A stretch of DNA of 59,298 bases, filler included, from Sphacelaria rigidula (Eukaryota), in the NCBI GenBank assembly GCA_964200075.2. It is 4 parts of 4 records of this genome, joined end to end, with 100 filler letters (N's around TTAATTAATTAA, not from the genome) between each part and the next. Parts side by side here need not be neighbours in the genome. Positions count along the whole stretch, not along the records: positions 29,703 to 44,451 come from CAXNAA020002066.1; 3 more parts are not named here. One strand, written 5' to 3'. Under the pieces are notes generated by a model. That model did not search any database. It was given only the letters and a program-made list of their open reading frames with translations, and was not told the DNA's origin. Shown here piece after piece: positions 1 to 59,298 of the stretch. The stretch's first letter is position 1. Every line of letters starts with the position of its first letter. A program made the position numbers and the translations under genes.

Positions 1-17
1 CTGTGGAGATGCCGCCA

Positions 18-87
18 AACCTAACGCTAACCCTAACCCTAACCCCGACCAAGGCATACCGAGAACCCCCGGGTAAGGAGGGTGCAC
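18..87. repeat. Short dispersed repeat headed by (CCCTAA)n telomere-like units, copy 1
   Basis: ctaaccctaaccctaaccccgaccaaggcataccgagaacccccgggtaagg matches 4229-4305. Confidence 0.75.
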
Positions 88-471
88 AGCGTTTCCTAAG
101 CACAGTGTGCGTTGCCAGAGCTCAAATCGACGCTGCAGGCGCCAATTCGAACCAAAACACGTTCTGGACAAGCTGGGTCTTTTGCTCACCTGCGAGCACC
201 TGCCCCAAACCATAATTTTTCTCAGAACTTTCTCCATTCTGAAAACAAGTATATTCGAGTATCAACCATTGTTTACGGACATCTCTTTCGGACTACTGGT
301 GTTTCGATCTGCGAGACACTCCGAAAAAAGTTGGAGATCTGCGACATCCGAAGCTACTGAGCCGAACAACAACAATTCGGCTGTGGCATCGGCAGGACAC
401 GACTGGAAGCCAACAGAACCGACGATAAGCGCTTCTTTCGAGAAGGATGGACGGGCATGCATGTCTCTCAC

Positions 472-3400
472 CGATTGCAACATGTACACGAACAACACCA
501 CACGTATCCGGCGCTCGTACAACAAGCCTCCTGGTCTGCAGCACACCAGTCGGCCACACGCGCTCATCCCAGTCACGCCCCCGCCAGCCCGTCCCGTGTT
601 AATCTCATCGAATCCACGCTGCCTTTCCTCCGACACGGTCAGATCGGTGGTCGATTGCTTAGGGATAGTCTCCGCAGTGCCTAGTGTTGGTACAGCGCCG
701 TCTGGGATCTCTGCATCGCTAGCAGTTCTCACAAAATGGGGGTCGCTATTAGCACCGCTGCCGTAATGGCGATCCTGAACGTCAGAGAGCATCTCCGTCG
801 GTGTTGAGAAACTGCTCCGACGGGTGTCTTGGAAAGAGGCGTCGCCACTGTCGGCCGTATTTTGGCGTGGGTGCACGCCTAGGGGCACCGTTAATGTTAG
901 TGATTGATTGTGCGACCTCCCCTCTTCTGCCAGGTCGTCCTTGTCGCGACCATTCGTGGCACCATCTGACGCCGGATCACGCCGGAATCCACCCCTGTTC
1001 CGAGGCAGCATAAGAGAGGCACGACGAGGATTAAATGGAGATGTTTCCGTCGGGATCTATAACCCCCCAGCCTCCTCCCAAAAAGATAAATAGTCTGTTG
1101 GCGTCGGCCACTTCATGTATCGAAGATTTTCTCCGCCCCGTGATATGAAAGTTTCGAAAACCTGTCGACGACTTTATCAGCCGGATCTTCAAAAATTTTG
1201 CCTCCGAACAAACAAGATTGCGTGACGACCTATAATGTCGACCATGACCGAGATTCATTGAAAAGAGGTACAAGGTTCTTCTTTCTCCAGACAAGAAGGC
1301 AATGAAACACGAGGCTGTTGAAAATATCATGAGCAGCATGCGGGACTCCCTCGCGTAGGGCATCACTGCCTCTTCCTCCCTCAAAGCTCGCCTCGTCCCT
1401 ACGCGGACGTCAAAACACGAACAAGGCACGTTGTACCATGCACAAAACACTTCCTCACCTATTTCGACTGTCCATCGCACGACGCAAGCTCCCTTGAGGT
1501 GGATTAGTCTCATATAAGAAGAAGAACACCATCGGGAGAGCTATCAACGCCAAACTAGCCCCGACCACGTTCGGAAGAAGATAAGGGAACCTGTCAGCCG
1601 CACGAACCACGATATATTGTCGGGGTTTAAATGTGATATATACATATATATATATATATATATGTGTTGCGATTTTGCGATCAATCGGCGGTAGAGATAT
1701 TTACATAAGAGCGGTGGCCCTGTGTGCCTTTTGCTACATGGCACATGTTCACTTCTCTCGTAGTAGGGTCAACGCAGCCACACGAGCAGCCACAATCACG
1801 CGCAGTCCCCGCAAGCTGTGGCGGTCGCGTTGCCGTTCGCCTCCATATCACCCACGGAAGACCACCTCAGCCATTCCATCCGGCGGCGAAAGCAACAATG
1901 ATATTGTTTTCGGCCTCGCCATACACCTCATTTTCGGGGAAATTTACGTAACGAAATCATATTAATCACCTCCCGAAAAGACCCGATTCGGAGAAATAGC
2001 GTGGGTAGTGCTTGGCCGGCTCTGCCAGCATCCCGCCAAGACCCGGCCCAATGATAAATCCAATGGACCATGCCCCTGACGGGAAGCCAAAACATGGAAA
2101 TACGCGATCACGCCGAATTCAGACGACAGGGACACAGACGTCGACACACATGCGTCCAACGTAGGCCGAAGGGATTTAGTTCAAGTTAGTTTACCTTATA
2201 TTATGGATCGACAGGTATTATAGCAGCCGATCGACGTTCGTAAACGCCACTTTTGTGGGGGGGTTGAATGAAGACACACGTACGAGACACTTGATAATGT
2301 TATACGAAGTTCTGCATCAGTTAGGCGTAACCTAATATGGCCCGACTGCTTAGTTCAGAGCGACTTGTTTCAGTGCTCCATGAAACGTGACTCCGGGGTG
2401 CAAGTTAGCTATCCTATCGCGGGTTGGTTCAAATGTTATCTGCCGTCGCAGAAAAAGAAACGCGAACAAACTCACCCGTGATGAAGCTCATGCCCGTCAC
2501 TTCATGCTCCGGACCGCACACCTCCGAGATCATCGTCTTGGATATCGCCACAATGCCGTTCAAAGCTCCCAGGAGAAACCTTTAGAGCGCAGAGAGCCCA
2601 TGATGGGAGGTGCAAGGTGCGGAGAGCGTCTTACCCGGGAGAAACGTCTGGAGCAGTAATTAGCACGAGCGCACTACCCGTATCCCAGCACGCTTGCTAG
2701 ACCTATACGCACGCCGGAGTCCTCACATTCGACCAGGACTGGAAATGATGGGGGTATCGTTAAAAAAAAAGAAGCGAAACATGAGAGCATGAGGATCCAC
2801 AAGTTATCAATGTAACTACGACAAATTCAACGTTTCCCACAAGAGAAGGAAATGCGAAAATTGAAGTCTCGGAGTCCACCTCACGCAGACGGTCGTGCAA
2901 ACAGATCTTCTAGACCCTTCCTTCACGTCACGGAGGTGCAAACATGATGCAGGATCTGTACCTACCGTCTCAAAGTTACGCGTAGACACAAATATACTCG
3001 TGTATATCTTCTTTCTATGCTTTGTTTTCCTTTTTGTTTATTTTTCTGTCGCCATTTTTTTGTACGTCTCAGTCTACCGTGTCGTTCTATTCTTTTTTGT
3101 CTTTGTTTTCCTGTTTCTTCTTTTTCTTCACCGAATGTTTCAGCTTCGTTGTGCCTTGGGTACATCCATCATGCGACCACGACTGGCTCTCTGGGGGGGC
3201 CAGTTCAAGTGCGACAATCAATCAAAAACCAATATCTTCAAGGGCTGAAGGGTGTGGCTGAACAAGAGTATTTACACACGCACCGGCATGCCATGGCCAA
3301 GGTGAAGTTTGTAGATAACCCAAAGCCGATGGAAGCGGAAGCAATGGTCGTGAGAGACAGGTATATCACCGGAAGTCGCCCGTGCCGATCCGAGTATTGC

Positions 3401-6400
3401 CCCCAAAAGTACGAGCTGCTGAAACGTCCCACCATGAACGCGGACGACAAGTAGCCCGCGTAGAAGCCTGGCGGGTGAAAAAATGACAGATCTCAGGCAT
3501 GGGCTGTGGAGCATGACCAAGTATCATATGTTGTAGGCAAGATGGTGCAACACACCCGACTATGCTTTGTGTTAAACGACGTGTGTGTGTGTGTGCTTTT
3601 TGTTGGACTCCTTCCAATGACCAACAGCATATATGCAAGTGATATTGAACGTCAGTGAAGTTGACTTTGTTCGCTGCGCAACCGGTAAGAATGCATACAT
3701 TGGTCAACAAGTGATCCTGTGGGTGATTGCTAGATCTACGACAGCCCTACCCCCGAAAGTGGCTGGTTTGGGGAGACAAAATCTACACGTGAATCGAAAT
3801 GAACAAAGCCGAGCAAAACGAGCACCTGGGGATTCTCACGCTTCGGCTCGTTTTCGCCAGTGTCGCCCATATGATGCGCTTCACGCAACCTGAAACCAAA
3901 CATCAGACGCGATATGGCCATCTTTTTTGAGACCGTTTTGGGCTGGTTTAGGGGAGGAGCTATCGTAGGAAGACTCGAAACACGATCTGGTTATATTCTA
4001 GTGTATCTTTTCATTCCTCGTCCCTCGGCGCACACTCAGCCGCTTCCCTTCCTTGAGACGAGTAACGCTAGATGGTCTCATACATGATCTCAAGGGATCA
4101 TCCAGTTTCTCTCTCGGTAGCGTGACTTCCGTTTTTCGCCATAATGATGTTCGATAGCTGGTTGCCGAGAGGAGGTTAGTTTTCCATTTGGTAGCTTCGG
4201 AAATTTCTCGGAAATGTATGATTCCGAACAACTCTAACTCTAACTCTAACCCTAACCCTCACCCCAACGAAGGCATATCGAGAACCCTCGGGCAAGGGGG
4301 ATGCAAAGTCACTGGCCGAGTTTGGTCGCTGTGTGTACTAAATGGTAAGCAAGTCGGTTAAATATCGAAAATTTCGGTATCACGATTGCTGTCACTGAGG
4401 ATTTGCGGAGCGGTACACGCTGATGACGTACATGGGGAATGGGGGTGGTCTTCACCAGCGTCGGAAATGGTTGGAAGGATAGTCTGGAAAAAGTACTCGG
4501 GAAAAGAATGACTACATCGGAGGTATTCGTCCTTACAAATCTAGCCGACCTGCGGTACGGTATAGATGTGTGTAGAAGCTCGCTCGTGCAAATGGGTCGA
4601 ATGAGGCGAGAATGGTTTTTCTTGGTGTTCTTTCCCGGGGAACAGATGCAGCATCTACCCACATGATATCAACCAAAAGCAGTGATGATTGTGGGACTTT
4701 TTTCAATCGCCAGATTTGCACGAAATGAATCTGAAAGCTATCCCTGAGAAGATGCAGCTTTCCAAACATTAAGGCTGTTATTACTTGCCTACAAACTGGT
4801 CCCTTGTGCTCGTTGTAACCATCCCTCCAATCCAACAAGCCCTACTCCAACCTTGCAGGCCGCTTCGAGAAGAATGATTCCGACAAAAGCGACAGATCGT
4901 CTCCGATAAGAACGGGCCTGACCACCCCTGGCGCTCACAGCGATGACGAGGGGGTACATTTGCCTTCGCTCAAAACGGGTCAGAGGCTCCCCCGCGATGA
5001 TTTCTACACGAATGCTAAACATCCGCGTGTTCATGTACATACAGTAGATAGGCGTGCTGTGTCACTTGAAAGAAAAGTATTTCCGAACCGAAGTTGACAC
5101 GGGCGATCTCGGTCAATTTCGGGTTTTCGGTCAAAGGGTCAGACTAGTGTACTCTTTTTGTTCTTAAACCTTCATGAGTACTGTCCTCGTTGTTTCTTGG
5201 AATTTCAAACTCCGGACCGTTCGACACTCGAGCTTCGTGGGGAGAGGGGAAATTATCAGGGGTCTACACGTTACACGTTGACGTTACGTTCATCACGTTT
5301 GTTTTACTTTTATCGTTCACGTTACTTCACGTATGTCACGTTAAAAAAAATTAACGTTACGTTGACGTTTCATTTGAAAATTTAACGTTACATTCATCAC
5401 GTAAAACAAACTGAATGTTGCGTTTCGTTACATGTAACGTAATACTAAACGTTTCAATGTCACGTGTAACGTCTAATATAACTTTTCGTTGACACGTGTA
5501 ACGTTCGCATGCGATGTTTCATTCTGTGCATGTCGCGGCTGATTTACCAGTGTTCAAGGCGTTGTAACGTGTCGTGTAACGCGTGATGTTACCGTCTACG
5601 TGCCGCTGACGGTGACCCGTCGTATGTTCGACCGTAGGCGCATAATCGGACTGTGTGACGTTACTTTCTCTACAGTGTTTTGTCCATTCGTTTTGACCGT
5701 AATATCTTCATATCTCCTCTTATCCTTTCATCGTGTTGTGGTCAATTTTCAATTTTTGGATGGTTGGTCATTCGCACGACAGCACATACTGTACACGCAA
5801 CAGTTCGTGAACATGATTGAACACCGGATTGAGTTGTCCTGACATTTCGCGACGTATCTCATGAGGTGGCCGCACCGGTCCCCCTTCGGCGTCAAGACTC
5901 GGCAGATGACGTTCTTGCCGTTAGTCAAGGCAGGCGAGAATTGGGTCAGGTACTTCCTCCTCGGTGACAGAGTACCTTGACGAGTTCTTGTCGCGACGTT
6001 GACCTGCCTCCGCTTGTTTTCGACAGTTATCGTGCCGGCCACGGGGCAGGCGAGTCTCGCATCAGATGCTGCAGCTGTAGGCAGCGGCCGAGATTGGCTG
6101 GAGGCTGGGGCATCCCCTGGTTGTGGCCCCGCCAATTCCGCCCCTGGATCCATGTTATGTACTGGTGCACGTGAACGCCACGTGAACGTGTACGTTACAC
6201 CCGGTCTCTCGATATGAATGTGGTCGAGATGATTTGTTGGATGTGAGGTGTGGTGCGGAGCGCGCGAACTTCCTGCAATAGTACTATATCTATACCATGG
6301 TCATTCAAACTCACTCGTGCTTATTGAAGCACAACCTTCCAGGATTTTAAAATTCATTGCAAACTTGAAGTTTCACCGCTTTATGTGACATGTTTATGGC

Positions 6401-7158
6401 GTTTCATGTAACGTGTAACGTGTGGCATCTAACGCACGTGAAATATAACATAGACATTACACGTCACATGAAACGTTTCATATTACGTGATTTGAACGTT
6501 TGGGCAATTTAACGTTCACGTTTCGTTACGTACGTCACGTTGAAAACAATTAACGTCACGTTAACGTTCTATCTGAAAAATTAACGTTACGTTCATCACG
6601 TATTTTTTTCTTACGTTCGCGTTACGTTTCGGCCAAAACGTAACGTGAACGTAACGTGTAACGCTGTGGCACGTGTAACGTGTAAACCCCTGAAAATTTT
6701 CACCGTCCTTGGCGCCTGTACTCCAAGAAAATTGCCGTCGTTTTTTTTTACAGACTACAAGTACCGTAACCCCACCAAACGTATCCCTAGTGCTGCTTCG
6801 TAACATCGATAACGAGCGGCAGAGATATGATGAAGCGGCAAAGCGCGCAAAATTGAAGACTTGGTGCATTTGCTCCACCCTTCACACCCTGAAACTCCAT
6901 GATGATGTGGCAGTCAAGCCCTGCGGATGGTATCTCCAACGGATGCATATTTGAACACACATATGTTCCCCGCTGTATCCAACATAAAGAGATGCGTGTA
7001 CAGTAGTTGAGGTGCTTACCGGCTTTGTCCTTGTCATCTGTCAAACCGATATGTTGCACCATGTAGCCTACATAAGGAAAGAGGCTGGTCAGCGAGTAGG
7101 AGTGGGAGACCAAGCTCGTAGCGATGGCCAGCATGGGGAGCCACGGGAATGGAGACAT
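472..7158 (-). CDS. MFS transporter, ZIFL (zinc-induced facilitator-like) type; 5' six exons, 3' exons not identified (probably beyond the contig start)
   Basis: Phase-consistent GT-AG exons 7158-7020, 3467-3284, 2579-2476, 2075-1970, 1590-1459, 994-472. They give MSPFPWLPMLAIATSLVSHSYSLTSLFPYVGYMV..KAGFYAGYLSSAFMVGRFSSSYFWGQYSDRHGRLPV (MFS motif A)..RFLLGALNG..IGPGLGGMLAEPAKHYP..FGRFPYLLPN..YET plus a long loop. There is an in-frame stop just upstream of ATG 7158. Confidence 0.88.
1636..1663. repeat. (TA)n microsatellite, intronic
   Basis: Directly visible. Confidence 0.85.
2990..3228 (+). mobile_element. RTE-LINE 3' end fragment (T-rich UTR, stem-loop, CAAT tail) in an MFS intron
   Basis: gaccacgactggctctctgggggggccagttcaagtgcgacaatcaatc matches the 3' end of the LINE at 35385-35447. 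Confidence 0.8.
4229..4305. repeat. Short dispersed repeat headed by (CTCTAA/CCCTAA)n, copy 2
   Basis: ctaaccctaaccctcaccccaacgaaggcatatcgagaaccctcgggcaagg matches 18-87. Confidence 0.75.
5257..6692. mobile_element. Non-autonomous hAT-like DNA transposon
   Basis: TIRs CAGGGGTCTACACGTTACACGT ... ACGTGTAACGTGTAAACCCCTG. Dense subterminal ACGT/AACGTT repeats at both ends. Degenerate 8-bp flanks gaaattat/aaaatttt. Internal minus-strand peptide KNVICRVLTPKGDRCGHLMRY is reminiscent of a BED-finger remnant. Confidence 0.8.
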
Positions 7159-8810
7159 GGTCTACCGTGCGCTCCACCACCGAAGATCCTACTCTTGCTC
7201 CGATGCCGCAGGCTTGTCGGGAGCGTGGATGTATCGCGTATGGCTCCGACGGTCCTCGAGAAGCCCAGCACCCTCAACCTGCAATGAAGCGACAAGAGGT
7301 CGTAGATGAATCAACATGGAGAAAAAAAACGCGTTGCAGCCTGCAGAAATAAAGATTTGTATACCTGAGAGGAGAGTAGGGTCAGAGTACAACAAAAAAT
7401 TCATTGTCGTCAGCGAACGAACGCGAGCACAGCAACGAGTGCTCGCCGTTGGCCCGGGTCCCTGTACTGCATACACTGCAAGCTTCCTTGCTACCGTCAT
7501 TTTCCATCTTCTCATCAATAATTGTGCTCGACAAAGGACGTACTGCAACAGGAGTAGGGTTTCCTTAGAGCCGATAGCACAAGCGCTGAACTTGGCTACG
7601 GTGATGTAACGTTGGTGTCAGCTTTGATTCAAATTCGAAGTTCACTTTTCCAATAATCGGTGAGATCCGTACTAAAATCTTCATGAAACCCCCGACCGAT
7701 GCATTTGGTGGATGACGAATTTTGGTGTAGACATTCCCTGGAGCACGGGGAGACGATAGATACTCTCACCTTCACCTAAACCATAATCTATCTCGAGATA
7801 TGGCACGCATAAATTTTTATACTAAAATCAGTTTATTACGAGCAGATGCACTACATGAACCAAACCTGAATATCGCTGAAAATTGTGGGACACTCAACGA
7901 TAGAAGGGGGTCAAAATCGTCCGTTTTCCCTGCAAGGTAGGGAATAAGGCATTTCCTCTTATACTAGCTTGTTCTACAAATCAACCGCGACCTAGAACGT
8001 AGACAATGCCGCGTCCCGGTGGTCTAATTGTTCAACTGTAACCGTTAGGGTGGACAGAGCGTGGGTTTGATTCCTGATGCGTTGGATTTTTCTTCGAAGT
8101 ATCTGATTTCCAGCTTGGGCCGAAGCTCCTAGGAGTGTGGCGGCGCGTGGACTGCGCCAAGTTGATGGGGGGTTTTAGTGGGAGCATCCCCCACATTACC
8201 TTGAGCAAAGCTTGCGAATGCTCGAGGCGCCTTCCCGGTATGACTGCCCCGATGCAGTCTAGCCGAGCCTTCGCGTAATTGGCACATGAACTCGCTTTGC
8301 GAGGTGGGTGTTGGGTTGGGTTATCTCCTTCCGTCAAGGGAATAAAAAAAACGGAGAAACTGTGGGTATGAGAGCAAACTTAATAACTGTCGGCGGAGGT
8401 TGTGTGACGAGAGCTGACGCGGTGCGGGAGAGCTGGTCCAATCCGAGATAGCATGGTGCAAGGCGTGTATATATTCAAGGGGAGAGAAGAGCTGCTTCAT
8501 CCCTCTTGACCATGGATTCGTCTCAAAGGAGGGCAGAGGAGGGGAGGGAAGGAGTTCGAAGTGCGACAAAGGCACGGCGTTCTGATCTGTTGCTTGCCTC
8601 GGTTATTTGACCATTGGATCACGCATCCCTTTCGAGATGGAGCACCGGTCCTACTCCTAAAAAGTTGCGGGTGCAATCGAAAACAAATTCAACCCCCACC
8701 GAGCTTCACGAATATGCGCTAGGCTATGCCTCATGTTCCATGACGCCCCGCAATATCGTAGGGTCCTTTGTTGGTTCGCTGTATTCGGCACAATCCTCCA
8801 AGATTGTGTT

Positions 8811-9370
8811 CTGTAGGGTACGGGTATGTTCTGTAGGGTATGAGATTCCTTGCAGACCTTACAGAAATATCGGGTACCGGTATAAAAGTCGAACATATAT
8901 TACAAAACTGTCGGGTACCGATATGAAGGTCCTACAGAATTACAGAACTTGTCGGGTACGGTATGGGAGGCTTACATGGGCATACCCGTGCTCCGGGTAC
9001 GGGTAAACACTATGTACAGAACCCACAAAACTGTCGGGTAAGGGTGTGGGAGGCTTTCAGAACTCACAGAAACTGTCGGGTAGGGTACGTAGGTCGCACA
9101 GAAAACCGTACCCGCAACCGGGTATCTTGTCAAGAGCGTATCCATGCCTCGCCGTAACGGTACGGGGGGCTTACAGAACTCACGGAGCTATCCGGTAAGG
9201 GTGTGACAGCCTTACAAAGATTAGAGAACTATCGGGTACGGGTATGAAAGTCTAAAAAAAGTCACAGAACTGTCGGGTACCGGTATGAGAGTCTTACAGA
9301 AGTCACAGAACTGCAATGTACGGTAAATACCCGGTGAATACCCTGGTTATACAGAAAACCGTACCCTGCA
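8811..9370. mobile_element. MITE-like element built of cgggtac/acagaact subrepeats
   Basis: TIR tgtagggtacgg / ccgtaccctgca. Internal degenerate tandem units. Confidence 0.7.
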
Positions 9371-10065
9371 AAACACGACCTTGGCGTCATCATCAACCCT
9401 GTGGTGGGACCTACGTCACTAAAATGGCGAACTACAGATGACCGTTCACGAAAACTCTGAACGGCTTCACGGGGTTGATAGAGAGAGACTACACGAACAC
9501 TCGTCTCAGTGATACACGTGCACGGGATCGTCAACATCTATCGGCTTCCCGTACACTCCTAGAGAGTACATGAAGGAGCATTCACGGCTGCCCGCTCTCT
9601 CTGGAAGCCCTTCGGCACGACAAAATCGTCGATGGCCTTGATGACTTCCAACAGCAGCTCATACTCTTTGCTGTGCATGTCGATAACGGGCTGGGGTTTG
9701 ATGACCACGACACAACCACCATCAACGTCGATGACGTGCGTCTTGCTACTTGATCCCCTGGTGGCGAAGATGGACCGCCCCCGCTCGAGCCACCACTTGA
9801 GTCTGGGGATGATCCATCCTGACGGTCTGCGGTGCTGCTCATATTTCGTGTTTCCACTCAGCAGTACCTCGTATCCCGTCAGATTCCAAATTAAAGAACT
9901 TTTCAACTTCGGATTTTTGTTGGTGTGCAGTTTTGAATGAAGGAGTTGGGTGGGTTGATTGATGGGAGGTAAATGTTCAGGTCATGGGGTCGTGTTTACT
10001 GGACTGAACCATATCCATACCTCCCCAACGCATATTCCTGTGCTCACACCTGCAATTGGGTATAT

Positions 10066-10546
10066 CTTCAGATGTATATACCCTAACCCTGGGTAAGGGT
10101 ATGGGAGGCTTACAGCACTCACTGAACTGTCGGGTACCGATACTGGATGAGAGTCTTACAGAAATTACAGAACTAGTCGGGTACGGTATGGGAGGCTTAC
10201 AGAAAGACGTACCGGCAATCGGGTATTTCTTCATGAGCATACCCCCGCTCCGGGTACGGGTAAACACTCTATCAGAACTCACAGAGCTGTCGGATAAGGG
10301 TATGAGAGGCTTCCAGAACTCGCAGAAACTGTCGGGTAGGGTACGTGGGTCGCACAGAGAACCGTACCAGCAACCGGGTATCTTATCAAGAGCGTACCCG
10401 TGCCTCTCCGTAACGGTGCGGGAGGCTTACAGAACTCCCAAAACTATCGAGTAAGGGTATGAAAGTCTTACAGAGATTACAGCACTGTCGAGTACGGTAA
10501 ATACCCGGGAAAATACCCCGGGTGTACAGAAAACCGTACCCTACAG
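10066..10546. mobile_element. Second (left-truncated) copy of the same MITE family, same orientation
   Basis: Colinear similarity with 8900-9370; ends in acagaaaaccgtaccctacag. Confidence 0.7.
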
Positions 10547-11802
10547 CTTGCAGAGTATCACCTGGGTATGGCGTGAATACTCTTCCCACATACTTTTGCA
10601 CTTTTGGGTATAGTTTGTGACGCCAGCCAGAAGAAGAACTGGTGGATCACTGCTGTTGAGGGACTCCCCAGTGTTCCTGGCCTCAGTTTCAGGTGTCAGT
10701 TTTTACAACATCTCATGATCAGGAGTGCCCTTCCAGGCACCAACCTCCTAGACACGCAGGGTATCATCCCCGTGCCCCCGGTCATTATCCATTATCCTCC
10801 CATAATCCTCCAGAATCCCCGTGCCCCCAGTCATTATCCAGATAATCACTACCGACTCAACGTAACGAAATGGGCCTTACAGACTAGAATACGATATACA
10901 CTGCCTCCCCCCTCCCCCCCCAGAGGCTGTCGAGAGTGAGGAAAATCGAAAAATGTTGTCCAAAAATCTTTTTCTTCCTGTTTCTTCGCCAGAAAACGGA
11001 ATTGAACGGTACCTTCACCACCACAACGCTGGCCTGTAGCCGAGCAGCCCAAAACCGAGGATTTGGGGCATATCAGTTGTTCTAGCGGCCACAGGGAAGA
11101 GAACTTGGCCGTTGGATGATGACTTTTCACTAAAGGTGACCGCTGGAAAATGTGTTTGGGGTAGGTGTTATAGTAGTGAGGCGGCAATGCTGGAGAGGGC
11201 CGTGTACTCAAGACATGAACCCGATGGCTCTCTATTTGTCGATCAAGGAAAGTGTACCACGAGTTGTACGTGTTTCTGAGTGACACCAGAGGTAAACACC
11301 ACTACTGTGACTTGCCTGTATACTTCCAACATTACAACCGGAATAAAATGTTCTGACAGTGCTCCCATGGTATCAACCAATTGTAGATGTTTCAAGGATG
11401 ATCACCGGATGCCCGCGTTCGGACAGCTGTGTCGAGGGGCAATCTTTAAAGGTCGGCATACAGCAACACAGCTAGAAATGACAAATGAGAATCTCGTGAA
11501 GATGGTCTCGCTAAAGAAAGTAGTCAACAAGTCACAGTTCTGTTTTCTTTATTCATGCTGGCATCATCTGTTCCAACAAATGCGAGTCTTGCAACAACCA
11601 TGGCCACGTTTCTAGAACTTTTGACAGATTTATGTGTCGTGCCGCATGCTGCCGAGACGATTATTAAGAGAGGATGCTGTTCCCACGAATAATGATGGGG
11701 CCTTGAACGTAGCATACACAATCCTACCACCTGCCGTGCAATCGTAGCATACACAACGTGTACGAGCTGGGCCAGCCGAGAAGCGAATTTGTAGTTCGCA
11801 GG

Positions 11803-12066
11803 CCTATTCACCGGCCAAAATGTGGAGTTGGACCCTGAAATTTGGTATGGGCCATGAATAGGGCATAACAAAAACAAATACTAGTGCACACAAGTTTTTT
11901 TATTTCTCCATGAGTAAAGGACATTTTACTGATGCCTGAAAACTGGTTATTACCCTTAACTCATGAAAAAAAAACTTGTTTGCACTGGTTTGTGTTCTTA
12001 TTATGCCCTATTTATTGTCCATATAAAATTTCAGGGTCCAACTCTAAAAGTTGGCCGGTGAATGGG
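11803..12066. repeat. Imperfect inverted repeat, ~115-bp arms
   Basis: 11803-11920 is the reverse complement of 11953-12066. Mirror peptides FLLCPI..ISGSNS..WPVN appear on both strands of the ORF track. Confidence 0.85.
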
Positions 12067-12241
12067 ACGTTCAGTGACGGGGTCAAAAGAAATCCGGCAC
12101 AGTATTTTGCAGGCCACTTACCGACCCACGTTTGGTGTATGTGTATTGAAACTTTGTGTGGGCCATGGCTAATTGACGAAACAAAGTGGGTCAGGTTGAT
12201 TTTTGTTTTTTCCTTCACTGATTTCGGTTACTTATTATGTT

Positions 12242-12358
12242 ATCAGAAAACGCGTTTTCTGATGGGATTTTTTCTGATAACATTTTTCGATAGCCCAAAG
12301 TTATCAGAAAATCAGGATTTTCCGATAACCTCGGGCTATCGAAAAATGTTATCGAAAA
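12242..12358. repeat. Two adjacent short palindromes (22-bp perfect; ~42-bp-arm hairpin)
   Basis: atcagaaaacgcgttttctgat, and gataacatttttcgatagccc...gggctatcgaaaaatgttatc. Confidence 0.85.
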
Positions 12359-12601
12359 AGCGTTTGAATCTCGTTTGAACACACCTTACAGCCCACGACA
12401 GCACCTGTGATGGCTTAGCTGCCATCACGCTACTACTGCTGTCGCTGATGCTCGCGGGCACTCAGCGTGTTGCATCATTGTCCTTTGCTCGCCAGTAGTA
12501 GCGTGGTGGCCCTTTATCCCATGAGAACAGCAGAGGGCAGGGTCGACGACGACTGCTGTATAGACCGGACAGTCTGTCCTGTATATCGTCCGTGCAATAT
12601 T

Positions 12602-13021
12602 GTAGCTCAGTTTAGGTCTGTGCACGCAGCATGTTGCGAACAGCACGCACCCAAGCCTTGTAGAGACAGGACCGGACTGACAGTACACACAAGACTAGAA
12701 GATGGGTAGTGCTACTACTGTTGTAGTATATCCAACGCATACAACACAACAGTAGTAGTGTCTGTACTGTTGTCCATGCTGCCCGTACAACCGAGTACTA
12801 CAACAGTGCAGCGAACTTGCAGCTCAGTTCAGGTCTGTACATACAGCGTGATGCGAACAGTTCTCGCTTTGCAGTACAGACTGCCTACGCACCCAAGCCT
12901 TGTAGATTCAGGACCGTACTGAAAGTACACACAAGACCATGAATAGTGCTACTGTTGTAGTACTACAGCCAATGTATGCAATACAGCAATGTTGTTGTGT
13001 GTACTGTTGTCCGTGCTGTCC
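12602..13021. repeat. Diverged tandem direct duplication (~200-bp unit)
   Basis: agctcagtt(t/c)aggtctgt...acgcacccaagccttgtaga...agtacacacaagac...gtactgttgtcc occurs twice (12602-12785, 12819-13021). Confidence 0.8.
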
Positions 13022-13365
13022 TTTCAGTCAAGTACTACCGTGCAGTGAAAAAGCACAAACGTCACTTCTACAATCTTTTTATCGTCTTGCGTCACGCAGC
13101 CCATCATGTATTGCTCAGGCAGTGTATCACAGTACAGTCAGTACGGACCGTACACCACGACAGGACAGCAGAGTGCTGCGTCTCTCTCGCGCGCCCCAGA
13201 ATTTGAAATTATGCCTGCACACCTCATAGAAAACGATGAACACTGCGTTTTCAATGTTGGTAGTGCGTCGATCACGTAGGAGGGGCTACTTAAAAAATTT
13301 CTGTTGAAAAACGTGCTGTTGAAAAAACGGCTTTTCTGATAACGTGTTTTTTCTACACATAATAA

Positions 13366-13866
13366 GAAGTAGCCTCAGGCCGTTTCTTCCAGTTCGTATT
13401 TTGTTTGGCTCGTATTTTCCACTTTTAGGACATTTGACAAGGTTTTTGACCCCGAAACAGGGAGAATCGCTACCACACGTCTTGGACACTTTGTATCAAC
13501 TTACCGAGAGGAGTCTAGCCCACTTTTCCGATTCCCTTGGGTCAAATATTTCGAGAGCGGCCTCTGGACAAAATACGAGGAAAACATATAATGCACAGTC
13601 TGTAGGTATTTTCAAGCTGAAATACATACAGACTATGCATCATATGCTTTCCTCGTATTTTGGTCCAGAGGCCGCTCTCGAAATCTCTGACTCAAGCGAA
13701 TCGGAAAAGTGGGCTAGGCTCCTCTCGGTGGGGTGATACAACGTGTCCAAGACGTGTGGTAGCGATTTTTCCTGTTTGGGGGTCTAAAACCTTGTCAAAC
13801 GTCCTAAAAGTGGAAAATACGAGCCAAACAAAATACGAACCGGAAGAAACGGCCTAAGGCTACTTC
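13366..13866. repeat. Long near-perfect palindrome A (~250-bp arms, almost no spacer)
   Basis: gaagtagcctcaggccgtttcttcc... pairs with ...ggaagaaacggcctaaggctacttc; centre near 13616. Confidence 0.95.
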
Positions 13867-14361
13867 CTATGTATCTAAAAGTGAAAGTTGTTGAAAAGTT
13901 GCTTTTTTGGCCCTTCTCCGTCGTTTTTTGTCCCCGAAAGAGGGCTAGGCGGATGTGGACACCTTCGAATGACTTGCTCTACTCGCTGAGACCGTTCCAG
14001 AGCACCTTTGCGTTTTCTGTAGGTCATGGTTTCGTTCTTGGGGAAAAATGCATTTTCAATAACAAATGGTCGATTTATTAAAAAAATGGCAGTTTTCCCC
14101 ATGTTTTTCGATAACTTGGCCGTTTGTTATTGAAAATGCATTTTTTCCCAACAACGAAACTATGACCTACAGAAAACGCAAAGGTGCTCTGGAACGGTCT
14201 CAGCGAGTAGAGCAAGTCATTCGAAGGTGTCCACATCCGTCTAGCCCTCTTTTGGGGACAAAAACGACGGAGAAGGGTATTATTATGACGGAGAAGGGTA
14301 AAAAAAGCTCTATTCAACAACTTTTACTTTTCGATACATGAGAAGTAGCCTTAGGGCGTTT
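13847..14361. repeat. Long near-perfect palindrome B, sharing 20 bp with palindrome A
   Basis: aaacggcctaaggctacttc...gaagtagccttagggcgttt; centre near 14095. Mirror ORFs on both strands. Confidence 0.95.
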
Positions 14362-14752
14362 TAGTATGGAAAATACCATTTTTTACGAGAACGCCCGAAC
14401 CTCTCCCCCCCCAAAAAAATTGGGGACCATTTTTTTTTATTCAACACACTTCTGTGGTTCTTCATCCTGAGTTTTAAATCACAATTCTAAAAATTGAGCA
14501 AAAAAGGAGATAAGGCTCATGAGCAGTGTTCATTTCTCCTCGAAACTCCCCCCTAAACCCGTTTTTTTTTTTTAAACCCGAAAAAAATGAAAAAAAGCTG
14601 TTTTTCACAGCTTTATCATGCACTAGCAGTTTTCCATACGAAATTTCATAGCATAACTCTCAAAAACTGAGACGCGATATCAAGGTTTCACGGTTAGGAC
14701 AAATAATGATTCGTCAGAATATTACTTGGTTTTAGTATACTAAGTTGACTCG

Positions 14753-14852
14753 NNNNNNNNNNNNNNNNNNNNNNNNNNNNNNNNNNNNNNNNNNNNTTAA
14801 TTAATTAANNNNNNNNNNNNNNNNNNNNNNNNNNNNNNNNNNNNNNNNNNNN
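14753..14852. other. Artificial contig spacer (44 N + TTAATTAATTAA + 44 N)
   Basis: Six-frame stop linker, identical at all three gaps. Confidence 0.98.
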
Positions 14853-16290
14853 TCCTTGTCGAACTCCGTGCTTGTTTCTGGTGTTCCTAGTTGACGGTAG
14901 TGCTCGACTAGCAGGGGCTATCACGGTATCACTCTGTAGGGGACGACTTCGGCTAAACGGGCAGAAGCAGACTGTTTCAGAGGCAAACCTCCAATATATG
15001 CAGCTACCATGTAAATTGTTGTCTATTATTCCCGTCATTATCAAGTTGAATCGTTTCAAATCCACTTATGCAGTCAAACATCTCAGGGTAGCTACCTGTG
15101 CAAAAGTTACCCCGGCGCCTGGCACCGCGTGAATGGTCCCCGTGTGCCGAGAACGTACTACTGCTATCAAAACGTTCTGCGAAGACATTTGCTAGATACG
15201 AGTAAGTACTCACAACTGGCATATGGTATAACAAGGGGAATAGGGCCTGCCGGCAGACGTCATCTGGGCGCTTTTTTGTAGGATATACGTGCCAGTAGGA
15301 TATTTCTGATGAATCACGAGCTGGGCCAGCTGAGAGTGATTCTTGAATGTTTTCGGGTCAGACGATGCTAAATTCAAGGGGTTGGGCGCTGAAATTTTGA
15401 CACGACATATATGTCATCAACGGGCGCAACATCTCTCGGGATGCCAAGAAGAGAAGAAGGTTCAAGATATTTGAAACCTCCAGAAAATAACTGGAAAATG
15501 CCATACCTCCGTGAAAAAAGAAGAAAAACGGCGGCATCCCCAGAAATGTTGTACGTACTTGCGTGCAGGGGATCCTAGTAAAATTTCAGCTAAAATCTCC
15601 CAAAATTGGACCCCGCCTGGCACTTTTGTGCGACACCGCTGCGCCCTCGTAATCCAAGTGATACAGGAGATTCCAGTTATGGAGGTCACGAGTTCGAATC
15701 CCCACAGACCCTCTTCATTCTCGCAGAATCTGGTTCCGTCGTGAAGGTGATACATTATGCAGTACATTTGTTTCATTTTGTTTTTTTGAGCGGCAGAGCG
15801 TGCATGACCAAGGTTGGTCTGCAGTTCACCGCGATATGCTTAGATGGGGCTAATTCGGGAGCTTGAAAAGTTCTTGTATGATACGCGTTTGTAAGTTTTA
15901 CGGCTGGCTCAGCTCGTATATCGTGCACCGGCGAGGCCGATACATCGCAAAAAAACATAACGTTTGCGCCTTTAGGCGCCAGGTTGGTGCCGCAGGCACG
16001 AGCCGCAAGAACTTGAGCCCGAGAGAAGCTCGCGCCCGTAGCTGGAGAGGGGGTCTCCCTCGAAATGCCTTCGAAGGTAGAGAAAAGCGCGATTTGGCAT
16101 CATCTCCCTTGAATTATCAGGCCTAGGGTGTTGGAGAAATAGTCGTGAAGCAATCACATGAAACAGCATTAAGTATTGAAAAAAATACAGTAGAGTAAAA
16201 CAAACAATACAGCGTTGAAAACTTCCCAGCTCATATGAAATAAAGGCGCGCGCACATACACACACAGGATACACAAAACCGTATAATAGT

Positions 16291-17652
16291 GAATGATGGC
16301 CGTGATAGTGATGACCTGCCAGGAATTCGGCCTGATGGTCTCCGAGACCAAGGTAAAGTCTATGCGCCTTTGGTCAGTACCCAGTCCCACGGAGGCCACC
16401 CTGGATATCAGAGCTGCCGGTCAACGGTATAAGCAGACGGGGAAGTTCATCTACCTTGGTGGAGCTAACAGCGCGGATGCGAAAATGTCCATCGAAACCA
16501 ACCGTCGCATCAGCGCGGCGTGGGCGCGTATCCGAAAATATAGCTTCCAACTTTACGACCGATCCAACGCCGAGCTATCCTTGAAAGTTCGACTGCTTAA
16601 AGCGGAGGTGGTGGAAGCTCTGTTGTATGGGTGTGCCACATGGACGCTACGTTCTGAGGACTTCGACAGTCTGCGCACTGCCCATCACAAGCTCTTGCTG
16701 CGAGTGGTTGGATTCCGCAGGAACGATCGAAATGGCTACAAGACTTTTTCGTACAGAGCGGTGCTCGAGATGACCAACTGCGAACGTATCGAGACGACTT
16801 TCCGCAAACGTCAACTCTGCTTCGCGGGAGCCCTTGTCCGGCAGGAGGACAAACGCCTTTCCAAGCGTGCCATGAGCGGTCGGCTTTCCACACGAGGATC
16901 CAAGGAGGCCGGCCGCCCAACCAAGCAATGGGAGGATACCCTGGAGGAGAACCTACGTGCGCTAGGGGCTGTCCCGCAAAAAGGGGCCCGACGAAAGTGG
17001 TTCGTCTACGGTGTACAGTAGATGTTAACGATGCATACGATTGGGTCACTGCGGCGAAGGACCAGGGCAAATGGCATATTGGAGTCGAAAAGGGAGCGGA
17101 AGAGTTTGAGGACACGTGGCGACGCGCGGACAAGCGAGAACCAGACTGCCATCACAAGCGAGAGGCTGCTGCGTCGAGGGCTACCAATCGGAAAATCCTG
17201 TCCGCTCATATCGGTTGTTGATTACGTCCTTAGTCGGTGGCTCTGCGGTACCCACTGGTGTATGTCTGTATCTATTCTGCTGCCCTGAATCCCTTGGGCC
17301 TTTTCCTTCTCCTTTTTTTTTTCTTTTTTTTCCCATCGTTTCATTGCATTTTATCTTATTTTATTTGTACTTTCCTCTTCTCTTCCTTTTTTTTTTGTGT
17401 TAGGTCGGCCATTTCTTTCTGTGCTTTGCCTGTGTTGGCTTTTTTACTTTTATTTTTTTTTGTCACGACTTAGTCTGCTATGTCGTTCTGTTCGTCCCCT
17501 CTTTCTTTTTTCTTTCTGTTCCTTCTTCTTTTCTCAGAGCGTGTTTCAGTTTCGTGTTTCTTGGGTACATCTATTATGAGACCACGGCTGGACCCCTGGG
17601 GGGTCAGTTAAAGTACGACAATACAAAAAAAAACGATCAAAATCAATCAAAA
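16291..17652 (+). mobile_element. 5'-truncated RTE-type LINE (RT C-terminus, 3' UTR, tail)
   Basis: High colinear identity to 34080-35447. KFIYLGG..LLYGCATW motifs, a premature stop at 17019-17021 and the shared 3' stem-loop/CAAT tail. Confidence 0.92.
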
Positions 17653-19317
17653 GTGGCCGGTAGAGGTTGAGAGTCTGGCCGCACCAAGGAGTTGATGCGT
17701 TATTCAGGGCAATTGTTTAGTTGTGAGTAATTATAGTGCAGTAGTTTGTCACCATGCAGTGTGAGAAGGGACACATCCGACACGAAACTCACAGCGGGGT
17801 TCAATTGGATCACCTCCGAATACGCACTGGGACGCAGCGCACACCTGACAACCACGAGGTACAAGACAACGGTACGAACCTCGAAGCGTTCTTCTCCACG
17901 AGTTCATCCAACAAAACAGTCAACACTTTCAAAGTGTCATGTTGTAGTTAATTTCTTCGTCCACGGGCCATTGGCGAATCTACTGTTGCTGAACCTCATC
18001 GAACGGGGAGGCTTCGGAGCCATCAGACCCTGAACCAGAGAGGGGCTGGAGATATCGTTCACGACGAACAGCATTACTGTTCTATACTATGCACTACACA
18101 CCACTTACATTCTTTACACCGGTAAAAAATGTCATCATCCGACAAACATGACCTGTTTCGATGTTACTATATAGCTGGTAACGACAAATAGCCGACGTAC
18201 CGGTCCCAATTACCGATACGATACCATGTATCGTACCGATCCGACGTATCGGTGCCGATACACAACCGTTGGATTTTTTTTCAGGACGGTTTCTGTGGAG
18301 TGCGACATGATTTGACGGGTGATCCGAAATACAGCCGCCTCCCGCGTTTCTTGCTCTTCTTAATCAGCTCGATATTTCGAACGTTTCAATCAGCTCGTAC
18401 CAATCTCTTGAAATCAGTGTCTAGTATCTCTTGAAAACAGTGCCCATCGTTGCTCGAAGCCTAGCGACATGCAGCACTTTCATCACGTGAAGCAACTCAC
18501 GTCTCAGGCGTCTGAGGACGTCTGGCAGCTCAATACTTGAACTTGGAGCACACTCTCGCCCTGAATTCGGACTTGACCCTCGTAGGGTTCAGCAGTTCGG
18601 GTGATGTTTGTTGGCTTGGTTGCTTTGGGGGGGTCGGAATAGTTGTTCTGATGATGAAATACACGATACCCAAATGAAAACAGGGGGGTTGGGCCCGCCG
18701 GGTCGTTGCCCGTAACATATACACGTTTGGCAGCGAATCTTGCCCAGAGTACAGAGGATACAGAACTGAGCAATTATCTTGAGAAGGGGGAGACCGCCAT
18801 GAGCGGTGACCGTCCCACCACCGCATGTGGTATGGCATGTACGAACGTTTAGCGAGCCGCAGTCCACGGGCGCGTCGCTGTAAGAGCCTTCGCAGCAGAG
18901 AGACGACGCCCCCAAAGACGTTAACCAGCCTGCTCAACGATGGACATGAACTGCTACACCTCCCACAATCCCGGAAAGAATGTGTGTCTGCGGATGTTTC
19001 TATTCAGCTCCCAGAGGCAACATGAGGGTGATAGACGCATACCATCAACATGCTCCAAATGTCCGCGGGACTATCGGGCCGTTTTCTCGGAACAGAAAGC
19101 CTTGTGCGCTGCATTTTGGGATGCTGTGTAATTTTTCGTGCGCCACTTCCTGCACCGACCAGTAATAGTACAGAAGCGTCCCCACTAGAACCCTTCAGCA
19201 ACCGTGGCCTACCAAAAACCAAAAATCTGTTCGAGGATGGTTTTAAGCTGCGATATAGGCACGTCATACGAAATCATCAGCAGGCAGCATCTTCAGCCCG
19301 GCACTCGGATGTGTACG

Positions 19318-19687
19318 GATGCGTGTGTGTGTGTGTGTTGTCATTCCATCTATTCTGCAAGCCAGTCTACACCTTCGGTGTGTGCGGGCTCATCAGCCGA
19401 GGTCACACAGGAGGAAGGTCAAGACGCAGGATTTTTTTGTTTTTGTTTTTGTACCCCACCTTCTTTCTGCGGTGCTAGCCTTTTTTGTTTTGCGAGAAGG
19501 GTTCAGTGGTCCCTTTCCCTCGGCGACCATGGAGTCGAAGTCAGGGTACCCACAAAAAATTCGCTTTCAACTGTTGGGCATGATGTGACAAAAAATCCCA
19601 GATCGTGTGAGTTCACCGAGAATGGAACCCACGTCTCAATCGTCACAAGGTTTCGAGGTTACCGACGGAGCCACCGGGGCGACCGGC
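19318..19687 (-). mobile_element. tRNA-derived SINE, family 1
   Basis: Head ggtggctccgtcggtaa (A-box-like) and gggttccattc (B-box-like). Body (gatctgggattttt...catcatgcccaac) is shared with 37625-37964 and 57168-57490. Confidence 0.75.
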
Positions 19688-20699
19688 AACATACATGTGC
19701 GGATGAAAAAACACTGCAACCCTGTACAGTAATAGTTAGTTAGACAGTTATTGAAATAGTATTAGCAGTACGAGCAGTAGTAGTACCGTACAGTCCCGCC
19801 ACACTTTCCGGAAAAGACATTTTGCGAATAACAAAGCGTGAGCAACATCCGTTCACAGCTAGTAGCGACTCCCGGCATGATGCCTGCGCAGCAGCGACGT
19901 GTGTTGGAATCACGTAGTCCACAGCAAGCATCGTACCCATGGTCACAGTGCCTATCGCCACTGCCGTGTGCTGGCCACACAAGCCGGAAGGACCTGGGTG
20001 GGTTGGTAAATCATGATTGCTTCTCACCGATGGGCATGCATGCTCACCGAAGAAAACGCCGTTTTTTTGCCTTCGCAAGTACTACAGAACACGGCTAGCG
20101 AGCGGCTGGAACGAATTCTCGTTCCGACAAGGGTAATTGCTGGCAACCGTGACAAACGTAGATGGCCATCACGCCACCTGCTGCGCACACTCCCACCCCC
20201 AGTTGCTCGGGACAGGGGTGTGTACTGGACGAAGGCAGGCTGTCAGTCGGTTGGTTCTTGCATGCCTGCCTAACGCTCCCTCGGGTTGTACTTGTTTCTG
20301 TGCGTGTTATCTGCGCTTGTGTTCATGATAATGTTTCCCCCAGGGAGCGCGAGATGAGGCCAGTGATTCTCATGTGCCGCCCTGTACCATAGGCAAGACG
20401 TGCACCCAAAAAGTATACGAGTACTGAGCTTGCAGCAAACGTGCTCTTTGCCGTACATGAGTGCACTCCAACGAAGACGTGTTTTCGTTGTTGGCACGCT
20501 TAGTGCCTCAAACACTTTTCATCCACTGCCGCTTTTTTCTGGTCGTTAGAACTTGGTCGATATGCTACCTGCCGATGTGATTGGTTCAGTCCCCGCGAGA
20601 AAAAAAAAGGTTCAGACAAGCGTACGTCAGTACACGTCTCTGCGCATTGGCTGCTGAAGGTTAAAGGCATTCCTTTCCCAGCCGGGCTCCTACTTTACT

Positions 20700-21100
20700 A
20701 CTACGGTGCAAATCCTCTTGACCCATTGCTTCTCTCGAGAATAAAGCCCAGTGCACTTCAAGGTTAAGTTCCGATCGAAGGCGGCCAATCTTTGTGTGCG
20801 CTATACCTACTTGAAGTGGTGCCTCCGTATCGTATGGAGATAGGATCCGGCATCGCATTGTGTGACACTCCTTGCCGATCGACTGCTGATTTATTTTGAA
20901 TTTTCAAAACGCATGGATCATCTTTTGTGAATGCTAACGTCGGGATAACAAACTTGCCGCCGAAAACGTTACTCGAACGTATATCACGTGTGTGCGCCGG
21001 AAGACACAGTGCATTGCCGAGTAATGATTCGTCAGTACGCAGCCAATACGGCAGCCAGTCGCACGCAACGCTCCGCATGTTTGTGTTGCGGTATATGATA
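20700..21100 (-). pseudogene. Possible highly decayed Copia-type RT fragment
   Basis: Peptide ..SSNVFGGKF..LAFTKDDPCVLK resembles the Copia RT GF....DPCVY motif. Frames are broken. Confidence 0.3.
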
Positions 21101-22224
21101 TGAGGTACAGAGTACGTGCGAGGGGCGATGCCGTGTGTTCTGGGACACCACATTGCACATGGCACACACCTGAAGCATCTTCGCTGTTGCGATCTCGCTC
21201 CCCATAATATCGATTCAGCCCACCATCAACAAATAGTGTGAGACCTATGGGTAGAATTGATTCCTTATTAGGAGGTATGCGGGTGTGCGCCCCATATCTA
21301 CTGTACCTCACAAAAAGTGTCATGATTTAAATTATATTCTGTCATAATCATTTATAGAATAACCTTTGGTCATACTACAATTCCACTGGCTCACATTCAG
21401 CCCGGGCGTACACTTTCGCTGCTTCAGCAGTACACCTCCCAAAGGTAAGCAGGAGAGGCAACCCTTGTAAGCGGATGGACACCACAATCAACCCCAACGT
21501 GTAGACGGCACCCATAGACGAAGATGTGAATTGCCCTGTGCTCTATTGTAGCACCCTGTGTGCTATGTGTAGTGTTATCTATGTGTTACATCTCCGTGAT
21601 CAAAAAAAGGGGATGGTAAACGTCGCAACTCTCTGGACTGTTTCGGCCTGTCCCCGATGACATTCGATGGGCAACATAGCTGTTGGCCTGCTTCTGCGCA
21701 TCGCCGATGACGCGTCGAGATATAGTGTTTAGTAACTAGAGTGCTGAAGCACCAGGCTACTGCATTTGTTTCGGATTGTGGGGATGGTTGCCCTCGGTAC
21801 TCTTCGCCACCGGTAAACACTCGCCGCGTATTTTTGTTGCCGAATAGAAATGGTCGCTTTCGCAGATTCTAACTCAGGTGCGCTTCACGATCGTCGGTAC
21901 CCGTCACCTACGCTTCCTGCTTCCCTCCCTGTTTCTCTAGAATGTTTCATAGTCAGTTCCTGACGTTTGACAGAGAGATGAGTGATCTCGTATTACTCCG
22001 CATATCTAACAACTGGCCCCTCCCTCCCCCCTCCCCCTCTCTCTGTCTTCGTCTTCAACTACCCCTCTGCCTATGCTACTGCTACTGCTGTCACTTGGAT
22101 GCCTTCCCTTCACCCACGTTTTTATGGGACCACTATACGAGGAGAATTGGGACGGGCAGCTAGCTAGCTTACAGTAGGGATTGCGTGGGGAGTGGAGCGT
22201 GTGATGTTGGCCCACTTGCTAGGC

Positions 22225-25200
22225 ATGGGCAGGGGGAGCAACAAGAAAGACAAAGAAGACAGCACCGACATCAGCAGCGCTAGGGACACGACAGCTGCTG
22301 AAGACAGTGCTGCTGCAACCGTCGGTACGACGAGTACTGTAGTCCGCTTGGACACGGTTTTTCCGTGTTTCGCATCTCCATGTCCTAAAGGCTAGTGAAG
22401 CCGGTCCGCTAGTTGGGTGACTGTGCTTGTTGGGAAACGCTGTGGTTACGCTTCGGGGCGGCCGAACCGTTATTTTGGCGCACTCTGTCCAGTGGGCAAG
22501 GCCGTCGCCTTGTCGGGTATTGTGGCATGCACCGGATATGACAATGCGGTCCAAGCTGAACACGACTCTCTTGTGTTGAGAGCTGCGATCCTCCTCTGTC
22601 CTTTTACACCAGATCCGCCTTCGTCGCACGTGTTGGGCTCTCGCTGTCGGTATGGCGCAGCACCGTACAGACAGACCCCAAGACAGCGTGCGCGGGGTTG
22701 CGGTGCCTGTTGATTCGTGCTCACGGAGTTTGTCGTGGAATCTCGTCCTCTGCCTAGGTGCAAGAGTATAATGCGTTACGTACAAACGTATACGGCGCCG
22801 CGCCGCAGTCGAGTGCAGCCACGTATGTAGTAGTACTGTACCTGTCCGTCACTACCGAACTCTGACGGATTTGAAATCGACCTCGGGCAGGTACTTGATT
22901 GAACTTAATTTGAACAGGCTGTTCGGAATATTTATTGTCGGTGAAGAGACATCGTTAACGCATGAGCAAAGCATTACCGCACATGAGAGATAACGTGTAA
23001 AACAGCGTTCAGTTACCGTGTGAGAAGGATGAAAATCTTCGTCAGGTCACGTGCAAGGTTAACCGAAGCTGTTTTTCATGAGAAACCTTTTACGCGTTTT
23101 AGTCCTGTGTGTCAAGCCATTTCCATCGGTTAACTGATACACCTAGCGCGACAAGATCAGTAGTGATGATCCCAATGGCAGAATGGTTCTGAGGGGGGGC
23201 ACCCGTCCCCTCAACCACGGTACAAGGCTGCCGTACCCCTGTTGGTGACAGTCTTTTTGGAGAACTCTTGCTAATCGCCCATGTCTAATTGGCTCATCCG
23301 AATACCACCCTTGGAAAACTCACGAAACTATGAGCTAGCAGCAGCCCAAAACGATTTGCATGGGCCGTCAAAAGGGTTCGAGGTGCCTGCTGGACAAATT
23401 ATATACGCGCTGTTTTTTACAGCATATTTCATGCTTGAGTTTATGAAAAGTTGACACAAGAAGCTGCACCCTATATTCCATGGAGATGTTTTTTGCGAAC
23501 AGAAAGAATCCCGTATCGTGGGAACATCCTTTACTGGTGCCTGAATCATCAGAGCGGTTAAGAAGCTAGCGATAGCCAGATGAGATGGGGATGGGGATTA
23601 TCGAACCAAATGCGGATGGGGCGCATGGGGTTCGAGGCTGAGGGAAATAGGAGGCGACTTGCGGTGCCCAGGCGCAGGACAGGGCGATATGTTCTCGTCG
23701 TTTTGGGGATAGATCGAGAGATGGATCACACCAACCGGTTCCGCACCCACCTCTTGAACGCGAGAGAATGTCGAGATCTACGCGTTCAAACGAGTTTCGG
23801 TGGATGACTTCACCAGTAAACACTAACTGCATCTCTCCACGAGATGTAGTCTGTCCCTACTCTGGACACAGCAGCGTGTTCCGCCTTTTCGCAGCATTTG
23901 TCTCTCTATTTCCGTTCCAGCTGCGCGCCTACTAGACGTGGGGCGTGGGTAAGGTATACCTCCACGGTTAGCCGCTAGTTCCGGCGGTATCTAACAGCGT
24001 TTACTTCACCATGAGTGCGGATCGTGACCCTCTGAGACGATCGTTTTCGTCGCGACTTCGATAGTTTTCGGAATATATAGTGGCATGTACTCATTTCACA
24101 ACGGAGTACAGACCATAATCCTCTGACTGCTATACTCTTTTTCGTTAAGATCGGATCACTATGCTGTATCTCCCGCTATGCAGGAGCAGAATTTGCAGCG
24201 CCCCTGAAAAAGCACCAGGCGTGCGGACCTGGCATATCCGCCATGGGACTCTCTGACGCCTTCGACAGAAATATTGGCTGCAAAGTGCAGAGGGAGCCGC
24301 CGCAGCGGCGACAGCACCAGCAACTGGGGCGCCGTTCACAGTTCTACGATGATGATGGCGACAACGGCGACGAAGAGGATGATGACAACCACGGCGATGG
24401 TGGTCTCGATGATAGCGGAGAGGAAGAAGATTCTGAGTGCGACTGCTGCGGGCGAAACCTTTTCGACCACAATCATGACGATGATGATGATGATGATGAC
24501 GACGATGATGATGAAGACGATGACGATGAAGACGACGACGACGAAGACGAAGACGATGAGGAAGACGACGATGACGATGAAGACGAATTGGAGACGGTGG
24601 TTGACGGCGACGAAGACAAAGACGATATAGTCGTTGATGACAGTGATACATGGGGCCGACGGACGGCCCGATCCACCGTCCCCGCCCCGCCGGCTGCACC
24701 GGGCGGTTCTGTAGGTTTTCCGCCGGCGTCCTCTGCCGTGCTGGCGCAGCCGTTGGGAGCTAAGGTGAGGATTTGTGTGCTTCGTATCGCGTAGAATAGC
24801 GGGAGTGTGAAGTAACCCCTCAGGGCTGTTGTTCGTGGTTGAGGAGTAGTCTGCTGTATAGTTGGAAGTTTTGTTGCCCTCAAGGATGGTGCGATGATGC
24901 TTTGGAGACACGCTTTTTGGGGTGTGCAAAAACGAGTCGTTCGGAAGCTAAAGCTAGGAAGGTTTGTTTCGGGAAGGACTTGATCGTGTACTACATTTAC
25001 ATGCCTTGTGGTCGTTTGTGCGACCAAATCCACATGGCCTTCGGCGTTGAGTGTTGAATGTTTTCAAGACGTGCTGAAGGGTCAGGGAAACTAAAGTCGC
25101 GACACTCCTAGGCATGTAGAAAACGTGGGTTTGGATGGGATTGAGTATTGGTCCGGAGATGGGAAAGAATAGCGGTCCCCGGGGTGGTGTCCAACGTACA

Positions 25201-28200
25201 TATATTGTGTTTATCACCGTTTTCGCGCGTTGTAGATGAATGGCGACGCCCCTGACGATGTTATACGGAGTAATGACATATTTGGAGCATAATCAAGTTC
25301 AAAATAGGAAAGAGTACCCCCCCCTCCCACCCTCCCCGACGAGACAAGGTTAACGCATCTCCGCCGCTAACCATGCTCACAGCTGTAAGGTGTCGTGTGT
25401 GCCATTTTGGCCTGTTGGAAACAAATGGCAATGCTCCCGAGTATGGTGAACATCGATAGCATCGGAATGTTGTAGCTTTGAGATAAAGGAGGGATGCGAG
25501 ACTGCAGACAACCTTACCCTGGCAGAACAACGCCAGCGTGTCCCCTTTGTACCAGAACGTTGAGCTGAGAGGATTTGTAGGTGCCGTAAGCTACCTTAAT
25601 TTACCGAGGGTGGTGCGATCAGGCTATCACCGCGATTGTCGAAATGCCTGGCGACTGTGAAGAACAGCGTCACGACTTTGGGGACTGCTGTATCGTACAG
25701 TTGAACAGATACAAGGTACCTCGGATGTGTAGATAGCGGGTGGAGATGTGTGTTGCTTGATATTCAAGATGCCTGGAGTTGAACGAAAGCGCTTTGAGTG
25801 GCGCATGAGTAGTGCCATGTGGCCCTCCACCCGTGAGTCGTTCTAGAGATTGGCGTGGCGAGACAGTTGAAGCGCGGATAACCAGGGACGAGGTGAAGGC
25901 AGGAGGGAGTGAGCGGGGGGAGGAAGGGAACATTGAAGGCAGTCTGCAGCCGACGTACCCCTCACCACACTTTTGATATGCAGGTTAGGGGGCGTGGTGT
26001 AGAAGCGGGAGCAAGTTGCACCATAATCAACCGTGGAATATTGGAATCAGTTTCGCGTGATGGTTGCGGTCAAGTAAGGTGAGCAGTCGGAATCTGGTAA
26101 CTGGCGAAACAAAAGGAGGGCACTCGAATTGGGGTCCGGCGGAAGCGGGGCTCGGGTTTATTTTATTCTATTGCATCCTGTTCATTTGCCGTATATACCC
26201 GTTCACTGTTTTGTGATATCAAAACTTTCCTGTCTCTGATATTGCTAAACAATGGAGCAGAAGGCCGGGCGATCGATTTCTGACTGTGTTTTGTTGCTGC
26301 TGCTTGTTGTTTGATAGCAGGCATTTACTGCAGAAGTGGGGGTAGTAGAACGGGGCTTGTATATCCAGCTCGGCGAGGCGGGCGCTAAGACTGAGGCTCA
26401 GCTGGGAGAGGTGCAGCTGGAAGCGGCTAAGAGGCTGCGACATGTTCTCGCCACCAACAAGTGCGTTCTTCAGTTCATGCAATCTGTGTCAGGTCTGCTG
26501 GTCAGGACGCAGGGTGATCTCATTTTCACCACCACGCTAGTTCTCTGATCCTGATTTTTGGACGTTTTATACAGCTGACATATAATCAGTGTCATGTTGT
26601 AGGATATAGTCCTTGGCTAACGCGTAAAACACTCCTGGTTACGCAAGATGAAGTACCGGGAAGGATGCCGCATTGTGGCAAGTTACGGGTTCAACGGCAT
26701 ATATGGAGGGTGAAATAAAATCGAAAAAGTTATATCATGGATCGACATACTGGCACCGGTATGTTGCATCTATCGTGTTCTGTCATGTGTTTTGCCGAAC
26801 TCGCACTTGAGTTTTTTGTTCAAAACCTTTTTCCAGTAACGAGCGTTCGTGGGTAATTTGACGGCACAGTGGTGATAGCTCTCCCTTGCGGTATAGCAAC
26901 GCGAAGAAACGCAAGAGTGCCCGCGGACTCGCTACAGTAGTGTAGCTAGGTCACTAACTAGGCGCAGGGAGGCACACGAAGTGGTGATACTCGTGTTTGA
27001 GGACCAAAACCCGAGTGGGTGGGGTGACTCGTGTACAACATGGAGCTTGCGGCGCTACACGGAAGGTTTACTCAAGGAAACTCCGAGACTACCGCGGCAG
27101 GGAAGGAGTGTGTCCCGCCTTGGTACATAACACACGGCGGTCAAACGCGCTGCGCGAAGCTAGAAATAGCGAAGTACACGGCAAGGGTTCCTGCTTGTCT
27201 CTCCTGGCGACGAAAAGAAGGAAGTATTGGTTTCACCATGTGACTTATTTGGTTGGTTTTGTAGGTACGACGAAAGTGGACTGCACCTTTCATTGAGTTT
27301 ATTGTAGTGACGGGGGCTGCCGACCTCAGTACAGATACAAGCACCTACGTGGCTGCTGGCGCCGCGACTTATAATAATTCGAGGTACTAAAAAGCCGGCA
27401 TGACGTGTGGTAAAAAAAGTGAACGATCTTGCCAGTGGTCTTCATTTTGCCGCGAGTTCTTATCGTCTCTGTAGAGCTTCTATCGAAGGCTGTTCCGATG
27501 AGCGAAGTATATCACCCGCGACGACCCAGTCATATTTTTACCCAATCATGTCGCCGATGTAGTTATTGGGTGCTGAACTGCTGTCACGAGTTTCGCGCTT
27601 TGCTTGTTCATTGCTGGTTCGTGTCTTCAACGTTGGTGTATCAACGCTACTTGCGACTGCGGGTACTCATCACTGACATCCTAACTCTTCGTGCTGCTTC
27701 CTTACCCTTAGTTGTGCCGCCACTGTTTTCCTTCGTGGACCGCTTCTGTTTGTTCACCTTTGGCACGCTCGTCGATCTTGTACCTAATGACAATATGGCT
27801 AGACCAGAGCGGGATTCGTGGCGTATGAGCCGAAAATTCGCGACAATCAAATCAATGAAATAGAATAAAAAATAAATCAATCAGCTATTCAAAGGGTGTG
27901 GTAATCACTACTGTTCCTCATGTATCTTTAATTTTTTCACGTGTGCGGCAGGGAGAGGATGATCCAGGAGCTGCTGGCTCGGGGATGGATTCCGCTGTTG
28001 TTGAGATGGCTGGGCCTGGTACACCGCCCTAACTTGCAGGTGGAGGCGCTGTGGGCGCTCACCAACGTGGCGCAGAACACAACAGAGCACACCCCTTTGT
28101 TGCTCAAGGTACGTGCAAAATGTGGAGAAATATGCCGGTATGACGCCATGTTTTTCGGGTGAACTCTAGTTATTAGAACCATTAGGCATTTATCGAGCCG

Positions 28201-29047
28201 TCGGGCGAATATATATTTTTTTTTGCCATAGACTGAGAACCGCTACAAAGACGTCATGGCTTGTACGGAACAAGACAGAAAACAAATTAGCACATGTTTC
28301 ATGTGAACTAACACAAAACGAGCACGAAAGGAACTTTCAGACTTTGAGGGTTTAATGGACGTTCGAAAGTCTGTGACCGTAATGTAACTCCCTTTTTCCC
28401 CTGGCCGAAGTAATATTACTGAGTTTCCATGTGCCCGCGCGGAACTGGAGTTTCGAGCCAACGCCACGCGCTATTGTTTCCCGTACTGAAGCAGCATGAA
28501 AGCATGAAAAACTATCCAATTATCATGTCATGAGCAGCACACTGTTTGGCTAGAGGGCGTGCACGCGCCTCTTCTGCAGTAGCATCGGTACACGTAGTCT
28601 GCTTGTGGCACCTTTTTTTCCAGAGGGTAAGGGTGAACGTATTGACTTGGGCAGTATTACTCGATGGCGTTTATTCTTGGCTGATGAGTTTCATGTGCAG
28701 TTTTCTCGCGCGACGGTACGTCTGGGACCTCATGTAGGGGGGCACGTTCGTACATGAGGTCTGTGAGTAACAGTAGTCGCAGTAGTATAGTATCAATACA
28801 ATCATTGTTTTCGCATCTACACTCGGCTTTTATTCCTCTTCTTTTTCGTCTCCTTAATTTTTCGGTATTTCCGTCGCCGTTTGGCGCTGCGGCGGCAGCA
28901 TGGGGCGGTGAGCACGTTGGTGGGGCTTTTGCAGAGCCCGATATTTGAGGTGGTGGAGCAGGCGATGTGGGTGTTGGGTAACATGGCTCAGGAAGGTCAA
29001 GACGGAACGGCGGCCAGAGACGCTGTGCTCCAAGCTGGCGCCCTTGG
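22225..29047 (+). CDS. Importin-alpha-like armadillo-repeat protein with acidic N-terminal tract; 5' part, continues beyond the contig end
   Basis: Phase-consistent exons 22225-22324 (tentative first exon), 24184-24764, 26369-26460, 27952-28108, 28899-29047. They give QLEAAKRLRHVLA..IQELLARGWIPLLL..LQVEALWALTNVA..HGAVSTLVGLLQSP..VVEQAMWVLGNMA..RDAVLQAGAL, matching importin-alpha ARM1-3. Confidence 0.85.
24475..24587 (+). repeat. Coding (GAT/GAC/GAA)n tract encoding poly-Asp/Glu
   Basis: Directly visible, in frame within exon 24184-24764. Confidence 0.9.
27600..27882 (+). mobile_element. LINE-like 3' end fragment, intronic
   Basis: Ends in gcgacaatcaaatcaat...aatcaatc, like the other RTE tails. 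More diverged. Confidence 0.5.
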
Positions 29048-29525
29048 GTAAGCCTGTGCGCGCATAGCATTAGAGCACCGCGGTTACTTGTGTGGAGATA
29101 GCGGTACGCAGGGTGTTGCTCAGACGGGTAAGGTTTTCCCCAATTGATGGTGAAAATTTTCCAATCGACCTTATCGAGAGCCTGCTGTACGCCGAGGTGG
29201 AGTCGAATGAGTATCGCACGGTTTGGCTCCCGCGCCCCTCGTTGTGGCCTTTCCGCCGTTTGTAGAGTTTGTTACATATGAAGGATACCCGACCCGTCTG
29301 CTCCAGACGTACTTACTACACAGGGTAGTGACCGTTCAACTATCATGTTTCATTCATCATGATGCTGGGTTCCAATGATTTAAATTGGTCGAATCATTCC
29401 ACGCAGGGTTGGCATGTTGGAAATTCGCTCCTGCTGGCCCTGTTTTTCTCGGGGGGCGTCTGTCTGTCTCGCGTTCCGTGTACACTATCTAACCGCTGAT
29501 ATGTTGGGTGATTACATTGTAGCTT

Positions 29526-29561
<36 letters not shown>

Positions 29562-29602
29562 CCTCCCCCCGCCCCCCACCCACATCCCCCCCCAACCCTC
29601 TT

Positions 29603-29702
29603 NNNNNNNNNNNNNNNNNNNNNNNNNNNNNNNNNNNNNNNNNNNNTTAATTAATTAANNNNNNNNNNNNNNNNNNNNNNNNNNNNNNNNNNNNNNNNNN
29701 NN
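29603..29702. other. Artificial contig spacer
   Basis: Same 100-nt linker. Confidence 0.98.
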
Positions 29703-30244
29703 GGAGTCAGGAGCGTGGAGTGGTGCGGCCGCGGGGGGGGCGGGTGGGGGGGGGCGGGGGCGGGTTAGCCAATGGTACATTTTTGCACGAAAATACCACT
29801 TAATATCGTCAAAAGCATGAACTTTTGTTTGAACTCGCTTGATACCGATAAGACACACCGATCCTTACTGCTTGACACAGCAATTTACAGCCAAATATAG
29901 CGCATCGCGAGTGTGTTAGATCAACCCGACACACCCATGAGCCCCTGTTTTTCATGCAATCTCACGCCCTTCCCCCTACCCTGAGAAAACTATTTCTGTT
30001 CCGAAAATCTACGTTCCCTCCCTTTCTCGAGTTCCGTCCAGTAGGTGCTTCCGTTTATGTACCTTTGGTGTCCACCTTGTATCTAATGACCATGGCCGTA
30101 TCCAAACATTTAGCAAATCAGTTGATGTTGATGTGCGATAGTCAATCAACCCATCAATCAATTATCCATCATTTGTTTTCTTCCGACCTGCTCTTTGACC
30201 CACGGTTGTCCTACCCGTAAATACTGTGTATAAGAAAAAAAGAC

Positions 30245-30413
30245 ACATTACTCTTTTCCTTTTTTACCCATCTCTTGCGTTTCCTATTTTTGCCACGGGT
30301 GTTCTCTCTTGTGTTTAACCTTGGGTACTGTACGCCCATCTCCATGCGGATCATCACCACGGCTGGATCCCCCCGGATCAATGAATGTTCATGTGCGACA
30401 ATCAATCAATCAA
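30245..30413 (+). mobile_element. RTE-LINE 3' end fragment
   Basis: T-rich tract followed by caccacggctggatccccccggatcaat...gtgcgacaatcaatcaatcaa. Confidence 0.75.
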
Positions 30414-30804
30414 GAACAAACCATGCGGTGATTTTTCATTACCCTATTTTTCTTCCTCGTCAGCAGTGAACAGACGCAAGGAAAAGATATTCATAGTCGG
30501 CCAATGGAACGATTCTCAGAGGTATGTTGCGTCTTCTGTCCTCGAAATCCCTTGACGAATACATGTGGCCAAAAGCTCCGTATGTTCCTTGGGGAGAAAA
30601 TGATTTTCCACAAGGTTCACTTTCAAACATGTCGCGGAAGATAATAACAGACACAAGCCACGATTTCTTTTTCATATAATGTCACTACAATACTCCACAG
30701 TACGCACCTACTATAGCGAGAGAAGCTTGCGGGGTAGAGGATAAAATGCACATATATGTAATTACGCTGAAGCCTTGCTGCAGGGGACGGCCATTTGTAG
30801 ATTT

Positions 30805-31092
30805 AACTCGTTGCATCTTTCATATTTTTTTCTTCTTCAAAACAAACTATTTCTTCTCCGTTCCTTTCCACTCCTTCCCCGATTGTTTTTGTCCATTATT
30901 TTTCAGTTTACGCCCTTCATCTCTTACATCTTTTTGTTTTTGTTTCCAATTTTCTTCATGACAACAGTGAGCCTATCGTTACTGCTCACGTTGAGTACGT
31001 CTACTTGTGTCTAATCACGGCTCGGACCTCTCGGATCACTTAGTATGCGACAATAAATCAATCAAACAATCAAACAAACAATCAAACAATTA
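30805..31092 (+). mobile_element. RTE-LINE 3' end fragment
   Basis: T-rich tract followed by cacggctcggacctctcggatcact...tgcgacaataaatcaatcaaacaatcaaac. Confidence 0.72.
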
Positions 31093-31139
31093 CTCAAACC
31101 ATGATACTATGGTTACCGACTATTATTAATAACAGTATA

Positions 31140-34100
31140 CATGTCGTCCACACGATACTACATTGGAACTGCTTACTCTGACCCTCCTCGACCGCCACCC
31201 GTCTGGGGTTGGTTGTGTCGGGGTAGGCTAACCCCGTCGACAACACAAGCAGTAAGTAAGGGAGGGTAAGTTGGCCTACTGGCTTACCTGCGTGTCGTAT
31301 CAGTGGTAACGCAACAAATAGCTTAGGTAGTGGGTCAAGTCGACGGTGCCAACGTCCACGCTGAATCCTGCAGCATCGGAGTTCTACCCTAGAACGGGAA
31401 CCAAACTGAACCCCGCAGCTGTAGCATTTTACCCGGCGTTGAGACACTGTCACGGAAAGTACGTTGATGGAGATGAGGCACGTGTGAGTAAGTATCAGAT
31501 TCGGCGGACTGGAGGCAGCGGCCGACGCGGGACGGGCAGGCTGAACCCTTCCCGCGAGACCAAAAAGCAAGGCAAGTACCGTGATCGACGTGCCGAAGAA
31601 AAATCGGAACAGAAACAACAGCTCGCCTGTAAAATTAGGAGGCGCAACAGACCAGAAAGGAGAGCAGAACAAAAAGAAACACGCGTGAATATAGAGAAGG
31701 CTAAAGCTAGGACACGTAGTGGGGAGCTCAAAGTGGCCACATATAACGTCCGTGCACTGTCCCCCACGGGAAAAAACGGAGCGGGCCATACTGAGGTGGT
31801 CCTGAAAAATGTCAGGCAGTCGGATGTGATGTCATCGGGCTACAGGAAACAAGGACACCAGGTCGATCCGAATTTTGTGCGGCGGGATGCCGCGTCTTTT
31901 GTTGCGGGGCAGAGGGGGGCAAGGGAAGGGCCGGTCAACACGGGGTTGGGTTGGCAGTCAAGGAGTCGATCATCAGCAAGGCGACTTGGACTCAGGCACT
32001 CATCAGCAAACGCCTCATGTCGATGACTTTCAACCTAGCGAGTAAATCAAATGCTGCCACGTTTGCCGTCGCATACGCCCCAACAGGCACTCCACAGTCA
32101 AGAGAAGAGATAGGTTTGTTCTGGACTGAGTTGGACGGCATTGTGAACTGTATCCCCACAAGCATCACCTCATTAATTTAATGGACGCTAACGCGAGGAC
32201 TGGACGACGAACAGGCGAGGAGGGACGTGAATTGGTAGGAGCGTACGGCCGAGATGCCCGATCCAACGACCGTAACGACAACTCTCTAGTACAATTTGCA
32301 GGCGACAACAAGCTTTCCCTGGTCAACACGCTCTTTTCCACCCCCAAGGGAAACACTTCGCGTACGTTCAACGGTGATGCAAATCGAACCGCGGACAGAA
32401 AACGCATTGACTACATCATCACACGGCAAGATCACCGCAGCCTCGTTCGCAATATCACCGTCCACCTTCAACCCCCCAACTCGCCGGAATCTGGCCACAA
32501 CATCGTGTGCGCCTCAGTGCGGCTCCTTGGTCGCTTCGCACACAAGAGACCTAGACGAATCCCAACTGTGCGTACACTGATCGACAGACGGGCATTAGTA
32601 TCTGACCCCGTCCGACGTGAGCAGCTCACCCAGCTCATCATCAGCGAGCTCGAACAGAGTATACCTGGTGATTCAGTTTGTTTACTGGCTACGAACTTTG
32701 CCGACGTACTCTTGAGTGCCACTGAAAAGGTGATACCCCGTCTGACCCGAAAGCCACGTATACCGGAGTGGCTCGAGGATGCTGAAATCAGAACAGAATT
32801 CGAACTCACTTGGATGGGGAGAGAAAGGGCGAGATCAACGGTGAGACTGGGGTCATCTCCAGATAAACTCGCATGGCGCACATTGCGAACAGCATTCAAA
32901 AAGATCAAAAACGTGATCCAAGTTGGGGTTGACAAATATATGGATGTGTATGCTAGAGAACTAGAGTAGCGTACTCGAGCGGGGGACATGAGAGGATGGT
33001 ACAGACATCTCAACGGAGGGTGGAGACTGCCTGGACGACCAATCGAGAGTGAACGGCACATTCGAGATGAAGACGGCAATCTACTGCGGGACAGAGGTTG
33101 GATCAGTGGGAGATGGGAACGGTACTTTTCTACATTGCAAAAACGCCATATCAGCAACTATCGACCGCACCATCATCGACAAGATTGCTCAAGGACCAAT
33201 AGAGTTGTCACTAGGAGACCCACCAAGCCCAAGTGAAACTGAGGAGGCTCTGAGAGCTATGTCGAATGGCAAAGCAACCGGTCCGGATGGTATTCCTGCT
33301 GAAATCCTCAAGCTTGGACTCAACAGGGAGGCGTCGGACATTTTGTACCACTTGGACATCTGGCGAGGTGCCGCAAGAATAGAAAGATGTTACCATCAAA
33401 GTGCTACACAAAAAACAGGATAGGACCCAGTGTAGTAACTACAGAGGCATTTCACTTGTGGTACATACTGCTAAAGTTCTCCTCGAAATCGTAGCCAATA
33501 GGCTCGGTGATTTTTGTGAGGAAACAGATGTCTCCCCGGAAGAGCAGTGTGAATTTAGGCGCCAAAGATCGCCCATAGACATGATGTTCATAGTACGCCG
33601 ACGCCAGGAGTTGCGACGGGCGAGCAATATCCCAGTAAACATGTGCTTTATCGATCTGCAGAAAGCCTACGATTCTGCAGACCGCACGCTCCTGTGGGAA
33701 GTGCTTGCTCGGTTCGGCGTCCCGTTGCGAATGATCACGATCATCCGTATGTTTCACGACGGCATGCGAGCTCGAGTACAGCTAGATAGTGGCGAACTAT
33801 CAGCGTGGTTCGAAGTCTGGCAGGGACTCAGACAAGGTTGTGTTTCGTCTCCGCTGCTGATCAACATCTTCGGGGCAGGCTTGGTGGATGTGATCGTTCA
33901 GCGGTTTGCGGCGGACCCACTCATCGTCTCAGACTTGGTATTTCTAGATGATGCGCCACGAGGTGTCGGTGATGAACCCGTGGAAGAGACACCGCTGGAA
34001 AAGGTGCGACACGCGGTGTGGGCAATGCTTTATGCGGACGACGCCGGCACAGCCTCGAAGACCTCAGAAGTCCTTGCTCGAATGATGGCCGTGATAGTGA

Positions 34101-35447
34101 TGACATGCCAGGAATTCGGCCTGATGGTCTCCGAGAACAAGACAGAGTCCATGCGCCTTTGGTCAGTAACCAGTACCACAGAGGCCACCCTGCATATCAA
34201 AGCTGCCGGTCAACGGTATGAGCAGACGGGGAAGTTCATCTGCCTTGGTGGAGCAATCGACGCGGATGCGAAAATATCCATCGAGATCAACCGCCGTATC
34301 AGCGCGTCGTGAGCGCGTATCCGACAATATAGCTCCCAACTCTACGACCGACCCAACGCCGAGCTATCCTTGGAATTTCGACTGCTTAAAGCAGAGGCGG
34401 TGGAAGCTCTGTTGTATGGGTGTGCCACATGGACGCTACGTTCTGAGGACTTCGACAGTCTGCGCACTGCCCATCACAAGCTCTTGCTGCGAGTGGTTGG
34501 ATTCCGCAGGGGCGATCGCAATGGCTACAAGACTTTTTCGTACAGAGCGGTGCTCGAGATGACCAACTGCGAACGTATCGAGACGAATATCCGTAAACGT
34601 CAACTCTGCTTCGCGAGAGCCCTTGTTCGGCAGAAGGACACACGCCTTCCCAAGCGTGTCATGAGTGGTCGGCCTCCCACACGAGGACCCAAGGAGGTCG
34701 ACCGCCCCCCCAAGCAGTGGAAGGATACCTTAAAGGAGAACCTACGTGCGCTAGGGGCTGTCCCGCACAAAGGAGCCCCACGAAAGTGGTTCGTCTACGG
34801 TCTAGAGGTTAACGATGCATACGATTGGGTCACTGCGGCGAAGGACCTGGGCAAATGGCATATTGGAGTCGAAAAAGGGAGCGGAAGAGTTTGAGTACAC
34901 GTGGCGACGCGCGGACAAGCGAGAGTCAGACCATCGTCACAAGTGAGAGGCTGCTGCGTCGAGGGCTGCCAATCCGATAATCCTGTCTGCTCATACCGGT
35001 TGTTGATTATGTTCCGAGTCGGTGGCTCTGCGGTGCCCACTGGCTTGTGCCCGTATCTACTTTGCTGCCCTGAATCTCTTGGGCCTTTTCCGCTTCTTTT
35101 TTCTTCTTTTTTCTTCTTCTTTCTTCTATTTTTTTTTCCCCATCGTTGTATTGTGTTTTATTCTATTTGCTCTGTACTTTCCTCTTCTTTTCCTTTTTCT
35201 TGTTTCAGGTCGGCCATTTCTTTCTGTGCTTTGCTTGTGTTCACTTTTTGATCACTTTTTCTTTTTGTCACGACTTAGTCCGCTGTATCGTTCTGTTCGA
35301 CCCTTTTTTTTTTCTCCTGCTGATTCTTTTTCTCAGAGCGTGTTTCAGTTTCGTTTTTGTTGGGTACGTCTATATCTCTCATGAGACCACGGCTGGACCC
35401 CTGGGGGGTCAGTTAAAGTGCGACAATCAATCAATCAATCAATCAAT
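31140..35447 (+). mobile_element. Near full-length RTE-clade non-LTR retrotransposon (APE endonuclease + RT), inactivated by frameshifts and stops
   Basis: APE motifs KVATYNVRAL, DVIGLQETR (after a frameshift near 31808), AYAPT, MDANARTG, IDYII. RT motifs KATGPDGIPAE, NYRGISL, FIDLQKAYDS, GLRQGC, LYADD. T-rich 3' UTR and (CAAT)n tail. The 5' boundary is approximate. Confidence 0.95.
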
Positions 35448-37087
35448 GTCGATGCGAAATATACACACATACTATATTTTCAGTGCATCAACTCCAACGA
35501 TAAGTCTTGACAGTTTCAAGCTCGGATATTCCTAGGCGAATCAACTCCTGCCCCTCCCTATATACACACCTAGAAACCACCCGCGCAAGATCCTGTAGTT
35601 TCGGCTTTACAAAAACACAAGGCACCGACAGAACTATTAAGACGAGCCAACCTACAGCTATTGATAAAGTACGATCTAGCCTCGACAATTCCACGACTAG
35701 TACGTTCCGCCCCGTCACCTACATGGCGCCGACAGCATGATGACGAATGTACCTCCGACAAAAAGGGTTATGCTCGTCATTTTAGACCGTCAGGTGAAGG
35801 TGTCCGCACGGCCTGCTCAACCCTCAGCCACAACAGTACATATGGTAGGAACAGCGTCAGCACCCTCGATCACACATATTACGCGAAGGTTGGTCGGCGT
35901 CCTAACCGTATCCTCGCGCGAGCGAAAACTCACCAACAAGCAATCTCTCTACCGTAAAAACGACAAAAGTCGCTTTCACTGTACGAACGCATAACCTCCA
36001 TGTTCCACTGCTTCGCAAGGAAGCCTGTCGGCCCCCCTACCGAAAAAAATAACACGAGATCGGAGCTCGACAAACCAGCGACATCAAGAGACGGGACGTG
36101 GTCGCACAGCGAGACGTGGGCGTTGGGAAATAATGCTTCTGGCGTCTGCAGCGATGTAACCGACAATATCGCGGGCATATTTCGCCAGGACAGGCGACAA
36201 GATTCATATCTAGAGTGAGAGGCACCCGGGGGACTTCAAACTCAGATAAGCCGAGATTTGAGGGATAGATTGTAGGGTGTGGATATTATATTTACTAAAC
36301 GGCAAAATTCCAGCAAATCCTGCTGAAAATACGAGTACAAAGGGAGTCGATGTTTACCGAGACACAAGATGAGACCATGAGACACAAAAAAAAACACAAG
36401 GAGCAAAGGTGGTGCGAGCGATAGATACTACACATGTACGCACCCGGAGCCAGCTGCTGGGCCAGCGCCTCCATCTGCCCAACCCTGTCGGCGAAGGTCT
36501 CATCGTCATCCTCCATAGCGTCTTCATCATGGTGTGGGTCATCACGGTTCCCATGCCCGTTAGCCATACGCCGTTTCCCCTTTCCTTTACCTCGGGAAAC
36601 TGTCCGGCAGGCCGCCAACCAAGCCCACCGCCCCCAACCCCCCATCCCGCGGGCAACAAACGCAGTATCGGTGGGAGTATGAGTCGATGACAGGGCCAGT
36701 AGTTCTACACATGTATGTTGTGTGTGTGTCGTCACCCCATCTACAGTAGTCAGCATCAGAAGTATGCAGCATTCGTAGATTCTTAGTTTCTCAAAGCTTG
36801 TCCAATTTTTTTTCGCTTGCCACCGCTCACCACACTGACTGTTGGATGCCAAGAAATGGGCATCCGGAGATATTTGAGTCCTCTTCACAAATATCGAAAG
36901 AACGAACATCTGCGATCAATATTTGAGTGACTTACGGGCTTGACCGATCTTTGGGGGGTCCTGCGAAAATGCGACCCCAGGTTCTTGCTTTTCGGTATTT
37001 TCGGTGGACCGACTCGATCCCGGTCATAAAAGGGAAGACGCAAAAAGGATCGCGTTTATGAAATTCCACCTAGTCACTGCGCTCAAG

Positions 37088-37574
37088 CCGGGGAACTGTG
37101 TTTCTTTTTTTTACCATTTACGGTCAGTAACACCCTCCTGATAAACGGGGTCTTTACCCGGTATCGCCCCCACAACACTAACTTGGGCAATTGTGATTTG
37201 AGCACGGTTTGCTTATTTTGCCAAAACTATCGACGCTAGCACTTTCGAGTGCTCATAGAAGATGTTATGCGAAAACCCCCGAAAATATGCCTGTGCAGTA
37301 TAGGAGGGAAACACGATCTCAATCGCTATTGTGTGGAATTCTATACGTATTCATTACTTTGAATATTTACCGTTTCGTTGCGGAAGAGCGGGAAAACTGC
37401 TTATATTGGACCAAAAACGGTCAATAGCTCCCTCCTGATGAACGGGGTATCAAGTCCGTATCGCCCCAAAAACACCAACTTGAGCACTGCAGTTTGAGCG
37501 CGGCCTACGCTTTTTCCCTATATCTACCGGCGCTAGCACTTTCAAGTAGTAGTGAAGAATAGTATGCTAGAAAA
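37088..37574. repeat. Diverged direct repeat pair (~190 bp, ~300-bp period)
   Basis: ccctcctgat.aacggggt...gtatcgcccc...aactt...tttgagc.cgg...cgctagcactttc at 37088-37275 and 37388-37574. Confidence 0.75.
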
Positions 37575-37624
37575 GGTAAAAAACTACAACAAGTACAAAT
37601 TCTGAAAACTTCTGATGCTGACTG

Positions 37625-37964
37625 CTATATTCTGGACGCCAGTCTAGACCTGTCGGTGTATGTGGGCGCATGAGCCAGGGCTACACAGGAAGATGAACAT
37701 CGGAGTTTTTCTTTATTTTCGTTTGTTTTTAATATCTCCACCTTACTTCTACGGTGTTTTTTTTTTTTAACCCGAGGAGGTTTCAGCGGTGCCTTGCCCT
37801 GGTCGACCGTGAAGTGGAACTTCGTGTATCCACGACATCGTCGTTCTCCACCGTTGGGCATCATATGAGAAAAAATCCCAGATCGTGTGACTTCGAGATC
37901 CGACCCCACGTCACAACCGTCATGAGGTTCCGAGGTTACAACCTGAGCCACAGAGGCGGCCGGC
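37625..37964 (-). mobile_element. tRNA-derived SINE, family 1
   Basis: Head gtggctcaggttgtaacctcgg; body shared with the other two copies. Confidence 0.75.
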
Positions 37965-40900
37965 ACATAAACACAGGGTGAAGTCAGATGACGCACGTTG
38001 CCGTGGACAATCCAAGGGTGCTTCGGGTGGGGTACTGTACGGGTAAGGGTACGGGTAAATGTTTCAGGTGTTTCAGGTGCTCCGAACTTCTCGATATTTT
38101 TCTTAGGATCATACCTGACGGCACCCAGAAAAAATTGCGAGTTTGGGCGATCGATATCTTGAGACACTGTGGGGTACTCGGTACGTCTTACACGCTTGAG
38201 AGCCCAGGGTACTTTGCCCTGAGCACGGTACCTTACGACTCTCAAGCATCCGTGAAAAAAATTAGATGCGACGCATTTTCGCTCAAAAGTTGACGAGAGA
38301 AAAAAACAGGCAGCAAAAGATTTCGCACCACGCTATTTGGCATTGGACGTTGGCCATTGGCCATGTTTTGACGCCGACGACCGTGACTCTCATCACCGTC
38401 CTGCCCAAAAATCCTACCGAGAGCACGCCCCGTGTTTCAAGTTTCATTCGTCATGTTCTACACGTGTGCACCGTGACGGCACGAGGACAGCCGCAACTCA
38501 GGCGTGACTCGGTACATGTAAGGTATCACCTGTCTTGGTGTCTAGTTCTCGGCCATGCCTTCGTACGTGTGTTCAACCTCTTCTCTGTTTGCCTCCTTCT
38601 CCATGTTTCTTGTGCTGTGGTTCTAATAATCGTATCGTCTTCGCGAGTGCCGCCAGGGTGAATACTCCTGTTCCACGAGTTTTGCCCCGTGTAGTTACCA
38701 AGGATGCCGACCAACCTCAAGACATGTGCCAGCACCCACCCAAGTACCAGTAAGGGCCGTTACTTTCGTTTTGGGCACCAACCCCAGTGAAATGCTGAAC
38801 AAGATTTTTTTTTGACAAGAGTACCTGGATGTTCCTCGTCTTCATCTCCACTGTCCCTGTGTCCGTTGGCTGGTGGAGTGGGCGACGAGCGAGAGCCATT
38901 GGGCTGGCGACGCTTCAACGTACGTCCGGATTCCTGTTGGTCATCATCCACATTCAGGATGACGGCAAAACAAAAAATATGAGGTCTTCATGGATCATCC
39001 GCGTATTGAATCTCCTTCATAATGAGAAAATGAAGAAAAAAGTGCATGTTTCAGGCACGGATCGGATGAGCAGTAGTATAGTAGGAGGAAGAGATACGAG
39101 GGGAGTGAGGGATTGGCTGGGGCAGGGGGCAGGGGGCTCGCGGGGGGGGGCAACAGTTGGCTTGATCACGCTGCTGGCTTCACCGTTGTGGAACAGGTAG
39201 GAACAGGACTCAGGATTGTAGATCTAGTGTAGAGAGAGTCAGCAGCTTCCCTCCGAGACGGGGCTGGAGTCGTCGGAGGATAGTTTTAAAGCAATCCACA
39301 CCATTTATTGCGCTGCAAGCTCAACTGTCCCCGGCATGATGACATCCGCTGCTGTGTGCACTATACATATTTTGTGGCGCTTGTTTGAAGAGCGCAGGAA
39401 ACAGCACCACGTGTAGATTCAGCGGGGGGGGGGCAGTCTAGTGCGGTATAATATTTGAGGATAAGCAATGACTGGCCACATTGCGTACGACTCAACCTTT
39501 GAAGGAGCGGATTGGATCGTACCTACTGGAGGGGTAGGTCTTGAGTTCACAGGACAGCGTGATCAAAGAAAAATATTAAAAACAAGTGCAAGAGAAAGGA
39601 TAAGCATTTCCTTGGTCGAAAATTGAGGTGTGATATTTGACGTTCGAAAAATAGGAAGTACGGGCGTTGCTTGCTCTTGTGGACAACTTCGCGATGCCGC
39701 CCTGGCACCTCTTCTTCGAAACGTGCACCCTCCAGAGGCTACACAACCAGGGTCCCAAGAAGTAACGATTTTCACCGATCCTATGGAGAAAAGGCCTGCG
39801 GAGGGGTGATGGTTTGCAAGCCAATTTCAACCGCCATGAGGTGCGGCCCTGCTTCACCGCCTCAAAAGGGACCGCGCTAAAGTGGGGGACACCATCGGAT
39901 GCCGTGGAGCACGACGTACGACTGTACACCTGTCCTCGTGTATTTGACAAGAGAGTCAAAAACCACCCTGGGAACCGTGTCAGGGTACAAGAACAAGATT
40001 CAAGTAGAGATCTTCACTTCACTTCAAGCAATACTCAATTTCTGGTATCTGAGAACAACATCAACTATCCAAGGGTGTGTAAAAGTGAGGGGCGGGGAAG
40101 GAGTGTTCTCATAATCTTGCATGCCGTAGTCATGAGGCCATTGACCTCGCATTCCTACAAAGCCGGGATGGAGCACGCCGGTTTTTCGCCGGACCCAGCT
40201 CGCAATCAAGCTCCAAGCGCGAAGCGCCGTGATGTGTTCGGCGAGTCGCATGAAGGGTGAGCTGCATCTTGCTGAGATTGTTCGGCTCGAGGCGTGCTGG
40301 AATATTTTGTTAGTGGATTGCAGCCTGCAATGAGTTGCTTCACTGTTACATCTAGTTGTGCCACTTCCAGAGAGACAGCCACGGGTCACACTGCCTCATG
40401 GGTATCGCACCATATTGTGTGTGTGTGGGGGGGGGGGTGATCGTTCGGTGTACAAAAGCACTGATAATTCGAGATTTCTATACACACGCAAAGTTATTTT
40501 CCCGAACGAGCACTCGTGGATAATGACTTCCCCAACTCCGTCGCGAGACCGTGATTGGACCACCACCCTTCTTCGTTTCACTACTCCCGTACTGTGCTCA
40601 GCCCCTATCCTGTCAAAGGAGATTGCCAGAGGACTACAAGCTACTGCCACATGTGACAGGAGCTGGCGGGTTTCAGTGGACTGGCCAGTGGAACAGAACA
40701 TGAAGTACCAGAGGTGTTCCAGTACACCGAGTTGATTCCCCCGGAGCGGTTACACACAGAATCTCGAATTTTTAGTGAACTGCTGATGCCATGCTGCCGA
40801 AACTTGGACCTGGAGTATTCATTGAATATATCTTGCTGAGATATTCCGCAACACCGTATCTTTCGACGGCAGAGCGGCCGGGCTCTTGAGGCCATGTCTC

Positions 40901-43403
40901 ATCAAATTGTTTTCGTGTCGAAAACGTGCGGTCGGATCGAATTCCCTTGTTTCCGATTCGCCCAAGCTCTTTATTTTCTCAGATGGTTGAGAACATGGAT
41001 GCCGTGGTCGTATCAGGTAAGAGCAAATTCGATTCCACCGTACGTTTTGAAGTCGAAGACAACTTGATAAGACACGGCCTGACTGTGAAGAAATTGGATG
41101 TTGGATTTTTGTATCACCTGGGGTGGTATACTCCGTGACCTGAACTATACCACTGCGTGCGGCCACCGTATCCTGGGATCGGCTCAGAGGGGGCTATGAA
41201 TAGGTGTCGACACAAATATAATAGTGCAGCCAGTTTTGACCTGCATCTATTGTTGAACTTGTTGACTTGTTTCGTTGGTGCTGCTCACGGCGTCGCTATG
41301 CTGGAGTACAGTACACAACATGTACACGTTTTCGTGAACAAAACGCGCTCTATAATAGAGAAACCACAGAGTACTCGGGACAGAGTAGATGCTCGGAGTC
41401 GTGAGGTGACATTTAGTACAAAGAATGAACGATGATGTCCTCTCGCCCCTCGCAACACCCTCGCAACTTCGCGTGCTTACAAGTGAACGCACATTGCAGA
41501 TCCTCGTTCAGTATTCGATTGAAGAATGGATTTTGTCGAGGCAGGGGTGTGGGGACTCATGTTAGGGGGTGAGCACGCTGAGTGTGACTCGCCTTTGACG
41601 CACCTTCCGGCAAACTCGGCAACTGCAGCAAACCACCAGATACAATCCCGACAAAACAGCCCATTGCTTTAGGGGTAAGCGATGTCCTCCAACGAGTACG
41701 TAGGTCTGCAGTATGGTACGTGACGACAGTACGAGTATACCGTCCGCGTATGATAGTTGTACTTTGAGTATTGATGCAGTGAGGTTTTCATCAACTCGTG
41801 ATCAACAAGAAGGGTCATATCTCAATTTTCAAAATGGAGACAAATTTCTAGCTTGTGCCCCCCTAGACCATATTGGACTGAGCGAACGGCAACGGGATGC
41901 ACAGACTTCTGGAATCACCGACTTTGTGCACCTACACGCGTGCAACGAAGAGTACATGAAGGAAAGGCCTTACTGTGCCACAGTGCAGTACATGCACAAG
42001 CAATACAACGCCATCTGCGAACTGCATGTCGCTTCTCCCATCATCATATTCAACATGTTTTGGTAACTTTTGACAAGAGAGAGCGTTTCAATCGGGGGCA
42101 GGCGACCACCACCCTGGCGGTAGAGCAGAATAAACACATACGCCAGACGGCCCAGGCAAGAGAACAGCGTAAGCGTTGCCAGGTATGAATAAAAAGAGAT
42201 GTGCTTGCTGGTTGCAAAACACATGCTAGACGGGGGCAAATTCGGGTTCCGCTACGTGTGTGCTGCAATTTTGCAAGATGGATCCCGCCAATTTGGCTCA
42301 ACCCCTCGGGTCGCTGCGGCCAAATTTGAATTTTGGTGTTCAGTACAGTAGCTAGGGCAGGCGACCACCCGTCCCCCGTCTTGTAGTGTAGGATACGTGC
42401 TGGACTTGAGGAATGTGTCGACAGGAGAAGGCCATGCGTAATATACTGTATGCAGCATACCGACATAGGGGGGGTGCGGCGGTGTGCCCCTTTGTGCATA
42501 GTTATTGGGCAAGATGGCTGAAGGCTTCGACATGGTGCCACAGCACGAACTGCATAGGTCAAAACCCCGCTACCCTGCGAAAACGGAGACACCAACAGCT
42601 GAAACCCGCTCTGTTGTTTACAACTCCGGAAGTGGGATACCATGACTACACCTCGTTATCTCCCGCATCCGTAGAGTCTTCTAGATCGGACCGTCGTCGT
42701 GTCGGCATCTTTGCTGTAGATCTTCGAGGACCAGCTCCCTTGTTTTCGTTTACGCTTGTCGCCGCATTTTTGCTTTGGTGCACGCCTTGCACTTTATTAC
42801 ATGTTTTTACTATTGATAGAAGACAATGACATTTAGTTCCCGTTGACCACCTCCCCGACTTCGGCCATTTGCTGCGGTCGCCGAACGGGTGGTACGACAG
42901 AGATCTTCCCTACTGTACGACATATCCTTTGTGCTGAACGTTTTGTTGTTTCTGCGCGCTGCGCCATCCATGCGGCGAAAATGGGGGCGTATTGTACAAC
43001 CGCCCCCCTTATACTGCTACTACTACTGCCTGTACTACAGTACGACAAGGAAGCAGGGAAGTCGCGGATAGGTCAGAGGGGCTCCATGCTTTGTATCCCC
43101 TTTGGAGTTGTGGATGTAGGCGAACTTACTGTCTCCTTGTTTCCAGTCATGTTAAAAGCTAAGCAGGTGTGACTAGGAGTACCCAATGAATGCGGTGCAC
43201 CCGTCACTGGAGAAACAATGGCGGAGAGGAATCTTCTTGTCCGTGACCTTTGTGTGTCTTCGTTCGGCGATTCCCAGTCGCTTGGGAGGCTCAGAGGAAA
43301 TGATCGGCGAACATAACGTTGAGCACAAGCGTCTGTCGAAAAATGATTTCTGGACACGTAGCCCCCAAGATCGAAAATTTGAGTTTTTGAGGGGAGCGGG
43401 GGG

Positions 43404-43516
43404 TTAACCCTTAGATCGCGAGGGTATAGTAGGTCACGATGAATCGGCATCAATATTCACTTAAACAATGTATGCGTGATCCAGATGGACTACTCGCACC
43501 GCGGTCTAAGGGTTAA
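43404..43516. mobile_element. Tiny piggyBac-like MITE (~105 bp) with TTAA target duplications
   Basis: TTAA-CCCTTAGATCGCG ... CGCGGTCTAAGGG-TTAA. Confidence 0.78.
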
Positions 43517-44451
43517 AGGGGGGGGGGGCGGGCACCCAATCTGCTGTACCCTAGTTTATTGCCGAGGCGTTGGTGGATACGGTTAGCTGCCGTGTACAGA
43601 GATCCTTGGCATGGATACCGATAAGATGGCAGACCCGCCGCTCCCCCAAGCTCATCACATACCATGATTACCTTTATTTACGGAATCATATCCCCTGTCG
43701 TGTGCCTCAAGTACCTACCAGCAGCGGATTCTCAAAAATGGGGTTGAACGGGGGTACATCAGGATTGGAAATGACCAAACCCAACCCCCTTCGAACTTCC
43801 TTTGTGGGCCCGATTTTTCAACAAAACACGTTTGTTTGTTTTTTCATATGTTGCCTAGAGGTCGGAAATGGTTTCTGCAACCATTAACCAGTAAAATGGT
43901 TGTTCGTAGCGCAGCAAGCAGTAGCCAGTAAACGGTTTTTAATAGTGGTTTGGTCATCGAGCGGCGCAGGCGCGAGCCAAAAAGCCTCCCTCGGCAGAGG
44001 GGGCCCCGCCGAAGGCAGGTTTTGACACGATTTCGCTTCACTGGAAGAACTGATAAAATACGCGAATTATCGGCAAGAAAGTCGGTAGCGGTAAATAATA
44101 GTCGTTTGAAACCATTATTCAATCTTTTCATATAACCATTTCCATTATTACCATTATAATGATAATGGCTAGTTGTTATTGGTGCCATTTACAAGCTCTC
44201 ATGTTGCCGCTACGTGCCGCGTTGGTTTCGAGGCGAGATCTCGAGGTGCCGAACACGTTCGTGCGTTGGACGGCGACCTGTACAACAATGTATGTGCGCC
44301 ATGGAAAAACGTGTAGGGGGACAACGGGGGTGGGCGGTGGGGTGTACTCATGATGATGCGGTGGGCGGTGGGTGGGTGGAGGGAGGGGGGGGGGGGGGGG
44401 GGGGCGATCGTTTTTTTTTTTTGTTTTTTTGTTTCTCAGAAAACAACTCAC

Positions 44452-44551
44452 NNNNNNNNNNNNNNNNNNNNNNNNNNNNNNNNNNNNNNNNNNNNTTAAT
44501 TAATTAANNNNNNNNNNNNNNNNNNNNNNNNNNNNNNNNNNNNNNNNNNNN
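44452..44551. other. Artificial contig spacer
   Basis: Same 100-nt linker. Confidence 0.98.
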
Positions 44552-45956
44552 GATCATGAGTACACCCCCCCCCCTCCTCCTTTTGACGGTTGGCATTGGT
44601 TGGCAACGACGCTGTACAACACGCCACTCACTGTTTAACCTAGGCAACCAGGTTACCGTTTTTGTTTCGCTCGCGTAATTACTGTGGGTAACCATGATGG
44701 CCGAGCTACATCATATTGTGCGGGGTAGAGAACCCGAAGTTCGCGCAGAGGGGATGATCGTACTACGTAGTGTTTACATGGTGGGACACCCATGAGGCAA
44801 AGTGTAACCTGTGGCTGTCTCCGAAAGTTGCGATACCAGGAACAGAAGCAATTCATCCGAGGCTGTCATCCATATGCAAGATAATCAGTACGCTTCGGGC
44901 CGAACAATCTTGGTAGGATGCTGCTCACCCTTCATGCGACTCGCCGAACACCTCCCGGCGCTTCGCGCTTGATGATTGATTGCGAGCCTAGTCGGGCGAA
45001 AACCCGACGTGCTTCGTCCCGGCTTTGTACGAATGCAAGGTCAATTGTAAATATGACTCCGGCATGCAAGATCACAAGTGCACCCCCCATGAGTACACAC
45101 CCCATCAATGTGCTAGCAGGAATATTTTGTACATTGGCCGAAAACAACCACCAGAAGTAAATGACCCCTCTGCAGCAATTCCAGAAGCTGCAGGGGTGAT
45201 TCAACGTACACAGATAACTCGTCAGGTGATCTGATCTTTTCCTACACTCGCCCTAGTGGGTCAGGCGTGGTCTCCAGGCAACCCCGAAACGCAGTCGCGT
45301 CATGGTTTTTGTCACCCACCACACAAGGGCAATCTTTCTGACTCGTGGTCAACCCGCAACACCTCTTGATAGCGTACGTCCTCGATCCGAGTTCAGTAAA
45401 TACCCTCAACACGTGAACCAATCTTAGTTTCAGAGATCTGCCCACGTCTGGGCGGTTATTTGCTATGGTTTGAAGTACCCAAGCCCTTCTTGCCACTCCT
45501 TCCAAATTTGCGTTGAAGCGGGAAATTGGGGTGGTGCGAGTTTCACTCATATGCAACCCCTTGTGACGAAAGCAAAGCGGTGAAAGCAACCAACAGCACA
45601 CCACACAATACAACACACCACACGATATGGCGTGTAGTGGACAAAATGTCCAATTAAGGTCAGAATGTTCACGTCTCGCCCTTGCACATTTGCTGATTTT
45701 GTTCGATCTGAGCGTATCCCAACGATGCCCTACACAATCAACGTATCCACCCTGCTTTGTGACACCTTAGATGACGCAGACAGGCCTGCCAGTCCCCGCC
45801 TCTGTCCATCTCCATAATTTGGCATGAAAAGACATCTTCCTCAGAGTAGCTATGTCGTCCTCAATTTTGATACATTGAGGATCGCCTCGGCGCCTCCCCC
45901 CCCCTCGCCCCCCCGCCCTCCCGCCCATATCTCGATACCCTCGTGTGCTTTTGTAG

Positions 45957-48574
45957 GGCCTTAATTGCTGTTCTCCGATCCGAGATCAACGCCCTCAAAG
46001 TGCCGAGTACACATTCGAAGCCCCAGCCTCAGCCGCAGGCAGCTTCAGCCACCACCTCTGCTGTATCACCATCGCCGCCACCCCCCGTCCCTTCTGCCTC
46101 CGCTGGTGTCGAGGGGGGAGCACCGATTTTGACAGCGGCGGCGGCATCGAATTTGGGGGCGGGTACGGGCGGGAGCACACCGCTGCCGCAAGCGCCGCAA
46201 GCGCTGAATGCCACACCCACCACGCAGGCGCCTATTCAAATCGGTGATGGGCATGTCCAATCTGTAGAAGTCAACTCTGTCCCAGGGTCCGTGTCCAATT
46301 CTGCTGAGAAATTCGCCGGCGCTGGTGGTGGTGGTCAGCCTTCAGGTATTTCACGGAAACCGTCGCCGCCAGCAGCGACATTTGCGGCGGAGAATTTGCG
46401 TGATATGGGGACGCAGCAGCCACAACCACAAGCATCACAACAATCACAGTCACAAGCGTCGGGTGCGTTGACTGCAGGAGGGACTCCAGCACCTGTATCA
46501 GGGACATCGGCGGCGCCGACTGACCCATCCAACACACCTCCCGAGATGACGGCCCCGCAAGGAGCTACGGTTGCCCCGCCGCTAGCGGCCCCAACGGCAG
46601 TACCGCCTGCGGCGACCGCGACCGGGGGAGGAGCCGTGGCGCAGGAAAAGGTCATACTCGAGCGTGCATGGGACATGTACTTGAAGGTGATTTAAGTAGC
46701 TGGACGTTTGCGTTGTTCTCGCTTCGTCTCGGGGGCTCAGTACCTAGATTCGCGCAGCTGGGTTTCCACTGCTGGAAGCACGGTGTAACGTTTTGTCGCA
46801 AGTTGTCCGGTTGTAATTCCCTGCGCCGAAGCCGATCAACGTTTGGTCGCCGGAGAGACGAGTGCTGTTTGATGTGTGCGATTCTACTGGTTCCGGCGCG
46901 CGCCGCTGTCGATGTCATCGGTCATGTGATGGATCAATTAAGCTTGTGGTGACGAACGTGAAAGAAAAAACCATCGTATGTTCCGACCACTTGAAAGGTG
47001 ACGATTATGCACAACGACACAAAATGAAGGACCTCAGACCCACGACTGTAAAATTGACGCGATTTGTGACCGCTGTGACTTTTGCAGGTGCTTGACCTAG
47101 CCGGGCGTAAAGGGGCGCTGTTAAACAGTTCGGTTCTTCTCCGCGAGTCTGAAGGCGTGCTCGTGCAGGCTTGGGGGGCGTTTAGAGTGGCGAATCCCGC
47201 CGTGCTAGATTTGGTGGAGATGCAGAATCCGCCACGCGTCATGGAAGGTGTGGCGGACGGGCGCGGCGGCGGCAGCGGCGGCGGCAGTAGAGGAACGGAC
47301 ATGCAAAGGTTTGCTGCCCATCTCTCGCTTGTATTGACACCATGCTATTGAACGAGCGCACACACGCATGAGTCTGTAGACACCTTGGAAACATCACCAA
47401 CCCAGACTTGCCTCCGTATCCCTATCGTTTGTTTTTTTTCGTTTTTCCTTCTCATGTTTCGTCTCCACCCTTTGAACAAAATAGAGCGCAAGCTTGCTGC
47501 AACGCACTCTGGCCAGACCGACTCGGCAAGGGAAAAATGGCTAAGTCGAAGCTCCGCCTGAAGCGCCCTGCCGCCGGTCAATCCCAAACCGGTGCTAGCC
47601 GTGCCGCCCCGAAGCCGCGAGCGCGCCCGCCGGGAACATCCGATAAAGTCGACAAGCCGTCGTCGGCATCAGCCACGGGAGCTACGGCTACGGGAACGAG
47701 GGTAGAGGCTAGTGTGAATGTCGGGACGCCGATCGGAGGGGGTAAAGGGACGACAGGAACGGCGGGGACTGCCGCCACCCAATCAACGCCTGAGGCGCTC
47801 ACACACGTGCCCGTGGAGACGCCACTGGGAGTGATGCCATCAGATGCAAGTTCCGTATTGACGTCAAAAGTGTCAGCTGTATCACAATCGGGGGGGAAAC
47901 CCAAGACAGAGGGGACTGATGGGGCAGGGGCTAACACGGCATCTATGCCACCCAAAAGAAGCGGGGCCGTGTCCACCGCGTTGGGGGTAGATACACCGCA
48001 GGGGGGTGCAGCGTCAATACCGTCCAAGGGAAGCGTGCCCGTATCCACTGCGATGGAGGTAGACACGCCGCAGGGGTTGCTAGCGCCGGCATGCGAAGCT
48101 GACGCAACACCTGAGGCAATGGTGATGGGCGTGACTTCAGCGGGTGGGACGAAGTCGCCTATGTCGCAAGTAGCCAATGCGCCGTCTGCCGCCGATGTCG
48201 TGACACTCGAGGATCTAACGGCTAGCACGATCCAAGGGAAGCCTGGCATGGGCGACACGGATCTTGCTATCGATACTGCAACAAGTTTAGCAGCTGCTGC
48301 GGCGGCAGACAGCGGGGGTACTTTCGGCCAGCAACACGAACGGCCAACCACGCCAACGATCACCGAACCCGAGGGAACACGGCACCCGCATCCGAAGCCT
48401 CATACGCAAACGAATACCAACGGCATTGAAATCAACGATGGCGACAACCTGCAGGAACCAATGGACACAGCGGAATCGACGGGTTGTGTCCCAACGACTG
48501 CATGCGCCACGGCTCGTGGCCGAGGAGAAGAGATGGGGAACGGTGACAGTGATGAGCCAATCAACGTTGACTAG
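45957..48574 (+). CDS. Unknown protein, last three exons; Ala/Pro/Thr/Gly-rich, largely disordered
   Basis: Phase-consistent GT-AG exons 45957-46686, 47088-47308, 47485-48574 (TAG), in long open frames. Upstream exons not identified. Confidence 0.75.
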
Positions 48575-49265
48575 GTGATTGAGTTGTGTGAGTGCCACTT
48601 TTGTCGTGGAAGGCATCCTTGAACAGAGATTTCACAGGCGTTGCGGTTGTGGAATCCAGGAGTAGTTGCGATCACGACCCGTCGAGTGTCCATGGTGCAC
48701 CATGCTAATATATTTTCTCCATTAGAGATTTCTTGCTGCAACCGTCGAGCTGGGTGCATTACATGAGTGGTTTCGTGCTTCGAAGCTGCGGGATGGCGAT
48801 GCTGATTCTCCTTCACCATGTTTCGGGAGGCTGAGATCGTCTTCGCGGGAATGTCAACTGCGGGACCATGCTGGATGATGCGCAATGCTCGATGCGCAAA
48901 ATCTGGCACGAGTGTGCTCAATAACGTGTTTGTTCAACGAGAGGGCATGCAGTCTTCCACAGCGGGGTCAAGGGTTGGTTCCTTTGAGCTCGTGCAATGA
49001 AAACAGCGAACTCATAGGGGAAGTATTGCCACTGCCAGTGTACGTCTATGCGAAAAACGCCACGACACGTGATATGTCTCAGTAGCACCATTAAAGGGCC
49101 ACGAGCGCAAAACAAAACCACTCGTATCTGCAGGAGCATATCAACACATCGCTAGTTATCACACATTTTCCCGAACAACGCCCGTCTTGTGCAACATCGG
49201 CCACCTATTTCCTACACAGTTGCGTGAGACGCTCGACTGCATGTTGAGCGTATAGTCGGCTACAG

Positions 49266-52200
49266 CTAGAGGCCGCCTCTGTCTCCACCCCCCGACCCTT
49301 GACCGCCTCCCTCCAAAAGCTTCCCAACGGCCGTGCCCTCCAAGTGAGTGTTTGTGACGGTCTTGAACGTCCTGTTAAATGGTCAAAACCCCAAGCAGCG
49401 GCGCAATCGACGAAGGTCAAATAAATTTGTTCATGGAGTCGGATGATGGAACACCTCGTCACGATACGAATATGTTCGGGTTGCTGAGAGCGACCCTGAA
49501 AAAACATTAGTCGGAACATACCGTGTGCTCCGTTACACCACTTGAAGCACGAATGGAAACGATAGGCGAAGTGAGGGTAAGCGCAGCGATGAAATCTCCA
49601 GCAAAGGTTCCCGTGTACGAGCATAGAATGTATCTCGCAATTCTCCGGGAGACATTCCATCATATCAAGACCCCACAATTCCAGCTCAACAGCGGACCAA
49701 TTTCCCACTCCCGACAAACAATTCACAAACTTGACCCGTCGAAACAGTTCCCCCAAAACCCATGGAAAACAGGGAGCGCCGCGAGTATGCGATACAGAAC
49801 ACACACAGGAGTTGCACTCAATTCGCCGAGAAAAACTGCGGAATTATCCCGCGTGAAGTGATGGGAAAACGCACCTCCCCTTGAGCTTTCGCTTGAGAGC
49901 TCTCTTGATAGCCCTTTGCTCTCGCAGCACACTACCGTCCGGCGCTTTTCGCTTCGGTCGCTTCAGCGGCGCCCCCTCCTTGCTCTTTGTCAGCCCCTTT
50001 TTGAACATCACTTGATGCAGCTCGACGGGATCTTTTGGCACCTAGGCATGAACGATAGGAAATATTGGCATCGACGTGCACACGTGTTCAATCCCGAAGC
50101 ACGATGGCCATTGACAGGAATGGTTGATAGATAGATCGCCTCATAGGAATTGATCCGCTAGGATCCCAGCTGTGGTCGCAAGAGAGACGTGAACCTCGGT
50201 AAAATAGAAACTCCCTGTGAAAAATGCTTCAGTGGAACAAAGACATGACAAAGAAATGAGAACCAAAAGCAAGAGGGCGAGCAAACAACTTAGGCTGACA
50301 GACATGCAGAACGAACAGCGCTCGCGGGAAAACCCCCGATAGAGGGGGAATAGTAGGGAGCAAGGACGTCGGAGAGATTGCGATTCATCTATAGGCGAAC
50401 CACATTTTTGGGAAAACAAACTACACCCCAAACAACAGGTAGAAACCAACATTAACACGGCGTACAAGACGAAGTAGGAGAAAAAAATACAAGCCAGTAA
50501 GAAGGCAACGCTCGGGAAGACAAGCTGGAGTAAAAGAGCAAATCTCGTGCAACCCCCCCTCCCGCCCAACCGTCATTCCTAGTCAGAGACAAAACGAGCG
50601 CTCTGTCTCGACTCTACTTTCAGCTCTTCTTCCTCATGGGCTGTTGTTATAATCGTTGCGCAAATGGTGGTGGCTTCACCCGCAGCAACTTCTTCCTCAT
50701 AGAGTGGGTTAGATTGGCGAAGATCCTCGCGTAGACAGGGGTTCTCGAACTACCCCAGTTCCTCCTCGATCCGCCGGTGTTTGCCCACGTTTCTCGCGAC
50801 AGAGACCCACTCCTGAGAGTCCTTCATCTCAGCATCGTGAAAGAACCCCTTTCGTCGTCTTTCTTTTCACCATGCTAGACGGAATCAACTGGCTGGTGAA
50901 GACAAAATTCCATCTAACTTCTGCTCTCTCAATTACTATCAAATTGTTTTTCTACAACGGATTCGCGGCGCCCCCGTAGGACCGTCAATACAGAATCTTT
51001 TGCGCATGTTCAGTGCGACACCTCTTGCCCCACGGCGAATGCCCGTGCTTTAACCTTGCTCGAGTGACCCTCTGGTTGGAGACCTACTTGGGATCGGGTG
51101 AAACGTATCGAGCGTTGCAGGGGTTGCTTAAACAACCAGCGGAACAAACCTAACCGATGATCAGCGAAATGCTGCCTTTGCAGAGCTACCGCGAGGCAGA
51201 AAAAACGGCAATATCCCCACAAGTAACTTCTCTGGGGTTGCCGAGATCTTGCGAAGCTACTGGAACATTACTTCACGCCTGTGGAACAAGTATAGTGCTT
51301 AGCGTAGCAGCGGCGTGCTTACGCCGGACAGCAGGACCAGTCACATGCGAAGTGGCCGGAAGCGCATCAACATCCCGATCCTTCGCCGGAGTCTGAAGAC
51401 CGTCCCGATTAAGACAGGCACGATACACCAAGGAACATACTCTCGAAGCCCCAGTGTGTCGAGCGGTTCTTGATCAAGATGGCCTTCAGATTCTATCGTT
51501 GGGTCGGAGTGTCGATGCGCTTCCGGTCACCTCGATTGTGACAGTCTCGGCTGCCTGAGCAAAGCACGCCGCAGCTCCTCTGGGCATCATGCTTCATGAC
51601 GAAGCTTTCCTGGGGACTTCTGTGCCCCGAGGATTTAGTATCCGGGATGGTATAAAATCATCCCTGGTCCACCACGAGTATTTCCCCCCCCGTATCACCC
51701 ACCGCAATGTCCACAAACGTTTTTCGGTTGAGTCGGCTAACTGTGCCATCTACGAGTAAATCTCTATACCGGCCAGCCGAACCGGTCAATTACTCCCGTC
51801 CAAAGTGGTTCGAAATAGCCCCAGATGCACACAGATTTTCCTTGCAGCGGTGCCCCAAGTGCTTCGAAGGTCGGTCGGCCTTCGTTGAGCAGCACACCGC
51901 CGGGATGTAATATGGTTTTGGAATCCTGTCAGACAAGAGTCTTCACGAACAAGACGTGGCGCCTGCGGGAAGTCGACTCAACACCTTCGCCTCCTCCAAT
52001 CTGGAGTGCAGCTCTCTATGGAAGATTCTTGAGCTCAATAGGATCCTTAGCGCCGAAGCCAACAATTCTCAGCAAGGGCATGTGACGAACACTGCGCAGG
52101 ACCTTCAAGTACTCTGGGCACCCGCGTCGTATACTCATACAAATATGCCAGCTTGCATCGCCTCTGCTTGAGTCGTTGTATCCTCAGCGATAGCTGCGCA

Positions 52201-55200
52201 TTGGGCCCATCGTAGAGTTGGGAACAACACATCCTGAGGTGCACTTGCGCGACACTGATGCGGCGCGCAATACCCGCATCCTCGTTGATAACACCAATCA
52301 GGTAAACAGACTCAGTCATCCGTTCGTATCGCTGTCCAGCCGCCTCGATTCGCAGTGCGGACTGTGGGGATTTGACAGCTGTCCATAGATGCATGACCAC
52401 TCTCTTCGTCTCCGATATTGCTAGTCCGAACTCTCGGCAGATCATAACCATCACAGCCATTGTCCTAGCAAGCCCGCTTCGAGACCTGGAGACTGCGCCG
52501 GCATCACTTGTGTATAGCATTTCGATACCGCGTGTCGCACGCTCTCCAGCGGTGTCTCATCTTCGTAGTTGCCATTCTCATTCTTCTGCACAGCACCTAG
52601 TCGGGTTCGCCATGAATCGTTCCGAAACCGCGCCGGTTACCACGGCGAGGAAGATGTCGAACCACAAAAAGGACAAAAATCATCCCAGCTTGAGGCCCTG
52701 GTAGACTTTGAACCATTCCGATATTATACCATTATCCACACATCACCGAGCTTGCACGCAATCGTGAAAGACACGAACAAACTTGATAATCCGCGGCGGA
52801 ATTCCGAAGTGGACAAGCACTTTCCACATGAGAGTGCGGTCGACAGAGTCAACCACGTTGTGAAGGTCGATAAAGCACATGGCGAACAGGTTCTTGCTCG
52901 CCCGTCCGAACTCATTCAGTAAGCGCACAACGCACGTCACGTCGGTGGTCAACCACCAGCGTCGCAATCCGCACTGTCCAGGAAAGCACTGCCTCGTCGC
53001 GAAATCTACCGCGTTTGTCGACTACGATTTCACTCAGTACTCCCATCCGGATGCGCCACAAGAAAGTTGCCCTTAGGTACCAAACCCCAACTTATCTCAC
53101 TCGTATCGTACTGTCATCGTTGCGTGCTCCCAATCCTCCGAGACCTCGATGGACGTCCACACAGCAATGACGATGCGGTGAAGGTATCACAACATTTCTC
53201 GAGGATCCCCGGAAAATTTACTCGTGATGGAATCAGCAGCTAGTCCATCCAGTACATGCGCTGCCATTGCTTTGCTGTCGACCACAGTTCTCAGCCCATG
53301 GCGATCTATCCAAATTTCGCACCCTCACTGGCGATAGAGCTCTTGGCACTGGCATGATGTCCTCGATGGCAGTACGATCGATAGTGGCCGATGTTGTATT
53401 CAGCAACGAGTCGAAGTGCCATTTCCATATTTCACGAATATAATCGAAAGCTTCCTCGTCTCCCCCTAAATTCACGGCTGTTTCCCCACTTTGTGCCCGC
53501 AGCCTCAATGTATGTGGGAGATGCCCGTACAAGCACTAAACTCCCGACTTCTGCTGTACTCCGCCAGGGAGGGAATACAACCCGAATGATGCTACGGTAG
53601 GGTTGCACTTTTTGGCAAATCGAAGACGTACCGGGACAGAATCTGGTGAATTAAATTAGCGGGCGAACCCCGTATCACGAGCCAAACCTCCCACACACAG
53701 ATTACGGTAACCCAAAGTGAATTGACAAAAGCGTGACTGTGGCCGAGTGTTCAAAATTGAAGACCTATCCACGATCAGACGGGGGACTAAAACATGGGAG
53801 ACGTCCTGTTTCACCACTGTACCGCAGCAAAAACACTCAAGCCTTCCCTCATGTGTTGGAGCTTCCACTGTCTGTTGTGTCGTGGTGTATTCACGCATTG
53901 CGAAGACGGTTTGGATTGCATGAGCTGCGATATTGTCGTTGTGTTCGTCTCTCCAGAAAACAATGTTAGTCGGCACGCAGTGCTGGCTGCACACTGTTGC
54001 AAGCTTCATGGGTGAGTTGACTGTTTCGTCTTCCGTAAGACGAACAACGCGCTGTCCGTTGCTGCGACACCCCTGCTGGTGCCGTGCGTTGGGTGCCTGT
54101 ACTGTACCGTACTGTTGTACTGTGTTCGATGTACAATTCTGTATTATCTATTATACTGTTGTATTTGTCTGAAACGCGCTACGAGTTAACCCGCACAACA
54201 GTTGGTTTTAGACTACTACCCTGGCGATTTCCAAGCGAAATGGAGCGATATGATTGGTAAGTTACCGACCGATCTGTCCCGCTCCAAATGCAGTCTGCCC
54301 ACTTTTTGAGCGAAAATGTTTCTCGGGGTGTTGCACGGATCATTTTCAGAATCGGCATCATTTTCACTTTAAAAAGACTGAAAATGATGCCGATTCAAGA
54401 AAAATCCCCCGTGTGCATCTCCATGTCCTGTCCGCGGAGGTGTGGGTTGCACAGTAAGCCCCATATATTTGGGCTCCTGCAAAAACGATACCCAGAAACA
54501 AAAAGTGCAACCCCTATCGTAGCATTGCTCACCTCGGTGTAAAATAAAAAGTACGCGCGCCACTTTTGCCATTTTCACGACGATCAACAGCGGGAAAACG
54601 AAAGCAAGACTCCCCGACGCACGTGGCACGCCAACACACAGCACATGTTTGCACGTGTTGAGGAATTACATTTCACCTTTGATTCCGTGTGCGTCGATGG
54701 ATTGATGGAAATGGGGCCCCTTCTATCTTTTAGTGGGCACTTGAGCCTATCCACGCCTCTGCTCAATTTTCGATGTTAGCTGTCAAATTCTCCATGATTA
54801 CTTTTCACTTTCGGCACCTCAAAAGTCATCGACACAAGCTCTGCAGCACAACCAGCATGGTAAAGTAACGCGTGTCGCCGTTCCAGACACATGCAAGAAC
54901 CAGCAGCACTTATCATGACATCTGAGAGAAAGTCTTCATTGTACAGCGAGCCTGTTTCTTCTATTTTTTCAATAGTTACGGAGTACAACTGCAGTGCGGC
55001 GAATCATGGCACAGTTGCACATGCATATCTCATGTCGGAGGTGACGAGCTGTTATCAAACATTTCATCGCTGTCTACCTCTGCTGCAGTTTTCCTCCATA
55101 GCTCTCGGAGAGCCTTGCAGCACCCGTGTCGAACCGCGCGTCCTTCGAAGTCTTGTGCCCCCTCGTAATTCTGGAGTTGACAGGGACAAAAACAACAGCG

Positions 55201-58200
55201 ACGTCCCTATCAATACTGGAAGACGGGGCTACAAAGCCCGGTCATAGCATTTTCGGCCAACTTTTATACCAAGTAGAGCCCTACGTGTACTGCGAATACA
55301 TTGGCCACCAAAGGGTACACCGAAAGTAAAACGGTATAATGATTACAAATGTTTATCGCCACGTGCATCGTTTTTTTTATGGACGTAGCTGGGCGCTGCC
55401 TTCTACGAACGGTACCCAGGGAAAACAACGTGTTCAGGTCATCACACCTTCGACACGCACTGTTGCCTTTTCTTCGGCATAATTAATGAGGCATCATCGC
55501 GGAGGACGCGACTCGCAAAGCGCAATACGTGGCAACGTGAGTGTATGGGTCAGAGGCAAACAGGAAGCGAAACATGACAAAAACACCATGCAGCCAAGAA
55601 TAGATAAAGACGCACACATCCGCAGTTAACAAGAGAGAAGGAATCGTGGTCCAGCCCCAAAGACACTTGCACGCCACAACGAGCGAAGCGGCAACAGCTT
55701 CATACGCTGAGTAGCAACTTCGCCGATGTTCGATGTTGCATTTCTGTGGAGCGCCCAAGCCTCTACCCATGCTTGACGGCGCGAAGCCATGACCAGCATT
55801 GGCATCTCCCAGTGCTGGGCGTGCTGCCGTTATGAAAGATGCAGCATCTTCAACCACAGGGAAATATTTCCAAGGCTTCCTGTACTGAAGTACCAAAAAC
55901 GGAACACCGTCAAAAGCAAACAGAGAATAGACGGCCTAGACAGACAAGGCATAAACCCTCACCGCGCTGACAGGCAAAGGATACTGCAATTCCGCCTTGC
56001 TCCGATCCGAATATGACCATTGATCCTGCTGCTTTCCACTCCCATCCTTGCCGTCTTCACTAGCCGGAGCTCCCATCTCATTTTTGTACACATTGCTACA
56101 GCATTCCGACAAGAAAAAAAAATGTTTTCACACACACACACAAACAAACAAACAAACAGGGCACAAAGACGAAGCGTTTCGGGTCACGGACAGTGGGAAA
56201 TGATCAACGGTCAGCTTGTTGGAAGAAACCTACGCAGTGCCATGAATCAATTGGAGGGTCAGCAGGACGAGAATGCTTACGCCACCGCGACCATGCGCTT
56301 AAGAAGATTGCATGCACCTACAGCTAACAGGCGACAAACTACTTTCAACCGGCCGGTAGTGCCAGCAGGATCCCGATTGTCACGAAGCTAATATCGCCAG
56401 ACCTGTGAGTAATGGTGTTTTGTGTCTCTTTACATATGTGTATTTTGTGGCACTTCTAACCCCCCCTTCCCCGGGACGAGTCCGTGGTCCGAAGGGAATG
56501 GCCCATTTATCCTCGGTACACATCTTGCATTTCGGTCTTGCAGACTCGGTCAGCACTCCCGCACCACGCCAACCCTCGCCAAACCAACCCTGTCAACTAC
56601 TTTTTGTTCACTTCCGTACCTACGCTTTCTTCGACAGTGGAAAACAGATAAATCGAAGGAAAAATGCCAACGCACCGGGAATAGAACCCAAGTTCCCTTC
56701 ACTCCAACGGTAACGGTCGAGTAAACACACCACCAGGCCGCGGCGAATATACATTTATATATATGCATATATATGTATATAATCGACAAGGGGAAAAACA
56801 ATTGTTATAACGTCGAACAAGTCAACAGGACCACCCTCCACTAGGTGTAGGCTGCATTTGATATCGGCAGCTATCCCCCCCTATGTTAATTGTGCGATAC
56901 ATGTACTGTAACCCTGTGGCGAACGCACTTGGAGGATAAGTCTTGATCCATCGTCACCGACAGCGGAGCCTTGGACCTTTGTGTCTGGGTTCCCAGCACC
57001 TGCAGAAGCGAAAGCCATTGCGAAGGTATTTACAAACACGCAACAGACACACGTCGTCATCGACGACAGGTAATCACGTCCGAACACAGAGAACAATGCG
57101 CGAAGCTATGCTCTCTGAATAATGTAGCACACCTGTTGATTACAAATTGCAAAAGCTTCAAGTCTGTAGCTGGTCGGCCCGGGTGGCTCGGTTGGTAACC
57201 TCGGCACCTTCTGACGATTGAGATGTACATTCGAGTCTCGGTGAAGTAAGCTACAAGATCTGGGTTTTTTTCTCACATCATGCCCAACAGTGGAGAGCGA
57301 CTATGCCATGAGTACACGAAATTCGATGTCACGGTCGAAGAGAGAAAGGGACCGTTGGACCCTCATAGGCAAAAAAATAAAGAAGGGCAAGCACCGCAGA
57401 AGGAAGGCAGAACGCCAACACACACACGATTCTCCTCCGTGACCCCGGCTGATGCGCCCACATATACCGTGAAAGCGTAGGATGGCAACCAGACTATATG
57501 GAATGGCACCACACCTTCAATACTCAAATTCTGCAAGTTTTGAGTAGTCACTAGAAAAGAAACAAAAGTACACTAACAACCGCGAACTGTACCGGACGAG
57601 GTATGGGCGATTGATCCGCATGTTGCCTGCTGAGGCCCTGTTTCTGCCTCACTGCAATACACGACCCACACGGGAGTGAAAAAAGCTTATTCCACCATGA
57701 CGGCACTACTGCAGGCGTGCTCGAAGAGGAATGGCGACTTCATCCACCCGAAACCAGAGCGAAAATGCCAAAGATGCTGCACGGGCCGGGAAACGTGTTT
57801 GATACCAAAAGAAAGAGCGTCGAAGTGGGCCGAATCGAACCAACACAAAAGATTGAGCGACAAATCAACCAGGTGAGCGGCACAGTAAGCGAATCGGCAA
57901 CTTCGTACGACCCCATTGGGTGCACAGCCGCCGCGCCCCGGTGGCACAACGGTATAACTGATACCATTACGGTGGCCAGAGCGCGGGCTCGATTCCTTCC
58001 GCACGTTGGATGATGACAATATATATGGTCAAAAGTTGCATTAGACAAGAAACGTACTGCATAAAGTATCGGCCTAGTGCGACTATTGTAGGCCGGTAAT
58101 AGTTGCAATAGGCCCACAGGCTGGTTCACGTTTATCACCCAAAAAACACTCATCGACGAAACCTCACGCCGTTTCAAGGAATTAGACCCTGAAATTTTGC

Positions 58201-58877
58201 ACGAATGTTCTATGGGTAATTACGCAACTTTCGAAGGTCGGTTTTTTTCTCTACTTTTATACTTTTTCACCGTTTTTCGGGTGATCACCGTGAACCAGCC
58301 TGTATACTTTATGCAGTCCACTTCTCGTCTATTGCGTCTATTGACCATATATTGTCAGGGTGCGATTCCTTCCCCTCCAGAAGCGTTCAAGCTTTTTTTG
58401 TTCTTCAAAATGCAAAGCTCTGATTTCCGTCGTTGAAAGCGTGAGGACATGAGTAGCATGGACACTTCGGGAGTGTTGGTCATGATCCAATTCGCAATAC
58501 CATAAATGCAAGGCGTGTACCGCGGGGGAAACGGGTTGATTTCTTGAGCCCAAGGATTCGTCCCGAGGAAGGGAAGGGTTTGGAGGTGTGACTGTACCAA
58601 AAAGTAAAATACGGGCGCAGGCTCACCGGCAATTCAAACCTTATCACGGGCGAAAAAAACTGGAGTGATGCCAAGCGCTTGTTCTTCAGAAAATGGACAA
58701 GAGACACTGACCTCCGAAGACACCCGGAACCATGCATCCCCCAATCGCACCGCCTCCCCTCTCCTAATATACTTGTTCATGTCCTCTTGGGTCATCGCAA
58801 CAGACAGCTGGCTGGGAATCTTCACTTTTCCCGGAAGATGCGTCAGAAACATTTCTCCGCGCGGATATAAATTGATT
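49266..58877 (-). CDS. Transcription initiation factor IIE subunit beta (TFIIE-beta)-like; 3' six exons, 5' part not resolved
   Basis: Phase-consistent exons 58877-58712, 56999-56929, 56095-55963, 55170-55078, 50041-49875, 49371-49266. They give INLYPRGEMFL...ALRELWRKTAAEVPKDPVELHQVMFKKGL...basic tract KRALKRKLKGRTFKTVTNTHLEG. The LW..VP, GL, basic-tract and TNTHL pattern is the TFIIE-beta C-terminal signature. Confidence 0.8.
50120..53750 (-). mobile_element. Old, degenerate RTE-type LINE in a TFIIE-beta intron, interrupted by ~0.9 kb of unrelated DNA (~50880-51810)
   Basis: Peptides MCFIDL..DSVDRTLMWKVLVHFGIPPRII, MLYTSDAG..MAVMVMICREFGL, and the C-terminal segment at 50700-50880. 3' stem-loop gctgggatcctagcggatcaat near 50150. 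Confidence 0.85.
56410..56745 (-). mobile_element. Probable tRNA-derived SINE, second family
   Basis: Head gccgcggcctggtggtgtg...gggttctattcccggtg (B-box-like); architecture similar to family 1. Single copy here. Confidence 0.45.
57168..57490 (+). mobile_element. tRNA-derived SINE, family 1
   Basis: A box TGGCTCGGTTGG, B-box-like attcgagtc; body shared with the other two copies. Confidence 0.78.
58014..58357. mobile_element. Foldback/MITE-like element with long imperfect terminal inverted repeats, intronic
   Basis: tgacaatatatatggtcaa...ctgcataaagtat...caggctggttcacg pairs with cgtgaaccagcctg..atactttatgcag...ttgaccatatattgtca. Confidence 0.75.
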
Positions 58878-59298
58878 CTACCGGAGCGAGTGTGGCGGAA
58901 ACAGGAGAGCAGATTATGGGGTTCACATAGCAACACCAAGCAACGAGTGAGAAACCAAGCGGGAAGGGCAAGGGCAGGGACGACGGCGGGGGGGGTATTC
59001 ATTTGTTGCTTGCCTTAGATATCATATCATTGACCACGAATCCCTTTCGAGATACAGTACAGTTGCTACTCTTAATCGAAACCTCCAACATTTGGGCGCT
59101 CGTCGAGTTTCCCCCATACCTTGCATAAAACCTATTACATGTGTCATCTTCTTCCTGTATTCGTCGTCTATGGCCACTACACGTACATGACTACAAGTAC
59201 ATGGGGGGGGGGGGGGGGGGGGGGACACGGGGGTTCCCAACCCAAGAACAAAGGGAGGCGGCCCTCACCACCCCGGGCCACCCAAAAGACCGAAAACA

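Follow-up and report, generated by a model that had tools for sequence, protein, structure and literature searches.

PAM2-like motifs at the N-terminus of an RTE-type retrotransposon protein from brown algae

How a LINE protein chooses its own mRNA (cis-preference) has long been debated without a settled answer, and a direct contact between ORF2p and PABPC1 was proposed for human L1 only in 2025. A LINE copy from the brown alga Sphacelaria rigidula raises the same question in another setting. It lies in the window, by which we mean the whole stretch of DNA that was analysed (59,298 nucleotides including filler, from assembly GCA_964200075.2). The original prediction for this locus was that the encoded protein begins with two tandem PAM2-like motifs and may recruit host poly(A)-binding protein (PABP) directly. 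Are the motifs what they resemble, and what could they do for the element? Our answer is that they are probably genuine short linear motifs of the PAM2 type, placed at the very N-terminus of a single endonuclease-reverse transcriptase (RT) protein, with the MLLE domain of host cytoplasmic PABP as their most likely docking site.

The window LINE is one decayed copy within a very abundant family, and a depth survey of family copies found about 1000 contigs per deep run on the stretch. The 5' end of the element was placed at approximately 31185-31190, where contig depth rises from 40 to more than 7000 across 31172-31207 and loose contig ends with unlike flanks occur at 31184 and 31189 in runs X1 and X4. 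The copy itself is dead: the start codon is absent and the ORF list contains at least five frame breaks or in-frame stops. Within the endonuclease region the reading frame is interrupted near 31805 and again at about 32130-32180, and it meets a stop at 32967-32969; contig comparison showed one extra base behind 31804 in many other copies. Pfam detected RVT_1 over 33383-34312 (E = 2.6e-25); positions 34310-34312 are an in-frame stop. A short G+C hairpin sequence precedes the (CAAT)6 repeat that ends the element, and a truncated copy elsewhere in the window (16291-17622) has the same 3' end. Coordinates of the features are collected in Table 1.

Table 1. Features of the LINE copy, in window coordinates.
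Feature	Position	Strand	Basis or remark
5' leader of LINE copy	31190..31336	+	Depth, loose ends, ORF analysis
Start codon site	31337..31339	+	AAG here; ATG in ~98% of family contig depth
PAM2-like motif 1, STLNPAASEFYP	31355..31390 (core 31361-31390)	+	Translation, Pfam, pattern scan
Second in-frame Met site	31394..31396	+	ACG here; ATG in most copies
PAM2-like motif 2, TKLNPAAVAFYP	31400..31435 (core 31406-31435)	+	Translation, Pfam, alignment A1
Conserved blocks HCHGKY, VSKYQIRR, GRRGTGRLNPSRETK, unassigned role	31445..31564	+	Alignment A1
Basic region, predicted single long helix directly before endonuclease	31577..31720	+	AlphaFold2 model
Apurinic-type endonuclease region and linker	31724..32969	+	ORF list; Exo_endo_phos in relatives
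Reverse transcriptase and C-terminal region	33383..34894	+	RVT_1 match; ORF end 34894
3' UTR ending in (CAAT)6	34895..35447	+	Repeat at 35424-35447

The element had been described as a single-ORF LINE ending in (CAAT)n, and this description is correct. The (CAAT)6 repeat lies at 35424-35447, and intact relatives carry Exo_endo_phos and RVT_1 in one ORF of 1199-1240 aa. With the 147-base leader of the window copy free of ATG, this agrees with an element that has no separate ORF1. A 3' end built from a short tandem repeat rather than poly(A) is typical of RTE elements. The element is called RTE-type on the basis of its ORF layout and 3' tail.

In the frame that leads into the endonuclease, STLNPAASEFYP is followed by RTG, TKLNPAAVAFYP, an Arg/Lys-rich stretch (27 K/R in 73 residues) and the endonuclease start ELKVATYNVRAL (31724-31759). 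This frame is open over 31331-32026, beginning right after an in-frame TAG at 31328-31330, and the order and positions of the motif pair, the basic stretch and the endonuclease are those originally predicted. The motif cores, LNPAASEFYP and LNPAAVAFYP, both fit LN..A..F.P and thus have all defined positions of LNxxAxEFxP at fixed spacing. Six-frame translation of the whole window yielded two matches to the pattern [LF]N..A..[FW].P, both at this site, whereas 200 residue shuffles of the six frames averaged 0.07 matches and never gave more than 2. The likeness to PAM2 is also borne out by the Pfam model (PF07145), which matched the window protein with E = 2.3e-5 and 24.2 bits, above the curated gathering cutoff of 20; this score is the sum over two stretches of the protein. 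With the 45-residue double-motif segment as query, the PDB gave no chain at E<=10 and the Atlas no usable match.

The original prediction had also pointed to synonymous differences between the two motifs, which we found as described. The two 15-residue repeats have eight identical residues, five of which use different synonymous codons, and differ in the other seven; nucleotide identity between them is 26/45. Three listed differences from the family majority fall within the two 10-residue cores (31363, 31375 and 31426), and all three are synonymous. Over the whole N-terminal coding part, synonymous changes make up 7 of the 19 listed differences, which may be taken as a mild sign of constraint.

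The window copy has lost its start codon, and the site where translation begins was read from other copies. Base 31338 is T instead of A in 2155.9 of 2193.3 depth (21 contigs) in run X1 and in 4579.6 of 4652 in run X4, and relatives known as fragments begin with M at this site (e.g. P0004, P0006, P0009, P0011 and P0015). GTG 31346, the start originally guessed, is ruled out, since codon 31337 is ATG in ~98% of depth. The motifs do not lie upstream of the translation start: they come directly after codon 31337, and the 147-base leader (31190-31336) is free of ATG. The second in-frame Met site, where 31395 is T instead of C in 3447.2 of 4064.5 depth in run X1, is homologous to the start Met of single-motif relatives. 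In an alignment of 17 N-termini (A1), P0210, P0117 and others have M just before the shared motif.

AlphaFold2, run on A1, predicted no secondary structure for residues 1-80 (pLDDT 48-62) and a helix from residue 81 to residue 128 (pLDDT 91-93 within 91-120); the A1 consensus has a conserved ARKxRRRxRxxRR block in the basic region. By this prediction, the motifs would lie in an accessible, disordered part of the protein, as expected of PAM2.

If the motifs matter to the element, they should be kept in its relatives. A protein search with the N-terminal 160 residues gave 88 matches. At the shared position of A1, the full [LF]N..A..[FW].P pattern is present in 9 of the 17 rows, one defined position is off in six, and the motif is absent from two. 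The consensus there is LNPxAxxFxP, and P26 and P33 of motif 2 are among the five nearly invariant columns of the alignment. Motif 2 is common to all subfamilies and motif 1 occurs only in rows of the window's subfamily; judged from the alignment, motif 1 is a subfamily-specific tandem duplicate, the product of a 15-codon duplication.

Intact ORFs from diverged families carry the motif in frame and at the same aligned place, as the original prediction would have it. P0117 (1205 aa) begins MGSVLNPNAMVFVP, with the pattern in 7 of the 8 cluster members having an N-terminus; P0120 (1223 aa) begins MPFIFNPNAKEFIP (pattern in 2/2), P0119 (1199 aa) begins MRLNPEAPVWTP (9/9), and P0113 (1240 aa) begins MGLNPKARAWTP. 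In these four lineages the motif follows Met by 2-4 residues, and two of the four have W instead of F. Both PAM2 anchors are retained, L together with F or W, and F to W is the only change at the key aromatic position in intact ORFs. In the tree, all F- or W-motif lineages fall in one clade (support 100/99), within which the W forms make up one subclade. The x positions vary widely among families (PNAMV, PNAKE, PEAPV, PKARA, PRAKP and PGAVE). A scan of 268 proteins (145,399 residues) returned 34 pattern matches, 33 of them within the first 60 residues; the remaining match falls at residue 81 of a gene call with an extended N-terminus, where it is the homologous site. Read from the listing and A1, four of the six proteins of at least 900 aa with at least 110 residues before the endonuclease bear the motif. 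Intact lineages P0137/P0256 and P0143 have only degenerate sequence at its place, and the motif is therefore not indispensable.

In most relatives a single motif scores below the Pfam cutoff. Single-motif relatives P0117 and P0120 scored 16.8 and 14.4 bits with Pfam PAM2, both below the cutoff of 20, and P0119, P0113 and P0210 gave no match to that model. Among the 88 fragments, many of which do not cover the N-terminus, seven reached E<=0.01 and three reached at least 20 bits. The feature has been missed by automated annotation, in that precomputed Pfam annotation lists PF07145 in 0 of the 120 RT relatives listed. P0090, the representative of the largest cluster (2648 members), was called from a downstream start, although P0210 in the same cluster begins MGFKLNPGAVEFFP. 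When longer proteins containing the 160-residue N-terminus were sought by a word-based search, none of 575 candidates reached E<=0.001, and an Atlas search with P0117 returned generic endonuclease-RT clusters only. A separate word-based search with A1 among proteins of 2194-5000 residues gave 22 long fused gene models, which are uninformative on the motif.

PMC7356810 gives LNxxAxEFxP as the PAM2 consensus, names F at position 10 as its main determinant and describes a variant, PAM2w, that tolerates W. The LINE motifs share L, N, A, F and P and their spacing with the cellular PAM2 motifs of Paip1/2, eRF3, ataxin-2, Tob and PAN3. As in LARP4/4B and eRF3, the motif is near the N-terminus in a tail without predicted secondary structure. 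One LINE clade has W at the F position, like the PAM2w of LARP4 and LARP4B, and the window LINE has two adjacent motifs, like the double motif reported for eRF3 in PMC4829321. The cellular examples belong to host translation or decay factors; here the motif is carried by the endonuclease-RT protein of a retrotransposon, and A, V or P often replaces the E that precedes F in the consensus.

The closest comparison among retrotransposons is human L1. Ghanim et al. 2025 (PMC7617806) present a PIE element in ORF2p that is predicted to bind RRM1 of PABPC1, and the direct ORF2p-PABPC1 contact is proposed there to set cis-preference and RNP formation co-translationally. In both systems a LINE-encoded protein would have its own PABP-contact element in its N-terminal part, putatively so in the present case. 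The L1 element, as described in that paper, spans residues 272-297 in the endonuclease linker and is predicted to contact RRM1; here a PAM2 motif of 10-12 residues stands behind Met, and its expected target is the C-terminal MLLE domain. Because place and kind of motif differ from PIE, the relation is one of functional analogy and not of membership. The clades also differ (L1 versus RTE-type), as do the hosts (mammal versus brown alga) and the 3' ends, with poly(A) on L1 copies and (CAAT)n on copies of the window element. Given that clade, host and motif are all different, L1 PIE and the LINE PAM2 would have independent origins if both are real.

In the literature that we surveyed, mostly open-access articles, a PAM2 motif in a retrotransposon protein was not found described. 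Those of the consulted papers that contain both PAM2 and LINE-1 mention the two topics separately in the passages retrieved, and the main text of the Ectocarpus transposable element census (PMC12477816), as accessed, has 0 occurrences of PABP and no description of the N-terminal motif. The novelty originally suggested for RTE elements would survive for the PAM2 route, which we did not find in print for RTE-type elements. It does not extend to direct PABP recruitment by a LINE protein, which was already proposed for the PIE element of L1 ORF2p in the part of PMC7617806 considered here; that general idea is no longer new.

What could such a motif do? From sequence, we infer that it binds the MLLE domain of host PABP. 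It would leave the ribosome before any other part of the protein, and for this reason it could catch PABP on the tail of the mRNA under translation. Capture of PABP would keep the growing chain at the 3' end of the RNA that encodes it, which would give cis-preference and RNP assembly, the same logic as that proposed for human L1 ORF2p, whose PIE element would bind PABPC1 RRM1. With two motifs, proteins of the window's subfamily may bind PABP multimers with greater avidity. The computable predictions of PABP recruitment agree with what we found: the motifs are in frame, pass the Pfam threshold, lie behind the start and are kept in diverged families; only the start at GTG 31346 had to be given up. 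A point against the proposal is that the 3' end of the DNA copies is (CAAT)n where poly(A) might be looked for. None of the listed data sets that contain the stretch is recorded as RNA, and the RNA status of run X6 is a guess, so that its contigs are no proof of transcription.

We considered whether the resemblance to PAM2 might have arisen by chance in a decayed pseudogene copy, and have no function. The dead state of this copy, with its start codon lost and at least five frame breaks or in-frame stops, would suit that explanation. Nevertheless, we regard it as extremely improbable: 0.07 matches are expected per window and two lie side by side, intact ORFs of other families keep the motif, and 33 of the 34 matches are within the first 60 residues. 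Somewhat more credible, though still quite improbable, is that the N-terminal peptide is conserved for another partner or purpose and resembles PAM2 incidentally. It could contact a different host protein or act at the nucleic-acid level, as an internal promoter or translation-start context. Short linear motifs are predicted with many false positives and LINE 5' ends often contain internal promoters, both of which count for this explanation. So do the scores of most single motifs, which are under the Pfam cutoff, and the other conserved blocks without assigned role that adjoin the motif. However, five of the eight identical repeat residues use other codons and the x positions are diverse among families. 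Since codons differ, residues are kept and x positions are diverse, the constraint is probably on protein, not on DNA or RNA. The five defining positions and their spacing are all PAM2-like, and the key aromatic changes only from F to W in intact ORFs, as in PAM2w, which also speaks against incidental likeness.

Another explanation grants binding to the PABP MLLE domain and changes the purpose. The motif could boost translation or stabilise mRNA in the manner of Paip1 or LARP4, or could compete with PAN3, Tob or GW182-type proteins for the MLLE cleft and thereby shield the transcript from deadenylation, rather than provide cis-preference. According to PMC7356810, PAM2 and PAM2w proteins should exclude one another from MLLE and compete for it, and protection from deadenylation is also among the proposals made for the L1 ORF2p-PABPC1 contact in PMC7617806. 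The doubled motif of the window's subfamily would suit a competitor as well. On the other hand, the tiny amounts in which a LINE protein is made leave it little power to compete globally. Its motif stands strictly right behind Met in four lineages, which is a better fit to a co-translational role, without separating the two roles. We judge these other purposes unlikely, and docking to PABP during synthesis of the protein is the reading that we prefer.

If co-translational docking is correct, a textbook PABP-docking peptide in an unrelated LINE clade and a distant host would lend independent, convergent support to co-translational PABP capture, and retrotransposons would join the parasites that mimic host short linear motifs. 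The test system is simple: a 12-residue peptide against one small domain, with point controls at F/W and L. More tentatively, PABP capture by the nascent N-terminus could be a strategy general to LINEs, with at least two origins, in L1 via PIE and RRM1 and in brown-algal RTE-type elements via PAM2 mimicry for MLLE, the latter with (CAAT)n-tailed DNA copies. This broader idea is possible but less likely than not. Were it true, the use of PABP would be to keep the protein attached to the mRNA from which it is being translated, rather than to read the template tail, and the F-to-W switch in one clade and the duplication in another would represent tuning of a host-parasite contact.

The wider family setting is consistent with the class assigned to the element. 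All named relatives are from brown algae (Sphacelaria rigidula, Ectocarpus sp., Cladosiphon okamuranus and Nemacystus decipiens), where RTE and RTE-X are abundant LINE clades, which gives indirect support for kinship with RTE or RTE-X. According to the Ectocarpus census (PMC12477816), three RTE and seven RTE-X families are the most abundant LINEs. Like the brown-algal RTE/RTE-X elements of that source, the window element combines endonuclease and RT in a single ORF and belongs to a family with a very large number of copies, many of them truncated at the 5' end.

In the LINE copy one + strand frame stays open from 31331 to ~31810, with an in-frame TAG at 31328-31330 just before. The observation that its protein begins with two PAM2-like motifs was confirmed, and the original coordinates and codon details were all correct on recheck. 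This copy is dead: its N-terminal frame has no ATG and carries at least five frame breaks or stops downstream. The window overall contains 264 N and is 50% G+C.

Features of the RTE-type LINE copy
Feature	Position	Strand	Remarks
PAM2-like motif 1	31355-31390	+	reads STLNPAASEFYP
Spacer, motif 1 to motif 2		+	three residues
PAM2-like motif 2	31400-31435	+	reads TKLNPAAVAFYP
Tail after motif 2		+	grows Arg/Lys-rich, 27 K/R in 73 residues; no predicted secondary structure
Start of apurinic-type endonuclease	31724-31759	+	reads ELKVATYNVRAL
Reverse transcriptase (RT) domain	33383-34312	+	RVT_1, E=2.6e-25
Stop of RT-side frame	34894	+	followed by 3' UTR
Tail repeat (CAAT)6	35424-35447	+	
Frame breaks/stops, at least 5	~31805; ~32130-32180; 32967-32969; between ~32990 and 33383; 34310-34312	+	

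Logan contigs from four public sequencing runs were compared with 31100-32150 at a likeness of at least 80%. The region was matched by 1082 contigs in run X1 and 1055 in run X4, indicating that the LINE family is highly repeated. Contig depth starts at ~31172-31207, with loose ends and unlike flanks at 31184 and 31189, which puts the element's 5' end at ~31185-31190. At 31338 the majority of copies carry T for the A of the window (2155.9 of 2193.3 depth in X1, 4579.6 of 4652 in X4), changing AAG at 31337-31339 into ATG. Therefore, the start codon is at 31337, and not at GTG 31346 as originally suggested. The 147-base leader of the window copy (31190-31336) contains no ATG. Most copies also have ATG at 31394-31396, between the two motifs, where the window has ACG; whether translation starts at 31337 or at 31394, a PAM2 motif lies at the extreme N-terminus. 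The gene caller behind the database records appears to accept GTG starts, since the M that opens several matches stands where the window has GTG (Val).

The N-terminal 160 residues were searched exhaustively with HMMER against 1.84 billion representative proteins (E<=0.001). Each of the 88 matches is a short gene call made on a copy from this LINE group, and the one named match among ten examined came from Sphacelaria rigidula, a brown alga. Three database gene calls (P0016, P0042 and P0249) start MGSEMCIRD or MCIRDR, which we take to be translated sequencing-library adapter; the records are likely chimeric. A search for longer proteins with the RT part gave 242 matches at E<=1e-10, and the named relatives among the 120 matches listed were all brown algae (Ectocarpus sp., Cladosiphon okamuranus and Nemacystus decipiens). 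Reading the listing and A1, our alignment of 17 N-termini, we counted at least 110 residues ahead of the endonuclease in 6 of the 25 listed proteins of at least 900 residues. In 4 of these 6 the motif stands 2-4 residues behind the Met, at the homologous place, so that it is kept in diverged families and in intact ORFs, as the original prediction would have it.

Long database relatives that carry the motif behind the initiator Met
Protein	Length (aa)	N-terminus	RT identity to window
P0117	1205	MGSVLNPNAMVFVP	57%
P0120	1223	MPFIFNPNAKEFIP	58%
P0119	1199	MRLNPEAPVWTP	56%
P0113	1240	MGLNPKARAWTP	59%

The pattern was kept in 9/9 members of the P0119-type cluster, in 2/2 of the P0120-type cluster and in 7 of the 8 members of the P0117-type cluster that have an N-terminus, the eighth, a 158-residue fragment, having I for F. 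The homologous place is degenerate, without a clean motif, in the long N-termini of P0137/P0256 and P0143. P0090, which represents the largest cluster (2648 members) and is 69% identical to the window in RT, has its start called farther downstream; MGFKLNPxAxEFFP opens P0210, from the same cluster, and the fragments P0008, P0056 and P0080. In a maximum-likelihood tree built from 23 long proteins, all F-type and W-type motif lineages formed one clade (support 100/99), with the two W-type lineages as one subclade and the degenerate lineages outside, though gain and loss of the motif are not distinguishable because the tree is midpoint-rooted only.

The A1 consensus reads M...LNPxAxxFxP...HxxGKR...VSKxxxR...GRRGxGxLxPxxETK...ARKxRRRxR...ATxNVRxL, and among its five nearly invariant columns are both prolines of the motif. 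Of the 17 rows, 9 fit the whole pattern at the site of the shared motif, 6 are one defined position off and 2 lack the motif. Motif 2 of the window is the one common to all subfamilies, and motif 1 occurs only in the window's own; as read from the alignment, motif 1 arose by tandem duplication of 15 codons and lies upstream, with a new start codon. Another conserved block, GRRGxGRLNPxRETK (31520-31564), lies ~60 residues past the start and is present in all subfamilies, even those without a clean PAM2. It reads LHP in most copies (31544 A>C) and LNP in the window, and has no aromatic residue or proline at PAM2 spacing after its L-N/H-P.

The canonical PAM2 consensus is LNxxAxEFxP, in which two hydrophobic pockets take up L and F/W, a turn is stabilised by N, only a small residue is tolerated at A, and binding to the PABPC1 MLLE domain depends chiefly on F at position 10 (PMC7356810). 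The LINE motifs keep the same defined positions exactly and vary at the x positions. The one substitution seen at the aromatic position in intact ORFs is F to W. In the well-supported subclade of the P0113 and P0119 clusters W replaces the key F (LNPEAPVWTP, LNPKARAWTP), the same switch as in PAM2w, the W variant near the N-termini of LARP4 and LARP4B (PMC7356810). The predicted PAM2 match to Pfam (PF07145) was upheld for the window protein (24.2 bits against a curated cutoff of 20, E=2.3e-5, two stretches), whereas single-motif relatives mostly scored below the cutoff (P0117, 16.8 bits; P0120, 14.4 bits) and P0119, P0113 and P0210 gave no match. Among the 88 fragments, many of which do not reach the N-terminus, 7 had E<=0.01 and 3 reached at least 20 bits; PF07145 is present in the precomputed annotation of 0/120 listed RT relatives. 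An AlphaFold2 model computed from A1 predicted no secondary structure for residues 1-80 (pLDDT 48-62), so the motifs are expected to be accessible, as fits a docking peptide. Residues 81-128 were modelled as one long confident helix before the endonuclease (pLDDT 91-93 over 91-120). This basic region (ARKxRRRxRxxRR, 31577-31720) could serve in nucleic-acid binding or nuclear import.

Chance resemblance to PAM2 is a very unlikely alternative. The pattern [LF]N..A..[FW].P matched twice in a six-frame translation of the whole 59 kb, both times at the PAM2 site, compared with a mean of 0.07 matches in 200 residue shuffles. Across 268 proteins (145,399 residues) it occurred 34 times, 33 of them inside the first 60 residues and the last (residue 81) at the homologous site of an N-extended gene call; the endonuclease, linker and RT parts gave zero matches. 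The peptide could also have a different partner, or the constraint could act at the nucleic-acid level. The two 15-residue repeats share eight residues (L, N, P, A, A, F, Y, P), of which five use different synonymous codons, as originally noted, and they differ in residue at all seven remaining positions. An old duplication whose motif residues stayed under selection would be expected to look like this. In the two 10-residue cores all 3 listed differences from the majority (31363, 31375 and 31426) were synonymous, against 7 of 19 in the whole N-terminal coding part, a small sample drawn from the best-supported 40 of 285 differences.

The single protein of the LINE thus has a conserved PAM2-type peptide at its extreme N-terminus. 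To our knowledge, the PABP MLLE domain is general among eukaryotes, and we consider it reasonably likely, judging from sequence, that the motif binds this domain in the host's cytoplasmic PABP. The N-terminus would be the first part of the chain out of the ribosome, with PABP on the tail of the translated mRNA, and the nascent protein would be tethered co-translationally to the 3' end of the RNA that encodes it. There the RT would meet the 3' UTR and the (CAAT)n end of its template, and cis-preference and RNP assembly would follow. Because the N-terminus emerges first and PABP sits on the mRNA tail, co-translational tethering is the most economical reading; the same MLLE binding might instead serve translation or protection from deadenylation. 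The original interpretation is partly supported: every prediction open to computation held, with MLLE binding as the putative function.

Direct contact between a LINE protein and PABP is already a published proposal for L1. The same logic was put forward in 2025 for human L1, where PABPC1 is predicted to be bound at its RRM1 by ORF2p residues 272-297 (the PABP-contact element, PIE); co-localisation with PABPC is abolished when PIE is mutated, and alanine substitutions disrupt retrotransposition (PMC7617806). The window LINE would use an N-terminal PAM2 for MLLE, in contrast to the PIE of L1 for RRM1. What would be new is that an RTE-type element of brown algae, with a tail other than poly(A), contacts PABP by mimicking host PAM2. 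As anticipated for RTE elements, we found no description of PAM2 in any retrotransposon protein among the papers that full-text searches listed (main texts, few subscription journals), and PAM2 and LINE-1 are treated apart in some papers that contain both. In a census of Ectocarpus transposable elements RTE (3 families) and RTE-X (7 families) are the most abundant LINEs, and its main text makes no mention of PABP (PMC12477816).

The element ends in (CAAT)6, not poly(A), in agreement with the original description. A second, 5'-truncated copy of the same LINE lies at 16291-17622 (87.4% identity over 1361 bases to the 3' part) and ends in a degenerate CAAT and A-rich tail, in which nine consecutive A and units resembling CAAT/CAAA follow the conserved hairpin and GACAAT. 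Just upstream of the full-length copy, 31040-31090 resembles the element's 3' end, with GCGACAAT followed by CAAT/CAAA-like units and with T-rich, 3' UTR-like sequence ahead of it; this is probably what is left of an earlier truncated copy. At 30399-30410 there is a (CAAT)3. On the minus strand, 52052-52913 matches the RT part weakly in two places at the nucleotide level (64-70% identity), probably because a more distant LINE relative lies there.
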